Assembly (NCBI GenBank): GCA_040285745.1
Contig: JAUFOR010000002.1
Span: forward strand, 310,001 to 374,000
Source: Barthelona sp. PCE
Lineage: Eukaryota
DNA: 64,000 nucleotides
Direction: 5' to 3'
A program made the translations under genes and the position numbers. How positions within the stretch are numbered: position 1 is the stretch's first letter; each line of letters begins with the position of its first letter. Shown piece by piece: positions 1 to 64,000 of the stretch. The notes under the pieces were generated by a model. The model worked only from the letters and a program-made list of their open reading frames with translations. It was not told the DNA's origin and made no database searches.

Positions 1-229
1 GATGGTTTGGTCAGAGGGCATCTGGCCGTCGTGCTGGATACCGTGCTCTAAGCAGAACAGCTCCCAACAGGCGTTACCAACCTGCTAAATATAAGTTTGA
101 TCACTATAAAAGCCAAATTGAAGAAATATTTGAACAAAATTTTTGTTGAAGTATTTTTCAAACATAAGGCTGTTGTTTTAAACATACAATACCGGCTTGA
201 CCGACGTGAATAGAAATGACTTCTCTCAT
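1..229 (-). CDS. TUBA: Alpha-tubulin, 5' part (exon 1 229-188, intron 187-85, exon 2 from 84 running off the window edge)
   Basis: Manual spliced translation gives MREVISIHVGQAGI|QVGNACWELFCLEHGIQHDGQMPSDQTI, the canonical alpha-tubulin N-terminus. Not in the ORF track. Confidence 0.98.
85..187 (-). other. Spliceosomal intron, 103 nt, phase 0, in alpha-tubulin
   Basis: GTATGT donor, ends ACTTATATTTAG; removal restores the conserved GQAGIQVGN. Confidence 0.95.
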
Positions 230-429
230 TGTACAAGTAAAGTTATATAAAAACCTTTGCAAGATATTCGTGAAAACTACACTTCCTACATCAGTTCACG
301 CATCTTAAATTTGCGTTTAAAGACATAAAAACGCAACGCGGTTTCCTTTACTGTTGAAAAATAGTTGCAGGTATTTTTTCACTTTTCAATGCTCATCAAT
401 ACAAACAACCATTTAAATAAGGTTTACTA

Positions 430-1824
430 TCACACGCTATTGCCATTATCATTCAAAAGAGGAGCAGAAACTTCACTTTCAGCATCACCATCCTTGGGAA
501 GTACAATCTTACCAGATACAGCAAAATTGAACAGAGAAATTATGGCACCGATGGCGAAAAGCCACACAGTATGGGTATCGTTATATTCAAAAGGATCTTT
601 AAACCAACCAAAAATAACTGCAATAATTGCAGAAAGAGCAGTCGAAATAAGCTGACCAATAACAATAGCAGCATTCAGGCAACCATTCCACACTCCAAGC
701 TTCTCCTCACCATACAACTTGAGCATAGCAAAAGGAAGAGCATTCATTGCAGAGAAACAGAAACCACAAATAGCACCAATACTGAATGAGAAGATGACGA
801 ACATTTTTTGAGAAATGAAGGAAGTTTTTTCAGGATCAAAGAAAATAACAACAATTACTAAAAGAACTTCACCTAAGAAACAACAGAAAAGAGAAATTGA
901 ATAAAACCGTTGAGATCCAATGCTCTTTGCCATTCCTTCACTGATTAAAGAAGCGACAAGGGTACCAGCGCCAAGACCTGCAAGAACAAGTGCACCAGAG
1001 TTCCACTTGAAGAAAACAGAAGCTTTGAGTTGAAGAGGGAACATGGCAATCCAGCTCAGTAAAACTGTTAAGGCAATGATTTGAACTTGTTTAGGAGACT
1101 GTTTCATGTCCTTAACAAGGCCAATGATAAGGTTATCTTTCTTCTTGAATTCAGTAACAACTTCTGCTTCTTCATCCTTGAGAGGTTCTTCATTTCCAAC
1201 GAAAATTGTAATAAGAGCAAAAAAGGCACAAAGAACCATGCTTACTAAACAAACCATCTTACAACTGTCCAATAAGTCTCCTTTTCCATCACTTGTTGCA
1301 AGAACGTATGCGATAACGTTAACGGCAATGTTGGACACGCCAATGATACACGAACAAATGGCGTTACCCTTGATCTGAATGCTCTCATTAGCGGGAAGTA
1401 TATCACCGATAAGAGCACGAGCACAAGGCATGACGATGTTTAGACCGATGTTAAGAATAGTGAGTCCAACCAATACTGATACGGTTGCCCACGTGTAGTT
1501 ATCTGCATCCTTCAGCATGATTGAGAGGACACCAAGAAGGAAAATACCAATGACAATCATGATCGTTCCCCAAATAATAAAAGGTCGTCTTCTACCTAAT
1601 TTTGACTTGTGACGATCTGATAACGTACCAACAATGGGGTTAACAAGAAGGCCTGCGAGTTGGCCGATGGTGAAACTAACGTCAGCTTCCCAAGAAGCCC
1701 AGTTTAGAGCTTCTTCCAGTTTCATAACAAAGAGAAAGGTAAGAGCGAAGCTCAACTGGATGGAAACCTGGATACTGTTCAAACCAAACAGTTCACTTGT
1801 CGTGTGAGTCTTTTTATGGTTCAT
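430..1824 (-). CDS. MFS sugar transporter, GPH family (SUT/SLC45/MalT-like)
   Basis: About 12 hydrophobic segments; GTLSDRHKSKLGRRRPFI loop motif; PCARALIGD; NAAIVIGQ. Confidence 0.85.
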   Translation of the reverse strand: MNHKKTHTTSELFGLNSIQVSIQLSFALTFLFVMKLEEALNWASWEADVSFTIGQLAGLLVNPIVGTLSDRHKSKLGRRRPFIIWGTIMIVIGIFLLGVLSIMLKDADNYTWATVSVLVGLTILNIGLNIVMPCARALIGDILPANESIQIKGNAICSCIIGVSNIAVNVIAYVLATSDGKGDLLDSCKMVCLVSMVLCAFFALITIFVGNEEPLKDEEAEVVTEFKKKDNLIIGLVKDMKQSPKQVQIIALTVLLSWIAMFPLQLKASVFFKWNSGALVLAGLGAGTLVASLISEGMAKSIGSQRFYSISLFCCFLGEVLLVIVVIFFDPEKTSFISQKMFVIFSFSIGAICGFCFSAMNALPFAMLKLYGEEKLGVWNGCLNAAIVIGQLISTALSAIIAVIFGWFKDPFEYNDTHTVWLFAIGAIISLFNFAVSGKIVLPKDGDAESEVSAPLLNDNGNSV

Positions 1825-2242
1825 TATGAGAATTTAAATATACCTAAACAAGAAACGTTAAAAATTTTTTAAAGGGTGGGGTTGGTTTTGAGGTGTGAAA
1901 AGCCCAGTCAAAAATAAACTGAAAGCAAGATTGTTAAGGGATAGAAATCACAAACAATCGATATCATTCTCAAAATTCTGTGTAAATCCAACTACGGTTT
2001 AATTGAGGAACAATTACTACTCAGAGAAATTTTCAGCTGTATACAATAAGCATAAGGGGAGATTGTGAAAGTTTTGATATATAACTTAGGTTTTGTGGCA
2101 AAATATACCACTAAATACTAAACAAAGTGAATAAAAACAGCAAAAAGCACATTACAAAAGCTCAAAATATACAACAGTCTAAGTGTATAAATTTTTTTTT
2201 GGTTTTTGTCTTGTTTTTTTACAGTTATTCACACACATACTA

Positions 2243-2878
2243 ATGAATTACGACGATCCCATCATTGTGCAACAGCAACTGGAGATGCTAAGACTTCAAG
2301 CCAGCCAACTCCTGGATACTCTTTCTCCAGAACTTAAGTATCATGACAAGGAACACAGTTTGAAGTGGGTTTATGAGGGTGTTTGTATTTTAACTGAACA
2401 CTTTCAAGTGCCTGCACGTGAAACTTTCTTGCTGAAAGTAGCAGCCTATTTCCACGATACGGGTTTTCTTGAACAATACGACAATAACGAACCTCTGGGT
2501 GCAAATATTGCAGAACGTGTACTGAAACAACACAATTATTCTACCGAAGACATAGATTTTGTAAGGGAAATGATTCTTGAAACAGCAATCTTCACCCGCA
2601 AAGAACCTTCATCTTTTTACGGTCAACTCATCCGTGATGCAGATATATATCACCTAAGCGTTTTTGAGGGGTATGAAGATCGTTGTTTAGGTTTAATGAA
2701 TGAACAAGTTGTTATTAAGGGTAGAGAATGGGCATCTAAGCTGGATTTTGTGAAAGAAAATAAGGAATTTGTTATATCTATGCTTAAATATCACACAGAT
2801 TATGCTAAAGAAAACTGGAGTGACAAAATGCTTAATGTTATGGATAGACTGGTACTTCAATTTGAAAATCCTCAATAA
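2243..2878 (+). CDS. HD-domain phosphohydrolase, bacterial-like
   Basis: YHDKEHS...AAYFHDTG...IRDAD metal-binding pattern; first ATG at 2243 (the track starts at an upstream GTG). Confidence 0.8.
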   Translation: MNYDDPIIVQQQLEMLRLQASQLLDTLSPELKYHDKEHSLKWVYEGVCILTEHFQVPARETFLLKVAAYFHDTGFLEQYDNNEPLGANIAERVLKQHNYSTEDIDFVREMILETAIFTRKEPSSFYGQLIRDADIYHLSVFEGYEDRCLGLMNEQVVIKGREWASKLDFVKENKEFVISMLKYHTDYAKENWSDKMLNVMDRLVLQFENPQ

Positions 2879-2927
2879 AGACTATTTATTTAATGAATAA
2901 AATAAAGGGGGAAAGGGGAGGAATATC

Positions 2928-4127
2928 TCACTCAGAATAAGCAAGCAAAATGCAGACAGCAACAACTTCAGCGGCCTTAAAAACATCTTCAACGCTTGGG
3001 TATGAGAAAGCAATGCGTAATACAGCGTCATTAGGATCGTTCTTATAAGGGTGAGTGGCACCAACGGGGGTAAGTGCAACACCAGCCTCTTTAGCCAATT
3101 CATATACGCGTGTTGCTTTGTTGGGGATCTGTAAGTAAATGAAGTAACCACCAAGAGGGCGGGTATACTCGATACCAGGAACCTCACTCAGCAAATCATC
3201 AAATACTTGAAGAACAGCATCTCTTTTGTCCTTCATAATTTTAGCATGCAATTTCATATGTTCAACAAGGTTTTCAATTTTTCCGTCAAAGAATTGGATG
3301 TGACGTGTCATGTTGATCTTATCAAAGCCAATGATAGAGACGCCCATCAACTTCTTGTACATGTTCATGTTGTCTTCAGACATACCCATGACAGCAACAC
3401 CAGCACCAGGGAATGTGATCTTGGAGGTTGATCCGAAGCAGAACACACGATTAGGGACGTCATTGTTCTTTGCAATGTTAAGGAAATCAACAACAGGAAC
3501 ATCCTTGTCAGCCTCAATAAAGTGATAGCGATAGGCATCATCGCAGAAGATACGGAATTGGGGACAGGCGTATTCAATGGTGACGATATCCTCAGCAACC
3601 TCTTGTGAGATTGAAAAGCCAGATGGATTAGAGTATTTGGGAACAATCCACATACCAACAACGGAGGGGTCGCTGGCAACTTCACGGAGATGGTCCATGT
3701 CGGGGCCGTCTTCGGTTAACTCGACAGGGATCATTTCAATGTCATATGTCTGACAAATGGTGAAGTGACGGTCATAACCGGGAACAAGACAAATGAACTT
3801 GGGGTTCTCGGGCCACATTCCATCAGTGGTACCCTTGAGGAGACAGAATGTCATCATAGTGTGCATGAGTTGAAGGGAAGATGAACCACCAACAAAACAT
3901 TCGTTTTCTTCAACATTAAGGTATTGAGAAAAGAACTTGATAGCCTCAGGGGTACCGTTAAGGAGACCGTAGTTACGATAGTCAGTCTTTCCCAAAAGGT
4001 CGTCATTGCTGATAATTCTAAGCATATCCCTAGAAAGCTCCAACTGGTCAGAGCCAGGCTTACCTCTGGTAAGCATAAGGTTCAGATTAGAGTCTACCAG
4101 CTCTTGATATTTGGTTTCAATGCTCAT
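2928..4127 (-). CDS. PLP-dependent aminotransferase, bacterial aspartate aminotransferase type (PF12897-like)
   Basis: LTRGKP, DYRNYGLLNG, VPGYDRHF, VPKYSNPSG, STSKITFPGAGV (PLP lysine), GGYFI, GATHPY motifs. Confidence 0.9.
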   Translation of the reverse strand: MSIETKYQELVDSNLNLMLTRGKPGSDQLELSRDMLRIISNDDLLGKTDYRNYGLLNGTPEAIKFFSQYLNVEENECFVGGSSSLQLMHTMMTFCLLKGTTDGMWPENPKFICLVPGYDRHFTICQTYDIEMIPVELTEDGPDMDHLREVASDPSVVGMWIVPKYSNPSGFSISQEVAEDIVTIEYACPQFRIFCDDAYRYHFIEADKDVPVVDFLNIAKNNDVPNRVFCFGSTSKITFPGAGVAVMGMSEDNMNMYKKLMGVSIIGFDKINMTRHIQFFDGKIENLVEHMKLHAKIMKDKRDAVLQVFDDLLSEVPGIEYTRPLGGYFIYLQIPNKATRVYELAKEAGVALTPVGATHPYKNDPNDAVLRIAFSYPSVEDVFKAAEVVAVCILLAYSE

Positions 4128-4494
4128 TATTGTGATAAAGTTGAAAAAAGATATTACAAACTACCACCAACCCTAAGTAGCACTAGACCTCTTAATACAG
4201 GTATTAATTACGTCACATGGTCCACACACCCACTAACTACAGAAAAGACAAGTGTTGTGACTAGATTCTTTACATAATTTTTGAATAATCAAAAATATGG
4301 TTTAGGAACTGCGAATGCTGCATCATCACCAGTATACATACATGTGGAAGAGTAGCAGACTGACTAAATCAATGCATGATGGGAGAAAAATTGAAGAACA
4401 GGAATGTCAGATATTTTGTGAAATCGCTCAAAAAACAGCATTTTTTGTGCTTCTGTACCGCATTTGTGAAATGAAATTTAAAAATAATTCAAAA

Positions 4495-4968
4495 CTACAT
4501 TGGTATAAACTGTTTCAGCATTGGCTCTAACATCTGACCAATTGGAGTGCTTATTAACGTCATTCCCTGGTCTACAATGTGTTTAGGGATGTCCTGTCCA
4601 GTTAAAAATGCAATAGCGTCCTGACTAAAATGGTTGCAGTTTTTACGAATGAGATCATAGTCATTCGGCTGCCAACAATCTGAAGATTCCCTCAGAAATT
4701 CCAAAAACAACTCCAAAGGTACCTCAGTAAAACCAATGGTTAACTTTTTTATGGGTGTACCAAATTGAGAGCATCCAGGTTCTGCCCATGAAATTCCAGC
4801 GATGCCAGTATTTCCGGGCATGCCACCTCCAAAGAAGAATTCCAAATTACTAAAGACTACGGAGCTGTGATAAACAGCTTCTGTCTGTATGCCCGTTAAA
4901 GAAGTAATCATTGGGCCACCTAAGCCCATGGATATATCATAAACATATAATTCAACAGATTGAGCCAT
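4495..4968 (-). CDS. DESI1: PPPDE/DeSI-1 deSUMOylating isopeptidase
   Basis: VELYVYDIS, YHSSVV (catalytic His), YDLIRKNCNHFS (catalytic Cys), STPIGQML. Confidence 0.9.
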   Translation of the reverse strand: MAQSVELYVYDISMGLGGPMITSLTGIQTEAVYHSSVVFSNLEFFFGGGMPGNTGIAGISWAEPGCSQFGTPIKKLTIGFTEVPLELFLEFLRESSDCWQPNDYDLIRKNCNHFSQDAIAFLTGQDIPKHIVDQGMTLISTPIGQMLEPMLKQFIPM

Positions 4969-5205
4969 AATAAAACAAGATCAATGGATAATACAAAATA
5001 CAGTTTCTGATCTTGTAATATGCCAGAAAAAAATTACTCACACTTATTCAAGTGACGATATCTGCAGACTGAAGATGCAAAAACAAACTGAAAGTCCTGT
5101 TTTTCCAAAAAACTCTTTCATCCGAATTTTCTTAGCTATTTTTCAGCTAAAAAATCGGCATATCTGTTTTAGCATAAGCAACATACTTAAACTTGAATAA
5201 TAATC

Positions 5206-6288
5206 ATGCAAAGTCCCAGACGTAAATTTTATCGAAAAGATAAGGGTAAAATGTTTAAAGTTTGTCTTTTAATACTTTCTATTATCGTTCCAGTTACCGT
5301 AACAGTTCTTAATTGGTCTATTTATGGCGTAAGACATATGAAATTTTCATATCCCATAACTGCTACTTTCATTCAATGGGTAGGTGCATTTATCCTTTTG
5401 AGTATCATTAATGGGTTCTTTGGGCCACGTAATCAAAGTGGAATAGATCTTCATGGAAATATTGTTGATTCAAAGTTTTTTTCACGTGGTTTTTGGAAGA
5501 AGTTTCAACTTTATTTCTTCCCAAGTCTTGTCTATGGTCTTGAAATTATTGGAATGAACGTTGGACTCTTTTATATGTCAATTTCTTACTCAAAAATCCT
5601 TCGATCAATTAAAATTTTTTTCACAATGTTACTTTCACGAATATTTCTTAAGAAGCAGATCCACAAGTATCAAATTATAGCGGTGATACTGTCGTGGTTA
5701 TCATTTTTGAGCATCTTTTTAAGTTTTGTTACAGGTGATATATATCATAATTTTAGAGATGCACCAAAGGCATTCATTATGAACTCCATTGCTTCTTTTC
5801 TGGGCGCTGTCTTCTTAGTATCATTAGCAAAGGCAAATACCAAAGCGAATCAAGAATTACCCATTAAAATGACCTCGTTACAGACATCGGAGCTTATGAT
5901 GTTCTGGATGTCGCTTGTGATGCTTCCACTCAGCCTTGTGTTTGAACCAACCGCTATTTTGGAGTTATTTGATGTCGACAAGAAAGTCTTGATACTGTTA
6001 GGTTTTGCAACAGTTTTTACTCTCATTAATAAGGTTATTGTGTTTACTATCGTAAAACACTTCACCCCTGTCACAGTTATGTTCATCACGCAACTAAGAG
6101 TCATTCCAGAGATAATTATAGATAGTATTTTTTTCCACAAGTATGATTTCCAAATTTATTTTGTTTTTTCAATTCTTTTCATGTTACTATCATCAGTTCT
6201 GTACAGGTATGGATCGGTAATGATGACTCCAAGGAGGGAAACAATCCCACTTCTCTTAGAAACAAAGGATGCTACGGATCTTTTTTAA
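5206..6288 (+). CDS. Nucleotide-sugar/triose-phosphate transporter family (SLC35/DMT)
   Basis: About 10 TM segments; FSYPITATFIQ, NVGLFYMSISYSKILRS, FTPVTVM patterns. Confidence 0.8.
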   Translation: MQSPRRKFYRKDKGKMFKVCLLILSIIVPVTVTVLNWSIYGVRHMKFSYPITATFIQWVGAFILLSIINGFFGPRNQSGIDLHGNIVDSKFFSRGFWKKFQLYFFPSLVYGLEIIGMNVGLFYMSISYSKILRSIKIFFTMLLSRIFLKKQIHKYQIIAVILSWLSFLSIFLSFVTGDIYHNFRDAPKAFIMNSIASFLGAVFLVSLAKANTKANQELPIKMTSLQTSELMMFWMSLVMLPLSLVFEPTAILELFDVDKKVLILLGFATVFTLINKVIVFTIVKHFTPVTVMFITQLRVIPEIIIDSIFFHKYDFQIYFVFSILFMLLSSVLYRYGSVMMTPRRETIPLLLETKDATDLF

Positions 6289-6311
6289 GAATTTGCCGAA
6301 TTTTACTTTTT

Positions 6312-9300
6312 CTAATAGTGAATCACTAAATAGAAGGCAAGCAGTGCAATCGCGCGCCAGAGTAAGTTGGGTCGATGCATAAAGAAAGAACCGCCTGAGA
6401 ACGGGGTGGTGGGTGGTTTGTACTCCCCTCCACCATGTGATAATGGCTGTGAGCAATCAGGTGCCCCCCAGTTTATATCACACAGACACACACCGTTCAT
6501 ACATAAACCGTGAGATGTGCAGAAGTTGTGATCACTACAATCACCTGATGTTTCCTCACCATCATCCTCAGTACCGCTGTTTGTGTCGCCAACAGCAGAA
6601 TTAGGCCACATAGTCAACGCGATCTTCTCAATGAAGACTGGACTGGGGATGTCAGACATTACATGAATGGACGCTGTACCGGAAGGCGTAAACTCATCGA
6701 GTCTCCATATGTTCACTGCAACGTCAGTGATGGATCTTGCTGATACAGGGCTCAGAAGCGACGACTGTATTGCGTTGTTATTTGCATCATAATAAACTAT
6801 GCGAATTATTCCTGCGACATTAGAGATAAATATTCCGCTTATTTTCTCTATCATCACCTGGGGTTTAATAATAAAGTATGCATCATCAGCGCCCGAAGCA
6901 CCATTGATGGCCAGGAGGCGAAATGACTCGTGTACAGCATAAGACGTGGCCGATGGAGCTACACTGACAAGCTTAAGGTAATCTGCATCTCCTGCGTATC
7001 TCTGGCACTCAATAACAAGCCCTAAGTGGTCAAATTGGCCCCCATCAATTTCAATAATGCTGTCTTCTGTGGCAGCAGACTCCAAAACAGGTACGTTGAA
7101 CGAAATATCAAAAGAAATCTTTGCTGCCAAGTTCCGATCTAAGGTCCAGCATGAATCTCCTTTGAATCCTCTGTTGCATGCACACATAGATGATATACAC
7201 TGTCCATACGGGGAGCAACCACCAGGACATGCTCTCGTGACTGGTACACTACAATCTGCTCCAATATACCCAGGGTGACACTCACACTTCCCATCCATGC
7301 ACTTCCCATGTGAAGAACAGTCATTGATGCACGTTTTCAGCTGACAATGTTCTCCACTACGACCTGCCTGACACAAACAAATGTTTGTATCAGTGCATTT
7401 ACCTCCGTTACAGTCAGCATCAACATGGCAACTGATTGGTACCTCCACAGTATCACAGGGTGCCCATTCGGCTAGAGAACTCTTGATAAAACCGTTGAAA
7501 CAGTCACAGATCTTACGATTCATTCTAATCTTGCATCTTCCGTACTGACAGTCCAAATTGCACTCATATATAGTTGGCTCGTTACAGATTGAACCACTGT
7601 AGTTTGCATTACATATGCACTTTTTCGAAATAGAATCACAGTATCCGTGAACACACGGAGGGCATCCAAGGAATACAGGGACATACGAAAGCTCGCACGT
7701 CTCTCCGAAAAATGGAAACGTACATATGCAATGCCCGTTCATACAGTACCCTCTATCCTTGTTGCACAGCGCAGAGCAAGATGCCTCAGTTTCACCTTCT
7801 CCAACAACATTAATCTCGTCAGTGTCAGTGTCAGTCGTATTCTGAATTGGTTTCGTTCCATTATCGATGGAGACGGATGTATCGTTAGTGATGATAGTGT
7901 CGTTGGTCGTGACAAGAGGCTGATCAACCACTGTGTTGTTAGTATCAATAAAAGTGTTGTTAGTTTCAATTAAAGTGTTGTTAGTGTCAACCAATGTGTT
8001 GTTAGTATCAACCAATGTGTTGTTAGTTTCAATCAAAGTGTTGTTAGTGTCAACCACTGTGTTGTTAGTATCAACCAATGTGTTGTTAGTTTCAATTAAA
8101 GTGTTGTTAGTGTCAACCACTGTGTTGTTAGTTTCAATTAAAGTGTTGTTAGTTTCAATCAAAGTGTGGTTCAAAGTTGTTTCATTATAAACGCTGTTGT
8201 TGTCTATTGGCGCTGCAATTGTGCCATTTGTGAATACTAATTCATCACCACTGCCATTGTTCACCGTAATTGTGTCGTTAACAACAGTAGTTTTGTTAAC
8301 AACGACAACATTCGAGTCAGTTACATTGCTCAGTGTGTCATTAGCATTGTCAACTGATGAGTTCATCACATTCACTGTTGAGTTTACCAACGAAACATCA
8401 TTAATCAGTGTCTTGTTATTATCCACACTTTCTGTAGTATTCAATACAGGCTCAGAAATGTTACTCGCTGTGATATTAACTGTTAGAAGCGTGATATTGA
8501 CTGATTGCTCTGTTGCATTTATGACTGGCGGAAGGATATCATTGATATGCGGTTCAGTAATGTTTGACACTAGGGATAAAGTGCCACTATTTAAGGGCTC
8601 AGTTAGGTTCAACTCAAGCAGCGAAGTAACAACTTCAGCTTCGTTAATTCCATCATTGCTTGGGAGCCCATTAGAGGCTTCTATGTCCCAATACAGAAGG
8701 GGGCTTGCATTAGCTATCTGCAAAGCTTCATCAATGAAAACATCATACACTATGTCACATTTTTTGGACGCAACTAGCCATCTATTGTCTCCACTGCTCA
8801 CAGTAATCAAATCTGATGGCCGGGGAGAGTACTCAGGTGCGATTTTTCCATGATCAGAGCTGAAAGAAACGACAAACGGTATTTTTTGAAACTCATAAAC
8901 ATGTTTTCCAAAACAGATGAGTTCAATGGGCACACACCTCGCGCTGTTGCCGTTGAAAATGATGATTTTCGACTCGTGTTTTGAGGAGAGCAATGGTAGA
9001 AACTGTCGGCCCAAAACTTGGCAAAAACTTGGTATCTTAGCCGAGAATGTCAACGTTAATATACCAAAAGCCCTTGTATGTACATCCATATTGATGTTCT
9101 GAGGAAGAATACCAAGACCAATGTCTTTATCACAAACATACATAATTGAATTCGAGCTACAATTGAATTCAAAGATGTATGAATCATGAATCGTTATCTT
9201 ACTGCAATCCATTACTATCTCACACATTGTATTTTGCTGTAAATGGAATAGAACTAAAGAGCCCCGGTGAATATCTGTAATTTTGCCCGTTTCAAGAGAA

Positions 9301-9350
9301 ACTGCTCCAAAAAGTAATGCAAATAGAAGAATAAGTGAGACCAAGTACAT
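6312..9350 (-). CDS. Surface protein with tenascin-type EGF repeats, N-glycan-rich stalk and GPI-like C-terminal signal
   Basis: Signal peptide MYLVSLILLFALLFGAVS; CINDCSSHGKCMDGKCECHPGYIGADCS-type repeats; many NxT/S sequons; hydrophobic C-terminus. Confidence 0.8.
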   Translation of the reverse strand: MYLVSLILLFALLFGAVSLETGKITDIHRGSLVLFHLQQNTMCEIVMDCSKITIHDSYIFEFNCSSNSIMYVCDKDIGLGILPQNINMDVHTRAFGILTLTFSAKIPSFCQVLGRQFLPLLSSKHESKIIIFNGNSARCVPIELICFGKHVYEFQKIPFVVSFSSDHGKIAPEYSPRPSDLITVSSGDNRWLVASKKCDIVYDVFIDEALQIANASPLLYWDIEASNGLPSNDGINEAEVVTSLLELNLTEPLNSGTLSLVSNITEPHINDILPPVINATEQSVNITLLTVNITASNISEPVLNTTESVDNNKTLINDVSLVNSTVNVMNSSVDNANDTLSNVTDSNVVVVNKTTVVNDTITVNNGSGDELVFTNGTIAAPIDNNSVYNETTLNHTLIETNNTLIETNNTVVDTNNTLIETNNTLVDTNNTVVDTNNTLIETNNTLVDTNNTLVDTNNTLIETNNTFIDTNNTVVDQPLVTTNDTIITNDTSVSIDNGTKPIQNTTDTDTDEINVVGEGETEASCSALCNKDRGYCMNGHCICTFPFFGETCELSYVPVFLGCPPCVHGYCDSISKKCICNANYSGSICNEPTIYECNLDCQYGRCKIRMNRKICDCFNGFIKSSLAEWAPCDTVEVPISCHVDADCNGGKCTDTNICLCQAGRSGEHCQLKTCINDCSSHGKCMDGKCECHPGYIGADCSVPVTRACPGGCSPYGQCISSMCACNRGFKGDSCWTLDRNLAAKISFDISFNVPVLESAATEDSIIEIDGGQFDHLGLVIECQRYAGDADYLKLVSVAPSATSYAVHESFRLLAINGASGADDAYFIIKPQVMIEKISGIFISNVAGIIRIVYYDANNNAIQSSLLSPVSARSITDVAVNIWRLDEFTPSGTASIHVMSDIPSPVFIEKIALTMWPNSAVGDTNSGTEDDGEETSGDCSDHNFCTSHGLCMNGVCLCDINWGAPDCSQPLSHGGGEYKPPTTPFSGGSFFMHRPNLLWRAIALLAFYLVIHY
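7923..8165 (-). repeat. Coding 21-bp minisatellite, 11 full units plus one partial, with a 63-bp higher-order period
   Basis: Encodes T(L/V/F)(I/V)(E/D)TNN repeats; plus-strand unit resembles GTTGTTAGTTTCAATTAAAGT. Confidence 0.97.
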
Positions 9351-9538
9351 CAAAAATTGCTGAATCGAGGATAGAGGACAAAACAATATACAGTTCCAAA
9401 AGTCTCAATATGTTTTCCAATTGTTTGGGGCGCGTTTGAGCTTTGATAGACTGCAAAATCCAGATAAATGAGCCATATACGGTTACACATATGCTTATCC
9501 AAATCTCACCATTCCCAAAAACTAGGAATCATTTTTGA

Positions 9539-10189
9539 ATGAGTTCTACTTCCGCAATCCACATGATAGGGGGCGAATCGTTCACTGAAGCAGAGAAAAT
9601 GAACCTTAACGAACATCCATTTTTTGAGGGGCTTCCCAGTTGTAGTTTGTGTCCTAACATTCCTAAGCTGCGGGCAAAGGGGTTCACAGAGCTTATTTCA
9701 TTTCACCAATTGTGTTCAGGATACGACCCTAACGATTTTTCTATCAACTATTTGAACACGATTAAAACAAACACACATCATCTGGTTGAGCAAATGAAAG
9801 AGGGCACCCACAGAAGGATACCGTCAAAGCATTATATGAGTGCAGGAAAAATCAAGCAGGCAACAAACATTGGTATTAACGTATGTAGTTGCCCATCTAA
9901 TGCTGTTGATGTTGGTTTTGCTTTAAAGAAGGCGCTCGAGGCCATGGGTAAGAACTGTACTGTGCTGTATATGGGCGGCCTAGACGAAGATAGAGTTGGA
10001 AATCACTATAAGTTGGATTGTATAATTGTAGTAGGGTGTTATGAAACGTTGGCTGAGGTATATACACGTCGTTTAGATATTGATCCACCACTTTACACCA
10101 TCTTGGATGCACTTTTAGCACTGGAAAAGATTCCTTTTGATTCAAAAATGGACTTTCCACATCACACATGGTTAGAACTACTAGAGTAA
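9539..10189 (+). CDS. DPH2: Diphthamide biosynthesis DPH2-like protein, short
   Basis: IGINV...LKKALEAMGKNCTVLYMG...GNHYKLDCIIVVGCYE...PLYTILDALLAL resembles the DPH2 C-terminal domain. Confidence 0.65.
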   Translation: MSSTSAIHMIGGESFTEAEKMNLNEHPFFEGLPSCSLCPNIPKLRAKGFTELISFHQLCSGYDPNDFSINYLNTIKTNTHHLVEQMKEGTHRRIPSKHYMSAGKIKQATNIGINVCSCPSNAVDVGFALKKALEAMGKNCTVLYMGGLDEDRVGNHYKLDCIIVVGCYETLAEVYTRRLDIDPPLYTILDALLALEKIPFDSKMDFPHHTWLELLE

Positions 10190-10258
10190 ATTGCATACTA
10201 TTATCTTCCTTTTCACACTTTTTTTTTGGACTACAGAGGGTTAAGTTTTGATGCAAAA

Positions 10259-13200
10259 ATGAGAGGACCACTAGATGATTTGAATTTGGGCTGGATGAAG
10301 CCTCTTTCATTGTTGCAGACGTTTGCAGACTTTGAGATGATAAATATAGCCGTGTACCAATGCAAGGGTGTATCGGACGTTGTATTTGAACGATTATGTC
10401 AAGCTATAGAGACATGTTTTGTTCAAATCGAACGTTCTCAAGATCTACCACCATTACGTCTTCGTTTGTTACGTAACGTGGTACTCAGCTCACGTGATAG
10501 GGACCAGTCATATCAGGATATATTTGCTTCCCTGCGTATTCATGGATTTATTCTTGTACGAGATCATTCAAAGCTTTCTAATGAAGATCTAGAGATTGTG
10601 CTGCACGAGATCGACAACCACATGTATCATTCAGAAAGCACTGATGAGCACATTGTTCGGTTAACGATGTCCATTGTGGATGAGTTAGCCCCAGGATTGT
10701 CCTTTAATGTGAATGATTTCTTATTGGAGGAACGCTTGTTTTCTACTTCCCAGGAAGATGAGCTCCATATCGGAATCACAAACGAACTCAATAGATGTAT
10801 AGATGAGCTGATCAAGCAACTATTTCAGGGGTTTTCGATTATTATAAAGAAGCTTGATGATAGCAAAGTTCATCCTCTGTTTTATGACTCAGAGATCAAC
10901 TTAAGTGATCAGCGCAGATTCGCAAAGAGATACAGACATGCGAGAGTTAAGAAGCTTATTGGTGATTACAGACTGCTCTTGGGTGAATACTCTTTGGCAT
11001 ATGATTGCTACATTGAGAGTTTCCAAAATTTCAACCAAGAGGACGATGTTTTCTTGAGTAGCACCCTCATGTGTATCAGTGCAGTGTCTTATGCAACGAG
11101 GATGGAGGAATTTGCGGTACACAGAAAGCTGCGCGTCAACAATCTCGGTGTTTCACCTGCTGACACACTAGCGATGATCATTGACCGAACAAAGATATCG
11201 GTGCGCCGCCTTAAGGATTTGAACTACAGTGAACTGGCATCTTGTTACTATTTACTCACCGCTGATATTGTAGGCGCGTTTTTCCCTCTTATCAAGAATG
11301 ACCTTGATTCGCTGAAGGTAGTGGATACAGAAGAGAAGGAGCAGATTGTGAAGCTCTTGACTTCCAGCACAGGTCACATGAACCGACATTTCGTTGTGAT
11401 GGACATGGTCAATAGTGCCATCTCTTGTGCACCAGAACCTGTTCTTGCAAAGACTTATCAGAGAGCAGCAGCAGTGTGCAAAAAACATGAAATGGCGCAG
11501 AGGCACCAGAACTTTTTCCTTTCAAGTGCAGCGAAACTTCTTCTTCATTCTCGTCCGAACATGTCTATTCACATTATCGAGAGGGTGAGCGACTTTTACG
11601 GGTTCACACTTGGTCAAACCAAGTACTATTGGCCCTCACTGGTCTCCAGCCTTCTTAGTACGTTGTGTAAGGCGTACGTAACAGCAGAAGTGCATGATTT
11701 CACCATAGCTACGTTTTACGCTCTCAGAAGGCTTCAGTTAACCCACTACGATATGGCACGTGATGATCAGCTCTCTTTCCTGAACTCGTTCCGAACCTAT
11801 GTCTCTCAGCTTTCTTTGGAGCCAATTTTCACAAACCTGCTTCCGATCGTGTACAGCATCAGCATATGTAAGAGTCAAACAGATGTCCAGTACAGACAGG
11901 AAGCTTTTGAGCACGAGGACGCCAGACCAATATTCATCAGTCGTGAGCGCTGGACAGAGTCAAAGGCGTCTGTTATAACTGTTGATTCCGTCATTCCTAT
12001 TAGCATTTGGGTTACAAACCCGTTCAAGTTTGATCTTGTTTTGCAGTATATCGGACTCAATGTTTGTATTGCGGAGACTGACGAGGAGGCGAAATATTCG
12101 TTTCTAACACCAAGGATGCCAATCTTGAAACCCGGTGAGCGGAAAATGATGACACTCAAGTTCATACCACAGCAGGTTGGTGAGATTGTGCTGAAAAGTC
12201 TTATTTTGCAAACGTTAAATGTCAGACTTCAATATTTTATTTGCCCCAATGGAGCCTTTATTACTGACCAGCACAGGGTGTTAGCGCCAGAAGAAATTGG
12301 TTTTAAGTGGACGGTTCTCGAGCCGTTGCCTGTTCTTTCTTTTTCCTTCCAAAATTGGGAGGCGGATTTAATGCCATCAGCGGTGAAAGAGGTGTTGTTA
12401 CCGATTACGAACATGGGACCTGGTGTTGTCAGATGGTTTGAGATTAAACAGCGTGTTTTCACGAAGAAAGGACTTATTGTGATGTTAAAAACCCCGAAAG
12501 AGGTACTAGAGCGTCCTATTCCACCGTTTTCCACACTATATCTCGAGTTTGACATTTCACTTCAGAATGAAACGGTTGATGTTGGTGAGGCCAGCATGGA
12601 TATCATGTACTCGCACTCTCATAACGCCCCAATCTACCGAACGATGAAACTAAGCTTTGTGGGAACCCGCATAACAGATGAATGTGAGTCTCCTAACCTG
12701 GAGTTTGTTCCAATGTGTCTATCGTGTCAATTTGTTATTCTTCGTGTGACAAACCATTCAAACAAGACCGTTATGTACGAATATGGTAACTATCGCATAT
12801 CTGCAGTCGGGGATATGACAGTTCAACTTGTTGTCAACACTTCTAACCCAGTTATCACCTACCGTATCTTGAATGGGTATGAAAACCACACAGGGCAATA
12901 CACAGTGACCAACATAGACGAACTAAAGCAAACACTACCAAAAATGGCATTATGTTCTTCAGTATTTCCACTTTTAAACACAAAGTTCACTTCACTTAGT
13001 TTCAATGGACGATTTTGGTACTGTCCTGGACAGAAATGGAGCAAACATGATATTCTGGAGTGCACTTTCAAGGATTCACTAAAGCCTCTCTTTCCCTTAC
13101 AGATATCATTATGTTCGAGATTGGCGGTGATTCTTGGATCTCATATCATCAATTCACATTCTGACCTGTTGCGCATTAAGTTCTTTTCGCCTGGTACGTA

Positions 13201-13273
13201 CATGTTAGTTGTTTATACGAATAGTAATCATAAAGAAGAAGAAGTTTTTGAGTTTTGCATTTCTGTTGAATAA
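10259..13273 (+). CDS. TRAPPC9: TRAPPII subunit TRAPPC9/Trs120-like
   Basis: ARVKKLIGDYRLLLGEYSLA...DDVFLSSTL TPR motif, WPSL, VTNPFKFDL, Ig-like C-terminal region, about 1000 aa. Confidence 0.75.
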   Translation: MRGPLDDLNLGWMKPLSLLQTFADFEMINIAVYQCKGVSDVVFERLCQAIETCFVQIERSQDLPPLRLRLLRNVVLSSRDRDQSYQDIFASLRIHGFILVRDHSKLSNEDLEIVLHEIDNHMYHSESTDEHIVRLTMSIVDELAPGLSFNVNDFLLEERLFSTSQEDELHIGITNELNRCIDELIKQLFQGFSIIIKKLDDSKVHPLFYDSEINLSDQRRFAKRYRHARVKKLIGDYRLLLGEYSLAYDCYIESFQNFNQEDDVFLSSTLMCISAVSYATRMEEFAVHRKLRVNNLGVSPADTLAMIIDRTKISVRRLKDLNYSELASCYYLLTADIVGAFFPLIKNDLDSLKVVDTEEKEQIVKLLTSSTGHMNRHFVVMDMVNSAISCAPEPVLAKTYQRAAAVCKKHEMAQRHQNFFLSSAAKLLLHSRPNMSIHIIERVSDFYGFTLGQTKYYWPSLVSSLLSTLCKAYVTAEVHDFTIATFYALRRLQLTHYDMARDDQLSFLNSFRTYVSQLSLEPIFTNLLPIVYSISICKSQTDVQYRQEAFEHEDARPIFISRERWTESKASVITVDSVIPISIWVTNPFKFDLVLQYIGLNVCIAETDEEAKYSFLTPRMPILKPGERKMMTLKFIPQQVGEIVLKSLILQTLNVRLQYFICPNGAFITDQHRVLAPEEIGFKWTVLEPLPVLSFSFQNWEADLMPSAVKEVLLPITNMGPGVVRWFEIKQRVFTKKGLIVMLKTPKEVLERPIPPFSTLYLEFDISLQNETVDVGEASMDIMYSHSHNAPIYRTMKLSFVGTRITDECESPNLEFVPMCLSCQFVILRVTNHSNKTVMYEYGNYRISAVGDMTVQLVVNTSNPVITYRILNGYENHTGQYTVTNIDELKQTLPKMALCSSVFPLLNTKFTSLSFNGRFWYCPGQKWSKHDILECTFKDSLKPLFPLQISLCSRLAVILGSHIINSHSDLLRIKFFSPGTYMLVVYTNSNHKEEEVFEFCISVE

Positions 13274-13296
13274 AAGAATTATTTACATATATAATG

Positions 13297-14289
13297 TCAC
13301 AAACCCTCTGTGAAATGTACGTCACCCTTAGCATTTGCAACTGCAATCGATGCATCATTGTTAGGTGCCTGAACATAACCAGTAAATGTTGTAGCGGTCT
13401 GAGAAGTGAAGTGAACGTCTGAAACTGTAGAATTATGATAAACAAAGTTGCCCTTTGCCAATGAGAGGTCGAAACTGAAGGGTGTATCATGATAAGTACC
13501 CGTAGTGAAAGTACCCTTAACAATTTTGATGTCTAAGCATTGATCCTGGAATTTTGCAACAGTTACGTCACCATGATTCATGTGCAACTCAGTACATATG
13601 TTTCCATTGACATTAATGAGTTCTTTAATAGAAATATGACCAGAAACTGCGTTGATCTTCAAACGCTCAACGAACTTGACCTCATCAACATCAACAACGC
13701 ATCCTATCGTTTCAACGTTTATAACGTTGGCAGTAGGGTATGTGCCGACAAACGCATCATTTAAATCTATACCAACGTTTTTGTTGTGAGGATTGCTGAT
13801 GATCATAATATCAACATCATCGATATTCATAGATATGGGAATCTCAATGATAACCTCCTCAATAGAGCATTGTTTGAAACGTTTGAAATAATTAATGGAT
13901 TTTTGACTGATCTCAAACGTTCTAGGATCCTTATGAATGAATTCAATCATACTTTCATCAGTGCTATAACGACTAGTCACGTTAACTCTTAATAAAGATG
14001 ATCCAGTTCTGACAAACTTGACAGATCCCGAGAACATTCTAACTTTAATGTTGTAGCTTTTAACTTGATCAATGGTGTATACTTTCTCTAAATGAGAAGT
14101 GTAAGGCATAGTACCGTAGCATGCATTCATACCAGAAAAGATGACTGGAAAGGATACAATCACTAAAATGAACAAAATACACCATGTGATGCAACAACAG
14201 CCCGAACAGCAATTCTTCTTTTTTGGGAGTTGAACTTGAATCTGTGAAGGCTCAACAAGAGGTGCTTCATCAACAACTTGGCTGTACAT
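13297..14289 (-). CDS. Type II membrane protein with Cys-rich juxtamembrane segment and putative adhesin-like (DUF4097-like) beta domain
   Basis: KKKNCCSGCCCITWC followed by one TM; repeated xxGxVxV beta motifs (FSGSVKF, VSGHISI, NHGDVTV, AKGDVHF). Confidence 0.55.
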   Translation of the reverse strand: MYSQVVDEAPLVEPSQIQVQLPKKKNCCSGCCCITWCILFILVIVSFPVIFSGMNACYGTMPYTSHLEKVYTIDQVKSYNIKVRMFSGSVKFVRTGSSLLRVNVTSRYSTDESMIEFIHKDPRTFEISQKSINYFKRFKQCSIEEVIIEIPISMNIDDVDIMIISNPHNKNVGIDLNDAFVGTYPTANVINVETIGCVVDVDEVKFVERLKINAVSGHISIKELINVNGNICTELHMNHGDVTVAKFQDQCLDIKIVKGTFTTGTYHDTPFSFDLSLAKGNFVYHNSTVSDVHFTSQTATTFTGYVQAPNNDASIAVANAKGDVHFTEGL

Positions 14290-14471
14290 GTTTGTAAAAA
14301 ATCGAAATAGTTATAGAAAAGGAGAAGAAATGTAAAACAAAAAATATAGCAAATTTGTCATTGCAATGCTCAATGTTGTCCCAAATTATATCACGAAATT
14401 CATTGTTTTTTTCCAATAAGCAAATGAAGCAATGGTTTGGCTTTCTTTACTTATTCCTTTCTCTTTTCACC

Positions 14472-15389
14472 ATGAACACACCGTATGTTAGTTCGGTGCG
14501 TTCAAGTCCGTACACATGTTGTAAGATAGATCCATCTCTAACGTTGATTGCGGCAGGGAGTAGCGATGGTTCATTGGGAGTTTACGATTTTGATTTAAAA
14601 TTGCGCTATGCACTCACAGGCCACCACAGGGGCGTCACGTGCTTAACATTCAACCCTGTATCACATCACCTTGTGTTGAGCGGTTCCGATGATTGTCACG
14701 CGATTTTGTGGGATCTTCGCAAGAAGCAGGCGGTATTTACAGCTCGTGGGCACAACTCGTACATCCTTGATGTTGATTTCCATCCACATGGATCGGTTTT
14801 TGCAACAGCTTCAAACGATGAAACGGTTTGTCTTTGGGATGTTCGTTCAGGTAATAAGCTTCGAACGCTAGAGGCTCACACAGATGCAGTGAATACAGTG
14901 AACTTCTCAAGGGATGGCACATGTTTATTGACAAGCAGTTATGAAGGACATATTCGTATTTGGGAAACTTCAACTGGCAGATGTCTACAAACACTACTGA
15001 ATGACGGTACAGGCCCATGCTCTTTTGCGAGCTTCTCCCCCAACGAGAAGTACTGCCTTGTGGGCACAACAGAAGAAGTGTCATTGTGGGATCTAAGAGG
15101 AGAACTATTGCGCAAACTTCCGGAGATTGGGCGAAGTGATTATTTGACTAATTCTGTGTTTGTGGATGCGCCTGGAACCCAATTCGGTAACGATGTATGG
15201 TGTGTAATTGGGGTTAATGAAGACGACCAGCTTGTATTGGTTGATGTTGATAACAATGCAGTTTTAGAAACAGCAACTTTAGATTTCACACCAATTTGCT
15301 TGGATATGGTCGATAACTCACTTGTTGTATGTGGATTTTCTGAACAAGGTAAGGGATATTTGCAATGTTATGAAACATTGTTTGAATAA
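14472..15389 (+). CDS. WDR5: WD40 protein, WDR5/Swd3-like (COMPASS)
   Basis: TLEAHTDAVNTVNFSRDGTCLLTSSYEGHIRIWETSTGRCLQTL...SFASFSPNEKY closely parallels WDR5; start taken at MNTPYV. Confidence 0.7.
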   Translation: MNTPYVSSVRSSPYTCCKIDPSLTLIAAGSSDGSLGVYDFDLKLRYALTGHHRGVTCLTFNPVSHHLVLSGSDDCHAILWDLRKKQAVFTARGHNSYILDVDFHPHGSVFATASNDETVCLWDVRSGNKLRTLEAHTDAVNTVNFSRDGTCLLTSSYEGHIRIWETSTGRCLQTLLNDGTGPCSFASFSPNEKYCLVGTTEEVSLWDLRGELLRKLPEIGRSDYLTNSVFVDAPGTQFGNDVWCVIGVNEDDQLVLVDVDNNAVLETATLDFTPICLDMVDNSLVVCGFSEQGKGYLQCYETLFE

Positions 15390-15392
15390 TTT

Positions 15393-15704
15393 TCAAGTTA
15401 TTTTACGTGTTTTAAAGCGGAAGATCTTTGAGTTCAACTCACAATACTTGTTGTGATATAGAGTATTGATGTTTAACGTTTTTGTTTCAAAAGTGTAATC
15501 AATAATAATATTTGCACTTCTATATGATGCCTTGTCGTGCAGATGTATGGACTCTGCCCCTTTAATTATTTGTTCAATCGAGAAAAGGAATTCAGCCTGG
15601 ATTGCGGTTTCTGCAAACCATTCTCTTGAACCATTTTTATCCTTTTTGATCTTATTTTTGAACATGGTGATGTGAGAGTCCCCCTTTATCTGAAGAAATT
15701 GCAT
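15393..15704 (-). CDS. Hypothetical protein, 103 aa
   Basis: ATG-started ORF filling the gap between two genes, convergent with WDR5 at a 3-nt gap; no motif recognised. Confidence 0.45.
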   Translation of the reverse strand: MQFLQIKGDSHITMFKNKIKKDKNGSREWFAETAIQAEFLFSIEQIIKGAESIHLHDKASYRSANIIIDYTFETKTLNINTLYHNKYCELNSKIFRFKTRKIT

Positions 15705-15768
15705 TTTAGTTGTAAAAAAGGTGATAATTCACAGAACACCCTTTCTTTCATCTTAATGATATAATTAC

Positions 15769-18700
15769 ATGAGCGATAAGACATACGAATGGTTTTCAGC
15801 GATAATAGAGAGCCAGAGTGATGATTTAGCCGTTTTTGAAGGCTATGCTTCAGAATCTGTGTTTCATGTTGAAGCAGAATTTAAAAAGCATGATGTTCTC
15901 GTCTCAGAGGACAAGGTAGTTTCTATTTTATGTCTCAATGGTGATTTAACAAACACAAATGTTAATATTCGATCCTATCTTCTGGGAATATTTGGGGAGC
16001 TTTATAATACAAAAGAGATTGCGTTCTCAGACGCCGATGAGCGTACTGTGGAAGATAATGGTGAACAGATAAGTGTGTATAAATTACCACTAGGATCACT
16101 GCATCAGCATCATTATTTAGGATTACCGACCCTCGAGGCCAGCTTTTCCAGCAATAACAAGTATTTTTTTATGTTTTCCCATCCAAGATATTCATTTTTG
16201 AGTCTGATAAGATATTGTCAAAATTCAACCACCGTCATTCGTTCTTCAGATTCGATCAGTTGGTTACTCTACCAGCTTCACAACGTAATGCAGCACCTGC
16301 TATCAATTGGATTCAATCTGCCATACCTTTGGATTGATACCTGTTTCGTTAACGAAATGGGGATAGTGTACTGCACAGGTTTCCTGCCTACTCTTTTTTA
16401 CAATCATGACAGCGAGTCGGTGCAAGACAGCGACGATAGGCTGCTTAAGGATGTGTTTATTGATTGGCATAGTGAGAATATTTCAAATTTTGATTATCTG
16501 ATTTTCATCAATGAGCTCGCCAACAGAGAGCCAAATAACCCTTTCAGGAGCGCTATTCTGCCCTGGGTAACCGATTTCAAAGGCGGGCAGCGTGATCTGA
16601 CCAAGTCAAAGAACAGACTGCACAGGGGCGATCTTCACCTCGAAGCATTAGAGCAGACGACGGGTTACCACATTGAGGAGCCCATCAGCGATCTCACATG
16701 GTTCACAATCATGTCACGCATTGCAACAGAACGTCAATTGAAGATATGGGTCCGTTCCAAATTCAGTGTCGGCGAATATCCTGATTCTTTCGCAAAGATA
16801 TACAGCGCGACACCAGACGAGGCTATTCCGGAGCTGTATAGCGACGTAACACTCTTGGAGTCAAAACATGAGGGTATGCCAGATATGTCCATACCTGAAT
16901 TCATTAGGAAGAAGGAGGGTCAGACCGACGGAGAGGCATTCATTGAGTGGCACAGCGCGCTTCTTGAATCTGATTCGGTCTCTGATAGCATTCATCACTG
17001 GATAGATTTGAACTTCGGCAGATTACTGAACGATGATGATTTGGGTCGGAGCCACTTGAACGTTGCAAGTCAGTTCGTTGTCCAGGGCCTCAAGTGGCGA
17101 GGTTTTGAGCGATTATTTTTATTGTCACATCCTTCCAAGAACTGTAATCTGTCTGACAAGACAGTTATGGAGTTTTTAAGAGAATACGGTTCGCTCAACA
17201 AACGTCCTAATTTAAACTCGCTCATTCATCAGAGTGAGAAGGACAAATTCATTGATATCGCGTTCGAACTCATGTTCTCTAAACCACGCAGTTCACAAAC
17301 ATCATACAGAGAGAGGTTGGTGTTATCAACACTTGAATCTGCAGATTTCACCGAGTCGTTCTTCCCTAAACAGCACGAGCTTGCATATTCTGTTGTTTTT
17401 GATTTTATGACCAAGTTTAACAAATCTTTTTGCACATACTCTGCGGAATCATCATTCGTTCTGCTGGATTCATCTAGATCGGCTCTTTCTGCTGCAATTA
17501 AACTTTCTCCGCTTCTAATGTTAAGCATTTTCGTTATACACCTTAAAGATGTTGGTGTTTTGCGATTGTTTGTCAGTGTATTGCCATTGTTTCAAACATT
17601 GCTCCCTGAAGATCGAATTCTCAGCATTTTTGCTAATCGTTTGCAGCATTATCAGGATAGTACAATACGCGAGAATGTATGCCATTATTTCTCAAGCACA
17701 TTCTTCAAACACATTCTTCGTTACTTCAACACCAATAATATTCTGCGAATCATTGTTTACCCTCTATGCGCATTGTATCATCGGTTCTTTGAGGAAGGTA
17801 GTGATGCTGGAATTACCCAACTTGCTCTAGTTCTTGAGGCTACATTCACATCAATATCACCTTCTTACTCAGTGCATTTGTTTGAAAGAATTTTTCAGGT
17901 AATGAATTCACCAACGAGCGTTCAACTTATCTTCAATGTTTGTGTTTTTTTCGGTCCTGTAGTTACAACTTACTCATTTATTCCCACGCTACTGGGTTTG
18001 GTCACATGTGATACACCTTCAAAGACAACAATATCGGTTGTTATCATGAATATTATCATTCAACTCATGAGCATTGTCAGAGTCACCACTCTCCCGGTCG
18101 TCTATCACAAAAAGATTATCCGCATTGTCAAGTACATCACCCAGGCTGTCGCAAGTAATAACGAAGCATTTGTTATGACAAGTTGTCGAATGCTCCTAGT
18201 GCTGCACACTTTTGTCGATCAGACATTTTGGGGTCGCTCTCTTGCTAAGGAGTTACCAACTCTTCAACTGCTACTTTCCAACGCACACAGTACACTCATT
18301 GCTGATTCTGTGATGAGTTTGGTGGTAAGCTTCCAGAAGGCTGCATTGAACACTTCACACATAACTAAAAGTCCATCACCGTCACCGCGCTCCCCCATCA
18401 TAACCGAATCGTTCTGGTCCAATGATGTGTCTACAATGACATCCTCATCGATTATTGATATTAATTACAATAGTGCATTTGATAACAGTTTCCAAGACTT
18501 TGAGAATCAATGGTTTCTAGATTTCGATCATGATCTGCCTGATTTGAAGACAGATGTTTTCCTCAACCATAACAGAGTTTTATACGGTCAGGTTTTGGCA
18601 CATGGAACGGTCCACAGTAATACGATAAATGATATTCAGTTTTCTAACGATGGTAGCGTATTCGCTTCGTATTCACATAAGACAAACATGGGTATTAGAT

Positions 18701-19452
18701 TGGCGCGAGCAAACTCCCACCTGGAAAAAATCCACGATTTCACTCTTTCGTGTTCAGGTTTCTGCTTCGGTCGCAATAATGTGTTATATAATTTAAGTGG
18801 TAGTTCATACTCAGTCTTGGACTACAGCTCGTTGAGCAAGATTCACGAAAGTGATGCATCTAATATCATTTCGTGTATCCACACGGCTAATGATTCAGTA
18901 TGGATGGGTGTACAAAACAATTTGTTGCAAACTGACATGCGCTGCAGAAACGATATGGTGATACAAACAGGAACACTCAGCCCCATCATCAGCATTGACT
19001 CATGCGGTAGCAATATACTCACACGTCACATCAATGGTGAGTTGCGTTTCTTCGACAACAGGCGCATGCAGGTTATGAAGTCGACTGTTGTCCCCAGGCT
19101 ACTTTGGGCAAAGTTCTCAGATGGTTCATCTGTGTATCTTGGTTTGCCGAGTGGAATTGGTTCACTCAAGATGGATAATATTAGTACCTCTGGTACATGC
19201 TCCATTAACACATATGGAATGTGCGACGCACCAACATTAATGTATTCTTCGCCAAACAACAGGAAATCGATTTTTACTGGAAGTACAACGGGACGCTTCT
19301 CACTGTTAACTATGGATGATTCCAAACTGAGAAAACAGCAGATCGAATCGAGTGTAAGAATCAAGGGCAACGCAACATGTGTCGCTGGTCATCCACACTT
19401 CTCCGTTTACGTCATTGGACATGACGATGGTAGGATTAAAATTGTGATGTGA
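15769..19452 (+). CDS. WDR81: BEACH + WD40 protein, WDR81/LvsG-like
   Basis: SNFDYLIFIN, ILPWVTDF, RDLTKSK, EYP...TPDEAIPELYSD, LESDSVSDSIHHWIDLNFG; C-terminal WD repeats. Confidence 0.85.
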   Translation: MSDKTYEWFSAIIESQSDDLAVFEGYASESVFHVEAEFKKHDVLVSEDKVVSILCLNGDLTNTNVNIRSYLLGIFGELYNTKEIAFSDADERTVEDNGEQISVYKLPLGSLHQHHYLGLPTLEASFSSNNKYFFMFSHPRYSFLSLIRYCQNSTTVIRSSDSISWLLYQLHNVMQHLLSIGFNLPYLWIDTCFVNEMGIVYCTGFLPTLFYNHDSESVQDSDDRLLKDVFIDWHSENISNFDYLIFINELANREPNNPFRSAILPWVTDFKGGQRDLTKSKNRLHRGDLHLEALEQTTGYHIEEPISDLTWFTIMSRIATERQLKIWVRSKFSVGEYPDSFAKIYSATPDEAIPELYSDVTLLESKHEGMPDMSIPEFIRKKEGQTDGEAFIEWHSALLESDSVSDSIHHWIDLNFGRLLNDDDLGRSHLNVASQFVVQGLKWRGFERLFLLSHPSKNCNLSDKTVMEFLREYGSLNKRPNLNSLIHQSEKDKFIDIAFELMFSKPRSSQTSYRERLVLSTLESADFTESFFPKQHELAYSVVFDFMTKFNKSFCTYSAESSFVLLDSSRSALSAAIKLSPLLMLSIFVIHLKDVGVLRLFVSVLPLFQTLLPEDRILSIFANRLQHYQDSTIRENVCHYFSSTFFKHILRYFNTNNILRIIVYPLCALYHRFFEEGSDAGITQLALVLEATFTSISPSYSVHLFERIFQVMNSPTSVQLIFNVCVFFGPVVTTYSFIPTLLGLVTCDTPSKTTISVVIMNIIIQLMSIVRVTTLPVVYHKKIIRIVKYITQAVASNNEAFVMTSCRMLLVLHTFVDQTFWGRSLAKELPTLQLLLSNAHSTLIADSVMSLVVSFQKAALNTSHITKSPSPSPRSPIITESFWSNDVSTMTSSSIIDINYNSAFDNSFQDFENQWFLDFDHDLPDLKTDVFLNHNRVLYGQVLAHGTVHSNTINDIQFSNDGSVFASYSHKTNMGIRLARANSHLEKIHDFTLSCSGFCFGRNNVLYNLSGSSYSVLDYSSLSKIHESDASNIISCIHTANDSVWMGVQNNLLQTDMRCRNDMVIQTGTLSPIISIDSCGSNILTRHINGELRFFDNRRMQVMKSTVVPRLLWAKFSDGSSVYLGLPSGIGSLKMDNISTSGTCSINTYGMCDAPTLMYSSPNNRKSIFTGSTTGRFSLLTMDDSKLRKQQIESSVRIKGNATCVAGHPHFSVYVIGHDDGRIKIVM

Positions 19453-21906
19453 TTACAGTTGTGTGTCAAATGGTGCAATCATATCGTGCAGATCCGGCAC
19501 ACCCGCGATGAGTCCGTCAAGAACACGACCCTTTGTAACGGCCTTTGCGCTTTCATCCACACCAGTCTTTATCCAACGGGAAAGATCTGTTGAATCAATA
19601 GCCTCAATGATGTTACCCTCAGGCAATCGCAAGAAGCGGCGGTAAGGGATGCGACGCACTTCAATATTCTTTGTTTCCTTGCTGGTCTTCTGTTTTCTGA
19701 AATGCACGTCATCAATTCTGATGACCATGGTGTCAACCTGACCAGGCGGAACGCTATAGTCCACACCAGTGATGAGCGTGTACAGGAAGGCGTCAGTGGC
19801 TGTGTCAGGATCAACATCATCATCAACAAGATCCTTTTTCTCGACAGATATTTCCTTTGCTATGTGTAATTTAGTCTCAAAATCATGGCCTCTAAAACGG
19901 ATAGCACGACGACACACATCTCTTAGCTCTCTCAACGTGATCTCATGGTCGTCAGGGGAGTAGTAAAAGCCAAATGTGTCTGTCATTCTCTGGAACGTAT
20001 CACCTGTTCTTCCGCCAGTATGAATAAACAGAAGATAGTAATATAAGCACATGACAGCGAGGATAATGTACAGAAAGTATATTAGGGTTGTCATCAGAAT
20101 TCCAAAAACTCCTGAGTTCTCTCTAAAATCAAACCAATTGTAAAGATATAAGACTTCATAGTACTTGTGATTAGAAAATATGGCGTCTGTGATGAATTGA
20201 ATGAATGGATCAAGGATTGTGTACATACCAGTAACTGTGATGAAGTTTCCTATTGCAAGCGGTAGAGCTTTACCAAACATTGTCTGAAACGTATACGCCA
20301 TAATAGAAAGGAAAAGCATGAGTACAATAAAAGCTATCAACGGTGCTGCTACTGTGAGGATCTGCACTGAAGCATCTGTAACTAGAATCTCATAGTAAAC
20401 CTTTCCCCAAACATACTTGAAATCAAGACTATACATGGGAATATCAAAATACTGAAGAATGAAAAGTTGCGAAAAGGTCCTCACATACATTCTTGCTGGT
20501 AACCACAATGCAAACATAAGAAGAGTGACGAAGAACTGCCATGAGAAGAGATTGTCAAAATTTAAGTCGGCAGCCATAACTCTCTTAAGAACACGCACTT
20601 TGTTTGCTGCACTTAATTGCCCAGATGTTTCCTTCGGTTGCGGTAGCGAGCTGTTGTAATCCTGTCTAATGGTGGGATCTTTAAGATCATTGGCGAGAAT
20701 ACGCGGCGAGAAGTAGTCAATCTTGGACAATCTCCTATCATGATGAATAACCTTTTTATCGCGTGCAACAAAAGCATCCAGAACAGCAGCGATTTCGGGA
20801 TCTGTTGCTATTTCAGCGACAGCAAACGTGACATATGCATTGCATAGCCACCAATCATGTTTGATCGTTGATAGCCTCTCGCGATAGTTTTGGAATAATG
20901 TTATATCAGAGTCAGGTGCTCCTTTCAGCATAGGAATCGAAAATTTACCACTTAACGGGTGTAAACTCACATCAAATTGAGGGATCAATCCCCATCCGAT
21001 GGTTGTATCCACTGCAGCAGCAGGACCTCTCAATAACACGAGTTCAAACAGAAAAACGCTAGTCGGACTCGCAAGACCAACCGGTGGGACTGATGTGTGC
21101 AGGTCTGGTGAGTCAATCTCGGTGAGGACATCCTCAAATGTACCTCCGTGGGTAAAAGGCTTGGTTGCACTACAGAATAATTCGGATTGCTCTGCCCCTG
21201 TAATTTGAAATGAGGAAACAGGTTTTCTAACACCAAATCCCCACACACTTGGCAGGAAGTTTCTCTTCTTTGGCTTCTTTCTGTCTTCATAACTCCATAA
21301 CCATGGTTCGACTGGGCCACCTACATGTTCGAGTTTCGAAATAACCAAACAATACTGACCATGGGCGCTTCTGTCCTTGAGCCCCCCAAGCGCCTCAACC
21401 TTAATAGAAACAATCTGAGGTTCCTTTTGTGAAAGACGTTTCTGTGCTTTGTGTAGCTTGGCGTACTTACTTGGTCTGCCCAAGTACTCCTCGTTCTTAT
21501 CTCTTCTGTATGTGATTTCGTCCATACCCAGCTTGTGCAGGGACTTGAAAGTTTTGTCCAAGTCAGAAAATCGTTTGTTCAACACAACGGAATTGGACTT
21601 GTCATCCGTCTTCATCAGCTTAATTTCCTTTGTGTGTGCGTGCTTCAACTGGGCGAGACGTCTATCCTGCGCAGCTCTAACAGCAGCTAAATCTTTTTCG
21701 TACACAGCAACACGACTTTCATAACGTGCCCTCTTCTCTTCCTCAGCTTGTCGTGCTAAGTCATCTAGTTTCCCTTTGTTCAGACCTACTACGTAAATAG
21801 CCTGATCGAGTGCTTCGTCCTCTAAGTCGCCGACCAAATCGGGAGGCTTAAACTTAGTTAACTTACTTTCAAGCTGTTGGAGCTCATAAACGAGATCTTC
21901 AGCCAT
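19453..21906 (-). CDS. OFCC1-like protein (coiled coil, C2-like domain, multi-TM)
   Basis: FLFELVLLRG...IGWG..P...GKFSIPMLKG, WLCNAY and the TM block ending IHTGGRTGD resemble the orofacial cleft 1 candidate family. Confidence 0.65.
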   Translation of the reverse strand: MAEDLVYELQQLESKLTKFKPPDLVGDLEDEALDQAIYVVGLNKGKLDDLARQAEEEKRARYESRVAVYEKDLAAVRAAQDRRLAQLKHAHTKEIKLMKTDDKSNSVVLNKRFSDLDKTFKSLHKLGMDEITYRRDKNEEYLGRPSKYAKLHKAQKRLSQKEPQIVSIKVEALGGLKDRSAHGQYCLVISKLEHVGGPVEPWLWSYEDRKKPKKRNFLPSVWGFGVRKPVSSFQITGAEQSELFCSATKPFTHGGTFEDVLTEIDSPDLHTSVPPVGLASPTSVFLFELVLLRGPAAAVDTTIGWGLIPQFDVSLHPLSGKFSIPMLKGAPDSDITLFQNYRERLSTIKHDWWLCNAYVTFAVAEIATDPEIAAVLDAFVARDKKVIHHDRRLSKIDYFSPRILANDLKDPTIRQDYNSSLPQPKETSGQLSAANKVRVLKRVMAADLNFDNLFSWQFFVTLLMFALWLPARMYVRTFSQLFILQYFDIPMYSLDFKYVWGKVYYEILVTDASVQILTVAAPLIAFIVLMLFLSIMAYTFQTMFGKALPLAIGNFITVTGMYTILDPFIQFITDAIFSNHKYYEVLYLYNWFDFRENSGVFGILMTTLIYFLYIILAVMCLYYYLLFIHTGGRTGDTFQRMTDTFGFYYSPDDHEITLRELRDVCRRAIRFRGHDFETKLHIAKEISVEKKDLVDDDVDPDTATDAFLYTLITGVDYSVPPGQVDTMVIRIDDVHFRKQKTSKETKNIEVRRIPYRRFLRLPEGNIIEAIDSTDLSRWIKTGVDESAKAVTKGRVLDGLIAGVPDLHDMIAPFDTQL

Positions 21907-21991
21907 AAGGTGAGCGTATTAAATGCAAGAAATGCAAAAATTAGTTGGATAAGGTACCCAAATGTAAAAACAACATAAACCTTACTATTTA

Positions 21992-22924
21992 CTAGGCGCT
22001 GGAAAGCATATCAATCATTGGCTTCAAAAGAATGGCAATGACAATAAATAAAATGATCATACAACAACACATACGTTTTCTAGCTTTTTTCTTTGCAGTA
22101 ATTGCCTTATTTAAATTCTCATTTGCTCTTACGATATAGCTATAACTCTCTGTAACGTTTTGATCAATCTCATTAATCTGTTCCTTCTGAATTTCCAATA
22201 GAACACCAAACTCTTGGAATAATTCTTGCAAATGCGATAAACTCTTTGAAATAGCCTGTACTTCACGATGCCTCTCAAGCACAATGTTTAATGCTGTATT
22301 AACTTCCACTTCACGACTGGTCATGTTCTGTTTTTCCATTAACAAATCGTCTAATCTGTCAGAAGCCAACAGTTCTTCAAGATCTTCATCAGAAATGTTT
22401 TTATCAACGTTGATTTTGTACTGTGTCTTCAAAGATTTTGCTTTCTCTTCCTTGTATTGATTTTGGACTTCCATAAAGCGCTTAAGCATCTTAGAAAAGC
22501 TAGTTGTGAGACCCTTATGCAAGTTAATACGAACAACAAGGTTGGGTGAGGCACCGCCATTAGCGTTATCTTCCATTTCAATTGCATCATTCTGATCTTT
22601 AAAATCATCAAGATCTGCCCTGATATTTTGAATACTATCATTGATAGATCCACGTAAAGAATTGAATTCTTCATTGAGTCTGGCATAAGATTGATCACTA
22701 TGCTGAGCTAGAAGAGCTGTATGTGTTTCAAGTAGGTCATCCATCATATTTTGACATTGTTGAATCTTGGATTTGATGTCTTCGCTGAAACTATAGACTT
22801 TGTCCATCTCATCATCCTGCTAAATATCAGCTAATCAATTATAACAAAATTTTCATACCGTATCAATCTCCACTAGTTCTGCTTTCTGTGCCCCGTTAAG
22901 TAATTCGCTGAATCTATCAGTCAT
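21992..22924 (-). CDS. Qa-SNARE syntaxin, plasma-membrane type (exons 22924-22859 and 22819-21992, 297 aa)
   Basis: Spliced N-peptide MTDRFSELL; SNARE motif ERHREV...LQELF...IQKEQINEID; KKARKRMCCC then TM. Confidence 0.93.
22820..22858 (-). other. Spliceosomal intron, 39 nt, phase 0, in syntaxin
   Basis: GTATGA...GCTGATATTTAG; contains an in-frame TGA; removal adds the syntaxin MxDRxxEL N-peptide. Confidence 0.9.
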
Positions 22925-23588
22925 ATGAATTTGTTTTGGCTTCTGTGAGTGAAATGGGTTAGAAAAGTGAAACAACCCATATAAGACCAATTTTGCATAT
23001 AAATATATTATTGTATGGTTTATTATACCGATTAAGATTCAAATATTCTTGGTTTTTTATGAGATATCTTGTGTTTGCCCTAAATTAGATATTTCGATAC
23101 AACACTTGTTTAGCTTCTAGCGTTTATTTTAACGAGTTTTGCTGTATCTAATTCAGCAATATATGTAAATTACTGGCTTGTATAAAGATATGCAAATTGC
23201 CGGTGAATTGGACACAAATCAAACTACGTTCCACGCAGTATTTTCCCACTTTGAAACAGTATAAAACTTGGATATGGTCAAATAACCGCAACATTCTGGA
23301 ATAAGGAAATAATAAGAAGCTTTTTCAAGACTTAACCTGTTTTATGGTATACTATCACCATATACAACACATTCTTCCTGCATCATACACTACAAAACAT
23401 ATTAAAATAGTCTATTAATAAACAAAAAAGCATTAACTTTGCAGGATGCTTTCTGCCTTTGATGATATCGCACACATCTCATCATGTCAAAGCTCCCTAA
23501 TAAGGCGTCATTCACCCCCGTTTTCGAGCAGTGCAGCTTGATCGATCTGCATTCATTTATTTCCCTTTTCCTATCTTTAAAAGTAATA

Positions 23589-24011
23589 ATGTTCGACTCA
23601 GATGATAAGAAACCGAGCGTAACCGCTTATACCTCGGGAGCAAGCTTTGCCTTGGCTATGTGGTTGATGATCGGATCCGTTATTGAATCAGGAACCGATT
23701 TGTCAAAGGCCAATATGTGGCTTCACTGGCTTCCCTACATTTTCACAATGTTGGGAACATTCCTGTTAAATTTTATTAACCCTAGCTCAATATTCGATAA
23801 CTCTGCTGATGTAGGAGCCAGATGTGTTGTTTTTGTGAGCTTAATCGTTGCTTTCGCCGGTGTTGTTTGCAGTTTCGTATTTATTTTTATGCAACCGGCT
23901 TTTTACGCTGAAACTCATTCTGCTTACCTCCAGGTTGGAGCTAACATTGCAGTCTTCCTTGCCAGCATCATCTGGCTTTATGGTAAGTCTGATTCAGGCT
24001 CCATGATGTAG
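23589..24011 (+). CDS. VPS68: Vps68/TMEM50 (UPF0220) membrane protein
   Basis: AYTSGASFALAMWLMI, WLPYIFTMLGTFLLN, GARCVVF; four TM segments, 140 aa. Confidence 0.8.
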   Translation: MFDSDDKKPSVTAYTSGASFALAMWLMIGSVIESGTDLSKANMWLHWLPYIFTMLGTFLLNFINPSSIFDNSADVGARCVVFVSLIVAFAGVVCSFVFIFMQPAFYAETHSAYLQVGANIAVFLASIIWLYGKSDSGSMM

Positions 24012-24080
24012 ATAACCCATCTGTTTGTAAATACGTAACATCATATTGTTTGTATACTCAATTTTTTCCTCTTCAAAAAA

Positions 24081-24710
24081 ATGTCAGAACCACCAAAAAA
24101 GGTTCAACGGGTCGCACTTCCTTCAAACCTAATTGATATGCGTTTAAAGCAACTGGGCCAACCAATATTTTTATTCAATGAATCTGATTGTGATAGGCAA
24201 GAGCGTGCCATGGGACAACCTCTACAAAGTATTCCGTCTACCAATCCACCAGATTATAGAATCCCGAAGGTTCAGTTTTCTCAACATATTAATAATTCTG
24301 TTAGAAAACCTTCACCCGATGAGTTAAACACGCTCAATGGACTATACCAGGAGTTGTTACACCGAGCTCATACTATAGTACCTGAAAAGGTGAAGTTATC
24401 ATCTACTTTTATCAACGCTTTTAATTTTGCCAGTCTTTCACCTGATAATATGAATGTAATCAGCAGGATGCTTCGGTCCATGCTGTTCCCCACATCAGAA
24501 AAGGTGACATACATGTCATTTAAACAAAATCTAATGAACTGCTTCTTTGGTAACTCGAACTATCCACTAGGCTTGACTTCCAACATCATTTACAGGGAGG
24601 AGAACCGGTTTGACGATCGAAACACACGCAAGGATAGTCAGATCAGTGCAGAGACGATGCAGCTCGTCAGACATACGCTTAAACTCGTGCACCCTTTAAT
24701 CCATACTTGA
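24081..24710 (+). CDS. Hypothetical protein, 209 aa
   Basis: ATG after an A-rich context, N-terminal PPKKVQR (NLS-like); 3' end overlaps LCB2 by 32 nt. Confidence 0.6.
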   Translation: MSEPPKKVQRVALPSNLIDMRLKQLGQPIFLFNESDCDRQERAMGQPLQSIPSTNPPDYRIPKVQFSQHINNSVRKPSPDELNTLNGLYQELLHRAHTIVPEKVKLSSTFINAFNFASLSPDNMNVISRMLRSMLFPTSEKVTYMSFKQNLMNCFFGNSNYPLGLTSNIIYREENRFDDRNTRKDSQISAETMQLVRHTLKLVHPLIHT

Positions 24711-26139
24711 TGTCGCACAGTTCTCCGACCTCGTCTATGCGCTCAATGCACCACTTAAGCTCGTCCATCGTGTGTCCTGCGCTAAGACAGAATCGAACAC
24801 GACCGAGTAGAAGAGGGACGGCTGGATATCCAACTGTGACGCATGCCAAACCACGTTTCATCGCCTCCCTCCCAAAAGCAGCTATCTTTCCCGGGTGGTA
24901 GAGCATCACAGGAACAACTAGGCTGTCACGGGAACCTATGCAGAAGAAGCCTCGTTCCTCCAGTTCACTTCGGAAGTAGTTTGCATTCCGTACAGCACAT
25001 GCAATCCGCTCCTTGCCCGCAGACGTCTCAAGGAAACAGAAGGCCTCATATGCCTGTCTGGCAGATACGCTCGACATGACCGGACACTGGGTGGTCGCCT
25101 CTCCATGATAGCTAATGTAGTCAATTAGTGATGCATCGGCTGCAACATACCCCCCGACACTCCCGAATGATTTTGTGAACGTTCCCATAAGCACTTCAAC
25201 ATTACTGGGATCTACTCCATGATATTCACATACACCTCTACCATTTGAGCCAAGTGATCCAATTGAGTGTGCCTCATCAATGAAAAGAAAGAACTTATAC
25301 TTCTCTTTGAGCGCCATAAACGCTGGCAGTTGCAAAATTTCGCCCTCCATCGAGTATATTCCTTCGACGATAACCCATATCCTCTGGTATCTGCATGAGA
25401 GGATACCTGCTCTCAGCAGGCGCTCGAGCTGCTCGAAGTTGTTGTGTTCAAAGCATTCAATTTTTGCTGCTGAGCGTCGCATGCCACAAACCAAACTGGC
25501 ATGATTGAGTGAATCACTCAATAGCAAATCCTTTTCTTGGAATAGAGCAGTTAACAAACCGCTGTTGGTTGCAAATCCCTGTCCGCACACAATTGCGCTC
25601 TCCTTTCCAACAAAATTGGCAACTTTCTGCTCCAGCTGATAAACTTCCTTAGTTTTCAAAAAGCTTGAACCGTAGTACATACATGGACTCACACCCACGT
25701 CTAGCAACGTCTCCATGCTGCTCTGGACACACTTTTCGTTGCCCACAAGATCCAAATAATTATAGCTTCCCAAGTTCAGTAATGTGACAGGTTTTGTTTT
25801 TTGCATGACGTTTCCCAAAAGAGGATTGACCATCTGTGTCTTTGCAGACACCCAAGTGCCAGGCATGCTGAAGATGGGTGTGTTGAATCGATCCGCAGTA
25901 CGACTGTAGAACCGTCGACGATAGAAGCTTTCTGAGCTCTCGACCCATAACCGGCCTCTATGTTGTTTCTTGATCACAAGGCGTGAAAACAACTCTGCAA
26001 TGTGACCGAAAATAAGCAAAAAACAGTATCCAACATATACAGCGAGAATTTGGCTTTTTCCAAGTTTTTTCTCGTGTTCATTGATCACAACTGTAGGCCC
26101 ATATTCTTCCCTCTCCACGATAACGCTGCTGCTAACCAT
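24679..26139 (-). CDS. LCB2: Serine palmitoyltransferase catalytic subunit LCB2
   Basis: LNLGSYNYL, SDSLNHAS, EGIYSMEG, DEAHSIG, GTFTKSFG (PLP lysine), RFCLSAGH. Confidence 0.95.
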   Translation of the reverse strand: MVSSSVIVEREEYGPTVVINEHEKKLGKSQILAVYVGYCFLLIFGHIAELFSRLVIKKQHRGRLWVESSESFYRRRFYSRTADRFNTPIFSMPGTWVSAKTQMVNPLLGNVMQKTKPVTLLNLGSYNYLDLVGNEKCVQSSMETLLDVGVSPCMYYGSSFLKTKEVYQLEQKVANFVGKESAIVCGQGFATNSGLLTALFQEKDLLLSDSLNHASLVCGMRRSAAKIECFEHNNFEQLERLLRAGILSCRYQRIWVIVEGIYSMEGEILQLPAFMALKEKYKFFLFIDEAHSIGSLGSNGRGVCEYHGVDPSNVEVLMGTFTKSFGSVGGYVAADASLIDYISYHGEATTQCPVMSSVSARQAYEAFCFLETSAGKERIACAVRNANYFRSELEERGFFCIGSRDSLVVPVMLYHPGKIAAFGREAMKRGLACVTVGYPAVPLLLGRVRFCLSAGHTMDELKWCIERIDEVGELCDIKYGLKGARV

Positions 26140-26417
26140 ATTTTTGCGCTGTATAACTGTAAAGAGTAAGATTCACTATAGCACGAGTTTCACATATAAC
26201 GGATCAATACCATGGACCATTGTATATGCTTTTCCTGGATCTGACATGTAACAAAGAAATAAAGCAAGTAGTTGAATACAATGCAATTTCCTTATTTTGG
26301 TTCCTTTTTATGGAATAATTAGTGGCTTTTCAACGTTTAAACGAGTATTGATATCCATGGATCCATATTATTCAGTGTTCAACATGTTTTCAAGTATAAC
26401 ATCAATTTCTTGTACTT

Positions 26418-27485
26418 ATGTCGGATTTAGCGCTTCCTTTCCTTTATGTTGGACTGTCATCGGAGATGATGGCAGTGCTTCAGCAACGTATGCACGCACA
26501 AAAGATCAACCCTCAAAAATCTCAGCGTGTTTTCAGAGAATTAATGACCAGCATGTTTGCAGATGAGGTGCTTGAACCCTTCTATGCCCCACAGGATCTT
26601 TTTGATCTCAAGAGCATGGCTGCAGTCTTCACACGTGCTGCACACACATCCATTATGAAGCTCAGTGCAAACTCAATGCACCGACTTTTTGAGTTGATGA
26701 CAATGGGCTTCAAGACGAAGTTACTACAGATGCCATCTTCATTTTTCTTTTTTGAGCTCATAGAGAATTATATTTCTTTTATGCAGTCTCTTGTTGCTCA
26801 CGGTAACACAATGGAATTGTTGAACATTTTCATGAACCGCCTGAGGGGTACATATAACAAGCTCCACATTATGGATAAACATAATATTTATCAAACCCTA
26901 CTAAATGCTTTTCAAAGCAATAATGTTCGTGTATCCATCCTCCTTCAAGAACATCTACAATATGACAATGGTGTTTGTAAGTTCTTAGCCCAACGTGATG
27001 TACCTGAGACATCATATAAGGATATTCGAGTTTTGGATCCAAATGCTCTAAAAATTTTTAATGTACATACAGATTTCAATTATTCTTACGGTTTGGAGAA
27101 CGTATACATGAAGAATGCCAAGTCTAATGCAAAATTAACTCCTTCTGGTGCAATTCAACAAGCAAAGCTAGCAAGTCCAGAAAAACCTGCTGTCGTTCAG
27201 CGTGTGAAACCAAAGAAGACACCTGTTAAGTCAGTAACAGGTCAACAGGAGGTTGATGGTATGCTTTCGCAGCTAGTAATGGATTCTTCAGTAGATTTTA
27301 ACATTGATTTCGATGCACTTATTATGGATGAATCAATAACGAAGTATGAAGACAGTGATGAAGATGAAGAAGTGGTAGTTCAGGCAGTTAAAGCAAAACA
27401 TACAAAGAGCAATCGCTTTAATATGGATGATTTTGATTTTAGTGATGATGAAGGTGGAGAAACCAATTTATTAGATTTACTTTAA
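26418..27485 (+). CDS. OSCP1: OSCP1/NOR1 family protein
   Basis: LPFLY...EMMAVLQQRMHAQ, AHTSIMKLSANSMHRLFELMTMGFK, VRVSILL; acidic LLDLL tail. Confidence 0.88.
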   Translation: MSDLALPFLYVGLSSEMMAVLQQRMHAQKINPQKSQRVFRELMTSMFADEVLEPFYAPQDLFDLKSMAAVFTRAAHTSIMKLSANSMHRLFELMTMGFKTKLLQMPSSFFFFELIENYISFMQSLVAHGNTMELLNIFMNRLRGTYNKLHIMDKHNIYQTLLNAFQSNNVRVSILLQEHLQYDNGVCKFLAQRDVPETSYKDIRVLDPNALKIFNVHTDFNYSYGLENVYMKNAKSNAKLTPSGAIQQAKLASPEKPAVVQRVKPKKTPVKSVTGQQEVDGMLSQLVMDSSVDFNIDFDALIMDESITKYEDSDEDEEVVVQAVKAKHTKSNRFNMDDFDFSDDEGGETNLLDLL

Positions 27486-27514
27486 TTATAAATTAATCCA
27501 GGAGTTAATAAAAG

Positions 27515-29293
27515 TCAAGCATCTAAGATATCCAACACATGAACCTTCAAACTTTCATATTGTCGTCTGTTCAACCCATGTTCTTTGCTGAATAACTTAA
27601 TAACTTCTTCTGGATCATTATCTTCATAAATACAGAGTCGATGTGTAATATTAGGTCTTACATCAACATCCATCTCAAATAAAAGACTGCTGTTGAGCTG
27701 TTGTTTCAATTGTTCCAATACTCCTGACAACTGTTTCTTCAATTTTGCAGTTTTGTTCGGATGCAGACTATATGTCTTTCCAAAACTGTTCACAATGTCT
27801 TCTATGGAGTCATTTGCTCTCAAAACGATTGTACCTTTCTTGGTATTACTGATTTGAACTTCAATTCTTGCGCTTGGTTCCGAACTCTTTCTTTTTTGAG
27901 ATGCAAGGAATTTCTCCCCATGAAAACGGAAGCCAACTGGTGTTGTGGGGACGTACTGTTCATAAGACATCTCTCTTGTCCTGCTGTTCTCATAAAACTC
28001 CTTCAATCGAATGTTTGTGTTTGCCAATTTTTGTTTGATGAGCGTTGCAATTCGTGATGTGATTCTGCTATCAAGGTGGAACGTTTTAACAACAATCTCC
28101 GCCACATTTTCTGCGCTATCACCATCATATACCCGTACACTAACTAGCTCATTTGCTGGGGCAGGTAACATCAACTCAAAAAGAACTGAATTTCTTACCT
28201 CATCCTTCTCAAGCTGCTGTTTGAATAAACGCTGTCTTGGTGTCATTACAGGAGAGGGATTCTTCCCTTCAGTACCATATCGCTCGAAGGTGCCATTCAA
28301 ATCTTGTGGTGTTTGAGGAACACTGTCTAGCATCAGATCGTCCAGCGCATCGAACCGGTCTGACATCCTGTCTGGAGTCATTGGTACTTCTTTTTTCATT
28401 GGCATATCCAAATCAGACACGTGTAACTCACCTTCGATCGGTCTCAATGGAGATGGTGACGTCAGTTGGGCCAACAGCTCATTTAATTCATTGTATCTAC
28501 TGGCAAGTTTGGGATTTGACAGTCGAAGATTCTCTTGATGCTTGATCTTTTTCAATTCACTAATATCTTGCTCTGACAATGTATCAACGCCACCAGTGCT
28601 CATAAACTCTGATACGGTATCTGAGAAATCCATGCTACCAAATGCCTGATCATCAACTACTTCTGCTGGACGGAATTGTGATGTATTTGTTGGAACATTT
28701 GACACTGGTGTGAGGATCTCCTTCGGTTCTGGGAGAGATGCGGTGGATAACGCCCGAACTATTGGATCTTCAGGAACGCTATTATCATAATTTGTGGGAG
28801 TAATATGCACTCCTAACAATCGCTTCAATAAGGATACATTTTGGTTTGTTTTAGATGATACATGCATGAAAAAGAACCCATTGCTCACAGCATATGACTC
28901 GACTTGTGTATAACTAACTGCATTTTTGCTTGTAAAACTTTCATCAAGCTTCAACCCCAAAAGTATTTGAGTTGGTGGAAGAGCATTTAAACTTCCAAGA
29001 GCACTTGGGATCCATATCTCTTTCACAGAGTTGAACGTTTCTAACTTGCTGCAATCATAACAAAAAATTATACAATCAACATTTGACAAATAATCACACA
29101 ATACATAGTCTTCTGCGAGTTCCTCGGCACATATATCGTGGAGCTCGACCTCGTTGTCCCCAAGCATGGTAGAATGAGTCTCCATATCCAACGTTTGTGA
29201 ATATGAAGATTTGAACTCTAACCCGCATAACTTTCGAATTATTTGCGTCTTTCCAACCTTCTCGTCCCCAACAAAACATAGCTTCAATACCAT
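27515..29293 (-). CDS. Divergent Rab-like GTPase domain plus long linker plus three repeated C-terminal domains
   Basis: LKLCFVGDEKVGKT, G3 DICA, G4 LKLD, G5 SSK; repeats VRVYDGDSAE / IVLRANDSIE / LCIYEDNDPE each followed by F..x(H/Y)xL. Confidence 0.7.
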   Translation of the reverse strand: MVLKLCFVGDEKVGKTQIIRKLCGLEFKSSYSQTLDMETHSTMLGDNEVELHDICAEELAEDYVLCDYLSNVDCIIFCYDCSKLETFNSVKEIWIPSALGSLNALPPTQILLGLKLDESFTSKNAVSYTQVESYAVSNGFFFMHVSSKTNQNVSLLKRLLGVHITPTNYDNSVPEDPIVRALSTASLPEPKEILTPVSNVPTNTSQFRPAEVVDDQAFGSMDFSDTVSEFMSTGGVDTLSEQDISELKKIKHQENLRLSNPKLASRYNELNELLAQLTSPSPLRPIEGELHVSDLDMPMKKEVPMTPDRMSDRFDALDDLMLDSVPQTPQDLNGTFERYGTEGKNPSPVMTPRQRLFKQQLEKDEVRNSVLFELMLPAPANELVSVRVYDGDSAENVAEIVVKTFHLDSRITSRIATLIKQKLANTNIRLKEFYENSRTREMSYEQYVPTTPVGFRFHGEKFLASQKRKSSEPSARIEVQISNTKKGTIVLRANDSIEDIVNSFGKTYSLHPNKTAKLKKQLSGVLEQLKQQLNSSLLFEMDVDVRPNITHRLCIYEDNDPEEVIKLFSKEHGLNRRQYESLKVHVLDILDA

Positions 29294-29361
29294 TGCTCAA
29301 AATATGGTTAAAGCCTCAAGAAAGGGTGCTAAAGCGAAAACAACCCATTTCTTTAGATTTC

Positions 29362-30540
29362 ATGTCTATACTTGTTAGATATGCCGAGATCAGGGACCAC
29401 TTGCAATTAAACAATTTGGAAAATGTGAATAAGGATGCGGTCAATGAACTGCTTACATGTTTATTGGGACTTTTTGAGGAAATACACGTGTGCAGGAGCG
29501 TTTTACTGGATGAATTTCCTTCACTTCAGATATTTTATGATTGTGTTAAGTGTATAGAACCGTTTATTCATTTATTGGACAATTTTTGTGAGCAAAACTT
29601 TGAAATTGTCAAGGAAAAAAATCTCCCTAAGCATATTCAGTTGTCTTTTGCAACTTTAATGACAAAATTTGATCCCAAACACATTCTGCAGCGTTTCCAA
29701 AAATTCACATCACTTGTTGACACTTTAAGTCGACATTTTACAATATTAGAAGATGGAAAATCGTTTTTACAGGGTTATGTATCCACAATAGTACCAAATC
29801 TAAAAGAATTACTGGGTGCTAAAGTGTCAGTTGATCTGCTAATATTTGGTGGTGGTCTTAACAGTCTTGCAGAAATATCCCACTTAGGATACGAGCACAT
29901 TGGTGTAGATTACGCAAACTACAAGGATTCAACAGTTCTAAATCACTGTGGAGTTTTATATCTATGTGATATTGTTCAAGCAGTGAATCAGAGTCAGAGA
30001 AGAAAAGTTTTAAGGATGGTTTCAGCCAATACAATACATGCTGTGAGGATGGACTCAACAAATTTAACAGATTTAACATTTATTCAAAAAAGAATCGAAA
30101 AAATCAACAAAAAAGTATTGCAACTAAATGAAAAAACAATAATACACAAGAAACCACTTGATATCCCTGGCAAAAAGACGAGATCTAGGGGTGGAAGACG
30201 TCATAGAAAGATGAAAGAGAAGAAACGACAATCTTCGGCTCAGAAATTACAAAATATTATGCAGTTTGGTAGAAAAGAGGAAACCATAGGACTCACTGGC
30301 GTGGGTCTGGGTGTTCTCGACCGCACAGAAGTTGTTGAACAACTTGCTGTTAGAGCAGAAAAAAAAACATACTTTAATCCAAGTCTCATCAAAAAATCAC
30401 TGGATAATGATGATCATGTCAAAGCTAAAGCAGGTTCGAACACGTTCTCGTTCATACCTGTGAAAAACGATCCTAAAACGACTGATATGTACAGCAATCA
30501 AAACTCTCATGTGTTAAACTTGCTAGCGCAGGATTGGTAA
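29362..30540 (+). CDS. PRP31: U4/U6.U5 tri-snRNP protein Prp31, divergent
   Basis: IVPNLKELLG (Nop domain), KPLDIP..RSRGGRRHRKMKEK, KLQNIMQFG..EE, GVGLG; first in-frame ATG at 29362. Confidence 0.85.
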   Translation: MSILVRYAEIRDHLQLNNLENVNKDAVNELLTCLLGLFEEIHVCRSVLLDEFPSLQIFYDCVKCIEPFIHLLDNFCEQNFEIVKEKNLPKHIQLSFATLMTKFDPKHILQRFQKFTSLVDTLSRHFTILEDGKSFLQGYVSTIVPNLKELLGAKVSVDLLIFGGGLNSLAEISHLGYEHIGVDYANYKDSTVLNHCGVLYLCDIVQAVNQSQRRKVLRMVSANTIHAVRMDSTNLTDLTFIQKRIEKINKKVLQLNEKTIIHKKPLDIPGKKTRSRGGRRHRKMKEKKRQSSAQKLQNIMQFGRKEETIGLTGVGLGVLDRTEVVEQLAVRAEKKTYFNPSLIKKSLDNDDHVKAKAGSNTFSFIPVKNDPKTTDMYSNQNSHVLNLLAQDW

Positions 30541-30849
30541 CTATTTTGATTTATCCTTAGCAATGAGGCTGTTCGTTGTTAATGATAAAGTTCTTGTTTT
30601 TGCATGTAAACGTCTTGTTGATACAAATTTTCTTGAAGAATTAACTTCTTCCTGCTTTTTTTCAATTTGATCTTCCTCACCATCGTCAGTCTTTTTCTTA
30701 CCGAAAAATCTGCTAAAGCGTGCTTTAATACGAGTTTTTAAACGTGTAAATTCTGGACTCTTCAAGAAACCAATCGCGATAAGTGATAGTATCGTCAGCT
30801 GAATGATCTTAAGCACCCTTTTGAACGTAGATATGCTTTTAATTTCCAT
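30541..30849 (-). CDS. Small single-TM basic hypothetical protein
   Basis: 102 aa, N-terminal hydrophobic segment, stop codon abuts the Prp31 stop. Confidence 0.55.
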   Translation of the reverse strand: MEIKSISTFKRVLKIIQLTILSLIAIGFLKSPEFTRLKTRIKARFSRFFGKKKTDDGEEDQIEKKQEEVNSSRKFVSTRRLHAKTRTLSLTTNSLIAKDKSK

Positions 30850-30875
30850 GAAAAAAGGAATTAAATAATAAACGT

Positions 30876-33800
30876 TTATTCCAAGGGCTGAAGAATTTCA
30901 AAAGCACCTGTACCAGTTTTAATGGGCATACCAACTGAGATAGAACCTGAGGGAGAGAAAAGGGAATCTCTATCATGACGAAGAGCGCATTCACTAATAA
31001 ACTTGACAGAAGTTTCAAATGTTGCTTTTGTCATTGGAGATTGTGTGTTACCAATACCAATTCTATTGAAAGCTCTGTAATCACCACCAACTGTAATGTA
31101 ATCAGCCAACAATGAAAGATGACGGTAATCAACGGTAATACCATAAGCTGAGAAAATTGAGGAAACTTCCTTAATAATTGCGTTACGACAAGCTTCAATA
31201 CCAAACACTCGACGAATGTAATCAACATCATTTGAATCAACATCAGAAAGTTCGAATAAACCTGTGTTAATGCCAATTTGGAATGCAGCTTCCAGATTAA
31301 TACCCTCCGTCTGCACAAATAAACCTTCAGGCTTGTTGAAAATGTAACTGTTTGTGATACCAGGCACCTGCGACACTGCAATACTCATGGCTGCCTCTTC
31401 ACAAAGAGCAACAGCGAGTAAGCGTGGCACATGTAATGGCAAAGCGATACGGAATGCAAAAGTATTGCCCTCCCAACCTGCATCAGACAAGTAATCGGTT
31501 GCATGAGTGTTTTTCTTCTTCTTGGGCTTCTTCTTTGGTTTCTCCTCTTCCTTCTCTTCTTCCTCATTGATAATCTCATCATCAACATCTTTCTCAGTGA
31601 CGACATCATCTTCCGTCTCCTCATAGTCTCTGTTACGGGATTTTTGCAGTGATCCTGCTTCCTCACCCATATCCTCATCATCGGACTCCATCTCTTCATC
31701 AAGCACACGACGGCGCTGAGATTCTGTAGTGGCAATAGCCTCTGATGTGAAAGATATGTTCATACGTCTGAGTATCACATCAATCTGATGACATACCTTG
31801 CGCTGATATTGCACCAGGGCGGATTGCATGGCATCCTTATTGTCTTCGGGTAGGTCGGCAAAGTGAACCTGTATGGTGTAGACACGAACACTTCCGTTGG
31901 CCGAACCCTCCACTGTTTGTACGACTGTGAGATTCTTCCACAGTGTTGTAAGCATTGTGGGGCGCAGGATCTTGGCGACACGCTCTGCGTCCTCCATCTC
32001 ACCTGACTTGATGTGAATCGACATGTTTGGTGTCTTAATTACCTTGGCGGCAGTCATAACGATTTCACGCAAACGAGGAATACCTAATGTGACGTTAACG
32101 GCACCGTGACCAGCAAGATGGAAGGTATTCAGGGTCATCTGTGTTGAAGGCTCACCAATAGACTGACCAGCAACAATACCAACTACTTCTCCAGGGTCAA
32201 CAAGGCACTCCTGATAGTTCTTCATAAGTGAGTATTTGAAATGTGCCTCTTCCTCCTCATTACTAAACTTAACACTGTTTGTAAAGTCTTCAACATCCTT
32301 GAAGTAGTTCTCTGAGCAAACACCAATCTTCTTGTAAGGGTTCTGTCTGTTTAATAGTGGTGTCTTCTTCTGAACCTTACCCTTAATATTACGCAAGTAA
32401 ATCTTACGCTGTTTCTTCTCAATTGATTTATAGGACTTCATCTCTGACTTGGATACGTTAAGATCAAGGTTGTTCTTAAAGAAATCGAATTGTTTAAGAT
32501 AAGAAATGCGTGTAGTATCAAGACCATCTTCACCATACAAGAACTGCACAATGTTGTTGTTAAAATCGCGAACGGAACCATCGTAACTGACACTGATGCC
32601 CTCCATTGCCTTGATAAGACAACGTTGAAGGTAACCTGACACCGCAGTCTTGACCGCAGTGTCAACCAATCCCTCTCGACCAGCCATACAATGGAAGTAA
32701 TAATCATAAGGCTTCAGACCGGTAAGGAACCTGTTAAAGATGAAACCACCTGCGCGTGAATCCGTCTCCATTGGTTGGAAGCATGGCAGTGTCTTACCCG
32801 AAAGCATAACGGGAACTCTACGACCCTCAAGAGCCTGCTGTCCCAAAAGACACATAATCTGCGAGAAGTTAACCTTTGAACCCTTTGCACCAGACACAAC
32901 CATGGCAGCGAAGTTGTTTTGGGGGAACGGGAATATTTGACCAGTTGAGAACATGTCCTCAATTACATCTGTTGTTAGCTGACCGTTCTTTGCCTGATAT
33001 GCGCTATCAAGCTTCTTGTGGATGCTCTGATCGCTGAAAACGTGCATAAGGGCTGCGTCAATCTCTGAGCGACCGGCCATCTCTGATACACCGAGCTCAT
33101 TTGTGAGGAACTCTCGAGCAACCTCCTCTCCCGATACGTCTGTTGCACCTGCAATGTTATGCCTGTTCTTGTTTGATTGTTTGGTAACAATAAGGTCACC
33201 AATACCGACTGTGAATCCCTTCATCTGAAGATATTTGGTGAGGACACGACCAAGACTGCTGAGCAGTGCCCCTGCAGAGTTGGAATCGTAATACTGATGT
33301 ACGGCATGGACCATACCATAATTTGAGGCACCAATCTGCGACTTACCAGCAATACCAGTGAGGAGTTGTGAGTCGCGAATGATGACGTGACTTTCATGTT
33401 CGTAACCGACACCCCATACGCCCACAGGGATCTTGCACTTGGAGATGTTGTTCAGCTTCTTGCCGTGCTGCTTAGAGATATGCAGTAAGATAGCTGAGAT
33501 AACTTGCTTACCAGTCCAACGTCTCTCAGGGAACATGATGGCGGGCTTGGGAAGGCTAATACGTGCAAACCTGCTGAAGTTGGAATCGTAAGACATACAA
33601 GCCTCAACAACAAGCGTCTTAAAGTGCTCAGCATCAAAGAATGTGTCCAGCTTTGTGAGCAACATACCTGCCACGATATGATCAAGCACCAGACCACGAA
33701 GCGGTGAGCTGTCTGTCTGGGAAATGTACTGAAGATTAGCGTTGGCCAAATGGAGACCTTCAGTTCTTGAGAGTTGATCTTGCAGGTAGTGTAGATTAAT

Positions 33801-35606
33801 CTCATCGCCATCGAAGTCCGCATTGAATGACTTACAGTTTGCATAGTGCATACGGATCGTCTTACCCTTGTGGATGACGCGGCCCTTTGCTGCAAGCATG
33901 GACGCTTTGTGTAGTGTAGGTTGGCGATTAACCAACAACGGGTCACCATCACATAAATGACGGTAGACACGCTTAGGAACAGAGTTAGGTAGCTCACTGT
34001 CATGTAGGGTATCTGTGCGTGTTGTAAGACTCTTTGCAAGCTGCAAACGACGATCTTCCGAGCAAGTACCCAAGTTATAGAGTCGACCGTTTTGATCTTC
34101 GACGTAATTGGCACCAGGATACGTCTCGGGACCGTTGATAACCATCTGCTTGAGCTGTTCCTTGTTATGGGGGTTAACAGGCTCAGGGAAAGAAAGTTTC
34201 TTTGCGAAATAGAGAGGTAGACCAATTTCATTAACAGCAATGTATGGATCGGGTGAAATAACAGAACGAGCTGAGAAATTAACTCTCTTACCCATCATGT
34301 TCATTCTGAACAAACCTTCCTTCTTCTCAAGGATCTGTCTGATACCGTTGGGAGCATCCTTACTGTGGTTGTTAGCTGAATCAAACCAAGAGTTCATGGC
34401 GAGCTGTAACTCAGAGTACTTCTCGTTAAAATCCAGATAAAGGTTGCGATAATCTTCGTTTTCATCAATATTAATACTGGCATCCGGATTTGTTTCATCC
34501 AGTAACGATCCCTCCAGCTTGTGGAGCTTTCTGATGGTTTCATTAAGGTTGTAATTGATACCCAGGATGGTCAACAATTGCTGATTCTGTGCATGTTCAA
34601 ATGATTGTCCGTCAAAAAACGATGGAGGTCTGAATCGATTTGGCGGAACCAAGAGCTTGTGAACAAAAAATGTTGATGATGTAACACGTTTAAAACGATT
34701 CAAATTCTCATCAAAACTAGAGAAAAACATTGAAAAAATATCAGCTTCATTCGATAACAAACGCTCAAAACGTTCCTTAACCAACGGGGGTGTAAGGATT
34801 TTTCCCTTGTTCGCACCACCAACAACAGTTACTGTTCCATATGCTGGATCAGGAGAAATATTCTTGGAACGCATGCGCTTCAGATCATCAACGTTATATT
34901 TGAGACGAAGCTTGCACCGTTGTTCGGCTGTGATCTTGTGGGCTGAACAACCGCAACTAGCACATGTCTTTGTGTCTGTGATTGACCAGAAAGCACTGAG
35001 AATTTCTCGTTGTTCCTGGACAAGGTGATAGTTCGAAATATCTTTGGGGTTGAAACCAGGGGTCTCGAACTTTTCATGTGCACGTTCTTCGAGCTCATTT
35101 AATATCTCATTGATATAATCATTATTAAACATAACGTCTTCACTTTCATCCTTCGATTTAGCAACACCTGCTGTAGGAAGAGTGTCAAGAATAGCGAGTT
35201 CGTCAACGAGCCCTGCGTGGATGAGCTTCATCTTCACGACAATGTGACGAATTGCAATAGGAGAAGCTCTAAAATGAAAACAATTTAAACACATTCCTTT
35301 CATACATCTCACAAGTGTAGAGAGTAGGAATGGGTTGTAAAGTGGTGTGTTTGAGAAATCTACGTGCCCACAGTGACCCTCGCACTCGAAATACCCCTGT
35401 TGACACGTTTCGCACACTTGATTCACATCAAAAGCTCCCATACGCAAGTCATAAAGTGAATTCTTGTTGGGCTGCTGTAAGGAATTGAAAATAGTGGGAT
35501 TACTGATCTGTACTGTAGAAATCCTTTCGATCTCTGATTCTGTCATATAACTGAAGTCTATGCTATCGACATCGTGACTGATCTCCTTTCGGAACAACTT
35601 TGACAT
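30876..35606 (-). CDS. RPA1: RNA polymerase I largest subunit
   Basis: NADFDGD active site, LEKKEGLFRMNMMGKRVNF, NRQPTLHK, TLNTFHLAGHGAVNVTLGIPRLREI, acidic insertion; no CTD. Confidence 0.97.
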   Translation of the reverse strand: MSKLFRKEISHDVDSIDFSYMTESEIERISTVQISNPTIFNSLQQPNKNSLYDLRMGAFDVNQVCETCQQGYFECEGHCGHVDFSNTPLYNPFLLSTLVRCMKGMCLNCFHFRASPIAIRHIVVKMKLIHAGLVDELAILDTLPTAGVAKSKDESEDVMFNNDYINEILNELEERAHEKFETPGFNPKDISNYHLVQEQREILSAFWSITDTKTCASCGCSAHKITAEQRCKLRLKYNVDDLKRMRSKNISPDPAYGTVTVVGGANKGKILTPPLVKERFERLLSNEADIFSMFFSSFDENLNRFKRVTSSTFFVHKLLVPPNRFRPPSFFDGQSFEHAQNQQLLTILGINYNLNETIRKLHKLEGSLLDETNPDASINIDENEDYRNLYLDFNEKYSELQLAMNSWFDSANNHSKDAPNGIRQILEKKEGLFRMNMMGKRVNFSARSVISPDPYIAVNEIGLPLYFAKKLSFPEPVNPHNKEQLKQMVINGPETYPGANYVEDQNGRLYNLGTCSEDRRLQLAKSLTTRTDTLHDSELPNSVPKRVYRHLCDGDPLLVNRQPTLHKASMLAAKGRVIHKGKTIRMHYANCKSFNADFDGDEINLHYLQDQLSRTEGLHLANANLQYISQTDSSPLRGLVLDHIVAGMLLTKLDTFFDAEHFKTLVVEACMSYDSNFSRFARISLPKPAIMFPERRWTGKQVISAILLHISKQHGKKLNNISKCKIPVGVWGVGYEHESHVIIRDSQLLTGIAGKSQIGASNYGMVHAVHQYYDSNSAGALLSSLGRVLTKYLQMKGFTVGIGDLIVTKQSNKNRHNIAGATDVSGEEVAREFLTNELGVSEMAGRSEIDAALMHVFSDQSIHKKLDSAYQAKNGQLTTDVIEDMFSTGQIFPFPQNNFAAMVVSGAKGSKVNFSQIMCLLGQQALEGRRVPVMLSGKTLPCFQPMETDSRAGGFIFNRFLTGLKPYDYYFHCMAGREGLVDTAVKTAVSGYLQRCLIKAMEGISVSYDGSVRDFNNNIVQFLYGEDGLDTTRISYLKQFDFFKNNLDLNVSKSEMKSYKSIEKKQRKIYLRNIKGKVQKKTPLLNRQNPYKKIGVCSENYFKDVEDFTNSVKFSNEEEEAHFKYSLMKNYQECLVDPGEVVGIVAGQSIGEPSTQMTLNTFHLAGHGAVNVTLGIPRLREIVMTAAKVIKTPNMSIHIKSGEMEDAERVAKILRPTMLTTLWKNLTVVQTVEGSANGSVRVYTIQVHFADLPEDNKDAMQSALVQYQRKVCHQIDVILRRMNISFTSEAIATTESQRRRVLDEEMESDDEDMGEEAGSLQKSRNRDYEETEDDVVTEKDVDDEIINEEEEKEEEKPKKKPKKKKNTHATDYLSDAGWEGNTFAFRIALPLHVPRLLAVALCEEAAMSIAVSQVPGITNSYIFNKPEGLFVQTEGINLEAAFQIGINTGLFELSDVDSNDVDYIRRVFGIEACRNAIIKEVSSIFSAYGITVDYRHLSLLADYITVGGDYRAFNRIGIGNTQSPMTKATFETSVKFISECALRHDRDSLFSPSGSISVGMPIKTGTGAFEILQPLE

Positions 35607-35635
35607 TGTTTAAAATCAATCTGCAATGCAAAAGA

Positions 35636-35647
35636 AAGTTGAAAAAG
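35636..35647 (-). promoter_or_regulatory. Candidate initiator-like element CTTTTTCAACTT (representative)
   Basis: 30 nt upstream of the RPA1 ATG; similar CTTTTCAAC/CTTTTCAC upstream of several other ATGs. Confidence 0.45.
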
Positions 35648-35921
35648 TGTTTCCAATAGATTATGTTAATTTAGGATGTAGTATGGGCTGTTTACACGAG
35701 AGAAATGAAATAACATTATGCTTATATAGTGCGATAACGTTCATGCGATATAGAATCCTTTGAACAGTAGAATACATATAGATTCTGGCTATTCTTTTGG
35801 CATTATGACATTAAACCTAAATTTTGAAGGTGTTAAATGTGAATAAACTATCAGGATAGAAGGTATATCTCTGCTTTTGCATTCTCGTCCATTTCATTCT
35901 CTACTTACGATTGTAGCAACA

Positions 35922-36461
35922 ATGCGTTCCTTTTTCGCCGTTTTTGCATTGCTTACCCTGATTTCATTGGGCTTTTCTAACGCAATTAATGTATCAGATG
36001 ATCCTGCTGCCGTGGTCATCACAGAGCCTAAAGAAGCCACCACAATCTTCGAAGGTTCCTCCTACACGTTCAAGTGGCAGTCTGAAACTCCCGTTAACGC
36101 ACGTCTTGATCTCGTATTAGTTGAAAAAACTGGTGCTACTCAGATCATTCGTACTGTTAATGTCAACGATGTTCAAACATACCCTTTCACCTATTTCTTC
36201 AAGTATGATGATGATTTATTGAAGCATTACAAGCATTATAGATTTGATGTCACAGTCAAAAACAGTGATCCTCCTTTGACTGTTCATTCTCCTCTTGTTG
36301 AACTGAGAAACATCAACAGAACACCACTTACCTTCCAGTGGATTGCTGTAGTTATCGGTATTCTTGTAACTATCATCATTTTGTGGGCTGGAAAACCAAA
36401 GCCCGTAAAAAACGAAGGTTACGATGGAGGAGTGAGCGATCAATTATTGGCCGACCATTAA
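35922..36461 (+). CDS. Type I membrane protein with a single Ig/Kre9-like ectodomain
   Basis: Signal peptide, ITEP...GSSYTFKW motif, one TM, short tail ending SDQLLADH. Confidence 0.65.
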   Translation: MRSFFAVFALLTLISLGFSNAINVSDDPAAVVITEPKEATTIFEGSSYTFKWQSETPVNARLDLVLVEKTGATQIIRTVNVNDVQTYPFTYFFKYDDDLLKHYKHYRFDVTVKNSDPPLTVHSPLVELRNINRTPLTFQWIAVVIGILVTIIILWAGKPKPVKNEGYDGGVSDQLLADH

Positions 36462-36727
36462 CAGTAAAAAGATAGTCCTAAACAACAGTTCAAACTTGGT
36501 ACGAAGATTTTCACCCTTTTAAAGCTAGTGTGTATTTAAATATCCATCTTTATGCTTTAGAATTGCAAAATCGATGAATTCGGAGTAGTACTGGCATTCT
36601 AGACTAAACTTTTTTTAAAACTTTATGTTTTTTCTTAAGTAATCCACTCTTTAAAGTTCACATTATTCTCCAATACTTATTTTATTCTTAATTATGCACT
36701 TTTGACTACCAAACAAACATGTAAAAT

Positions 36728-38581
36728 TTATTGATATCCACTCTGATTTAGACTTCTAATGAGTGCTTGTCTAACAATGGGCTCCTTCCTTAACACCTCC
36801 ATTGCCTCTTCTAACGTGAAGAGATTACTGGCTCTTAACAAAGCAATTGGAACGATACTTTCAACTCCAGAAGCAGCTTCAACGTAATTCTCAACACTCA
36901 AATCATTAGGAAAGTCTGTTCTGCGATAGATGCTCTCCAACAAACACCGCCTAGATTCTTTCTCTTCCAATTTTGCAATCTTTGAAATAATGCCAATTGC
37001 TCGATGGAACAACTTCTTATTTGATATCCTCAGATCAACCATGAGGTTATGGAATACCTTGCCTGACTGGATGTGACCAGCTGTTGTTATAGCATTTAAG
37101 ATTAGTTTTAATGCAAATGCACTAAGCTCACTTGTGTTTTTATCAAGACCAAATTCTTTTAGTGAATAAACGATAGTTTCTGATGGTAAATCCATGGCAG
37201 CCTCAAGTTGGATGCTGGTTTCTCCTAAACTCATACCATTGTCTGGTGAAGTAACTTGAATTGCCTCAAAGGGAACCATTCCATTTAATGCATTCTTAAA
37301 AGACTTCAAACGACGTTTATGTTCATCATTGACAAGCATTATTGAGTAGTGTAATGCTTCCATCTCCTCCAGCCTTGTCTTAATTGAAAGAACCTCTTGA
37401 GATAGGCTTTGGAACCCAACAAACAAAACAACGTCACGTGATGATAAATTGTGAATAACAACATTGGTGAACTCACTGAGATCAATACGATAGTAATAAC
37501 CACTGTTTTTGATCTTATTCCAGTGCTGTGAAGCTTGTTCTTGAGATTCAAACTCTGGATGCGCTGATGTAAAGAAATCGAAACCTTCCTCAATGAAACC
37601 ACGTACAGTATCAAAACGAGCTCCGTACGTTGGTGGGCATTCGGAAGCATCAATGACACCAACACAACCGCTTAATCCAGAACCTAAATACACTAATCTA
37701 CCACCATAACGCAACGCTGTGACAACCGAGTCAATGATCTCACCCAACAATGTATTTTGGGAGTATGCCGCATACATGGCATCTGCATACTTTAAAATAC
37801 AATCCCTAACGTTAAGTACAGGATTCAAAACACAATGGAAAACCGTCTCCAATATAATCTTCGTAGCACTACCTCCCTTCATACGGGTAGAACCTGTAAT
37901 CGGCTCGGGGCCAACAACTGGTGTCAGGGGAACAAACATGGGATCGTTGTTATCCAAATTCATCAATATATCCTTGATAGTCAAATCATGACAATCAATA
38001 TATGTGTCTCTAGCTAAAGAAATTGGGCTAAATCCGATAAGAGCCTTGATTGCACGCTCATCATTTGCCAAAAAGTGCAACTGTGAAGCAACATAAGTTG
38101 CACTGAGGCCACAAGTGATACCAACATACAAAAATGTGTGATACTCATCAAGACGAGATCTCAACATTTTAATGTCGTCAATTGCGGTTGTTCCATCATC
38201 TTCAGCGTTTTCTTGTGCTTTGATCAATGCACAATCACCCCCTGCTATTAAATAAGTACAAATAATATAATCACTCAAACCTTTTTCCATCAAATAATCA
38301 TTGAACGTGGCCGAACACATAGCTGCTATTCTTCCTGAAGTGCCAGCTCCCGAAAAACATATCAACAATGGCTTTTCCTCAGATACCCCTCGTGTGTGAA
38401 CTAAACCGACAAGGCGCTCCATTTCATTCAGAAAATCAGCATCCAATAGCGAGTCAAACGATTCAAAGCCCGTAAACATCTGTGCATCACTCTGCCGCAG
38501 TTTTTTTAATATTCCTATCGATGTATCTACGTCAATGTCGCGCGTGATTGTGTTGGACCTCTCCGTTAGAGGTATATTCAT
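36728..38581 (-). CDS. Glucokinase regulatory protein-like / MurQ-related tandem SIS protein
   Basis: PLTERSN, SGAGTSGR, YLIAGGD, GITCGLSA, GPEPITGSTRMKGGSATK, DASECPPTYG, NLMVDLRISNKKLFHRA; 617 aa, similar in length to GKRP. Confidence 0.9.
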   Translation of the reverse strand: MNIPLTERSNTITRDIDVDTSIGILKKLRQSDAQMFTGFESFDSLLDADFLNEMERLVGLVHTRGVSEEKPLLICFSGAGTSGRIAAMCSATFNDYLMEKGLSDYIICTYLIAGGDCALIKAQENAEDDGTTAIDDIKMLRSRLDEYHTFLYVGITCGLSATYVASQLHFLANDERAIKALIGFSPISLARDTYIDCHDLTIKDILMNLDNNDPMFVPLTPVVGPEPITGSTRMKGGSATKIILETVFHCVLNPVLNVRDCILKYADAMYAAYSQNTLLGEIIDSVVTALRYGGRLVYLGSGLSGCVGVIDASECPPTYGARFDTVRGFIEEGFDFFTSAHPEFESQEQASQHWNKIKNSGYYYRIDLSEFTNVVIHNLSSRDVVLFVGFQSLSQEVLSIKTRLEEMEALHYSIMLVNDEHKRRLKSFKNALNGMVPFEAIQVTSPDNGMSLGETSIQLEAAMDLPSETIVYSLKEFGLDKNTSELSAFALKLILNAITTAGHIQSGKVFHNLMVDLRISNKKLFHRAIGIISKIAKLEEKESRRCLLESIYRRTDFPNDLSVENYVEAASGVESIVPIALLRASNLFTLEEAMEVLRKEPIVRQALIRSLNQSGYQ

Positions 38582-39023
38582 TTTGTATGGAATGGTTGGG
38601 AAAAAATAATACAGAATCTTTCACGAAATATCTAGTTAAACACTACAAATGCATGTAAAAATGAGCTGAAGGACCACTTTTGATGTTTTTAAGCGGTCAT
38701 CAGCTAATTGTGAGTTTCCCATTCTTGATAGTAGTGCAATCCATTTCTCCTTCATAATTCGTATTAGAAGATAAATTTACATAAACACCGTGGAAATGGA
38801 TATATTATCCTCTTTACCACTAAATAAGCAAAAAAACTTAACACCGGTATTCATTCTTAGCTATTAAACTCTCAAAAAATTTTTAAATTGAGCTGAAAAG
38901 GATATCTAGAGATGTTTAACTTGAAATACTACCATGAATCATGCACATCATTATAAATGTGAGCATTACACACATTCTCACCCTACTCCAGTTCATATAT
39001 GAGATACAGTGCTTAATCACATA

Positions 39024-40568
39024 ATGAGCAGCGGGACCAATGTACTGGAAGACTTTTTCTTGCCCGAAAAAGTATTTTCAAATTCTAGTATGTCATCCAC
39101 CAACTTTTCGTTTATTTTCAATGGTTCAACGGGCATAACCCTACCAAAAAAACTTAGGTATGGTTCAATCGATCTTAAACACAAACCTTTTCGAACACAT
39201 TTTCAGTTCCCTGTTAAAAGTCGGGCAATGTACATGAATAATTCAACAATTTTCCCCAACGATGATGGGAAATCGGTGCTACAAATGAATGACGGGCAAT
39301 ATGCATCACTACCGTTTCGAATAGAGAATTTTGATTCTGTTTTTGGTTCATATCGATATTTTCAAGCGAAATATGGTCTTTATCATATAGATCACATTGG
39401 ATATGTTAAAGTACCGCCAAAAATAACACTCATATCACAATTTTTTTTCAACTTTGATGACTATCCTAGATTTCTTTCATTTGATCGTAATGAATGTACT
39501 GGCAACATGTTCTTTTTCTATAAAGATAGGTTTGAGATAATACATGAGGATGAACTATGTCGAAATGAAAGCAGGAATGTAGTATTACATGATAATTTTG
39601 AACTTGGTTTTTTTGATGGTTTTAATTATTGCACATCACTTCTAGGACTATCTCGTGAACACAGCGGCACAATAATGCTTTACGATGAAAGAATTTGTGC
39701 TAAAAAATCAAGGCCCATTGAGATATGTTTAGAACCTCTCACGAATGTTAAAACTTTAAGTGCTTCACGAATAGTATCTTTAACAAATACGCATATCAAG
39801 GTGTATGACATCAGAAATACAACTGTTCCCCTGCATAGCATCCGATTAAAGTATGCCCCTTTGGCCAACTCTTTAGTTTTTGATGAAACAAAGAAAGCTT
39901 TTCTTTTTTTGAGCGAATCATATGACAGTGCTAGTATTGGGCGTGTTGACAGCACTGTGTTGACATTGAAGAGTGACATTATACCTTTTAAGCTCAATAC
40001 AGATCGTAACTGTGTATCTCTTTCAACGAACTCAGTGCATCTGTATTCAAATAATTCGCACTCTCAATTTACTCCATTACACAGCAGTATTGACATTGAT
40101 AGGCAGCGGCGGTGGGGTGGAATTGATGTTAAAGACGAATACAAAGGGGAACTGGATAGCATTGGTTTCAGAAAGTTTGTTCCACAGTTCACAAGTTCAG
40201 AGGAAGAACCTAACACCACCACCGTTGAATCTGGAGAGGAGGGGGAGACAGAGAAAGAACGACGTGGCCTGGACGAACTTGATGAGTTGTTTGAAAAATC
40301 CTGCAATGTTTTGCAGAAGCATTTCCATATTTCTGATATTTCTCCCGATTCTAGTCTTGATATAGATGGAATGGGTACCCCCAAGAGTATATATTCATTT
40401 GTTGATTGGAAGAAGATGAAGACAGTTGACCATACTGAAAAAGTGGATTTGAAAAAACGCCGATACAATTTTTTACCACTTGTAACTAAGGAAAGAACAG
40501 CTTTAAGCAAACAATTACGAACATTTACATCATTGATGAATATAGAATCAATGTCAACTCAACAGTAA
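39024..40568 (+). CDS. Hypothetical beta-propeller-like protein (possibly Rrn6/TAF1C-like)
   Basis: Long ORF; degenerate WD-like segments (IMLYDER, IKVYDIRNTTVPL); acidic region. The family guess is weak. Confidence 0.5.
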   Translation: MSSGTNVLEDFFLPEKVFSNSSMSSTNFSFIFNGSTGITLPKKLRYGSIDLKHKPFRTHFQFPVKSRAMYMNNSTIFPNDDGKSVLQMNDGQYASLPFRIENFDSVFGSYRYFQAKYGLYHIDHIGYVKVPPKITLISQFFFNFDDYPRFLSFDRNECTGNMFFFYKDRFEIIHEDELCRNESRNVVLHDNFELGFFDGFNYCTSLLGLSREHSGTIMLYDERICAKKSRPIEICLEPLTNVKTLSASRIVSLTNTHIKVYDIRNTTVPLHSIRLKYAPLANSLVFDETKKAFLFLSESYDSASIGRVDSTVLTLKSDIIPFKLNTDRNCVSLSTNSVHLYSNNSHSQFTPLHSSIDIDRQRRWGGIDVKDEYKGELDSIGFRKFVPQFTSSEEEPNTTTVESGEEGETEKERRGLDELDELFEKSCNVLQKHFHISDISPDSSLDIDGMGTPKSIYSFVDWKKMKTVDHTEKVDLKKRRYNFLPLVTKERTALSKQLRTFTSLMNIESMSTQQ

Positions 40569-40603
40569 TTTCTATAAATAAACAATCATCTATTTTCATC
40601 TAT

Positions 40604-41617
40604 TTATTTTTCCAAAAACGCCACAATATTATCAACAAGTGCATCTACTTTTTCTCTATCTACTGCACTAAAACCAGATCTTTTCTTAATATCATTAAAA
40701 ACCCTTGCATCCAACAATACATGATTACGATAATTAGGATAATGACTGAAGAAAATATTGTAACATTTTAAAGTAAGTTCAACTAACCGATCATAACCTA
40801 AACAATTGTTTAATAAAAGAGGAATATTCTCTACAAAATTTTCAAACTGCTTCATGATAATATCTGATCTGGTTTGATTGGCAATGATTGCTTCCAAGTT
40901 ACTCACATTCAAAAAGTTGTAAATAATACACAAACAAAGCATTAATGAATTTTCACTATAAGTTTTAAAAAATAACTGGACATAATCTATTAGAACATCA
41001 TACATACCTCCTGCTAAACATAAATAAACAGCCAAGGCGTGTGTTGTGTCTTTCTTCTGCCCATGATGCTTCTTTTCCTTTGTGATATTAGCAACCATGG
41101 ACCATATACGATCACAAAATGTGAAATTAATGTTGGGTCGATCTAAGGTCTCTTCAATAAAGGGTAGAAACATTGTCACGGTGGAACTGTTAATGAATGG
41201 TTCACGAGTTTGATCATGGTTGGTGAATAAATGCATAAGATAAGCAACGTTTTGTAAAATTTGTGTTGGAGCCCAGTTTTCTTCAATGTACAGTTTCGGA
41301 AGCTCCGTATACACTTCTTCTAGTAAAATAGGCAATACACCAGGGGAAAACCATAGCAATTTTGTAATAGCACTTGAAACCTTATCTGTGCTTATATTGT
41401 GCTTCTGAACGCGCTTGTGCCCACCCAATTTGCTATCTACTGGGGTTAAAAGACGCATTATATCTCGAATAGAGGCATAACGTTCCTCAGGACCGTTGAA
41501 CAGGCCCAAAAGTGTTGTTGATATGTAGTTAATCAGCTCAGACATCAAACTGATTACTGTCTCAGATGCAGAATGTGGAAAAAAAAGGGGGATTGAGCAA
41601 GAAACAGGTCTTACCAT
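40604..41617 (-). CDS. CNOT9/Rcd1/Caf40-like ARM protein, divergent
   Basis: LLWFSPGVLPILLEEV...NVAYLMHLFTNHDQTREPFINS...FLPFI parallels Rcd1 LWHSFGTIAALLQEI...HPETRSAFL. Confidence 0.65.
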   Translation of the reverse strand: MVRPVSCSIPLFFPHSASETVISLMSELINYISTTLLGLFNGPEERYASIRDIMRLLTPVDSKLGGHKRVQKHNISTDKVSSAITKLLWFSPGVLPILLEEVYTELPKLYIEENWAPTQILQNVAYLMHLFTNHDQTREPFINSSTVTMFLPFIEETLDRPNINFTFCDRIWSMVANITKEKKHHGQKKDTTHALAVYLCLAGGMYDVLIDYVQLFFKTYSENSLMLCLCIIYNFLNVSNLEAIIANQTRSDIIMKQFENFVENIPLLLNNCLGYDRLVELTLKCYNIFFSHYPNYRNHVLLDARVFNDIKKRSGFSAVDREKVDALVDNIVAFLEK

Positions 41618-41651
41618 ACTTGAGATTTCTCAGTTCGATACAGTTTCATTG

Positions 41652-41667
41652 ATGGGTAGAAAAGTGA
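41652..41667 (-). promoter_or_regulatory. Candidate promoter element TCACTTTTCTACCCAT
   Basis: Near-identical copy (TCACTTTTCTAACCCAT, 22954-22970) at a similar distance upstream of syntaxin. Confidence 0.5.
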
Positions 41668-42140
41668 TATTTGTGAGCATTAACACTGAAAAATTCCGAA
41701 AAACACATCCTTTGAGTGAATTTTTCGTAAAAATACAAATTATGGAGTTTGTTCTGCTACAATGCGTTTAGTCGGTATAGTGGCACTAGAATAATGCGGT
41801 TAAATGACAGAAAATGCGAGTTACCATACCCGATGGACTTAATGCCAAAATCTCAATATTTCACATTTTTAGACCATTGACAACTATATACCCCCACAAA
41901 ATTCCACATTAACCGGGATAGAAGAGGAATAACAGAAAAACCTGCCTTTTGTAGTAAAAATCGATTTCAGCACTACAGCAACTATTTATAGTGAAATTTT
42001 ACCGCTAGGCATGCGCAAATAGGTCAATTACATTGCTTTACACTGCGTATTTGCTTGTATATGGTTACAAAATTGTATTCTTGAATATCTCCGCTTACAG
42101 TCTTTTTTTAACTTACTATAACCAATAGAGACTTTCAACT

Positions 42141-44522
42141 ATGCCAGTACACGAAACTGATTATTCTTTTAACCTTGATGATATGAGTACAGAGATTGAA
42201 ATTGAGCTTCATTCTGAGGCATCAGAAGTATCTGATTATGCTGTGAGCCCCAGTATTGCTCGAGCACCAAGCGTCCTGGGATCACTAAGCACATTCCAAT
42301 ACACAAAATCACTTTCTCGTTCTAGTGCAAAGCTTCAAGCCTTAAACAGAGTTCATTCGAGTCATCCAGAGGGTACTTTTTCCCCTGAGCCCGAGTATAT
42401 ACCATCCAAAGTTGAAGTTCATACTCTTTTGGAATTTTTCCGTCGTGGAGCTTTATTCGAAACTAAAGAGACAGAAATTTCTGCTATTTTCAGTTCTGCT
42501 GTCAACAACCTCGTGAAAGAAAAGCTTCTTTCTCCTTTACTTTTCTCTCCAGCTTATCAAGCACTTATTCGTTCACAAGAGGCATATGCCCAAGCCGTTG
42601 GTGAAGCCTTTGACTTCTCATTGGGATATGTCGAGAACCTTGATGAACCATTAGTTGCAGTCACAAGACTGGAGCATCCAGTTAACTTTGATGCTTCTGA
42701 TAACGTCCCAACAAAGTGGATTTTTGTTTTCCTTCTGCCACTTGCTTATGAAAGCAATCCCGTTGTTATGGTTTCAATCATCAATACACTAACATACCTT
42801 ATGTCATTGGACGCTGTGCATTGTTCTGCCTTTTTAGCACCTGATCTTGAGACCTTCCTAGGTGAAGTCGAAGCTGAGCTAATGGATAGAAATCTAATTG
42901 CTGCTGCTGATTGCGCTTCACCAAAGCCAAAAAAAAAAGATGTTGGATTTAGTGAAAAGACCCGTCGTGCTGAGTTTATCGCATCTTTATCACCCCAAAA
43001 GGGAATTTTTGGTGAATTTATCAAAGATTGTAAGAGATTTGGTAAATATTACAAGCGTACATGGACTAATGCCTGGAATGGTAAGCTTCTTGCTTCCATT
43101 TTCTTTATTTTCTTTGCTGTTCTTGCTCCTGCCGTTTCTTTCGGTGCCATCATTGGTGAAGTTACTGAAAATGCTATTGGTGTTAACGAATGTCTTATTT
43201 CTGCTGCAGTTCTAGGTATTTTCTATGCAATTTTTGGTAATCCACTCATTGTTATTGGTGCTACCGGACCCATCCTTGTCTTCACCCGTTTAATTATGGA
43301 CCTATCAAAGCTTTGGGAGGTTGATTTCCTGCAGCTTTACGGTTGGATCTCTGTATGGACTGGCGTTTGTCTTATTATCATTGGTCTGCTAGGTTTTTCC
43401 ACGTTGATGAGATATGCCACGCGTTTCCTTGATGAAATCTTTTCTTCTCTAATTGGTCTAATCTTCATTTACGAAGCAATCAAGTATCTAATCAAGGTCT
43501 TTTCTGATCATGAGGTCTATGAACCTGAAACTGCTTGGTTAACGCTTGTTTTACAGTTGGGTACCCTCTATCTTTCACGTCGTTTTGTTGCTCTCAAAAA
43601 GAGCAAATATCTCAGCAAGACCCTTCGCACTATCATTGCCGATCTCGGCACTATCATTAGCATCATCCTCATGACCACACTCGATGTGATTGTTGAGGAT
43701 AACCATACTGTGACAGACAAGCTTATATTGCCTTCCGACGTTTGGTCGCCCACATCCGGTCGTGATTGGCTTGTTCCGTTATTTGACATGAAGACCAGCG
43801 TTATTCTGCTGAGTATCCTTCCTGCGCTATTGCAGACCGTGCTTGTTGTTATTGATCACAACATCACCGTCCATCTTGTATACCATGTTGATAACAAATG
43901 TATGCCACCAGTATACTCATTCGACCTCATTGTAATTGGAATCACGTGTCTGTTCACTGGTCCGTTCGGATTGGTTGTTTCATGTGGTGCTACGGTGCGT
44001 TCAATCAACCTCCTGTTCTCTCAGTCTGTCACGGAAATCATGCCTGATGAAGATGGAAAACAAGTAACGAGGGTTATCAAGTGTTACGACAATCGAGTGT
44101 CTAACCTCGTCATCCACATTCTCGTATTTTGCGCTCTTTTGGCAAGCTCAATCTTTAAGTATCTGCCACTTGGAGTCCTTCAAGGTGTGTTTTTGTCGAT
44201 GGGTATCTCTACTATTATCAATAACCAGCTTTTCGAACGTGTGATGCTCCTATTCCAAGAGAAGCAATTGCATAATGTTCATTCATATCTACGTACTGTA
44301 TGTTCGAAATCCATCAACATCTTCACGATCATCCAAGTCCTCCTTATTGGATTCCTGTGGTTGGTTAAGTCTTCTGCTTTTGCCATTGTATTCCCCATTG
44401 TATTATTGCTCCTCCCATTGGTTAGGTTCAAGATACTCCCAAGATTCATCCCTGAGAACGATTTAGCCGAACTTGACCGCGAAGAAGAAGCTGAAGATCA
44501 TGAGGATGATGTTCTTAACTAA
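42141..44522 (+). CDS. SLC4 (band 3/bicarbonate) transporter with PTS EIIA-like cytoplasmic domain
   Basis: FIFFAVLAPAVSFG, GATGPILVF, TRFLDEIF, IDHNIT, ATVRS, VLQGVFLSMG, NQLFER; N-domain VTRLEHPVNFDASDNVPTKWIFV. Confidence 0.9.
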   Translation: MPVHETDYSFNLDDMSTEIEIELHSEASEVSDYAVSPSIARAPSVLGSLSTFQYTKSLSRSSAKLQALNRVHSSHPEGTFSPEPEYIPSKVEVHTLLEFFRRGALFETKETEISAIFSSAVNNLVKEKLLSPLLFSPAYQALIRSQEAYAQAVGEAFDFSLGYVENLDEPLVAVTRLEHPVNFDASDNVPTKWIFVFLLPLAYESNPVVMVSIINTLTYLMSLDAVHCSAFLAPDLETFLGEVEAELMDRNLIAAADCASPKPKKKDVGFSEKTRRAEFIASLSPQKGIFGEFIKDCKRFGKYYKRTWTNAWNGKLLASIFFIFFAVLAPAVSFGAIIGEVTENAIGVNECLISAAVLGIFYAIFGNPLIVIGATGPILVFTRLIMDLSKLWEVDFLQLYGWISVWTGVCLIIIGLLGFSTLMRYATRFLDEIFSSLIGLIFIYEAIKYLIKVFSDHEVYEPETAWLTLVLQLGTLYLSRRFVALKKSKYLSKTLRTIIADLGTIISIILMTTLDVIVEDNHTVTDKLILPSDVWSPTSGRDWLVPLFDMKTSVILLSILPALLQTVLVVIDHNITVHLVYHVDNKCMPPVYSFDLIVIGITCLFTGPFGLVVSCGATVRSINLLFSQSVTEIMPDEDGKQVTRVIKCYDNRVSNLVIHILVFCALLASSIFKYLPLGVLQGVFLSMGISTIINNQLFERVMLLFQEKQLHNVHSYLRTVCSKSINIFTIIQVLLIGFLWLVKSSAFAIVFPIVLLLLPLVRFKILPRFIPENDLAELDREEEAEDHEDDVLN

Positions 44523-44531
44523 CTCTACATG

Positions 44532-44538
44532 AGTAAAT
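44532..44538 (+). terminator. Candidate polyadenylation signal AGTAAAT (representative of six AGTAAAY hits)
   Basis: Lies 9 nt after the SLC4 stop; matches the Giardia AGTRAAY consensus; recurs at other gene ends. Confidence 0.55.
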
Positions 44539-44545
44539 ACTTTTA

Positions 44546-47002
44546 TTAAGCAAGATATACGGCACTACGTAATTTTTGAGCGATTTCACGAATACTACGC
44601 TTGGGATGATCAAGGAGTGTGCGTGTTTGCAACTTGAGCGTCTGATTGAAGTGTTTAAACTTTTCAGGCTGTACCTTGAAAACCTTTGACAGCAATGCAA
44701 TGTTAACTTCGTTGATTGGAAGGAATGTGGATGGTGCAAAATGCTCAATATATCTGTTAATAATAACGTCAGGTGCCAAAGCTAGTAAGTCGTAGACATA
44801 TTTCGATGCTGAACCAAGATTTTCAACTAAATTCATCATGATGGGTTCGAAAGCAGCCTCCCTAGAGCCGAGCTCGATTTTTACCAACAGCGCAATGAGT
44901 GCAGTACACTGAACATCGAGATCAACACCACTCACGTACAAACTGGTAACAACGGCAATAATACGCGCAATCACTCTGTCGTGGATGGGAGACATGAGCG
45001 CTGTAACATCTGTATCAAACAGATAACTGAGTGCCGTCATTAGTTCATTGACGTAACACGACTTTGGCGCTATGGCAAGGCTGATGAATGCGCTGAGAGA
45101 GCCCAGACTGTGTAGCTTGTCTGAAGCATTCTCTTCAATACGTACCATAAGAGCAAGCATCTCTGCAATGCCAAACATGTTTGGCAATGGTTTGTCACCC
45201 ATTTCCATACGCAACATCGGCAGCGTGATGCAATCGAGCAGATAGGATAAGTGTTTTGAAGCGCAATTAAAGAACTCATGATGATTGAGCAAAAGAGCCG
45301 TCAATGCTATACGTGCCTCACTTGACTCCAATGCTTCCTCTACCATCTTCTTGACTATGGGCCTTGTAACCATGCTCACATCATCGGTCAGACTCAGATA
45401 CAGACCTGTAATGAGAGGAGGATCACCAAAATTAGCATGATCATTTAGGACAACCGTCGACTTCTTACATAAGGAAAGAACAACGGAGAATGACTGCCAT
45501 GTACCTTCCTGGACCATATATCTGATTGCTGAACCAATGTACTTGTCAATAACCTCATGTCCTTGTACATAACCCAAAACCTTGAAAAACTGAATCGGTG
45601 TCATCATCTCAGTGTCGACTAATTCCTCATACTGCTCTAATACTGGATCCAGCTGTTCATCTGTTGTTGCAAGACAGCTTGCCAGATCTGTGCTTTTTTC
45701 TTCCAGAGCTGTGTTAAAAGCCGTTAACAAGCGCTCAGCAACTGCCTCTGAGGGAATAGAACGCAGTAAAACCAGGGCGTTTTCTGACATGGGGTACTTC
45801 TTAAGCATCAGGTCAATCAGTCCCCCAATCAAATCAGACGGCGGATCCCTCATCAACCACATCAAAAAGGCTATGTTGCCCAAAGCGTGCTGCAGTGGTT
45901 TCCCGGTGAGCTCATCGTGATCGATCACCTTAACCAGATGCCTTATGAGCGGCACAGCACTGTCGCAAACCTCCTCTTTGACTGTGTCGTCGTTATATTC
46001 AAAATCAAGGCCAATTGTGTTTTTGATCGTGTTCATCATAGAGTGGAAAGAAAACAGTGTCTTTGTTGTCTCCAATTCACTGTTAGCTGCATAACCCATA
46101 CTGGCAATCTCCTTAAATGAAAATTTAATCACCTCAAACACACCTGTTTTGGATGAACATAATAAACTGTTGGCCAATCCTAGCGCTACCTTACTCGTCT
46201 GCACATCCAATGAGTTGATGCGGAGTTTGCAATATCGTAACAGCTGCATTGCAAAAACACTAAACGCATCAGCGTCGATCTTTAGATTCCTGCATAATTC
46301 ACCAAAACCCAATAGAGATGCGTTCGTGAGCATCTCGTTTGTGCTGTTCATTGCTGTGTCGGCTAGAGTAGTCCAAACAATAGTAATATGCTTGCACAAA
46401 GTGTCAACACCGTATCTGTGAAACTGACTCATACCATCAACTGCCGTCTGTGCGGACAACTCGTTGCTGAGGTTGATAAGATACTGCCCGAACAACCCAA
46501 CAGCGTCACTAGCGAACTTTGGTGAACAAAAAATTGTATCAAAGAGTTGTTGCAGCATCTTTACCTCACCAAATTCTTTATCGTGGATCGGGGAGGGGAA
46601 TGATGAACTGATAATGCTGAAAATTTTCTTTATAGAACGTTCCTTAAAGTTAACAGTCGGAACAATGTCTACCAACAGCTCAAACAGTGCATGAACGGCA
46701 GCAGCAGACTTCATATTGCGGAAGGAACCACGCAACAATTCGGCCAACTCCTCCTCAGACTCATCGATTATACCAGGGAACTTTTTCTGAATGCCCTCAA
46801 TGCATTTAAAACCGTAAATGTACGCCTTTGGCTGGTTTAACCGGTTGAATACCGGAAAAAGCATCGCAAAACTGTCAAAATCATCCTTCGAAAACACCTC
46901 TACTGACTGTAAAGTGCTTTTCAAATCTTTAATACCCTCCAAGAAGACGTCAGGCTCGCTCTGCAACCCAATTATCTCGTATACTGTGCTTCCAATATCC
47001 AT
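44546..47002 (-). CDS. MMS19-like HEAT-repeat protein (CIA targeting factor)
   Basis: All-helical, about 818 aa; C-terminus LLDHPKRSIREIAQKLRSAVYLA parallels MMS19 LDDKKRLVRKEAVxARxxWFLL. Confidence 0.55.
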   Translation of the reverse strand: MDIGSTVYEIIGLQSEPDVFLEGIKDLKSTLQSVEVFSKDDFDSFAMLFPVFNRLNQPKAYIYGFKCIEGIQKKFPGIIDESEEELAELLRGSFRNMKSAAAVHALFELLVDIVPTVNFKERSIKKIFSIISSSFPSPIHDKEFGEVKMLQQLFDTIFCSPKFASDAVGLFGQYLINLSNELSAQTAVDGMSQFHRYGVDTLCKHITIVWTTLADTAMNSTNEMLTNASLLGFGELCRNLKIDADAFSVFAMQLLRYCKLRINSLDVQTSKVALGLANSLLCSSKTGVFEVIKFSFKEIASMGYAANSELETTKTLFSFHSMMNTIKNTIGLDFEYNDDTVKEEVCDSAVPLIRHLVKVIDHDELTGKPLQHALGNIAFLMWLMRDPPSDLIGGLIDLMLKKYPMSENALVLLRSIPSEAVAERLLTAFNTALEEKSTDLASCLATTDEQLDPVLEQYEELVDTEMMTPIQFFKVLGYVQGHEVIDKYIGSAIRYMVQEGTWQSFSVVLSLCKKSTVVLNDHANFGDPPLITGLYLSLTDDVSMVTRPIVKKMVEEALESSEARIALTALLLNHHEFFNCASKHLSYLLDCITLPMLRMEMGDKPLPNMFGIAEMLALMVRIEENASDKLHSLGSLSAFISLAIAPKSCYVNELMTALSYLFDTDVTALMSPIHDRVIARIIAVVTSLYVSGVDLDVQCTALIALLVKIELGSREAAFEPIMMNLVENLGSASKYVYDLLALAPDVIINRYIEHFAPSTFLPINEVNIALLSKVFKVQPEKFKHFNQTLKLQTRTLLDHPKRSIREIAQKLRSAVYLA

Positions 47003-47242
47003 TACAAGATGAAAAAACGATAACAACACTACTAACTGCTTATCATGTTTACAATGGGTTATGTGGGCAGCTGCTGCGCACCACGCATATTCTTACCAAA
47101 ATAATTCAACAACGTGATTTCATTTTCAATTTTTGCTCAGCATTGATAAGTAAATAGATTTGTTACATAGGTCTAAGCTCTGATATGATACCACATTAAG
47201 GCAATTAGGATCGTGCAAAAGTTAAAGGTATGGACTTTATTT

Positions 47243-49303
47243 CTATCTCCATTCACAACCAACAACTACAGGATCTTCATTAACAGGTTCAGGCATCTCA
47301 AAATGTAAGAAAGTAGCTCCTGCCAGAAAAGTGGGCAAATGATACTCGACTACTTGAGGATCACCAAACTCCTCATCATTCAAATCGTACGTGAAGAAAC
47401 GAAACATTCTCTCGTTCTCATCAATAATAGTCTTTCGAACCAAGTTGCCACGAGTACATATATGCCTCCTAAACAGATCGTCACTGTTGAATAAGGTACA
47501 TTCCAGCTCATCTGTGCGAATCTTTACGTAAAAAATCTTGTGTTTGTCAAACATAACCGTACTTCCCGTTAAAAAATCAATCCTTCCTTCACATTCGGAA
47601 TCACAAACATACGGGTTCAACAGTTCACCTGTCTCCAAGTTGATACAGCAAATCCTGGCACCAATATTATCTGCACTGCTCACCGGATATGAGGCAAAAA
47701 GCTGATGCGTTCCCTCTCGTGTAAGAGATGTAGGTGCAAAAACATAACGCAACCTGGGCCTTCTACCAACACGGTGTACCGCACTCACAGTAACATGATT
47801 TGATTCAATCTCCAATTGCACAAAACACAATGCTAAGGTTGTCATAATAACCAACATAGATCCTTCAAGCTCAACCACATTCGTGATATGGTCGCCAGCG
47901 GGGAGCTGCATTATTACGCTGTCACCCAGCCAGATGTTGCGAACTCCTTGGCCTAGACTCTCAGTGGACATGGGCCATCCAAATATGATTCTATCCGTGT
48001 AACCGTGTCCGTTTTCCATTTCTACTATGCGCGGCAATGCTGAATCTGTCCATTCCAGGCGTGATATGTTCTTCAATAACCCATTCACAATGTTTTCTGC
48101 AAACCCAAAAAAAACACCATCTCTATAACTTAATGAATCTAGTTTTAAAACATTTTTTTTATCAAAGAATGACCCACCATGCCCCTTGAGCACAATAACT
48201 GTGTTTAAATCGAAGAAAAAGTGAACTGACTGATTTCCTTCTCTGAAATTTAATTGAAAATCAAAATTTTGAGATGTAAATTGAAGTTTCCTCATTCTTA
48301 ACGCGATTTCGGACTCCAAACGCCACTCAATCCTACCAAATTTCTTTGAATAAACTTCTTCACCCCATAAATTCGGCGAAAAATGCTGAAAATCTTCCAC
48401 ATCAAATAACTTGGGATTTTGACAACATATATTGGAACAATAATGTGAACCAATGTTCGTCACCATCTCTGAGTCGTGAATATTCACTGAAAAAGCAGAA
48501 TCTTTCCCAAAAAAAATTATTGATAAATCATTCTCTGATAGCTGCTTGATTACACACTGATCAGCAATAAACTTAGGGAGTTGTAACAGCGTGGGGAACC
48601 GTTCAGTTAAATCAATAGGTTCTGCTTCCCTACAATACATGATAGAAATAGACTTTAACATATTGGCACCCCAATCAAAAACTAAAAAACAAGATGTGTT
48701 CAAGCACATACAAACGTCACTTCCAGCATAAAAGAGATCATACTGTGAAGGAAAATTCAAAATATAAACACTGTCTTTACCTTGCTGATAACCAAACAAA
48801 GCATCACTAGAACACTTATTGTGGAAAATTCCATACCCAAAGATAATATTAGCTAATGTATCTGTGATGCGGTCGTGTATGTATGTCGACACATCACCAC
48901 GCCATGTTTTCAAAGTATAAACATAATATTTTTCTGTAAAACAAACTGCAGATTCCAATCTGTCATTATTGTCTGATAAAATTGTTGGAATAGAGCAATA
49001 TGACATCTCCCCATCGTTGAAATGATAGGCAAAAACATAAGCTTCTCCATTTTCAATGAAAATCCGTCCATAACAAGCAAAGTTTCCAAACTCTTGAGTA
49101 TTCAGTTCATGATATTCTTTGCCCTCAATAACACTGTGACCAACAACATGTCCAAAAAAATTTCCCTCTTTCAATGTGCTTTCATTTGACAAAACTCCTT
49201 TGTTGGAAGCATTAATCAATAACCCAGCATTGTGAAACTCTAAATTTCCTTCAGGTACCGTGTCCAACGATAAATTATCCTCAAACGCTTGTACACGAGG
49301 CAT
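47243..49303 (-). CDS. Hypothetical protein, 686 aa, beta-rich
   Basis: Long uninterrupted ORF rich in aromatic residues; no family recognised. Confidence 0.7.
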   Translation of the reverse strand: MPRVQAFEDNLSLDTVPEGNLEFHNAGLLINASNKGVLSNESTLKEGNFFGHVVGHSVIEGKEYHELNTQEFGNFACYGRIFIENGEAYVFAYHFNDGEMSYCSIPTILSDNNDRLESAVCFTEKYYVYTLKTWRGDVSTYIHDRITDTLANIIFGYGIFHNKCSSDALFGYQQGKDSVYILNFPSQYDLFYAGSDVCMCLNTSCFLVFDWGANMLKSISIMYCREAEPIDLTERFPTLLQLPKFIADQCVIKQLSENDLSIIFFGKDSAFSVNIHDSEMVTNIGSHYCSNICCQNPKLFDVEDFQHFSPNLWGEEVYSKKFGRIEWRLESEIALRMRKLQFTSQNFDFQLNFREGNQSVHFFFDLNTVIVLKGHGGSFFDKKNVLKLDSLSYRDGVFFGFAENIVNGLLKNISRLEWTDSALPRIVEMENGHGYTDRIIFGWPMSTESLGQGVRNIWLGDSVIMQLPAGDHITNVVELEGSMLVIMTTLALCFVQLEIESNHVTVSAVHRVGRRPRLRYVFAPTSLTREGTHQLFASYPVSSADNIGARICCINLETGELLNPYVCDSECEGRIDFLTGSTVMFDKHKIFYVKIRTDELECTLFNSDDLFRRHICTRGNLVRKTIIDENERMFRFFTYDLNDEEFGDPQVVEYHLPTFLAGATFLHFEMPEPVNEDPVVVGCEWR

Positions 49304-49387
49304 TAATGTTGAAAAGCGATAGATACCTAATAATGTTGTTGTAATTCAATTTACTCTCCTTTTCAACTTTTTTTCATTGGGCTTGCG

Positions 49388-49858
49388 ATGACTACTGAGG
49401 AGAACCACATGGAGCTTTTTAATGATCCTAATTTCGATCTAGAGAAGTATCTTTTCTCAAATGAAAGTCTTAATCTTCAAGAATTGGAGAAATTGAAGGC
49501 TGAAATCGAAACCCCAATTCTGTCCATCGTCAAGGACCACACACAAGATCTTTTAGATCAGCAAGACTTACTTTTTTCACTCAATGATCTTCTACTGAAC
49601 TCGGAAAGTATTCTACTGAAGGCTAAGGAGAATGTAGATGATGTATTAAACGAGATGGAGGAGCCTTTGCATCAGTTAGACACATATATTGCAAGCTTAG
49701 AAAATTTGAGCAACTATACAGATATTTTGAAGGCATTCACACGATTTGTTCGGCTTCAAAGGCGGCATGGTATGACGCAGCAACTACAACAAGAGCGAAA
49801 TATTCTTATAAAACAATATCCAGTACTTGGTGTTGTACTTCAATCAATGAACATATAA
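49388..49858 (+). CDS. COG5 N-terminal-domain-like protein, short
   Basis: FNDPNFDLEKY...IVKDHTQDLLDQ...EEPLHQL...DILKAFTRFVRLQRR parallels the COG5 N-terminal coiled coil. Confidence 0.6.
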   Translation: MTTEENHMELFNDPNFDLEKYLFSNESLNLQELEKLKAEIETPILSIVKDHTQDLLDQQDLLFSLNDLLLNSESILLKAKENVDDVLNEMEEPLHQLDTYIASLENLSNYTDILKAFTRFVRLQRRHGMTQQLQQERNILIKQYPVLGVVLQSMNI

Positions 49859-50253
49859 CGTTATTTATGAATGTCTATCAGCTTTAAAGTTTATTATGTT
49901 AGTGTTGTTGCATTTTTAACGTCATTTGGTTTGGAATTGAGCAATTTGAAATGTGATTTCACATCATAATAGATTAGTTCAACAATGTAAATACTTTACG
50001 TAAATTTTTTGGGGTGGAAGAGATAAACATATAAAGAATAGCCTTCATGAGTGGCAGTTGTTCAATCTGAAAATTTTTTTTTCCAACACTCTAGAGTGGT
50101 TTGACTATAGTGAACTTATTCGTTATTTGTTAGGTCAATTCGGCTCTTCTCCACACATAAACCTCCTCATACATTACAGTTAGGAGAATAACCTGTATGT
50201 TGTTATTTTACCCATTTTCCTTTTCTCTTATCATTATTTAACATATTTATTCA

Positions 50254-51699
50254 ATGAACGGGCACGCATGGTTTATTTTAACTTCAGTAGTTAGCGTTGG
50301 AGTCGTTGTTGGCGCATGCATTGTTGATCTTTTCTATAACAAGAGGGTTGTGTATCCTCGTGCTTACACAGTCACTAGATTCAAGACATGGCTTCTCATG
50401 GGTCTGAGTTATGCACTTCTTTTCTTTGGCCGTTATAACTTTGCAGCTATTAATTCGGATGTTTGTCTTAATGACTTAAAAGTAACGCCGCATCAATTCG
50501 GGTACATTGCAACCGCAGGACTGTGGTGTTACGCCATCTCTATCCTTGTTAACGGTGCTGTTTGTGACAACATTGGTAGCAAACCGAGTATGGTTATTGG
50601 AACACTCGGTTCTTCATTGTGCAACGGTTTGTTCTACTACCTGTTCACCACCAAGATTGCATGGATCCAGGTTAACTTCTGGGCGGTGTTAGTCCTCAAT
50701 GGTTTAAACAACTACTTCCAATCATTTGGATCGTTGGCTATTGTCAAGGTTGGTTCTATTTGGTATCATCAAAAAGAGAGAGGTTTATTTGGTGGAATTT
50801 TTGGGTGTATTGTTGGCTTTGGATTCTTCCTTGCACTTTCCTTAAATCAGTTCATTGCTTCATTTGATATGATGCATAACTGGCCGCAAACCTTCATGTA
50901 TCCTTCAATTGCCCTTATTATCATATGTGCAATCAATGCCTTGTTCCTCAAACCCCGCCCTGTTGACGCTGGATTCGAACCCATTCCTGGTACGGTTGAA
51001 AAAAAGTCGGATGCTGGATTTTTCGACGCTGCCAGATTCATCTTCAAGAAGCCCATCTTCTATGTCTTTATCTTTGTCGAAATCACACTGGGATGGTGCC
51101 GTGATGGTATCATATACTGGTACTCACACTGGTTGGAGAACCTTGAAGAGAACATGGTTGGTAGTGAAGGAGCTTCTTTCCTTGCATCATTCTTGGTCAC
51201 AATGGGTGGCATGTTCGGCTCCCTTCTCAGTGGTATAGTTTCTGATTTGGTGTTCAATAGCCGTCGTCAACCCGTCGCATTCATCGGAATGATTGGTTAC
51301 CTGATCAACCTTGTATTTATGTATTGGGCAAACGCTGTGTTGAACCCTTGGACGGGTGCTATTGCTGTTGGTCTGGCTTCTTTCTTCTTCAGTAGTGTTC
51401 ATGGTATTGTTACCTCAACTTGCGCTATGGATTTCTCAACAACAGCTAGTGTCGGTGTTGCTGTAGGCCTTTTAGATGGAACGCAAAAGTTCGGTTCTGG
51501 TCTACAAGGTCTATTTTTGGGTGGTGTTATTGGAAATGATAAAACTGGTTATCATTATGACCACTGGATATTTGCTCTTGCTCCTTCTGCCCTTATCTGT
51601 GCCGTGCTCTTGCTCTCAATCATCAACAAAAAGGCTCCTGAGCAGAAGGACAAGGAGGATGAGCCTCTTATGCTCACTGTCGAGGAAGATGATGAATAG
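50254..51699 (+). CDS. MFS transporter, organophosphate:Pi antiporter (GlpT/UhpC/SLC37)-like
   Basis: YALLFFGRYNF, NGAVCDNIG, WYHQKERGLFGG, SDLVFNSRRQP, GVAVGLLDG. Confidence 0.8.
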   Translation: MNGHAWFILTSVVSVGVVVGACIVDLFYNKRVVYPRAYTVTRFKTWLLMGLSYALLFFGRYNFAAINSDVCLNDLKVTPHQFGYIATAGLWCYAISILVNGAVCDNIGSKPSMVIGTLGSSLCNGLFYYLFTTKIAWIQVNFWAVLVLNGLNNYFQSFGSLAIVKVGSIWYHQKERGLFGGIFGCIVGFGFFLALSLNQFIASFDMMHNWPQTFMYPSIALIIICAINALFLKPRPVDAGFEPIPGTVEKKSDAGFFDAARFIFKKPIFYVFIFVEITLGWCRDGIIYWYSHWLENLEENMVGSEGASFLASFLVTMGGMFGSLLSGIVSDLVFNSRRQPVAFIGMIGYLINLVFMYWANAVLNPWTGAIAVGLASFFFSSVHGIVTSTCAMDFSTTASVGVAVGLLDGTQKFGSGLQGLFLGGVIGNDKTGYHYDHWIFALAPSALICAVLLLSIINKKAPEQKDKEDEPLMLTVEEDDE

Positions 51700-51967
51700 C
51701 AATCGCAATAGTAAACGTTTAGTTTGTATTGGACAGTTGTGTGCCCATATCATTGAACAAATGGCTATTTTAAAGCTGTAATATGTCAAAAATTGAAGGA
51801 AATCAATCTTAATACCAATTGAATGTTTATGATATGGGAATTTAAGCCAGCTTTATTGTCTCAATGTTCCACAAAAATGCTAGTAGTTGGAGTGAAATAT
51901 GGAGAAGATCCCTACAACATGGCAATTAATCAACTCCTTTTTTTTTTACCCTTTTCTTTGCAAAACG

Positions 51968-54900
51968 ATGCAGTTTTCGCATCTCATTTTGTATTTATGT
52001 CTTTTTCATCGGCTCTGTTCAGTGTCAGCCTCCATAATCGATAGTAGTGAAACAAATTTCGTTTCACGAACATTGGGCGGTCAATTGGACATAAAATTCA
52101 CAGTTGCGGTCGACCCTGATACGTTCATGCTCAACAACGTACCCGTAAAATGCGACGAAATTGAAGATGTTTATGCATTTGAAATTCACTGCGACATCCC
52201 ACCGTTAAAACCTGGTGTCTTTGAAGCAGTCATAAATATTGAGGGCGAGGATGACGACCACGTTGAGCCGTTTACCTTATACTCCAAACCTGACACCACA
52301 CATATCAGTACAAACGGTAATGTTATACTGATCGTACCAATGAACTTTGACGAAGACAAGGACTCCATTTACATCCCGGTCTTCGATGTTTTCGACGAGG
52401 AGGAAATGATGCTTAAGGTTAACGGTGAACAGTGCTCACTCAAGCCTCATGTTAATGAAATTCGCTCATTCACAATGAGTGAATGTGATACATATCTTGG
52501 TGACGTTATCATTGATATTGTATTTGACCTGTACTATAAAAACGGTAGCGGTTGGGCCAAGGTCAAACATCCAGTATTTTTTTCGAAACCTGTGAGAAGC
52601 GCTCCTGTTAATATATTGCATGATCAGAATGAATACCCTGATTATCTGCATCTCTATTTCGATAACCCCGTCACAAATGCGCTCCCTGACCTCAGTATTG
52701 AGTTAGATGGGATCGTTGCTAATTGGGAATCAGAAGACAATGAATTGTTTGATCACGACTTCTGCTCAACAGTCAATGAATTTCCTTCATTTTTTACGAT
52801 TTATTGTTACTTTAATCACACATTTAAGTTCCCAAAACCAGAGGGAGACTGTTATAATATGATCCACCGAGTCACCCCAACTTTCCACGTGGATATTAAT
52901 GTAAGCTACTGTACTCGCCGATATCCTATCTACACTGAACGAACCCCAAAAGTTGTTGCACTAATTCCTGGTGTCACCCGTACTTACAAATTCTACGGTG
53001 ATCTGTACGAGATGCTGTCGTATCCACATCTACGTCCAGATGATTATATTACCCGTCTGTCAGTCGTCAACGAAGACGAGATATACTCATTGAAAAGTGT
53101 TAGAGATGATGATGATCCAAATTTATTTTACTACGAAGTTGAAATGATGGATTGTGTATGGCAGATGTCTGTTGATAGAGGATATGAGGAGCTCCCAATC
53201 CAAATGTGGTGGGTAGTCGGCGAACTGCAAAAGAAGATTGACTACGACTGTGGAGTTCGGTTTGATATCTTCACACCCCCAATCATCATCGGCACAACAC
53301 CATCAAGTCTCCCGTTGACAGGTGGATCCCTTATTGTTAATCTAGATTACATTCCAACCAAATTGCTGGAAAAATATCCAATTTTTGAACCATACATTGC
53401 AATCGATGTTGCGTTCGATGCCAGTTCAAACAGAAGAGTGGCGAATGTTACAGCTGAAATTGTGTCTGACATATTCAGGAACGATCTCGTTATTACATTT
53501 CCAAACTTGGAAAGCTACATTACACATAAAGTAGCGTCTCTTAACGTCAAACTCACAGCAATCGTTGATAATAACGAGCGCTCAGGGCTTTTCTCGTTCT
53601 ATAACCTGTTTAAAGTTTTCGGTGATGCCAAGTTTGACCGTTGTTCACATACCACAGTCGGCACACTTGGTGGTGACACCATATATTGCTTCGGTCACTT
53701 CCCCTACGCATCTCTGACCGATGCCCGTGTCCAGGTCACAAGCGAGGAGGTGCACGACTCTTCCATCATTGTTAATGCAAAGGTTAACAGTGCTATGTCT
53801 GAAATCTCCTTCATCATGCCAGGATGGAACTTTTGCAGTCTGGGACCACTAAAAATCACTTACTCGCCCAATAGTGTGATGTTCATGCCACTCATTGATT
53901 CACCACATGCAGGTAATCTTACAGTTGTTGAAACCGAATTCGTCTACGTCAAGGACTCTGACCCAAGTCTCATGAAGCACCCGTGCATCCAGTCGAAGAA
54001 GACCATGACTTTTGAGGTTATTAACACAAATAGTCTGCTTAACAATAATTTAGGTATTACACTTGATAACTTCATGGATTACCAACCAGAGATCTGCTTC
54101 AGAGATGAAAGCCGCATTCTTAGGTACAATGTCACCATCAACGAGGCAAGCGCGAGGGCAAGCGATCTGAAAACGTTTGATGCCACTGTTAATTTAGAAG
54201 AAATGTGTGCTAATATGGAAGATATTGAGTCCGTTAACGTATGGGTATGGCTACGCAAGATCACATCTCTCCTCAACTATAATACTGCACCTGTCATCTT
54301 CATAAGAAAAGATTTCTCCTTTGATTCGCTCTGCGTTACTGAGTCATATCTCTTTGGTTCTATTCCTAATTGTATCATTGGAAGCGGTTTTGCGCCGCTG
54401 ATGCATCTCAAAGACGATAGCAGAGCGCATCTAGTTGTTTTGCAGGAAGATGAAGATGAAAAAATAATTTTCAATGCAGTTTTCATTTCTTTCATTAATG
54501 ACACGTATGGCGAGTTCATTACACCCGCGTTTGAGTGGACAGGGCGTGCAGATGTAATGATATCTGTCAGGAACGATGATGCCATCGACACTTTTCTAGA
54601 TATAATGTACAAATCATGTGAGCTTGGTTACTTCCAGGAAAGTTACTCTCATGAGTGCCACCCATGCCCCGTCGGCAAGTACTGCCCATCTCACTCAGCC
54701 GAGCCAATATTGTGTGAGCAAAATACATATTCCGATCAACCAGCAATGTCTGAGTGTCTAAAGTGTCCTGATAATTCAATATCGGGGGAGGGAAGTGATC
54801 GCATTGAGGATTGTGAGTGTGTCCATGGTTACTTTGGTAATAGCACAGTTGGTTGCCATGAATGTGATTTGGATTCAAGCACATGTAACTTTAGGGATAA

Positions 54901-56401
54901 TACGTATCCAAAGGCTCTACCTGGTTACTGGAATGACATCCACAACGACCCTGGAACGATGTACCGCTGTCTCAACGAGGGATGTCTCGGTGCCCAACTC
55001 ACTTCATCCAATCCGTATCTGGCGCAGTGTGAAGAAGGGTTTGATAACACATCTCTTGCCTGCTCCAGCTGTGCCCGAGGGTACTATAAAAAGGGTGAGT
55101 CGTGTGAAGAATGCAGTGGGACAAGTTGGATCATCACCAGTATTCTAGCTTGCGGAATCATTGCTTTTATATACTTCCTTGTTTCTGTGCAGGGTACATT
55201 GACGGATTACACAGACGACGCAATGGATGCGTGGGAGAACATCGATTTATCAATCATTAAGTCCGCATTCAGATCAGGACTGAACAAAATCATTCAATTC
55301 ATGAAGAAATTTGACTGGTCCTCTGTTGCTATATTTCTGAATTACATGCAGATAACGACACTGCTTAAAGATTTTAGGTTGGAGTGGCCAGACTTCATGA
55401 AAAGTATTTTTTCCTGGTTCAGAAGCTTTAGTTTTAATGTTGACGTGAGTGGATTAAGTGTACAGTGTTCAAAACCTCTTACTACATACAATTTCTTTGT
55501 TTTAAAGATGCTAACTCCTGTTTTCTTCCTTTTCCTTTTGATATTCGTGGTGATATGCACCTGGATATGGTCAAAGGTACGAGGTAACCAGTTTTCGTTA
55601 TGGGAAATGATCCAAAAGTGTCTTAGCGTGTCTGTCCTCGCAGCCTATTACGGCTATACGTTTTTAGCTGACGGAACGCTGGGATTCTTTAACTGCACAC
55701 AGCAACCGCACAGTTTTGTGATGACCTCAAACCCCGATACATTGTGTTACGATGACGAGTGGTTTTCCTATCGCAAGTTGGCTTTTGGAGGAATTATTGT
55801 TTATGTTGTAGGAATCCCAGCATTTCTGTTTTATCAAATATTCAAAGCGTCAAGAAAGAGAGAATTGGATAGTCCATTCTTTAAACTCTATTTTTCCAGT
55901 ATTACAGAAGATTTTGAAGAAGATTATGTGTTTTACACTTCAGTTATTATGATAAGAAAGATTTGCTTGGTTCTATGTACCTTTATTGGAAGAACAGATA
56001 TAGAAAATGCTCTTTATAGTGTTCTCTTCATCACAATTTTCCTATCACTGCAGATCCGATGGATGCCCTACGATGATCTATTAAATGATATTTTAGACAC
56101 CATGACACTTGTTACTGTCTTTATTTCGCAACTTGATGGTATTGTTCTTAGTTTCAACGATGATAAAGCATTGAGCCAATCTATAAAAGATGTGTTCAAT
56201 ACGCTCAATGGTGTTATGCTCATTGCTAATCTTCTATTTTTCTTGTTCGTCATCCGTGTACAGGTTAAGAAGCTATCAAAGCAAAAGAAGGAGAAAAAGG
56301 AAGCAGCAAAAACAAAGCTGAAACTGGAAGACATGGATATCCCTTTGCTACACATTAAGGACAATCTTCCACATGAGGCCATTGATGAATCTATTCTTTG
56401 A
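51968..56401 (+). CDS. Large multipass receptor-like protein (signal peptide, IPT/TIG-like domains, Cys-rich region, about 7-8 TM)
   Basis: TPSSLPLTGGS and TVGTLGGDTI IPT-like motifs; CHPCPVGKYC / CLKCPDNS repeats; IFLNYMQI...WP, C...W...YVVGIP TM module. Confidence 0.8.
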   Translation: MQFSHLILYLCLFHRLCSVSASIIDSSETNFVSRTLGGQLDIKFTVAVDPDTFMLNNVPVKCDEIEDVYAFEIHCDIPPLKPGVFEAVINIEGEDDDHVEPFTLYSKPDTTHISTNGNVILIVPMNFDEDKDSIYIPVFDVFDEEEMMLKVNGEQCSLKPHVNEIRSFTMSECDTYLGDVIIDIVFDLYYKNGSGWAKVKHPVFFSKPVRSAPVNILHDQNEYPDYLHLYFDNPVTNALPDLSIELDGIVANWESEDNELFDHDFCSTVNEFPSFFTIYCYFNHTFKFPKPEGDCYNMIHRVTPTFHVDINVSYCTRRYPIYTERTPKVVALIPGVTRTYKFYGDLYEMLSYPHLRPDDYITRLSVVNEDEIYSLKSVRDDDDPNLFYYEVEMMDCVWQMSVDRGYEELPIQMWWVVGELQKKIDYDCGVRFDIFTPPIIIGTTPSSLPLTGGSLIVNLDYIPTKLLEKYPIFEPYIAIDVAFDASSNRRVANVTAEIVSDIFRNDLVITFPNLESYITHKVASLNVKLTAIVDNNERSGLFSFYNLFKVFGDAKFDRCSHTTVGTLGGDTIYCFGHFPYASLTDARVQVTSEEVHDSSIIVNAKVNSAMSEISFIMPGWNFCSLGPLKITYSPNSVMFMPLIDSPHAGNLTVVETEFVYVKDSDPSLMKHPCIQSKKTMTFEVINTNSLLNNNLGITLDNFMDYQPEICFRDESRILRYNVTINEASARASDLKTFDATVNLEEMCANMEDIESVNVWVWLRKITSLLNYNTAPVIFIRKDFSFDSLCVTESYLFGSIPNCIIGSGFAPLMHLKDDSRAHLVVLQEDEDEKIIFNAVFISFINDTYGEFITPAFEWTGRADVMISVRNDDAIDTFLDIMYKSCELGYFQESYSHECHPCPVGKYCPSHSAEPILCEQNTYSDQPAMSECLKCPDNSISGEGSDRIEDCECVHGYFGNSTVGCHECDLDSSTCNFRDNTYPKALPGYWNDIHNDPGTMYRCLNEGCLGAQLTSSNPYLAQCEEGFDNTSLACSSCARGYYKKGESCEECSGTSWIITSILACGIIAFIYFLVSVQGTLTDYTDDAMDAWENIDLSIIKSAFRSGLNKIIQFMKKFDWSSVAIFLNYMQITTLLKDFRLEWPDFMKSIFSWFRSFSFNVDVSGLSVQCSKPLTTYNFFVLKMLTPVFFLFLLIFVVICTWIWSKVRGNQFSLWEMIQKCLSVSVLAAYYGYTFLADGTLGFFNCTQQPHSFVMTSNPDTLCYDDEWFSYRKLAFGGIIVYVVGIPAFLFYQIFKASRKRELDSPFFKLYFSSITEDFEEDYVFYTSVIMIRKICLVLCTFIGRTDIENALYSVLFITIFLSLQIRWMPYDDLLNDILDTMTLVTVFISQLDGIVLSFNDDKALSQSIKDVFNTLNGVMLIANLLFFLFVIRVQVKKLSKQKKEKKEAAKTKLKLEDMDIPLLHIKDNLPHEAIDESIL

Positions 56402-57902
56402 GAGCATCAGGTATCTTGAATTTCTCTGAGGGTTCATCAACTTCATAAACACGCGAGACCAACTGGTCTGTGAATAAATTTGCATTCTCATCGTTTTCAA
56501 ATACTCTGATAGCTGAAAGCGCCTTCTCGAAACCAGCGTCTATGTTTAACTCGTGGTCATCCGGGACAATCACTGATTCAGGAACTGTGGAACCGCATGT
56601 GAAAGTAACGTAATCATATACACATGCATATGATGGCATTAATCCACTAATGAACTCGAGATATGTCTCAACCGTGGAACGTGCACCGACAAATGTGTAC
56701 TTGAAGAACCCGCCAGGAACAGAACGATTGCGGTCTGACTCCACCAAAAAAAGATCAAGGTCTGACGATGAACCTAAAATGACTGGGTGGGTGGAGCTGT
56801 CAGCAAATATGTTCTCCCTGGAGATGATAATGCCTACGCTGAATTGATACTCGTACTGGGAATCAGCGCAATACGAAGGACTAACAAAGAGTGAATTTGT
56901 GTGAATCCTCTTGTTAGCGTTGAAGTGTACATCGAACCCGTTCTCCTTTGTCTCAACAAAGACAGGTGGAGTCATCCAGTTTAGAGCACCGTGAAACGAG
57001 CAGAATCTCTGTGAAATTGCCTGAACAATGTCATTCGATGAATACCTGGGGTAGATATGCACAAATTCGTTCTTACCGCGCAATACGCCCGCCTTTCGCA
57101 CACCAGTGAGCACTTCACCTGTTGACACAGGTCTCTGAGAGCAAACAGAGTTGGAAAATGACTGTAGTGCATCGGCCATCTTCGCTGACACTTTCCCATC
57201 TGAAACAAGTTGTGTGAACGGCGTCTCATCCTGCAACATGGGGGAATCTTGATTTGCAATACTCTGAACTATCCTTCCCAATTCTCTTTTATCACGAAGA
57301 GTCAATGATTTCATTCTAAAAAGCTCCGTACGATCGGAAGGTATAGACACAAGCTCGGGCGAGCCAGTGCATATTCTGAGGCAGTAGAATGGAGAGTGGA
57401 GACTGAACTTAATAACGTGTCTAAAGAAATTAGCGTTGGCGAAACGATAATATCTTGATGCATAAGTGCATAAAAGAGGGTATGTTGTAAAGTGCCACCT
57501 ATTGGGGCCCTTGGGTTCCAGTATTTGCTCCTTTTCTTCAGGTGAAACGTTTTCAAAAAGGGATTCAGCGATGATTGAAAAATTTTTAATTGGATTCTTT
57601 GGGAGTTTTGTTAAGTAAAACCCAGATAACCCATCAAAATCTGACATTTCTCCAGGTTTATACTGCTGGAACTCCCTTGGAAGCTCATCAGGCAATTCAT
57701 TACAAATAAATTCCTCGCTGTTAAGGTGGTTTCCCAAATGATTCAGCGAAAAGTGCTGATTTAGACCACCTCTGTTGCATGTACATGTCTGCAAAACACT
57801 CATGTGACGAACCTGAAGTGCTAATGAAAGCAAACTCTGTGTAAGATCATCTCCAATAACAATAGACTCATAACTATCCTTATAAACGGAATCATCACTC
57901 AT
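56391..57902 (-). CDS. Rab escort protein / GDI family, divergent
   Basis: YESIVIGDDLTQSLLSLAL, IPSDRTELFRMKSLTLRDKR, IYPRYSSNDIVQA parallel REP/Mrs6 motifs. Confidence 0.75.
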   Translation of the reverse strand: MSDDSVYKDSYESIVIGDDLTQSLLSLALQVRHMSVLQTCTCNRGGLNQHFSLNHLGNHLNSEEFICNELPDELPREFQQYKPGEMSDFDGLSGFYLTKLPKNPIKNFSIIAESLFENVSPEEKEQILEPKGPNRWHFTTYPLLCTYASRYYRFANANFFRHVIKFSLHSPFYCLRICTGSPELVSIPSDRTELFRMKSLTLRDKRELGRIVQSIANQDSPMLQDETPFTQLVSDGKVSAKMADALQSFSNSVCSQRPVSTGEVLTGVRKAGVLRGKNEFVHIYPRYSSNDIVQAISQRFCSFHGALNWMTPPVFVETKENGFDVHFNANKRIHTNSLFVSPSYCADSQYEYQFSVGIIISRENIFADSSTHPVILGSSSDLDLFLVESDRNRSVPGGFFKYTFVGARSTVETYLEFISGLMPSYACVYDYVTFTCGSTVPESVIVPDDHELNIDAGFEKALSAIRVFENDENANLFTDQLVSRVYEVDEPSEKFKIPDALKE

Positions 57903-57956
57903 TGCAAATCAAAACAAAGCCCAATTTTAGTAAGGGAAAAAAAACAAAATGTGGTT

Positions 57957-58804
57957 TTACAAAAGGTCACAACAGCCACCGCTGCCACCTTCCTCATCAG
58001 AGTAGTTTCTCATTTCACGAACAACCTGTGAGAAAGCCTGCTCGACGTTCTTATTGGTCTTTGCAGAAGTTTCAATAAAGGGAATCTTGTTCTCTCTGGC
58101 CCATGCCCGAGCTTCGTTAGGGAGCACAGCCCACTTCTCGACGGCAAGATCCACCTTGTTTGCAGCAAGGACAACAGGAACGTGATCCATGTTGAACTTA
58201 ACAGATCTGATGTGATGGAAAAGGTTCTTTGCATCGTTCCAAGAAGCCTTAGAATCAACAGCGTACACGAGGAGGAAACCATCTCCCTCTGCCATGTAAG
58301 TGTCACGAAGTGAAGCAAAAGATTCTTGACCAGCAGAATCAACAAGCTCTAAAGCTTGAGCAGAACTGTCAACAATCATCTCATGCTTGTAGGTGTCACC
58401 GATTGTGGGATCGTATTCTTCAACGAATTCACCACTAATGAGCTGCAGAGTTAATGCGGACTTACCAACCTAAACGTTAGATATTCTTTCAATTAAAAAT
58501 GTGGATTGACAATAAAATGCCCTGTGATGTGTGTTCTGAATGCTGATTACACAATAATTATTTGCACAAACAAAAAAAAGCTGAAATACCTTCATTCTAG
58601 CTTATCCAAACAATATGTGCAAAAAAGTACGCTGAACACCGCCAAAATTGCATCACTTGCTGAAAAATCTGCAATTTTCTGAAATCTAAAGATTCAAATA
58701 AGAACAGCTTACACAAGCTAGCCTGACGTTCTATCGTCATACCAACGCTGATGAAAACATACGGAACCGCCACCAACAACGACAATCTTCTTCTCTTGCG
58801 ACAT
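57957..58804 (-). CDS. Ras-family small GTPase (exons 58804-58763 and 58469-57957, 184 aa)
   Basis: Spliced KIVVVGGGS|VGKSALT, YDPTIGDTY, DSAGQE, NKVD, ETSAK, C-terminal CCDLL CaaX. Confidence 0.95.
58470..58762 (-). other. Spliceosomal intron, 293 nt, phase 0, splitting the Ras P-loop
   Basis: GTATGT...CTAACGTTTAG; removal restores GxxxxGKS. Confidence 0.95.
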
Positions 58805-59457
58805 GATATGGTTTGAAATACAAAAAGCAAGATCTCAGCGAAATATACAAAAATCACTCATAACAAGGTTGGTTAATATACAGTTAAGGGCTGGGAAATA
58901 GATAAAAACGGACATAGCTTCACATTATTAGGATACCAAAAAAATCATCTCAAACCTCCAAATTCTGCACGAATATTGCTTTTATCCGATCATTAATCAT
59001 TTTTATTACCAATATTGTAAGGAACAAACAAACGCAAACACTTATAAGCGAACCTGCGAATTTTACTTTTTTCCACTGATGTTAGTAAGACCCTTTTGCC
59101 TGTTAGAGTAATTAGCTAATATATTTTTAACACAATTTAGCTTTTTGTACCTTCTATCTTATCCAACAACAGAATACAACAGAAAAACTACATATATCAA
59201 TATTCAAGCCATTTTACAATATATTCGACTGTTTATGAACATTAATCATTAAAAATAAGTTGAAAACACCATAATATGAGCAACAATTGAACAAAAAAAA
59301 AAAACTAACTAACCATCACTCAATGTATATCTAATTTCTCATGCTCTATTAAATATGTTCATGGGATTAATTCTGTTCATGCACAACAAACAACAAACAA
59401 ACAAAAAAGCCCATCACATTCGTTTATCCACCTTAACACTCAAATATCTCTTTGAAA

Positions 59458-60360
59458 ATGGACATGAACAATACTAAACACGGCGATAAGAGAGCTTCTT
59501 TCACTGGTAATGCTATGTTCCACACTTTTGTAGTAATACTTCAGTTTTCAAGCTTTATTGGGACTTCTTTCATTAAAAACGAGACAGTTTCTAAGATTAT
59601 TGTATGCTTCACCCTCACAATGACCCTTTGTTCATTGCTATTGGCACGTATTTCCAACAATTTTTTTGCGGGATTTCTTCTTTTTTTCAGGGCTATCTTT
59701 TTGTTCTACTGTGGGCTAATTGTTGCTACATTCCTTTGCATCATTAAAAACAATTTGTTGGGCTATTATCCTGATTCTTACAATTTTAGCTGGATACCAA
59801 GCAGTTCCCTATTCATTAATGGTATCACTGTGATTTCGTACGTCTTTATAGGTGCCATAATCATTCTTTATCCGCTCGTCGTACTCCAATCAATCTTTAT
59901 GTTGATTCAACTACCAGGTACCGTGTTTTGGAGCAATGATATGAAAGCTTGGAAGCTCTTAGTTTATCTTGGGTTCTCTTTTGCCACCTTTATGCTGTAT
60001 GTATTATTCATATTCAGCACAAATATGTTTTTTTTGATAACAAGCGCTATTATTGGCATCATTTTGCTGTCATTTTTGTTTTGTTTTGCTCTTGCATCAC
60101 TTGTAGAGCTTGAGGTTATACTTTCTCATGGTTTATTCGTGCAAAAATGGCAGTTTTTTATTGTTACAGGTTTACCTGGAATTTTGTGTTTTTTTGAAAC
60201 TTTCTTTACCTTTTACAAGCTTGTTGTTCCCAAATTCTCTTCGGATGTGGTCACGTCAATGGTTTTATCAGTCTCTCTTGTTCTTTCTATTGTTTTTATT
60301 GGCTGGATGCGTGAAACATCAAAAAATAGTAGTGAATATACATATCTAACTCTGGTTTGA
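59458..60360 (+). CDS. Hypothetical polytopic membrane protein (about 8 TM)
   Basis: Almost entirely hydrophobic, 300 aa; tail ends in YTYL/YLTL (YxxPhi-like). Confidence 0.7.
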   Translation: MDMNNTKHGDKRASFTGNAMFHTFVVILQFSSFIGTSFIKNETVSKIIVCFTLTMTLCSLLLARISNNFFAGFLLFFRAIFLFYCGLIVATFLCIIKNNLLGYYPDSYNFSWIPSSSLFINGITVISYVFIGAIIILYPLVVLQSIFMLIQLPGTVFWSNDMKAWKLLVYLGFSFATFMLYVLFIFSTNMFFLITSAIIGIILLSFLFCFALASLVELEVILSHGLFVQKWQFFIVTGLPGILCFFETFFTFYKLVVPKFSSDVVTSMVLSVSLVLSIVFIGWMRETSKNSSEYTYLTLV

Positions 60361-60624
60361 TATGTCATATCGTATCTAAGAATATGGTAGCACAGTAAAC
60401 CTTAAGAAACGTTTAGAATGATGTATAGATCTTGAGAATCAAGGGCTATTCAATGGACACCCACAAAAAATCATCATACTGACGTCTTCTTCACTATACA
60501 TTACTACATAAACACCCAGGTATGTATATAGCAGCAGTTAAGCCTGAAATAAACTCTAGAATTATAAAAATCATACTTCTGAAGTTTTAACCTCTTTCTG
60601 CATTAGCACACCACTAATTTCACT

Positions 60625-62223
60625 ATGTCAAAGACTGAAAGCGAAAACGTTGTTGTTGAAACCCCCGAAACACAGACTCAAAACGAACAAAAAGGTCAAG
60701 CCAAACACAAAGGCCGTAAGATGAAGAGGACCACCAATTTGCGTCCCGAAGTTGGTCACACGTGCCAGATTGATCCCAATGTGGATTTCTCATCCTGGTT
60801 TGAGACAATCTGTGCTGAGAGTGAGACTACTGAGCTTCTCTCAACTCAATACCCCGTCAAGGGTTCATACGTACTGATGAAGTTCGGTGCCTATGCCATG
60901 AAGGAGATTTTCCGAATGATCGAGGATGTCCAAGAAGAGTCTGGTCATGAATTACACTATTTCCCCCAGTTAATTCCCAAACCCTTGCTTGAGGCTGAGG
61001 AGGACCACCTCGAGGGATTCTCTGCCGAGGTTTACTGGGTTAATCAAGGAGGTAACAACGAACTTGATGTTCCACTTGCGCTTCGTCCAACCAGTGAAAC
61101 TGTCATCTATCACATGTTTGCTAAGTGGATTCACTCTTGGCGCGATCTCCCCATGAAGGTCCATCAGACCTGTAACGTTTTCCGTTACGAAACATCTGCT
61201 ACTCGTCCCCTCATCAGGACACGTGAAGTATTCTGGAATGAAGCACATACTGTCCACGCCACTGAAGAGGAGGCACTTGCCAATATGGAGCAGGCATGGA
61301 AAGATTATGACTCAGTCCTCATTGACCAGCTCGCTATCTCTGGTTTGAAGTTGGTACGTCCCAAGTTCGATTCTTTCCCCGGTGGTGAGCATTCTGAGGT
61401 TCTTGATGTGCGCATGCCCTGTGGTCGTGTTCTTCAAACCGTAGGTGCCCACTATCTTGGTCAGAAATTTGCCAAGATGTGCGACATCAAGTTCTTAGAT
61501 AAGCAGCAGAAGGTTGCCTATCCTTGGATGACATGCTACGGTATTTCCACTCGTGTCCTTGCTGCCTGTCTCGCCCTGAACGGTGATGCTAGAGGTATGG
61601 TTTTACCCCCCGCTATTGCCAGGTACCATGTTGTTATTGTTCCCATTCTTATTGGTAACAAGGCTGTCCGTACACAAATCCTTGAGGCTGCTAATGAAAT
61701 GTTTAGTGAGCTCAAGGCTGCTGGCATTCGTGTCACTATCGATGATGATGCAAAGGTTAAGCCCGGTCAGAAGTATTACAAGTGGGAGATGAAGGGTGTC
61801 CCAATCCGTATCGAACTCGGAAAGAGAGATCTTGCTGCCAACAAGTGTGTTTTCGCAAAGAGAACCACTGGTGAAAAGATTGATGTTCCCCTTGAAACAA
61901 TTGTTGAGACTGTCCGTGTTGTTCTTGATGAGCAGCAACAGTACCTTACTGAACGTAACCAGAATCGTCTTGATGGTCTTATTGATACATGTCACACTCT
62001 TGAGGAGCTCAAGGTTTGTGTTGAGGACAAGAAGATTGGTCGCATCCCTGTCGCTTGCATGGATATGGAAGGAAAGGCTATTGATGAGCGTGTACACGAA
62101 GCTACTGGTGCTGAGATTCGCGGTTGGATTAGAACTGAGGAACAACCAGATGATGAGGATATCAAGTGTATCGTCACTGGCCAGAAGGCCAATTTCTGGG
62201 GTTATGCTGCACGTGCTTATTAA
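60625..62223 (+). CDS. proS: Prolyl-tRNA synthetase, archaeal/eukaryal type
   Basis: YPVKG, LALRPTSET, SWRDLP, FRYE..TRPLIRTRE, HYLGQKF, CYGISTR, PIRIELG, C-terminal ARAY. Confidence 0.97.
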   Translation: MSKTESENVVVETPETQTQNEQKGQAKHKGRKMKRTTNLRPEVGHTCQIDPNVDFSSWFETICAESETTELLSTQYPVKGSYVLMKFGAYAMKEIFRMIEDVQEESGHELHYFPQLIPKPLLEAEEDHLEGFSAEVYWVNQGGNNELDVPLALRPTSETVIYHMFAKWIHSWRDLPMKVHQTCNVFRYETSATRPLIRTREVFWNEAHTVHATEEEALANMEQAWKDYDSVLIDQLAISGLKLVRPKFDSFPGGEHSEVLDVRMPCGRVLQTVGAHYLGQKFAKMCDIKFLDKQQKVAYPWMTCYGISTRVLAACLALNGDARGMVLPPAIARYHVVIVPILIGNKAVRTQILEAANEMFSELKAAGIRVTIDDDAKVKPGQKYYKWEMKGVPIRIELGKRDLAANKCVFAKRTTGEKIDVPLETIVETVRVVLDEQQQYLTERNQNRLDGLIDTCHTLEELKVCVEDKKIGRIPVACMDMEGKAIDERVHEATGAEIRGWIRTEEQPDDEDIKCIVTGQKANFWGYAARAY

Positions 62224-62659
62224 ATAAACCTGTTTTACAACAGATATTCTTTCTCTTGCTTTTACGCTTTAACTGATCACTTATGGGTTTAATATTACCA
62301 TAATCACCGTGATTCGTATGATATAAAATGAATAAAGTGATAAAATGTACTGAAAATTTAAAAATTTACAGTTTTCAACAGATGCACAGCTTTTTCCCTG
62401 TAGTGTGGACAAAGATCCCATATATACGAGATCTCTAATGGTTCACCTGACGCCGAATGGTTGTGCATCTACAAATTCTTTTTTGACCTACAACAGGGTA
62501 TTGGAACCCTTATTTTATTCCCTGTGCACAACAGTCGCTACAAACAGAAGGTTGTCACATACCATTTGCTAATAAATAAACATTTCCTCCTTTTAGGACT
62601 TTTCTCCTTTATCTTAGCCTTTAACTCTTTATATTTTAAAAAAAAAAACTAGAAAAACG

Positions 62660-64000
62660 ATGTCTAACACTTCTCTTGCTTTGTGGGCCGGTCATTTCTC
62701 TGAGGAAACTACTGAGAATGATATTAAGACTTTCTTTAACCAACAGAACATCCAGACTGGTATCATCAAGATCCCTCGCGATACCCAGACTGGTAAGAGC
62801 TACAAATACGCTTACATTAACTTCCCCAATGAAGAAGCTTACAATGAAGCCTTCACTAAGTTGCGTGTCTTTACTCTTGATGGTTGTGAGATCTGTCTCT
62901 CTCCCATTGAACGTGAGTCCAACAGACGTAAGAAGAACAACAACAACTTATACGTCCGTATTGAGGAAGGTGAGATGTGGGAATGCGCAAAGATCATTCA
63001 GGTCTTCTCACAGTTCGGTGAAGTCTTTTCTGCCCGTGTTGCTCGTAACCCCGATGGTAGTGCTTTACCTTGGGCTTATGTTCGTTACTCCTCTGAGGAA
63101 TCTGCCATTGCTTGTTTAGAGCACTGTGCTGAGCACCCTCTTGAGGGTATGAAATTCAAGGTTTCCAGATATCAGGCCCGTGAAGAGCGCAAGAACCTTG
63201 GTTTGAGTGATCAGTTCACCAACATCTACTTCAACTCATTCCCCGAAGCCATGACCGAAGAAGAGATCACTGCCATCTTTGCCGGCTGCGGTACCATCAA
63301 CTCCATCTCTTACAAGACTAGCGAGTTCAAGGGCCGTTACGGTTACTGCAACTTTGTCGAGCACAATGATGCCGTCAAGGCAATCGAGACTCTCAACGGC
63401 ACCAAGCTTAACGAGGAGGATGAGACTGAATTGTACGTTGTCCGTCATAGACCCAAGGCTATTCGCGATCGTGAGCGCATGGAGCAACTTCAGAAGAGCC
63501 GTGAGGAAGCTGAGGAAAAGCGTGCTGGACGTAATCTTTACGTCAAGAACCTTTCTGAAGACATTGACGAGGCCAAGCTCATTGAGATCTTCAAGGAATA
63601 CGGTGAGATCGAATCTGTTCACATTATGCGTGAGCGTGAGGAGCCCCGTAAGCCCCGTGGTTTCGGTTTTGTTTGCTTTGTTGAGAAGGAAGACGCTGAG
63701 ACTGCTTGCGAGCACTTCCAAGATTCTGAGTCTGATCTCTTTGTTACACCTGCCCGTACTCGTAAGGAACGTACTGAGGCCAGGAAACAAGATCAGGAGC
63801 AGATGGGTGGCGTCGAGATGAACATGTGGAACATGGGCGGTATGATGAACAACCAAATGCAACAGCAAGTTGTCATGGATCCTCAGATGATGGCCATGAT
63901 GCAGGCACAGATGCAATCTATGATGATGGCTATGCAACAACCCCAACAGCCCCAACCTGCTGCACCTGTTGAGCTCACTGAGGCTCAACGTCAGGAGTTA
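62660..64000 (+). CDS. PABP: Cytoplasmic poly(A)-binding protein, runs off the window edge
   Basis: Manual translation from MSNTSLALWAG: four RRMs (KYAYINF, WAYVRY, FTNIYF/RYGYCNF, NLYVKNL/RGFGFVCF), M/Q-rich linker, apparent MLLE start (AQRQEL). Not in the ORF track because there is no stop. Confidence 0.92.
   Translation, partial: MSNTSLALWAGHFSEETTENDIKTFFNQQNIQTGIIKIPRDTQTGKSYKYAYINFPNEEAYNEAFTKLRVFTLDGCEICLSPIERESNRRKKNNNNLYVRIEEGEMWECAKIIQVFSQFGEVFSARVARNPDGSALPWAYVRYSSEESAIACLEHCAEHPLEGMKFKVSRYQAREERKNLGLSDQFTNIYFNSFPEAMTEEEITAIFAGCGTINSISYKTSEFKGRYGYCNFVEHNDAVKAIETLNGTKLNEEDETELYVVRHRPKAIRDRERMEQLQKSREEAEEKRAGRNLYVKNLSEDIDEAKLIEIFKEYGEIESVHIMREREEPRKPRGFGFVCFVEKEDAETACEHFQDSESDLFVTPARTRKERTEARKQDQEQMGGVEMNMWNMGGMMNNQMQQQVVMDPQMMAMMQAQMQSMMMAMQQPQQPQPAAPVELTEAQRQEL

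Follow-up and report, generated by a model that had tools for sequence, protein, structure and literature searches.

The zipper stem, a helix formed inside an intron, was established as a mechanism by mutation in the yeast genes RPS17B, RPS6B and APE2 (Rogic 2008, PMC2536676), and zipper stems were later found by DMS probing in many introns of yeast (Rangan 2025, PMC12350175). According to the definition used in the latter work, such a stem contains at least 6 bp with no more than 5 bulged nucleotides, and its linker has a minimum length of 42 nt (PMC12350175). The intron of yeast RPL7B carries a zipper stem together with a competing alternative structure, which is used for autoregulation (PMC12311795).

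Folded long introns have also been described in metamonads. The long cis-introns of Giardia, Spironucleus and Trichomonas are reported to fold to single-stranded spans of 35–45, 40–42 and 25–44 nt, respectively (Hudson 2019, PMC6679479), and these folded spans match the uniform short introns of each species. The folds are MFOLD predictions, and the passages of that paper which present them mention no shuffled controls. Folded cis-introns were proposed there as precursors of the split, trans-spliced introns of Giardia. Diplomonad introns carry GTATGT at the 5' splice site, the motif ACT[AG]AC near a [CT]AG end, and a strict spacing between the branch point and the 3' splice site (PMC6679479). 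Until now, zipper stems or a comparable constraint on intron length are known from yeast and, among parasites, from diplomonads and parabasalids.

Barthelona sp. PCE is a free-living barthelonid metamonad with a genome of 10.2 Mb in 8 contigs and a GC content of 40.3%. Its gene models were obtained with the guidance of RNA-seq, and in the main text of the genome paper the word "intron" is used once, in Methods (PMC11316075). The present analysis concerns an intron of 293 nt in a Ras-family gene of this organism, located in a 64-kb window, i.e., the whole stretch of DNA that was analysed.

This intron shares several features with the folded long introns of Giardia lamblia, Spironucleus spp. and Trichomonas vaginalis, all of them members of the supergroup Metamonada like Barthelona. 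A 5' splice site of the sequence GTATGT and a fused branch-point/3' splice-site motif ending in [CT]AG are common to all of them, as is the combination of a long intron with internal pairing that leaves donor and acceptor separated by a short single-stranded span. In the predicted fold of the Barthelona intron this span is about 50 nt, somewhat longer than the spans given above for the other three genera. They also differ in the interior of the fold, which is multi-branched in the 293-nt intron of Barthelona and consists of a single extended stem-loop in the described introns of the other three genera. The zipper-stem introns of yeast (RPS17B, RPS6B, APE2, RPL7B) resemble the Barthelona intron in being situated near the 5' end of the gene in an intron-poor host genome and in having strong GUAUGU and UAAC-type signals. 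However, the host is an unrelated eukaryote, a metamonad, and the host gene encodes a small GTPase and not a ribosomal protein. In addition, the probable branch point of the Barthelona intron precedes the 3' splice site by 7 nt, a distance too short to accommodate a "downstream stem". The stems of yeast are backed by probing and mutation, whereas that of Barthelona is known from a folding prediction.

As for the split introns of Giardia, the similarity consists in complementary 5' and 3' segments, able in principle to keep two halves in contact. In contrast to them, the Barthelona intron is contiguous, with both exons on one strand, and its duplex is short, with 14–17 bp, of which 3 are G-U pairs, and an energy of −13 to −16.5 kcal/mol. 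No sign of intron fragmentation was found at the Ras locus, which does not qualify as a split intron of the Giardia type. The remark in the original prediction that a break in the loop would yield a trans-spliced intron is hypothetical and expresses an evolutionary idea already published (PMC6679479); the Barthelona intron is in cis.

The Ras-family gene and its intron

The gene has two exons and occupies positions 57957–58804 on the minus strand of the window. Its parts are listed below in the direction of transcription.

58763–58804, minus strand: first exon of the gene for the Ras-family GTPase, 14 codons beginning with ATG at 58804, MSQEKKIVVVGGGS
58470–58762, minus strand: spliceosomal intron of 293 nt, in phase 0 and inserted in the P-loop (GGGS/VGKS); its removal gives the annotated protein
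58757–58762, minus strand: 5' splice site GUAUGU, intron nt 1–6, as read in the sequence; it matches the GTATGT consensus (PMC6679479)
58470–58481, minus strand: fused branch-point/3' splice-site motif UCUAACGUUUAG, intron nt 282–293, likewise read in the sequence
57957–58469, minus strand: second exon of the gene, with 170 codons and a stop codon, starting with VGKSALT and ending with GGCCDLL before the stop

The joined translation of exons 1 and 2 coincides letter for letter with PCE1_000381, a hypothetical protein of 184 aa from Barthelona sp. PCE, to which exon 2 showed 100% identity in the protein search. Since the two exons together equal this public protein, the intron can be accepted as real. 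The joining of the exons brings back the P-loop GGGSVGKS in an intact reading frame. The locus is uninterrupted on the minus strand, with the exons 293 nt apart and the complete intron between them; U accounts for 39% and G for 20% of the intron.

The pentanucleotide CU[AG]AC occurs in the 293-nt intron once, within UCUAACGUUUAG, and the branch adenosine is probably nt 286 (58477), 7 nt before the intron end. In this one intron, UCUAAC fits ACT[AG]AC at 5 of 6 positions and is followed by GUUUAG, the intron ending in UAG. To judge by its signals, the 293-nt stretch is an ordinary annotated cis-spliced spliceosomal intron of the metamonad type.

Assignment of the protein to the Ras family is provided by exon 2, which matched the Pfam family Ras (PF00071) with an E-value of 9.3e-43. 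The nearest proteins other than PCE1_000381 itself are Ras proteins of fungi, animals and unnamed sources with 46–48% identity, and there was no named Ras orthologue of barthelonids or skoliomonads among the protein-search matches. A metagenome scan with the 184-aa Ras protein gave 111 pattern matches, none of them encoding a relative. The protein (57957–58804, minus strand) has an unusual P-loop, GGGSVGKS, and the C-terminal end CCDLL; it contains DSAGQE, in comparison with DTAGQE as the canonical Ras motif.

Several other motifs resembling splice signals were noted on the same strand. A 5'-splice-site-like GUAUGA is situated at 58737–58742 (minus strand), i.e., at intron nt 21–26, and overlaps the 5' arm of the long-range helix considered below; its use would lengthen exon 1 by 20 nt and cause a frameshift. 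Upstream of the gene, TCTAACAG and ACTAACATCAG, similar to branch points and 3' splice sites, are found at 59100–59107 and 59076–59086 (minus strand), approximately 270–300 nt before the Ras start codon. No GTATGT is present upstream of these two motifs within the 648-nt gap; they could belong to an intron of the 5'-UTR whose donor is unusual, or could have arisen by chance.

A predicted long-range helix

It was stated in the original prediction that the Ras intron folds into a closed multi-stem structure, in which a segment near the 5' end pairs with a segment near the 3' end. All 16 strings quoted in support of this fold were found where they had been placed. The 5' segment UGACGAUAGAACGUC (58739–58725) can indeed pair with GGCAUUUUAUUGUCA (58521–58507) at 14 of 15 positions, including 3 G-U pairs, and UGG/CCA (nt 19–21 and 259–261) lengthens the helix. 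As a result, 18 + 32 nt remain outside, which corresponds to a folded single-stranded span of about 50 nt. The two arms are as follows.

58725–58744, minus strand: 5' arm of the predicted long-range (zipper) helix, intron nt 19–38, UGG..UGACGAUAGAACGUC, supported by pair probabilities
58502–58521, minus strand: 3' arm of the predicted long-range helix, intron nt 242–261, GGCAUUUUAUUGUCA..CCA, supported by pair probabilities

Using RNAfold, the helix of nt 24–38 with nt 242–256 was obtained in both the minimum free energy (MFE) and the centroid structure. Partition-function folding had been suggested together with the prediction as a way to check it, and the long-range helix dominated the predicted ensemble, with a probability of about 0.9. 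More precisely, the pairs of nt 24–34 (with nt 246–256) have probabilities of 0.88–0.94, those of nt 36–38 with nt 242–244 have 0.88–0.90, and the UGG/CCA extension is at about 0.4–0.5. When flanking exon sequence was added, from 0 to 713 nt, the probability of the long-range helix was 0.69–0.94, and at temperatures from 15 to 37 °C it was about 0.94. The MFE of the intron is −68.5 kcal/mol and becomes −52.4 kcal/mol if the long-range helix is forbidden, i.e., the contribution of the helix is approximately 16 kcal/mol. Thus, the closing helix is a real match between the two segments and a robustly predicted, dominant element of the modelled ensemble.

The energy of the long-range duplex is −16.5 kcal/mol in the sense strand versus −10.0 kcal/mol for its antisense equivalent. 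The helix was not detected as an inverted repeat in DNA, its longest Watson–Crick run being 4 bp. In the folding model, it depends on the RNA sense strand through its 3 G-U pairs.

Comparison with the definition of zipper stems cited above showed that the predicted stem agrees with it in all positional respects (PMC12350175). The stem comprises 14 bp (nt 19–34 with nt 246–261), and 3 bp more follow past a 1 × 1 mismatch. The linker is 18 + 24 = 42 nt, exactly the lower limit; without UGG/CCA it would be 23 + 29 = 52 nt. It should be taken into account that the confidence in a helix is given by an in-vivo DMS value of at least 70% in the yeast study (PMC12350175), while the values of 0.88–0.94 for Barthelona are thermodynamic pair probabilities.

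The interior of the fold was found to be different from that described originally. The elements considered here and in the following section are given below.

58724–58739, minus strand: local alternative hairpin UGACG-AUAGAA-CGUCA, intron nt 24–39, −4.3 kcal/mol, incompatible with the long-range helix
58644–58678, minus strand: predicted small hairpin AAAAUUGCA/UGCAAUUUU, intron nt 85–119, probability about 0.55; a perfect 9-nt inverted repeat in DNA
58531–58639, minus strand: central imperfect hairpin of 109 nt, intron nt 124–232, from the folding model, with helix probabilities of 0.52–1.00

Five nested helices had been proposed inside the closing one. The hairpin AAAAUUGCA/UGCAAUUUU survived partition-function folding, while the other four (nt 57–62 with 226–231, 67–71 with 222–226, 140–147 with 195–202 and 160–164 with 181–185) have probabilities of about 0. 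The listed helices by themselves give −35.5 kcal/mol, and with all of them enforced and the rest of the intron left free the energy is −55.4 versus −68.5 kcal/mol, so this set was rejected as the preferred fold. Instead of most of the listed inner helices, the folding model favours the 109-nt hairpin of nt 124–232. Its energy is −29.9 kcal/mol, with a z-score of −3.17, and 2 of 200 shuffles matched it, but this z-score is inflated, because the boundaries of the hairpin were picked after folding. As modelled, the multi-stem interior is what any U/G-rich RNA of similar length gives.

Chance pairing and other explanations

The simplest alternative is that the intron is spliced without structural help and that the helix is an occasional product of a U/G-rich RNA of 293 nt. 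Several results are in line with it. The folding z-score, also suggested as a check of the original prediction, turned out unfavourable: for the whole intron it is −1.55, and 12 of 200 shuffles were equally stable. For the antisense strand of the intron (58470–58762, plus strand), the excess of structure over that of its own shuffles is even slightly larger (z −2.18, 5 of 200), therefore the global fold has no sense-strand signature. The closure of the ends is generic as well. [quoted passage not shown] With splice signals kept unpaired, the distance becomes 39 versus 29 ± 9 (437 of 500 shuffles as short). RNA ends are known to be close together whatever the sequence (PMC3017586), and in our modelling the closed topology is not special. 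A stem of any strength in a position suitable for a zipper was present in 296 of 1000 shuffles. Moreover, most of the other listed helices are disfavoured, and the case was chosen after inspection. Against chance stands the stability of the helix. Among the duplexes that the first 60 nt of the intron can form with its last 58 nt, the most stable one has an energy of −26.8 versus −17.5 ± 4.3 kcal/mol in shuffles, 14 of 500 of which matched it. The zipper stem itself (14 bp, linker of 42 nt, −13.2 kcal/mol) was matched by 31 of 1000 dinucleotide shuffles, and its energy was reached in 10 of 790 random 293-nt windows of the 64-kb stretch (3 of 241 when GC-matched); all these figures refer to a single case. 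The helix is thereby placed in the top 1–3% against three different nulls, its strength being modestly beyond what the models give by chance, and it is the sole feature of the intron of which this can be said. Besides, it dominates the predicted ensemble, it is located in the position window of functional yeast zipper stems (PMC12350175), and a like pattern was reported for long introns of related metamonads (PMC6679479). In our opinion, chance pairing has to be taken seriously, although it is less probable than a zipper stem.

Other explanations ascribe to the fold a role or an origin of its own. A conformational switch gating Ras splicing was put forward in the original prediction on the basis of two exclusive folds; the local hairpin of nt 24–39 would compete with the long-range helix in response to a factor or condition, in the manner of RPL7B. 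These folds are mutually exclusive, the 5' arm is transcribed approximately 200 nt before its partner, so that the hairpin could form first, and a zipper stem with a competing structure serves autoregulation in a known case (PMC12311795). However, the sole basis of the switch is a hairpin of 5 bp (UGACG/CGUCA) with −4.3 kcal/mol and a probability of 0.04–0.06 at 15–37 °C, weak local alternatives exist for almost any long helix arm, and neither a ligand- or protein-binding motif nor an Rfam match was found in the intron; the switch is therefore very improbable. It was also suggested that the intron possibly hosts a non-coding RNA. In such a case, the looped-out part, especially nt 124–232, would be processed to a stable small RNA which the outer helix would mark or protect. 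The stability of the central hairpin (z −3.17, 2 of 200 shuffles) would fit this, as would the size of the intron, which at 293 nt is large for a genome of 10.2 Mb and for a window with intergenic gaps mostly of 200–680 nt; but the limits of the hairpin were set after folding, and Rfam 15 gave no matches at E-values up to 10 in the region 57000–60500 and none at gathering scores in the whole window. In box C/D RNAs, the C box has the consensus RUGAUGA and the D box CUGA. Both UGAUGA and CUGA are absent from the sense strand of the intron, which excludes a canonical box C/D snoRNA, and a hairpin-hinge-hairpin-ACA arrangement was not found in it on inspection. A hosted RNA is hardly to be expected here. 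Equally little can be said for inverted repeats as relics of an insertion at the DNA level, by which a transposon-derived or hairpin-forming element turned into an intron. The intron does contain several Watson–Crick inverted repeats, and its antisense strand beats its own shuffles, which means that part of the symmetry exists at the DNA level. The long-range helix, on the contrary, is no DNA inverted repeat, with Watson–Crick runs of no more than 4 bp and 3 G-U pairs needed; the arms lie 18–23 nt and 32–37 nt inside the intron ends, in non-terminal positions; and a second copy of the intron is absent from the window, where the best other blastn match covers 28 nt with 86% identity (E 0.037). 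The origin of the closing helix from transposon terminal repeats was rejected on account of the G-U dependence, the internal arms and the lack of copies in the window.

Thus, we give a probability of about 0.5 to the reading in which the Ras intron has a zipper stem and is length-compensated, in the way known from yeast and related metamonads. Length compensation, which the original prediction had likened to that of tubulin, is the best-supported reading of the fold: the helix fits the position of a zipper, and p is about 0.01–0.03, a value that refers to a single intron picked after the helix had been seen. As a whole, the finding amounts to a single computational prediction whose significance is modest.

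According to the proposed mechanism, an imperfect helix of 14–17 bp with G-U pairs would join nt 19–38 to nt 242–261 of the intron and loop out about 200 nt in the pre-mRNA. Such a zipper stem would hold the U1-bound 5' splice site near the U2-bound branch point, since the path between them would be shortened from 285 nt to about 42–52 nt, and the shortened span may be one that a reduced spliceosome handles well. The helix may also mask the cryptic GUAUGA at nt 21–26, which is partly buried in it.

If the zipper stem is real, the constraint imposed by the spliceosome reaches the barthelonid/skoliomonad clade and a free-living organism. This would support the view that such a constraint is a general consequence of intron-poor genomes and reduced spliceosomes, and the locus would become a second system for studying the fragmentation of cis-introns into trans-spliced halves. 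It is rather unlikely, in our estimation, that the long introns of Barthelona are as a rule length-compensated by zipper stems and that pre-folded introns are the substrate for split introns of the Giardia type.

The surrounding 64-kb window

Genes are very closely packed in the window: it contains 39 ORFs with a length of 150 aa or more, separated by gaps mostly of 200–680 nt. Tubulin was looked for in it: no Pfam match to tubulin was obtained in 35 scanned ORFs of the 39, the other 4 overlap longer Pfam-matched ORFs, and no gap between the ORFs of the window is big enough for a tubulin gene. A search for RNA genes in the window gave no Rfam matches at gathering scores and no tRNA by ARAGORN.

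Pairs of the form GTAYGT...CTRAC...AG are numerous in the window, and the Ras intron is the only one whose removal sensibly links an ATG on its upstream side with a long frame; motif scans of the 64 kb revealed no other convincing intron. Among the rejected candidates, that of 592 nt at 9076–9667 falls where codon-usage scoring makes the minus-strand ORF 6312–9386 coding. The candidates 14483–14556 and 44298–44533 lie inside open frames, the latter also within a continuous Pfam match, and 4341–4044 has no usable upstream exon.

Several other ORFs of the window deserve mention. An ORF of 216 aa at 9539–10189 (plus strand), for which the rejected candidate 9076–9667 would have been an upstream intron, matched a diphthamide-synthesis profile at positions 185–270 of 302 only (E 2.2e-6), and this match does not reach the curated cut-off. 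The Ras domain occurs in one more protein of the window, of 592 aa, at the N-terminus; the gene, at 27515–29293 (minus strand), has no intron. A homologue of Prp31, a protein of the U4/U6 snRNP, with a Nop domain and the Prp31 C-terminal domain, is encoded at 29293–30540 (plus strand); its presence in the window suggests that the tri-snRNP machinery has been kept at least in part. The ORF of 1024 aa at 6312–9386 (minus strand) contains teneurin-type EGF repeats (PF25024, E 8.6e-24), which are unexpected in a small free-living flagellate.
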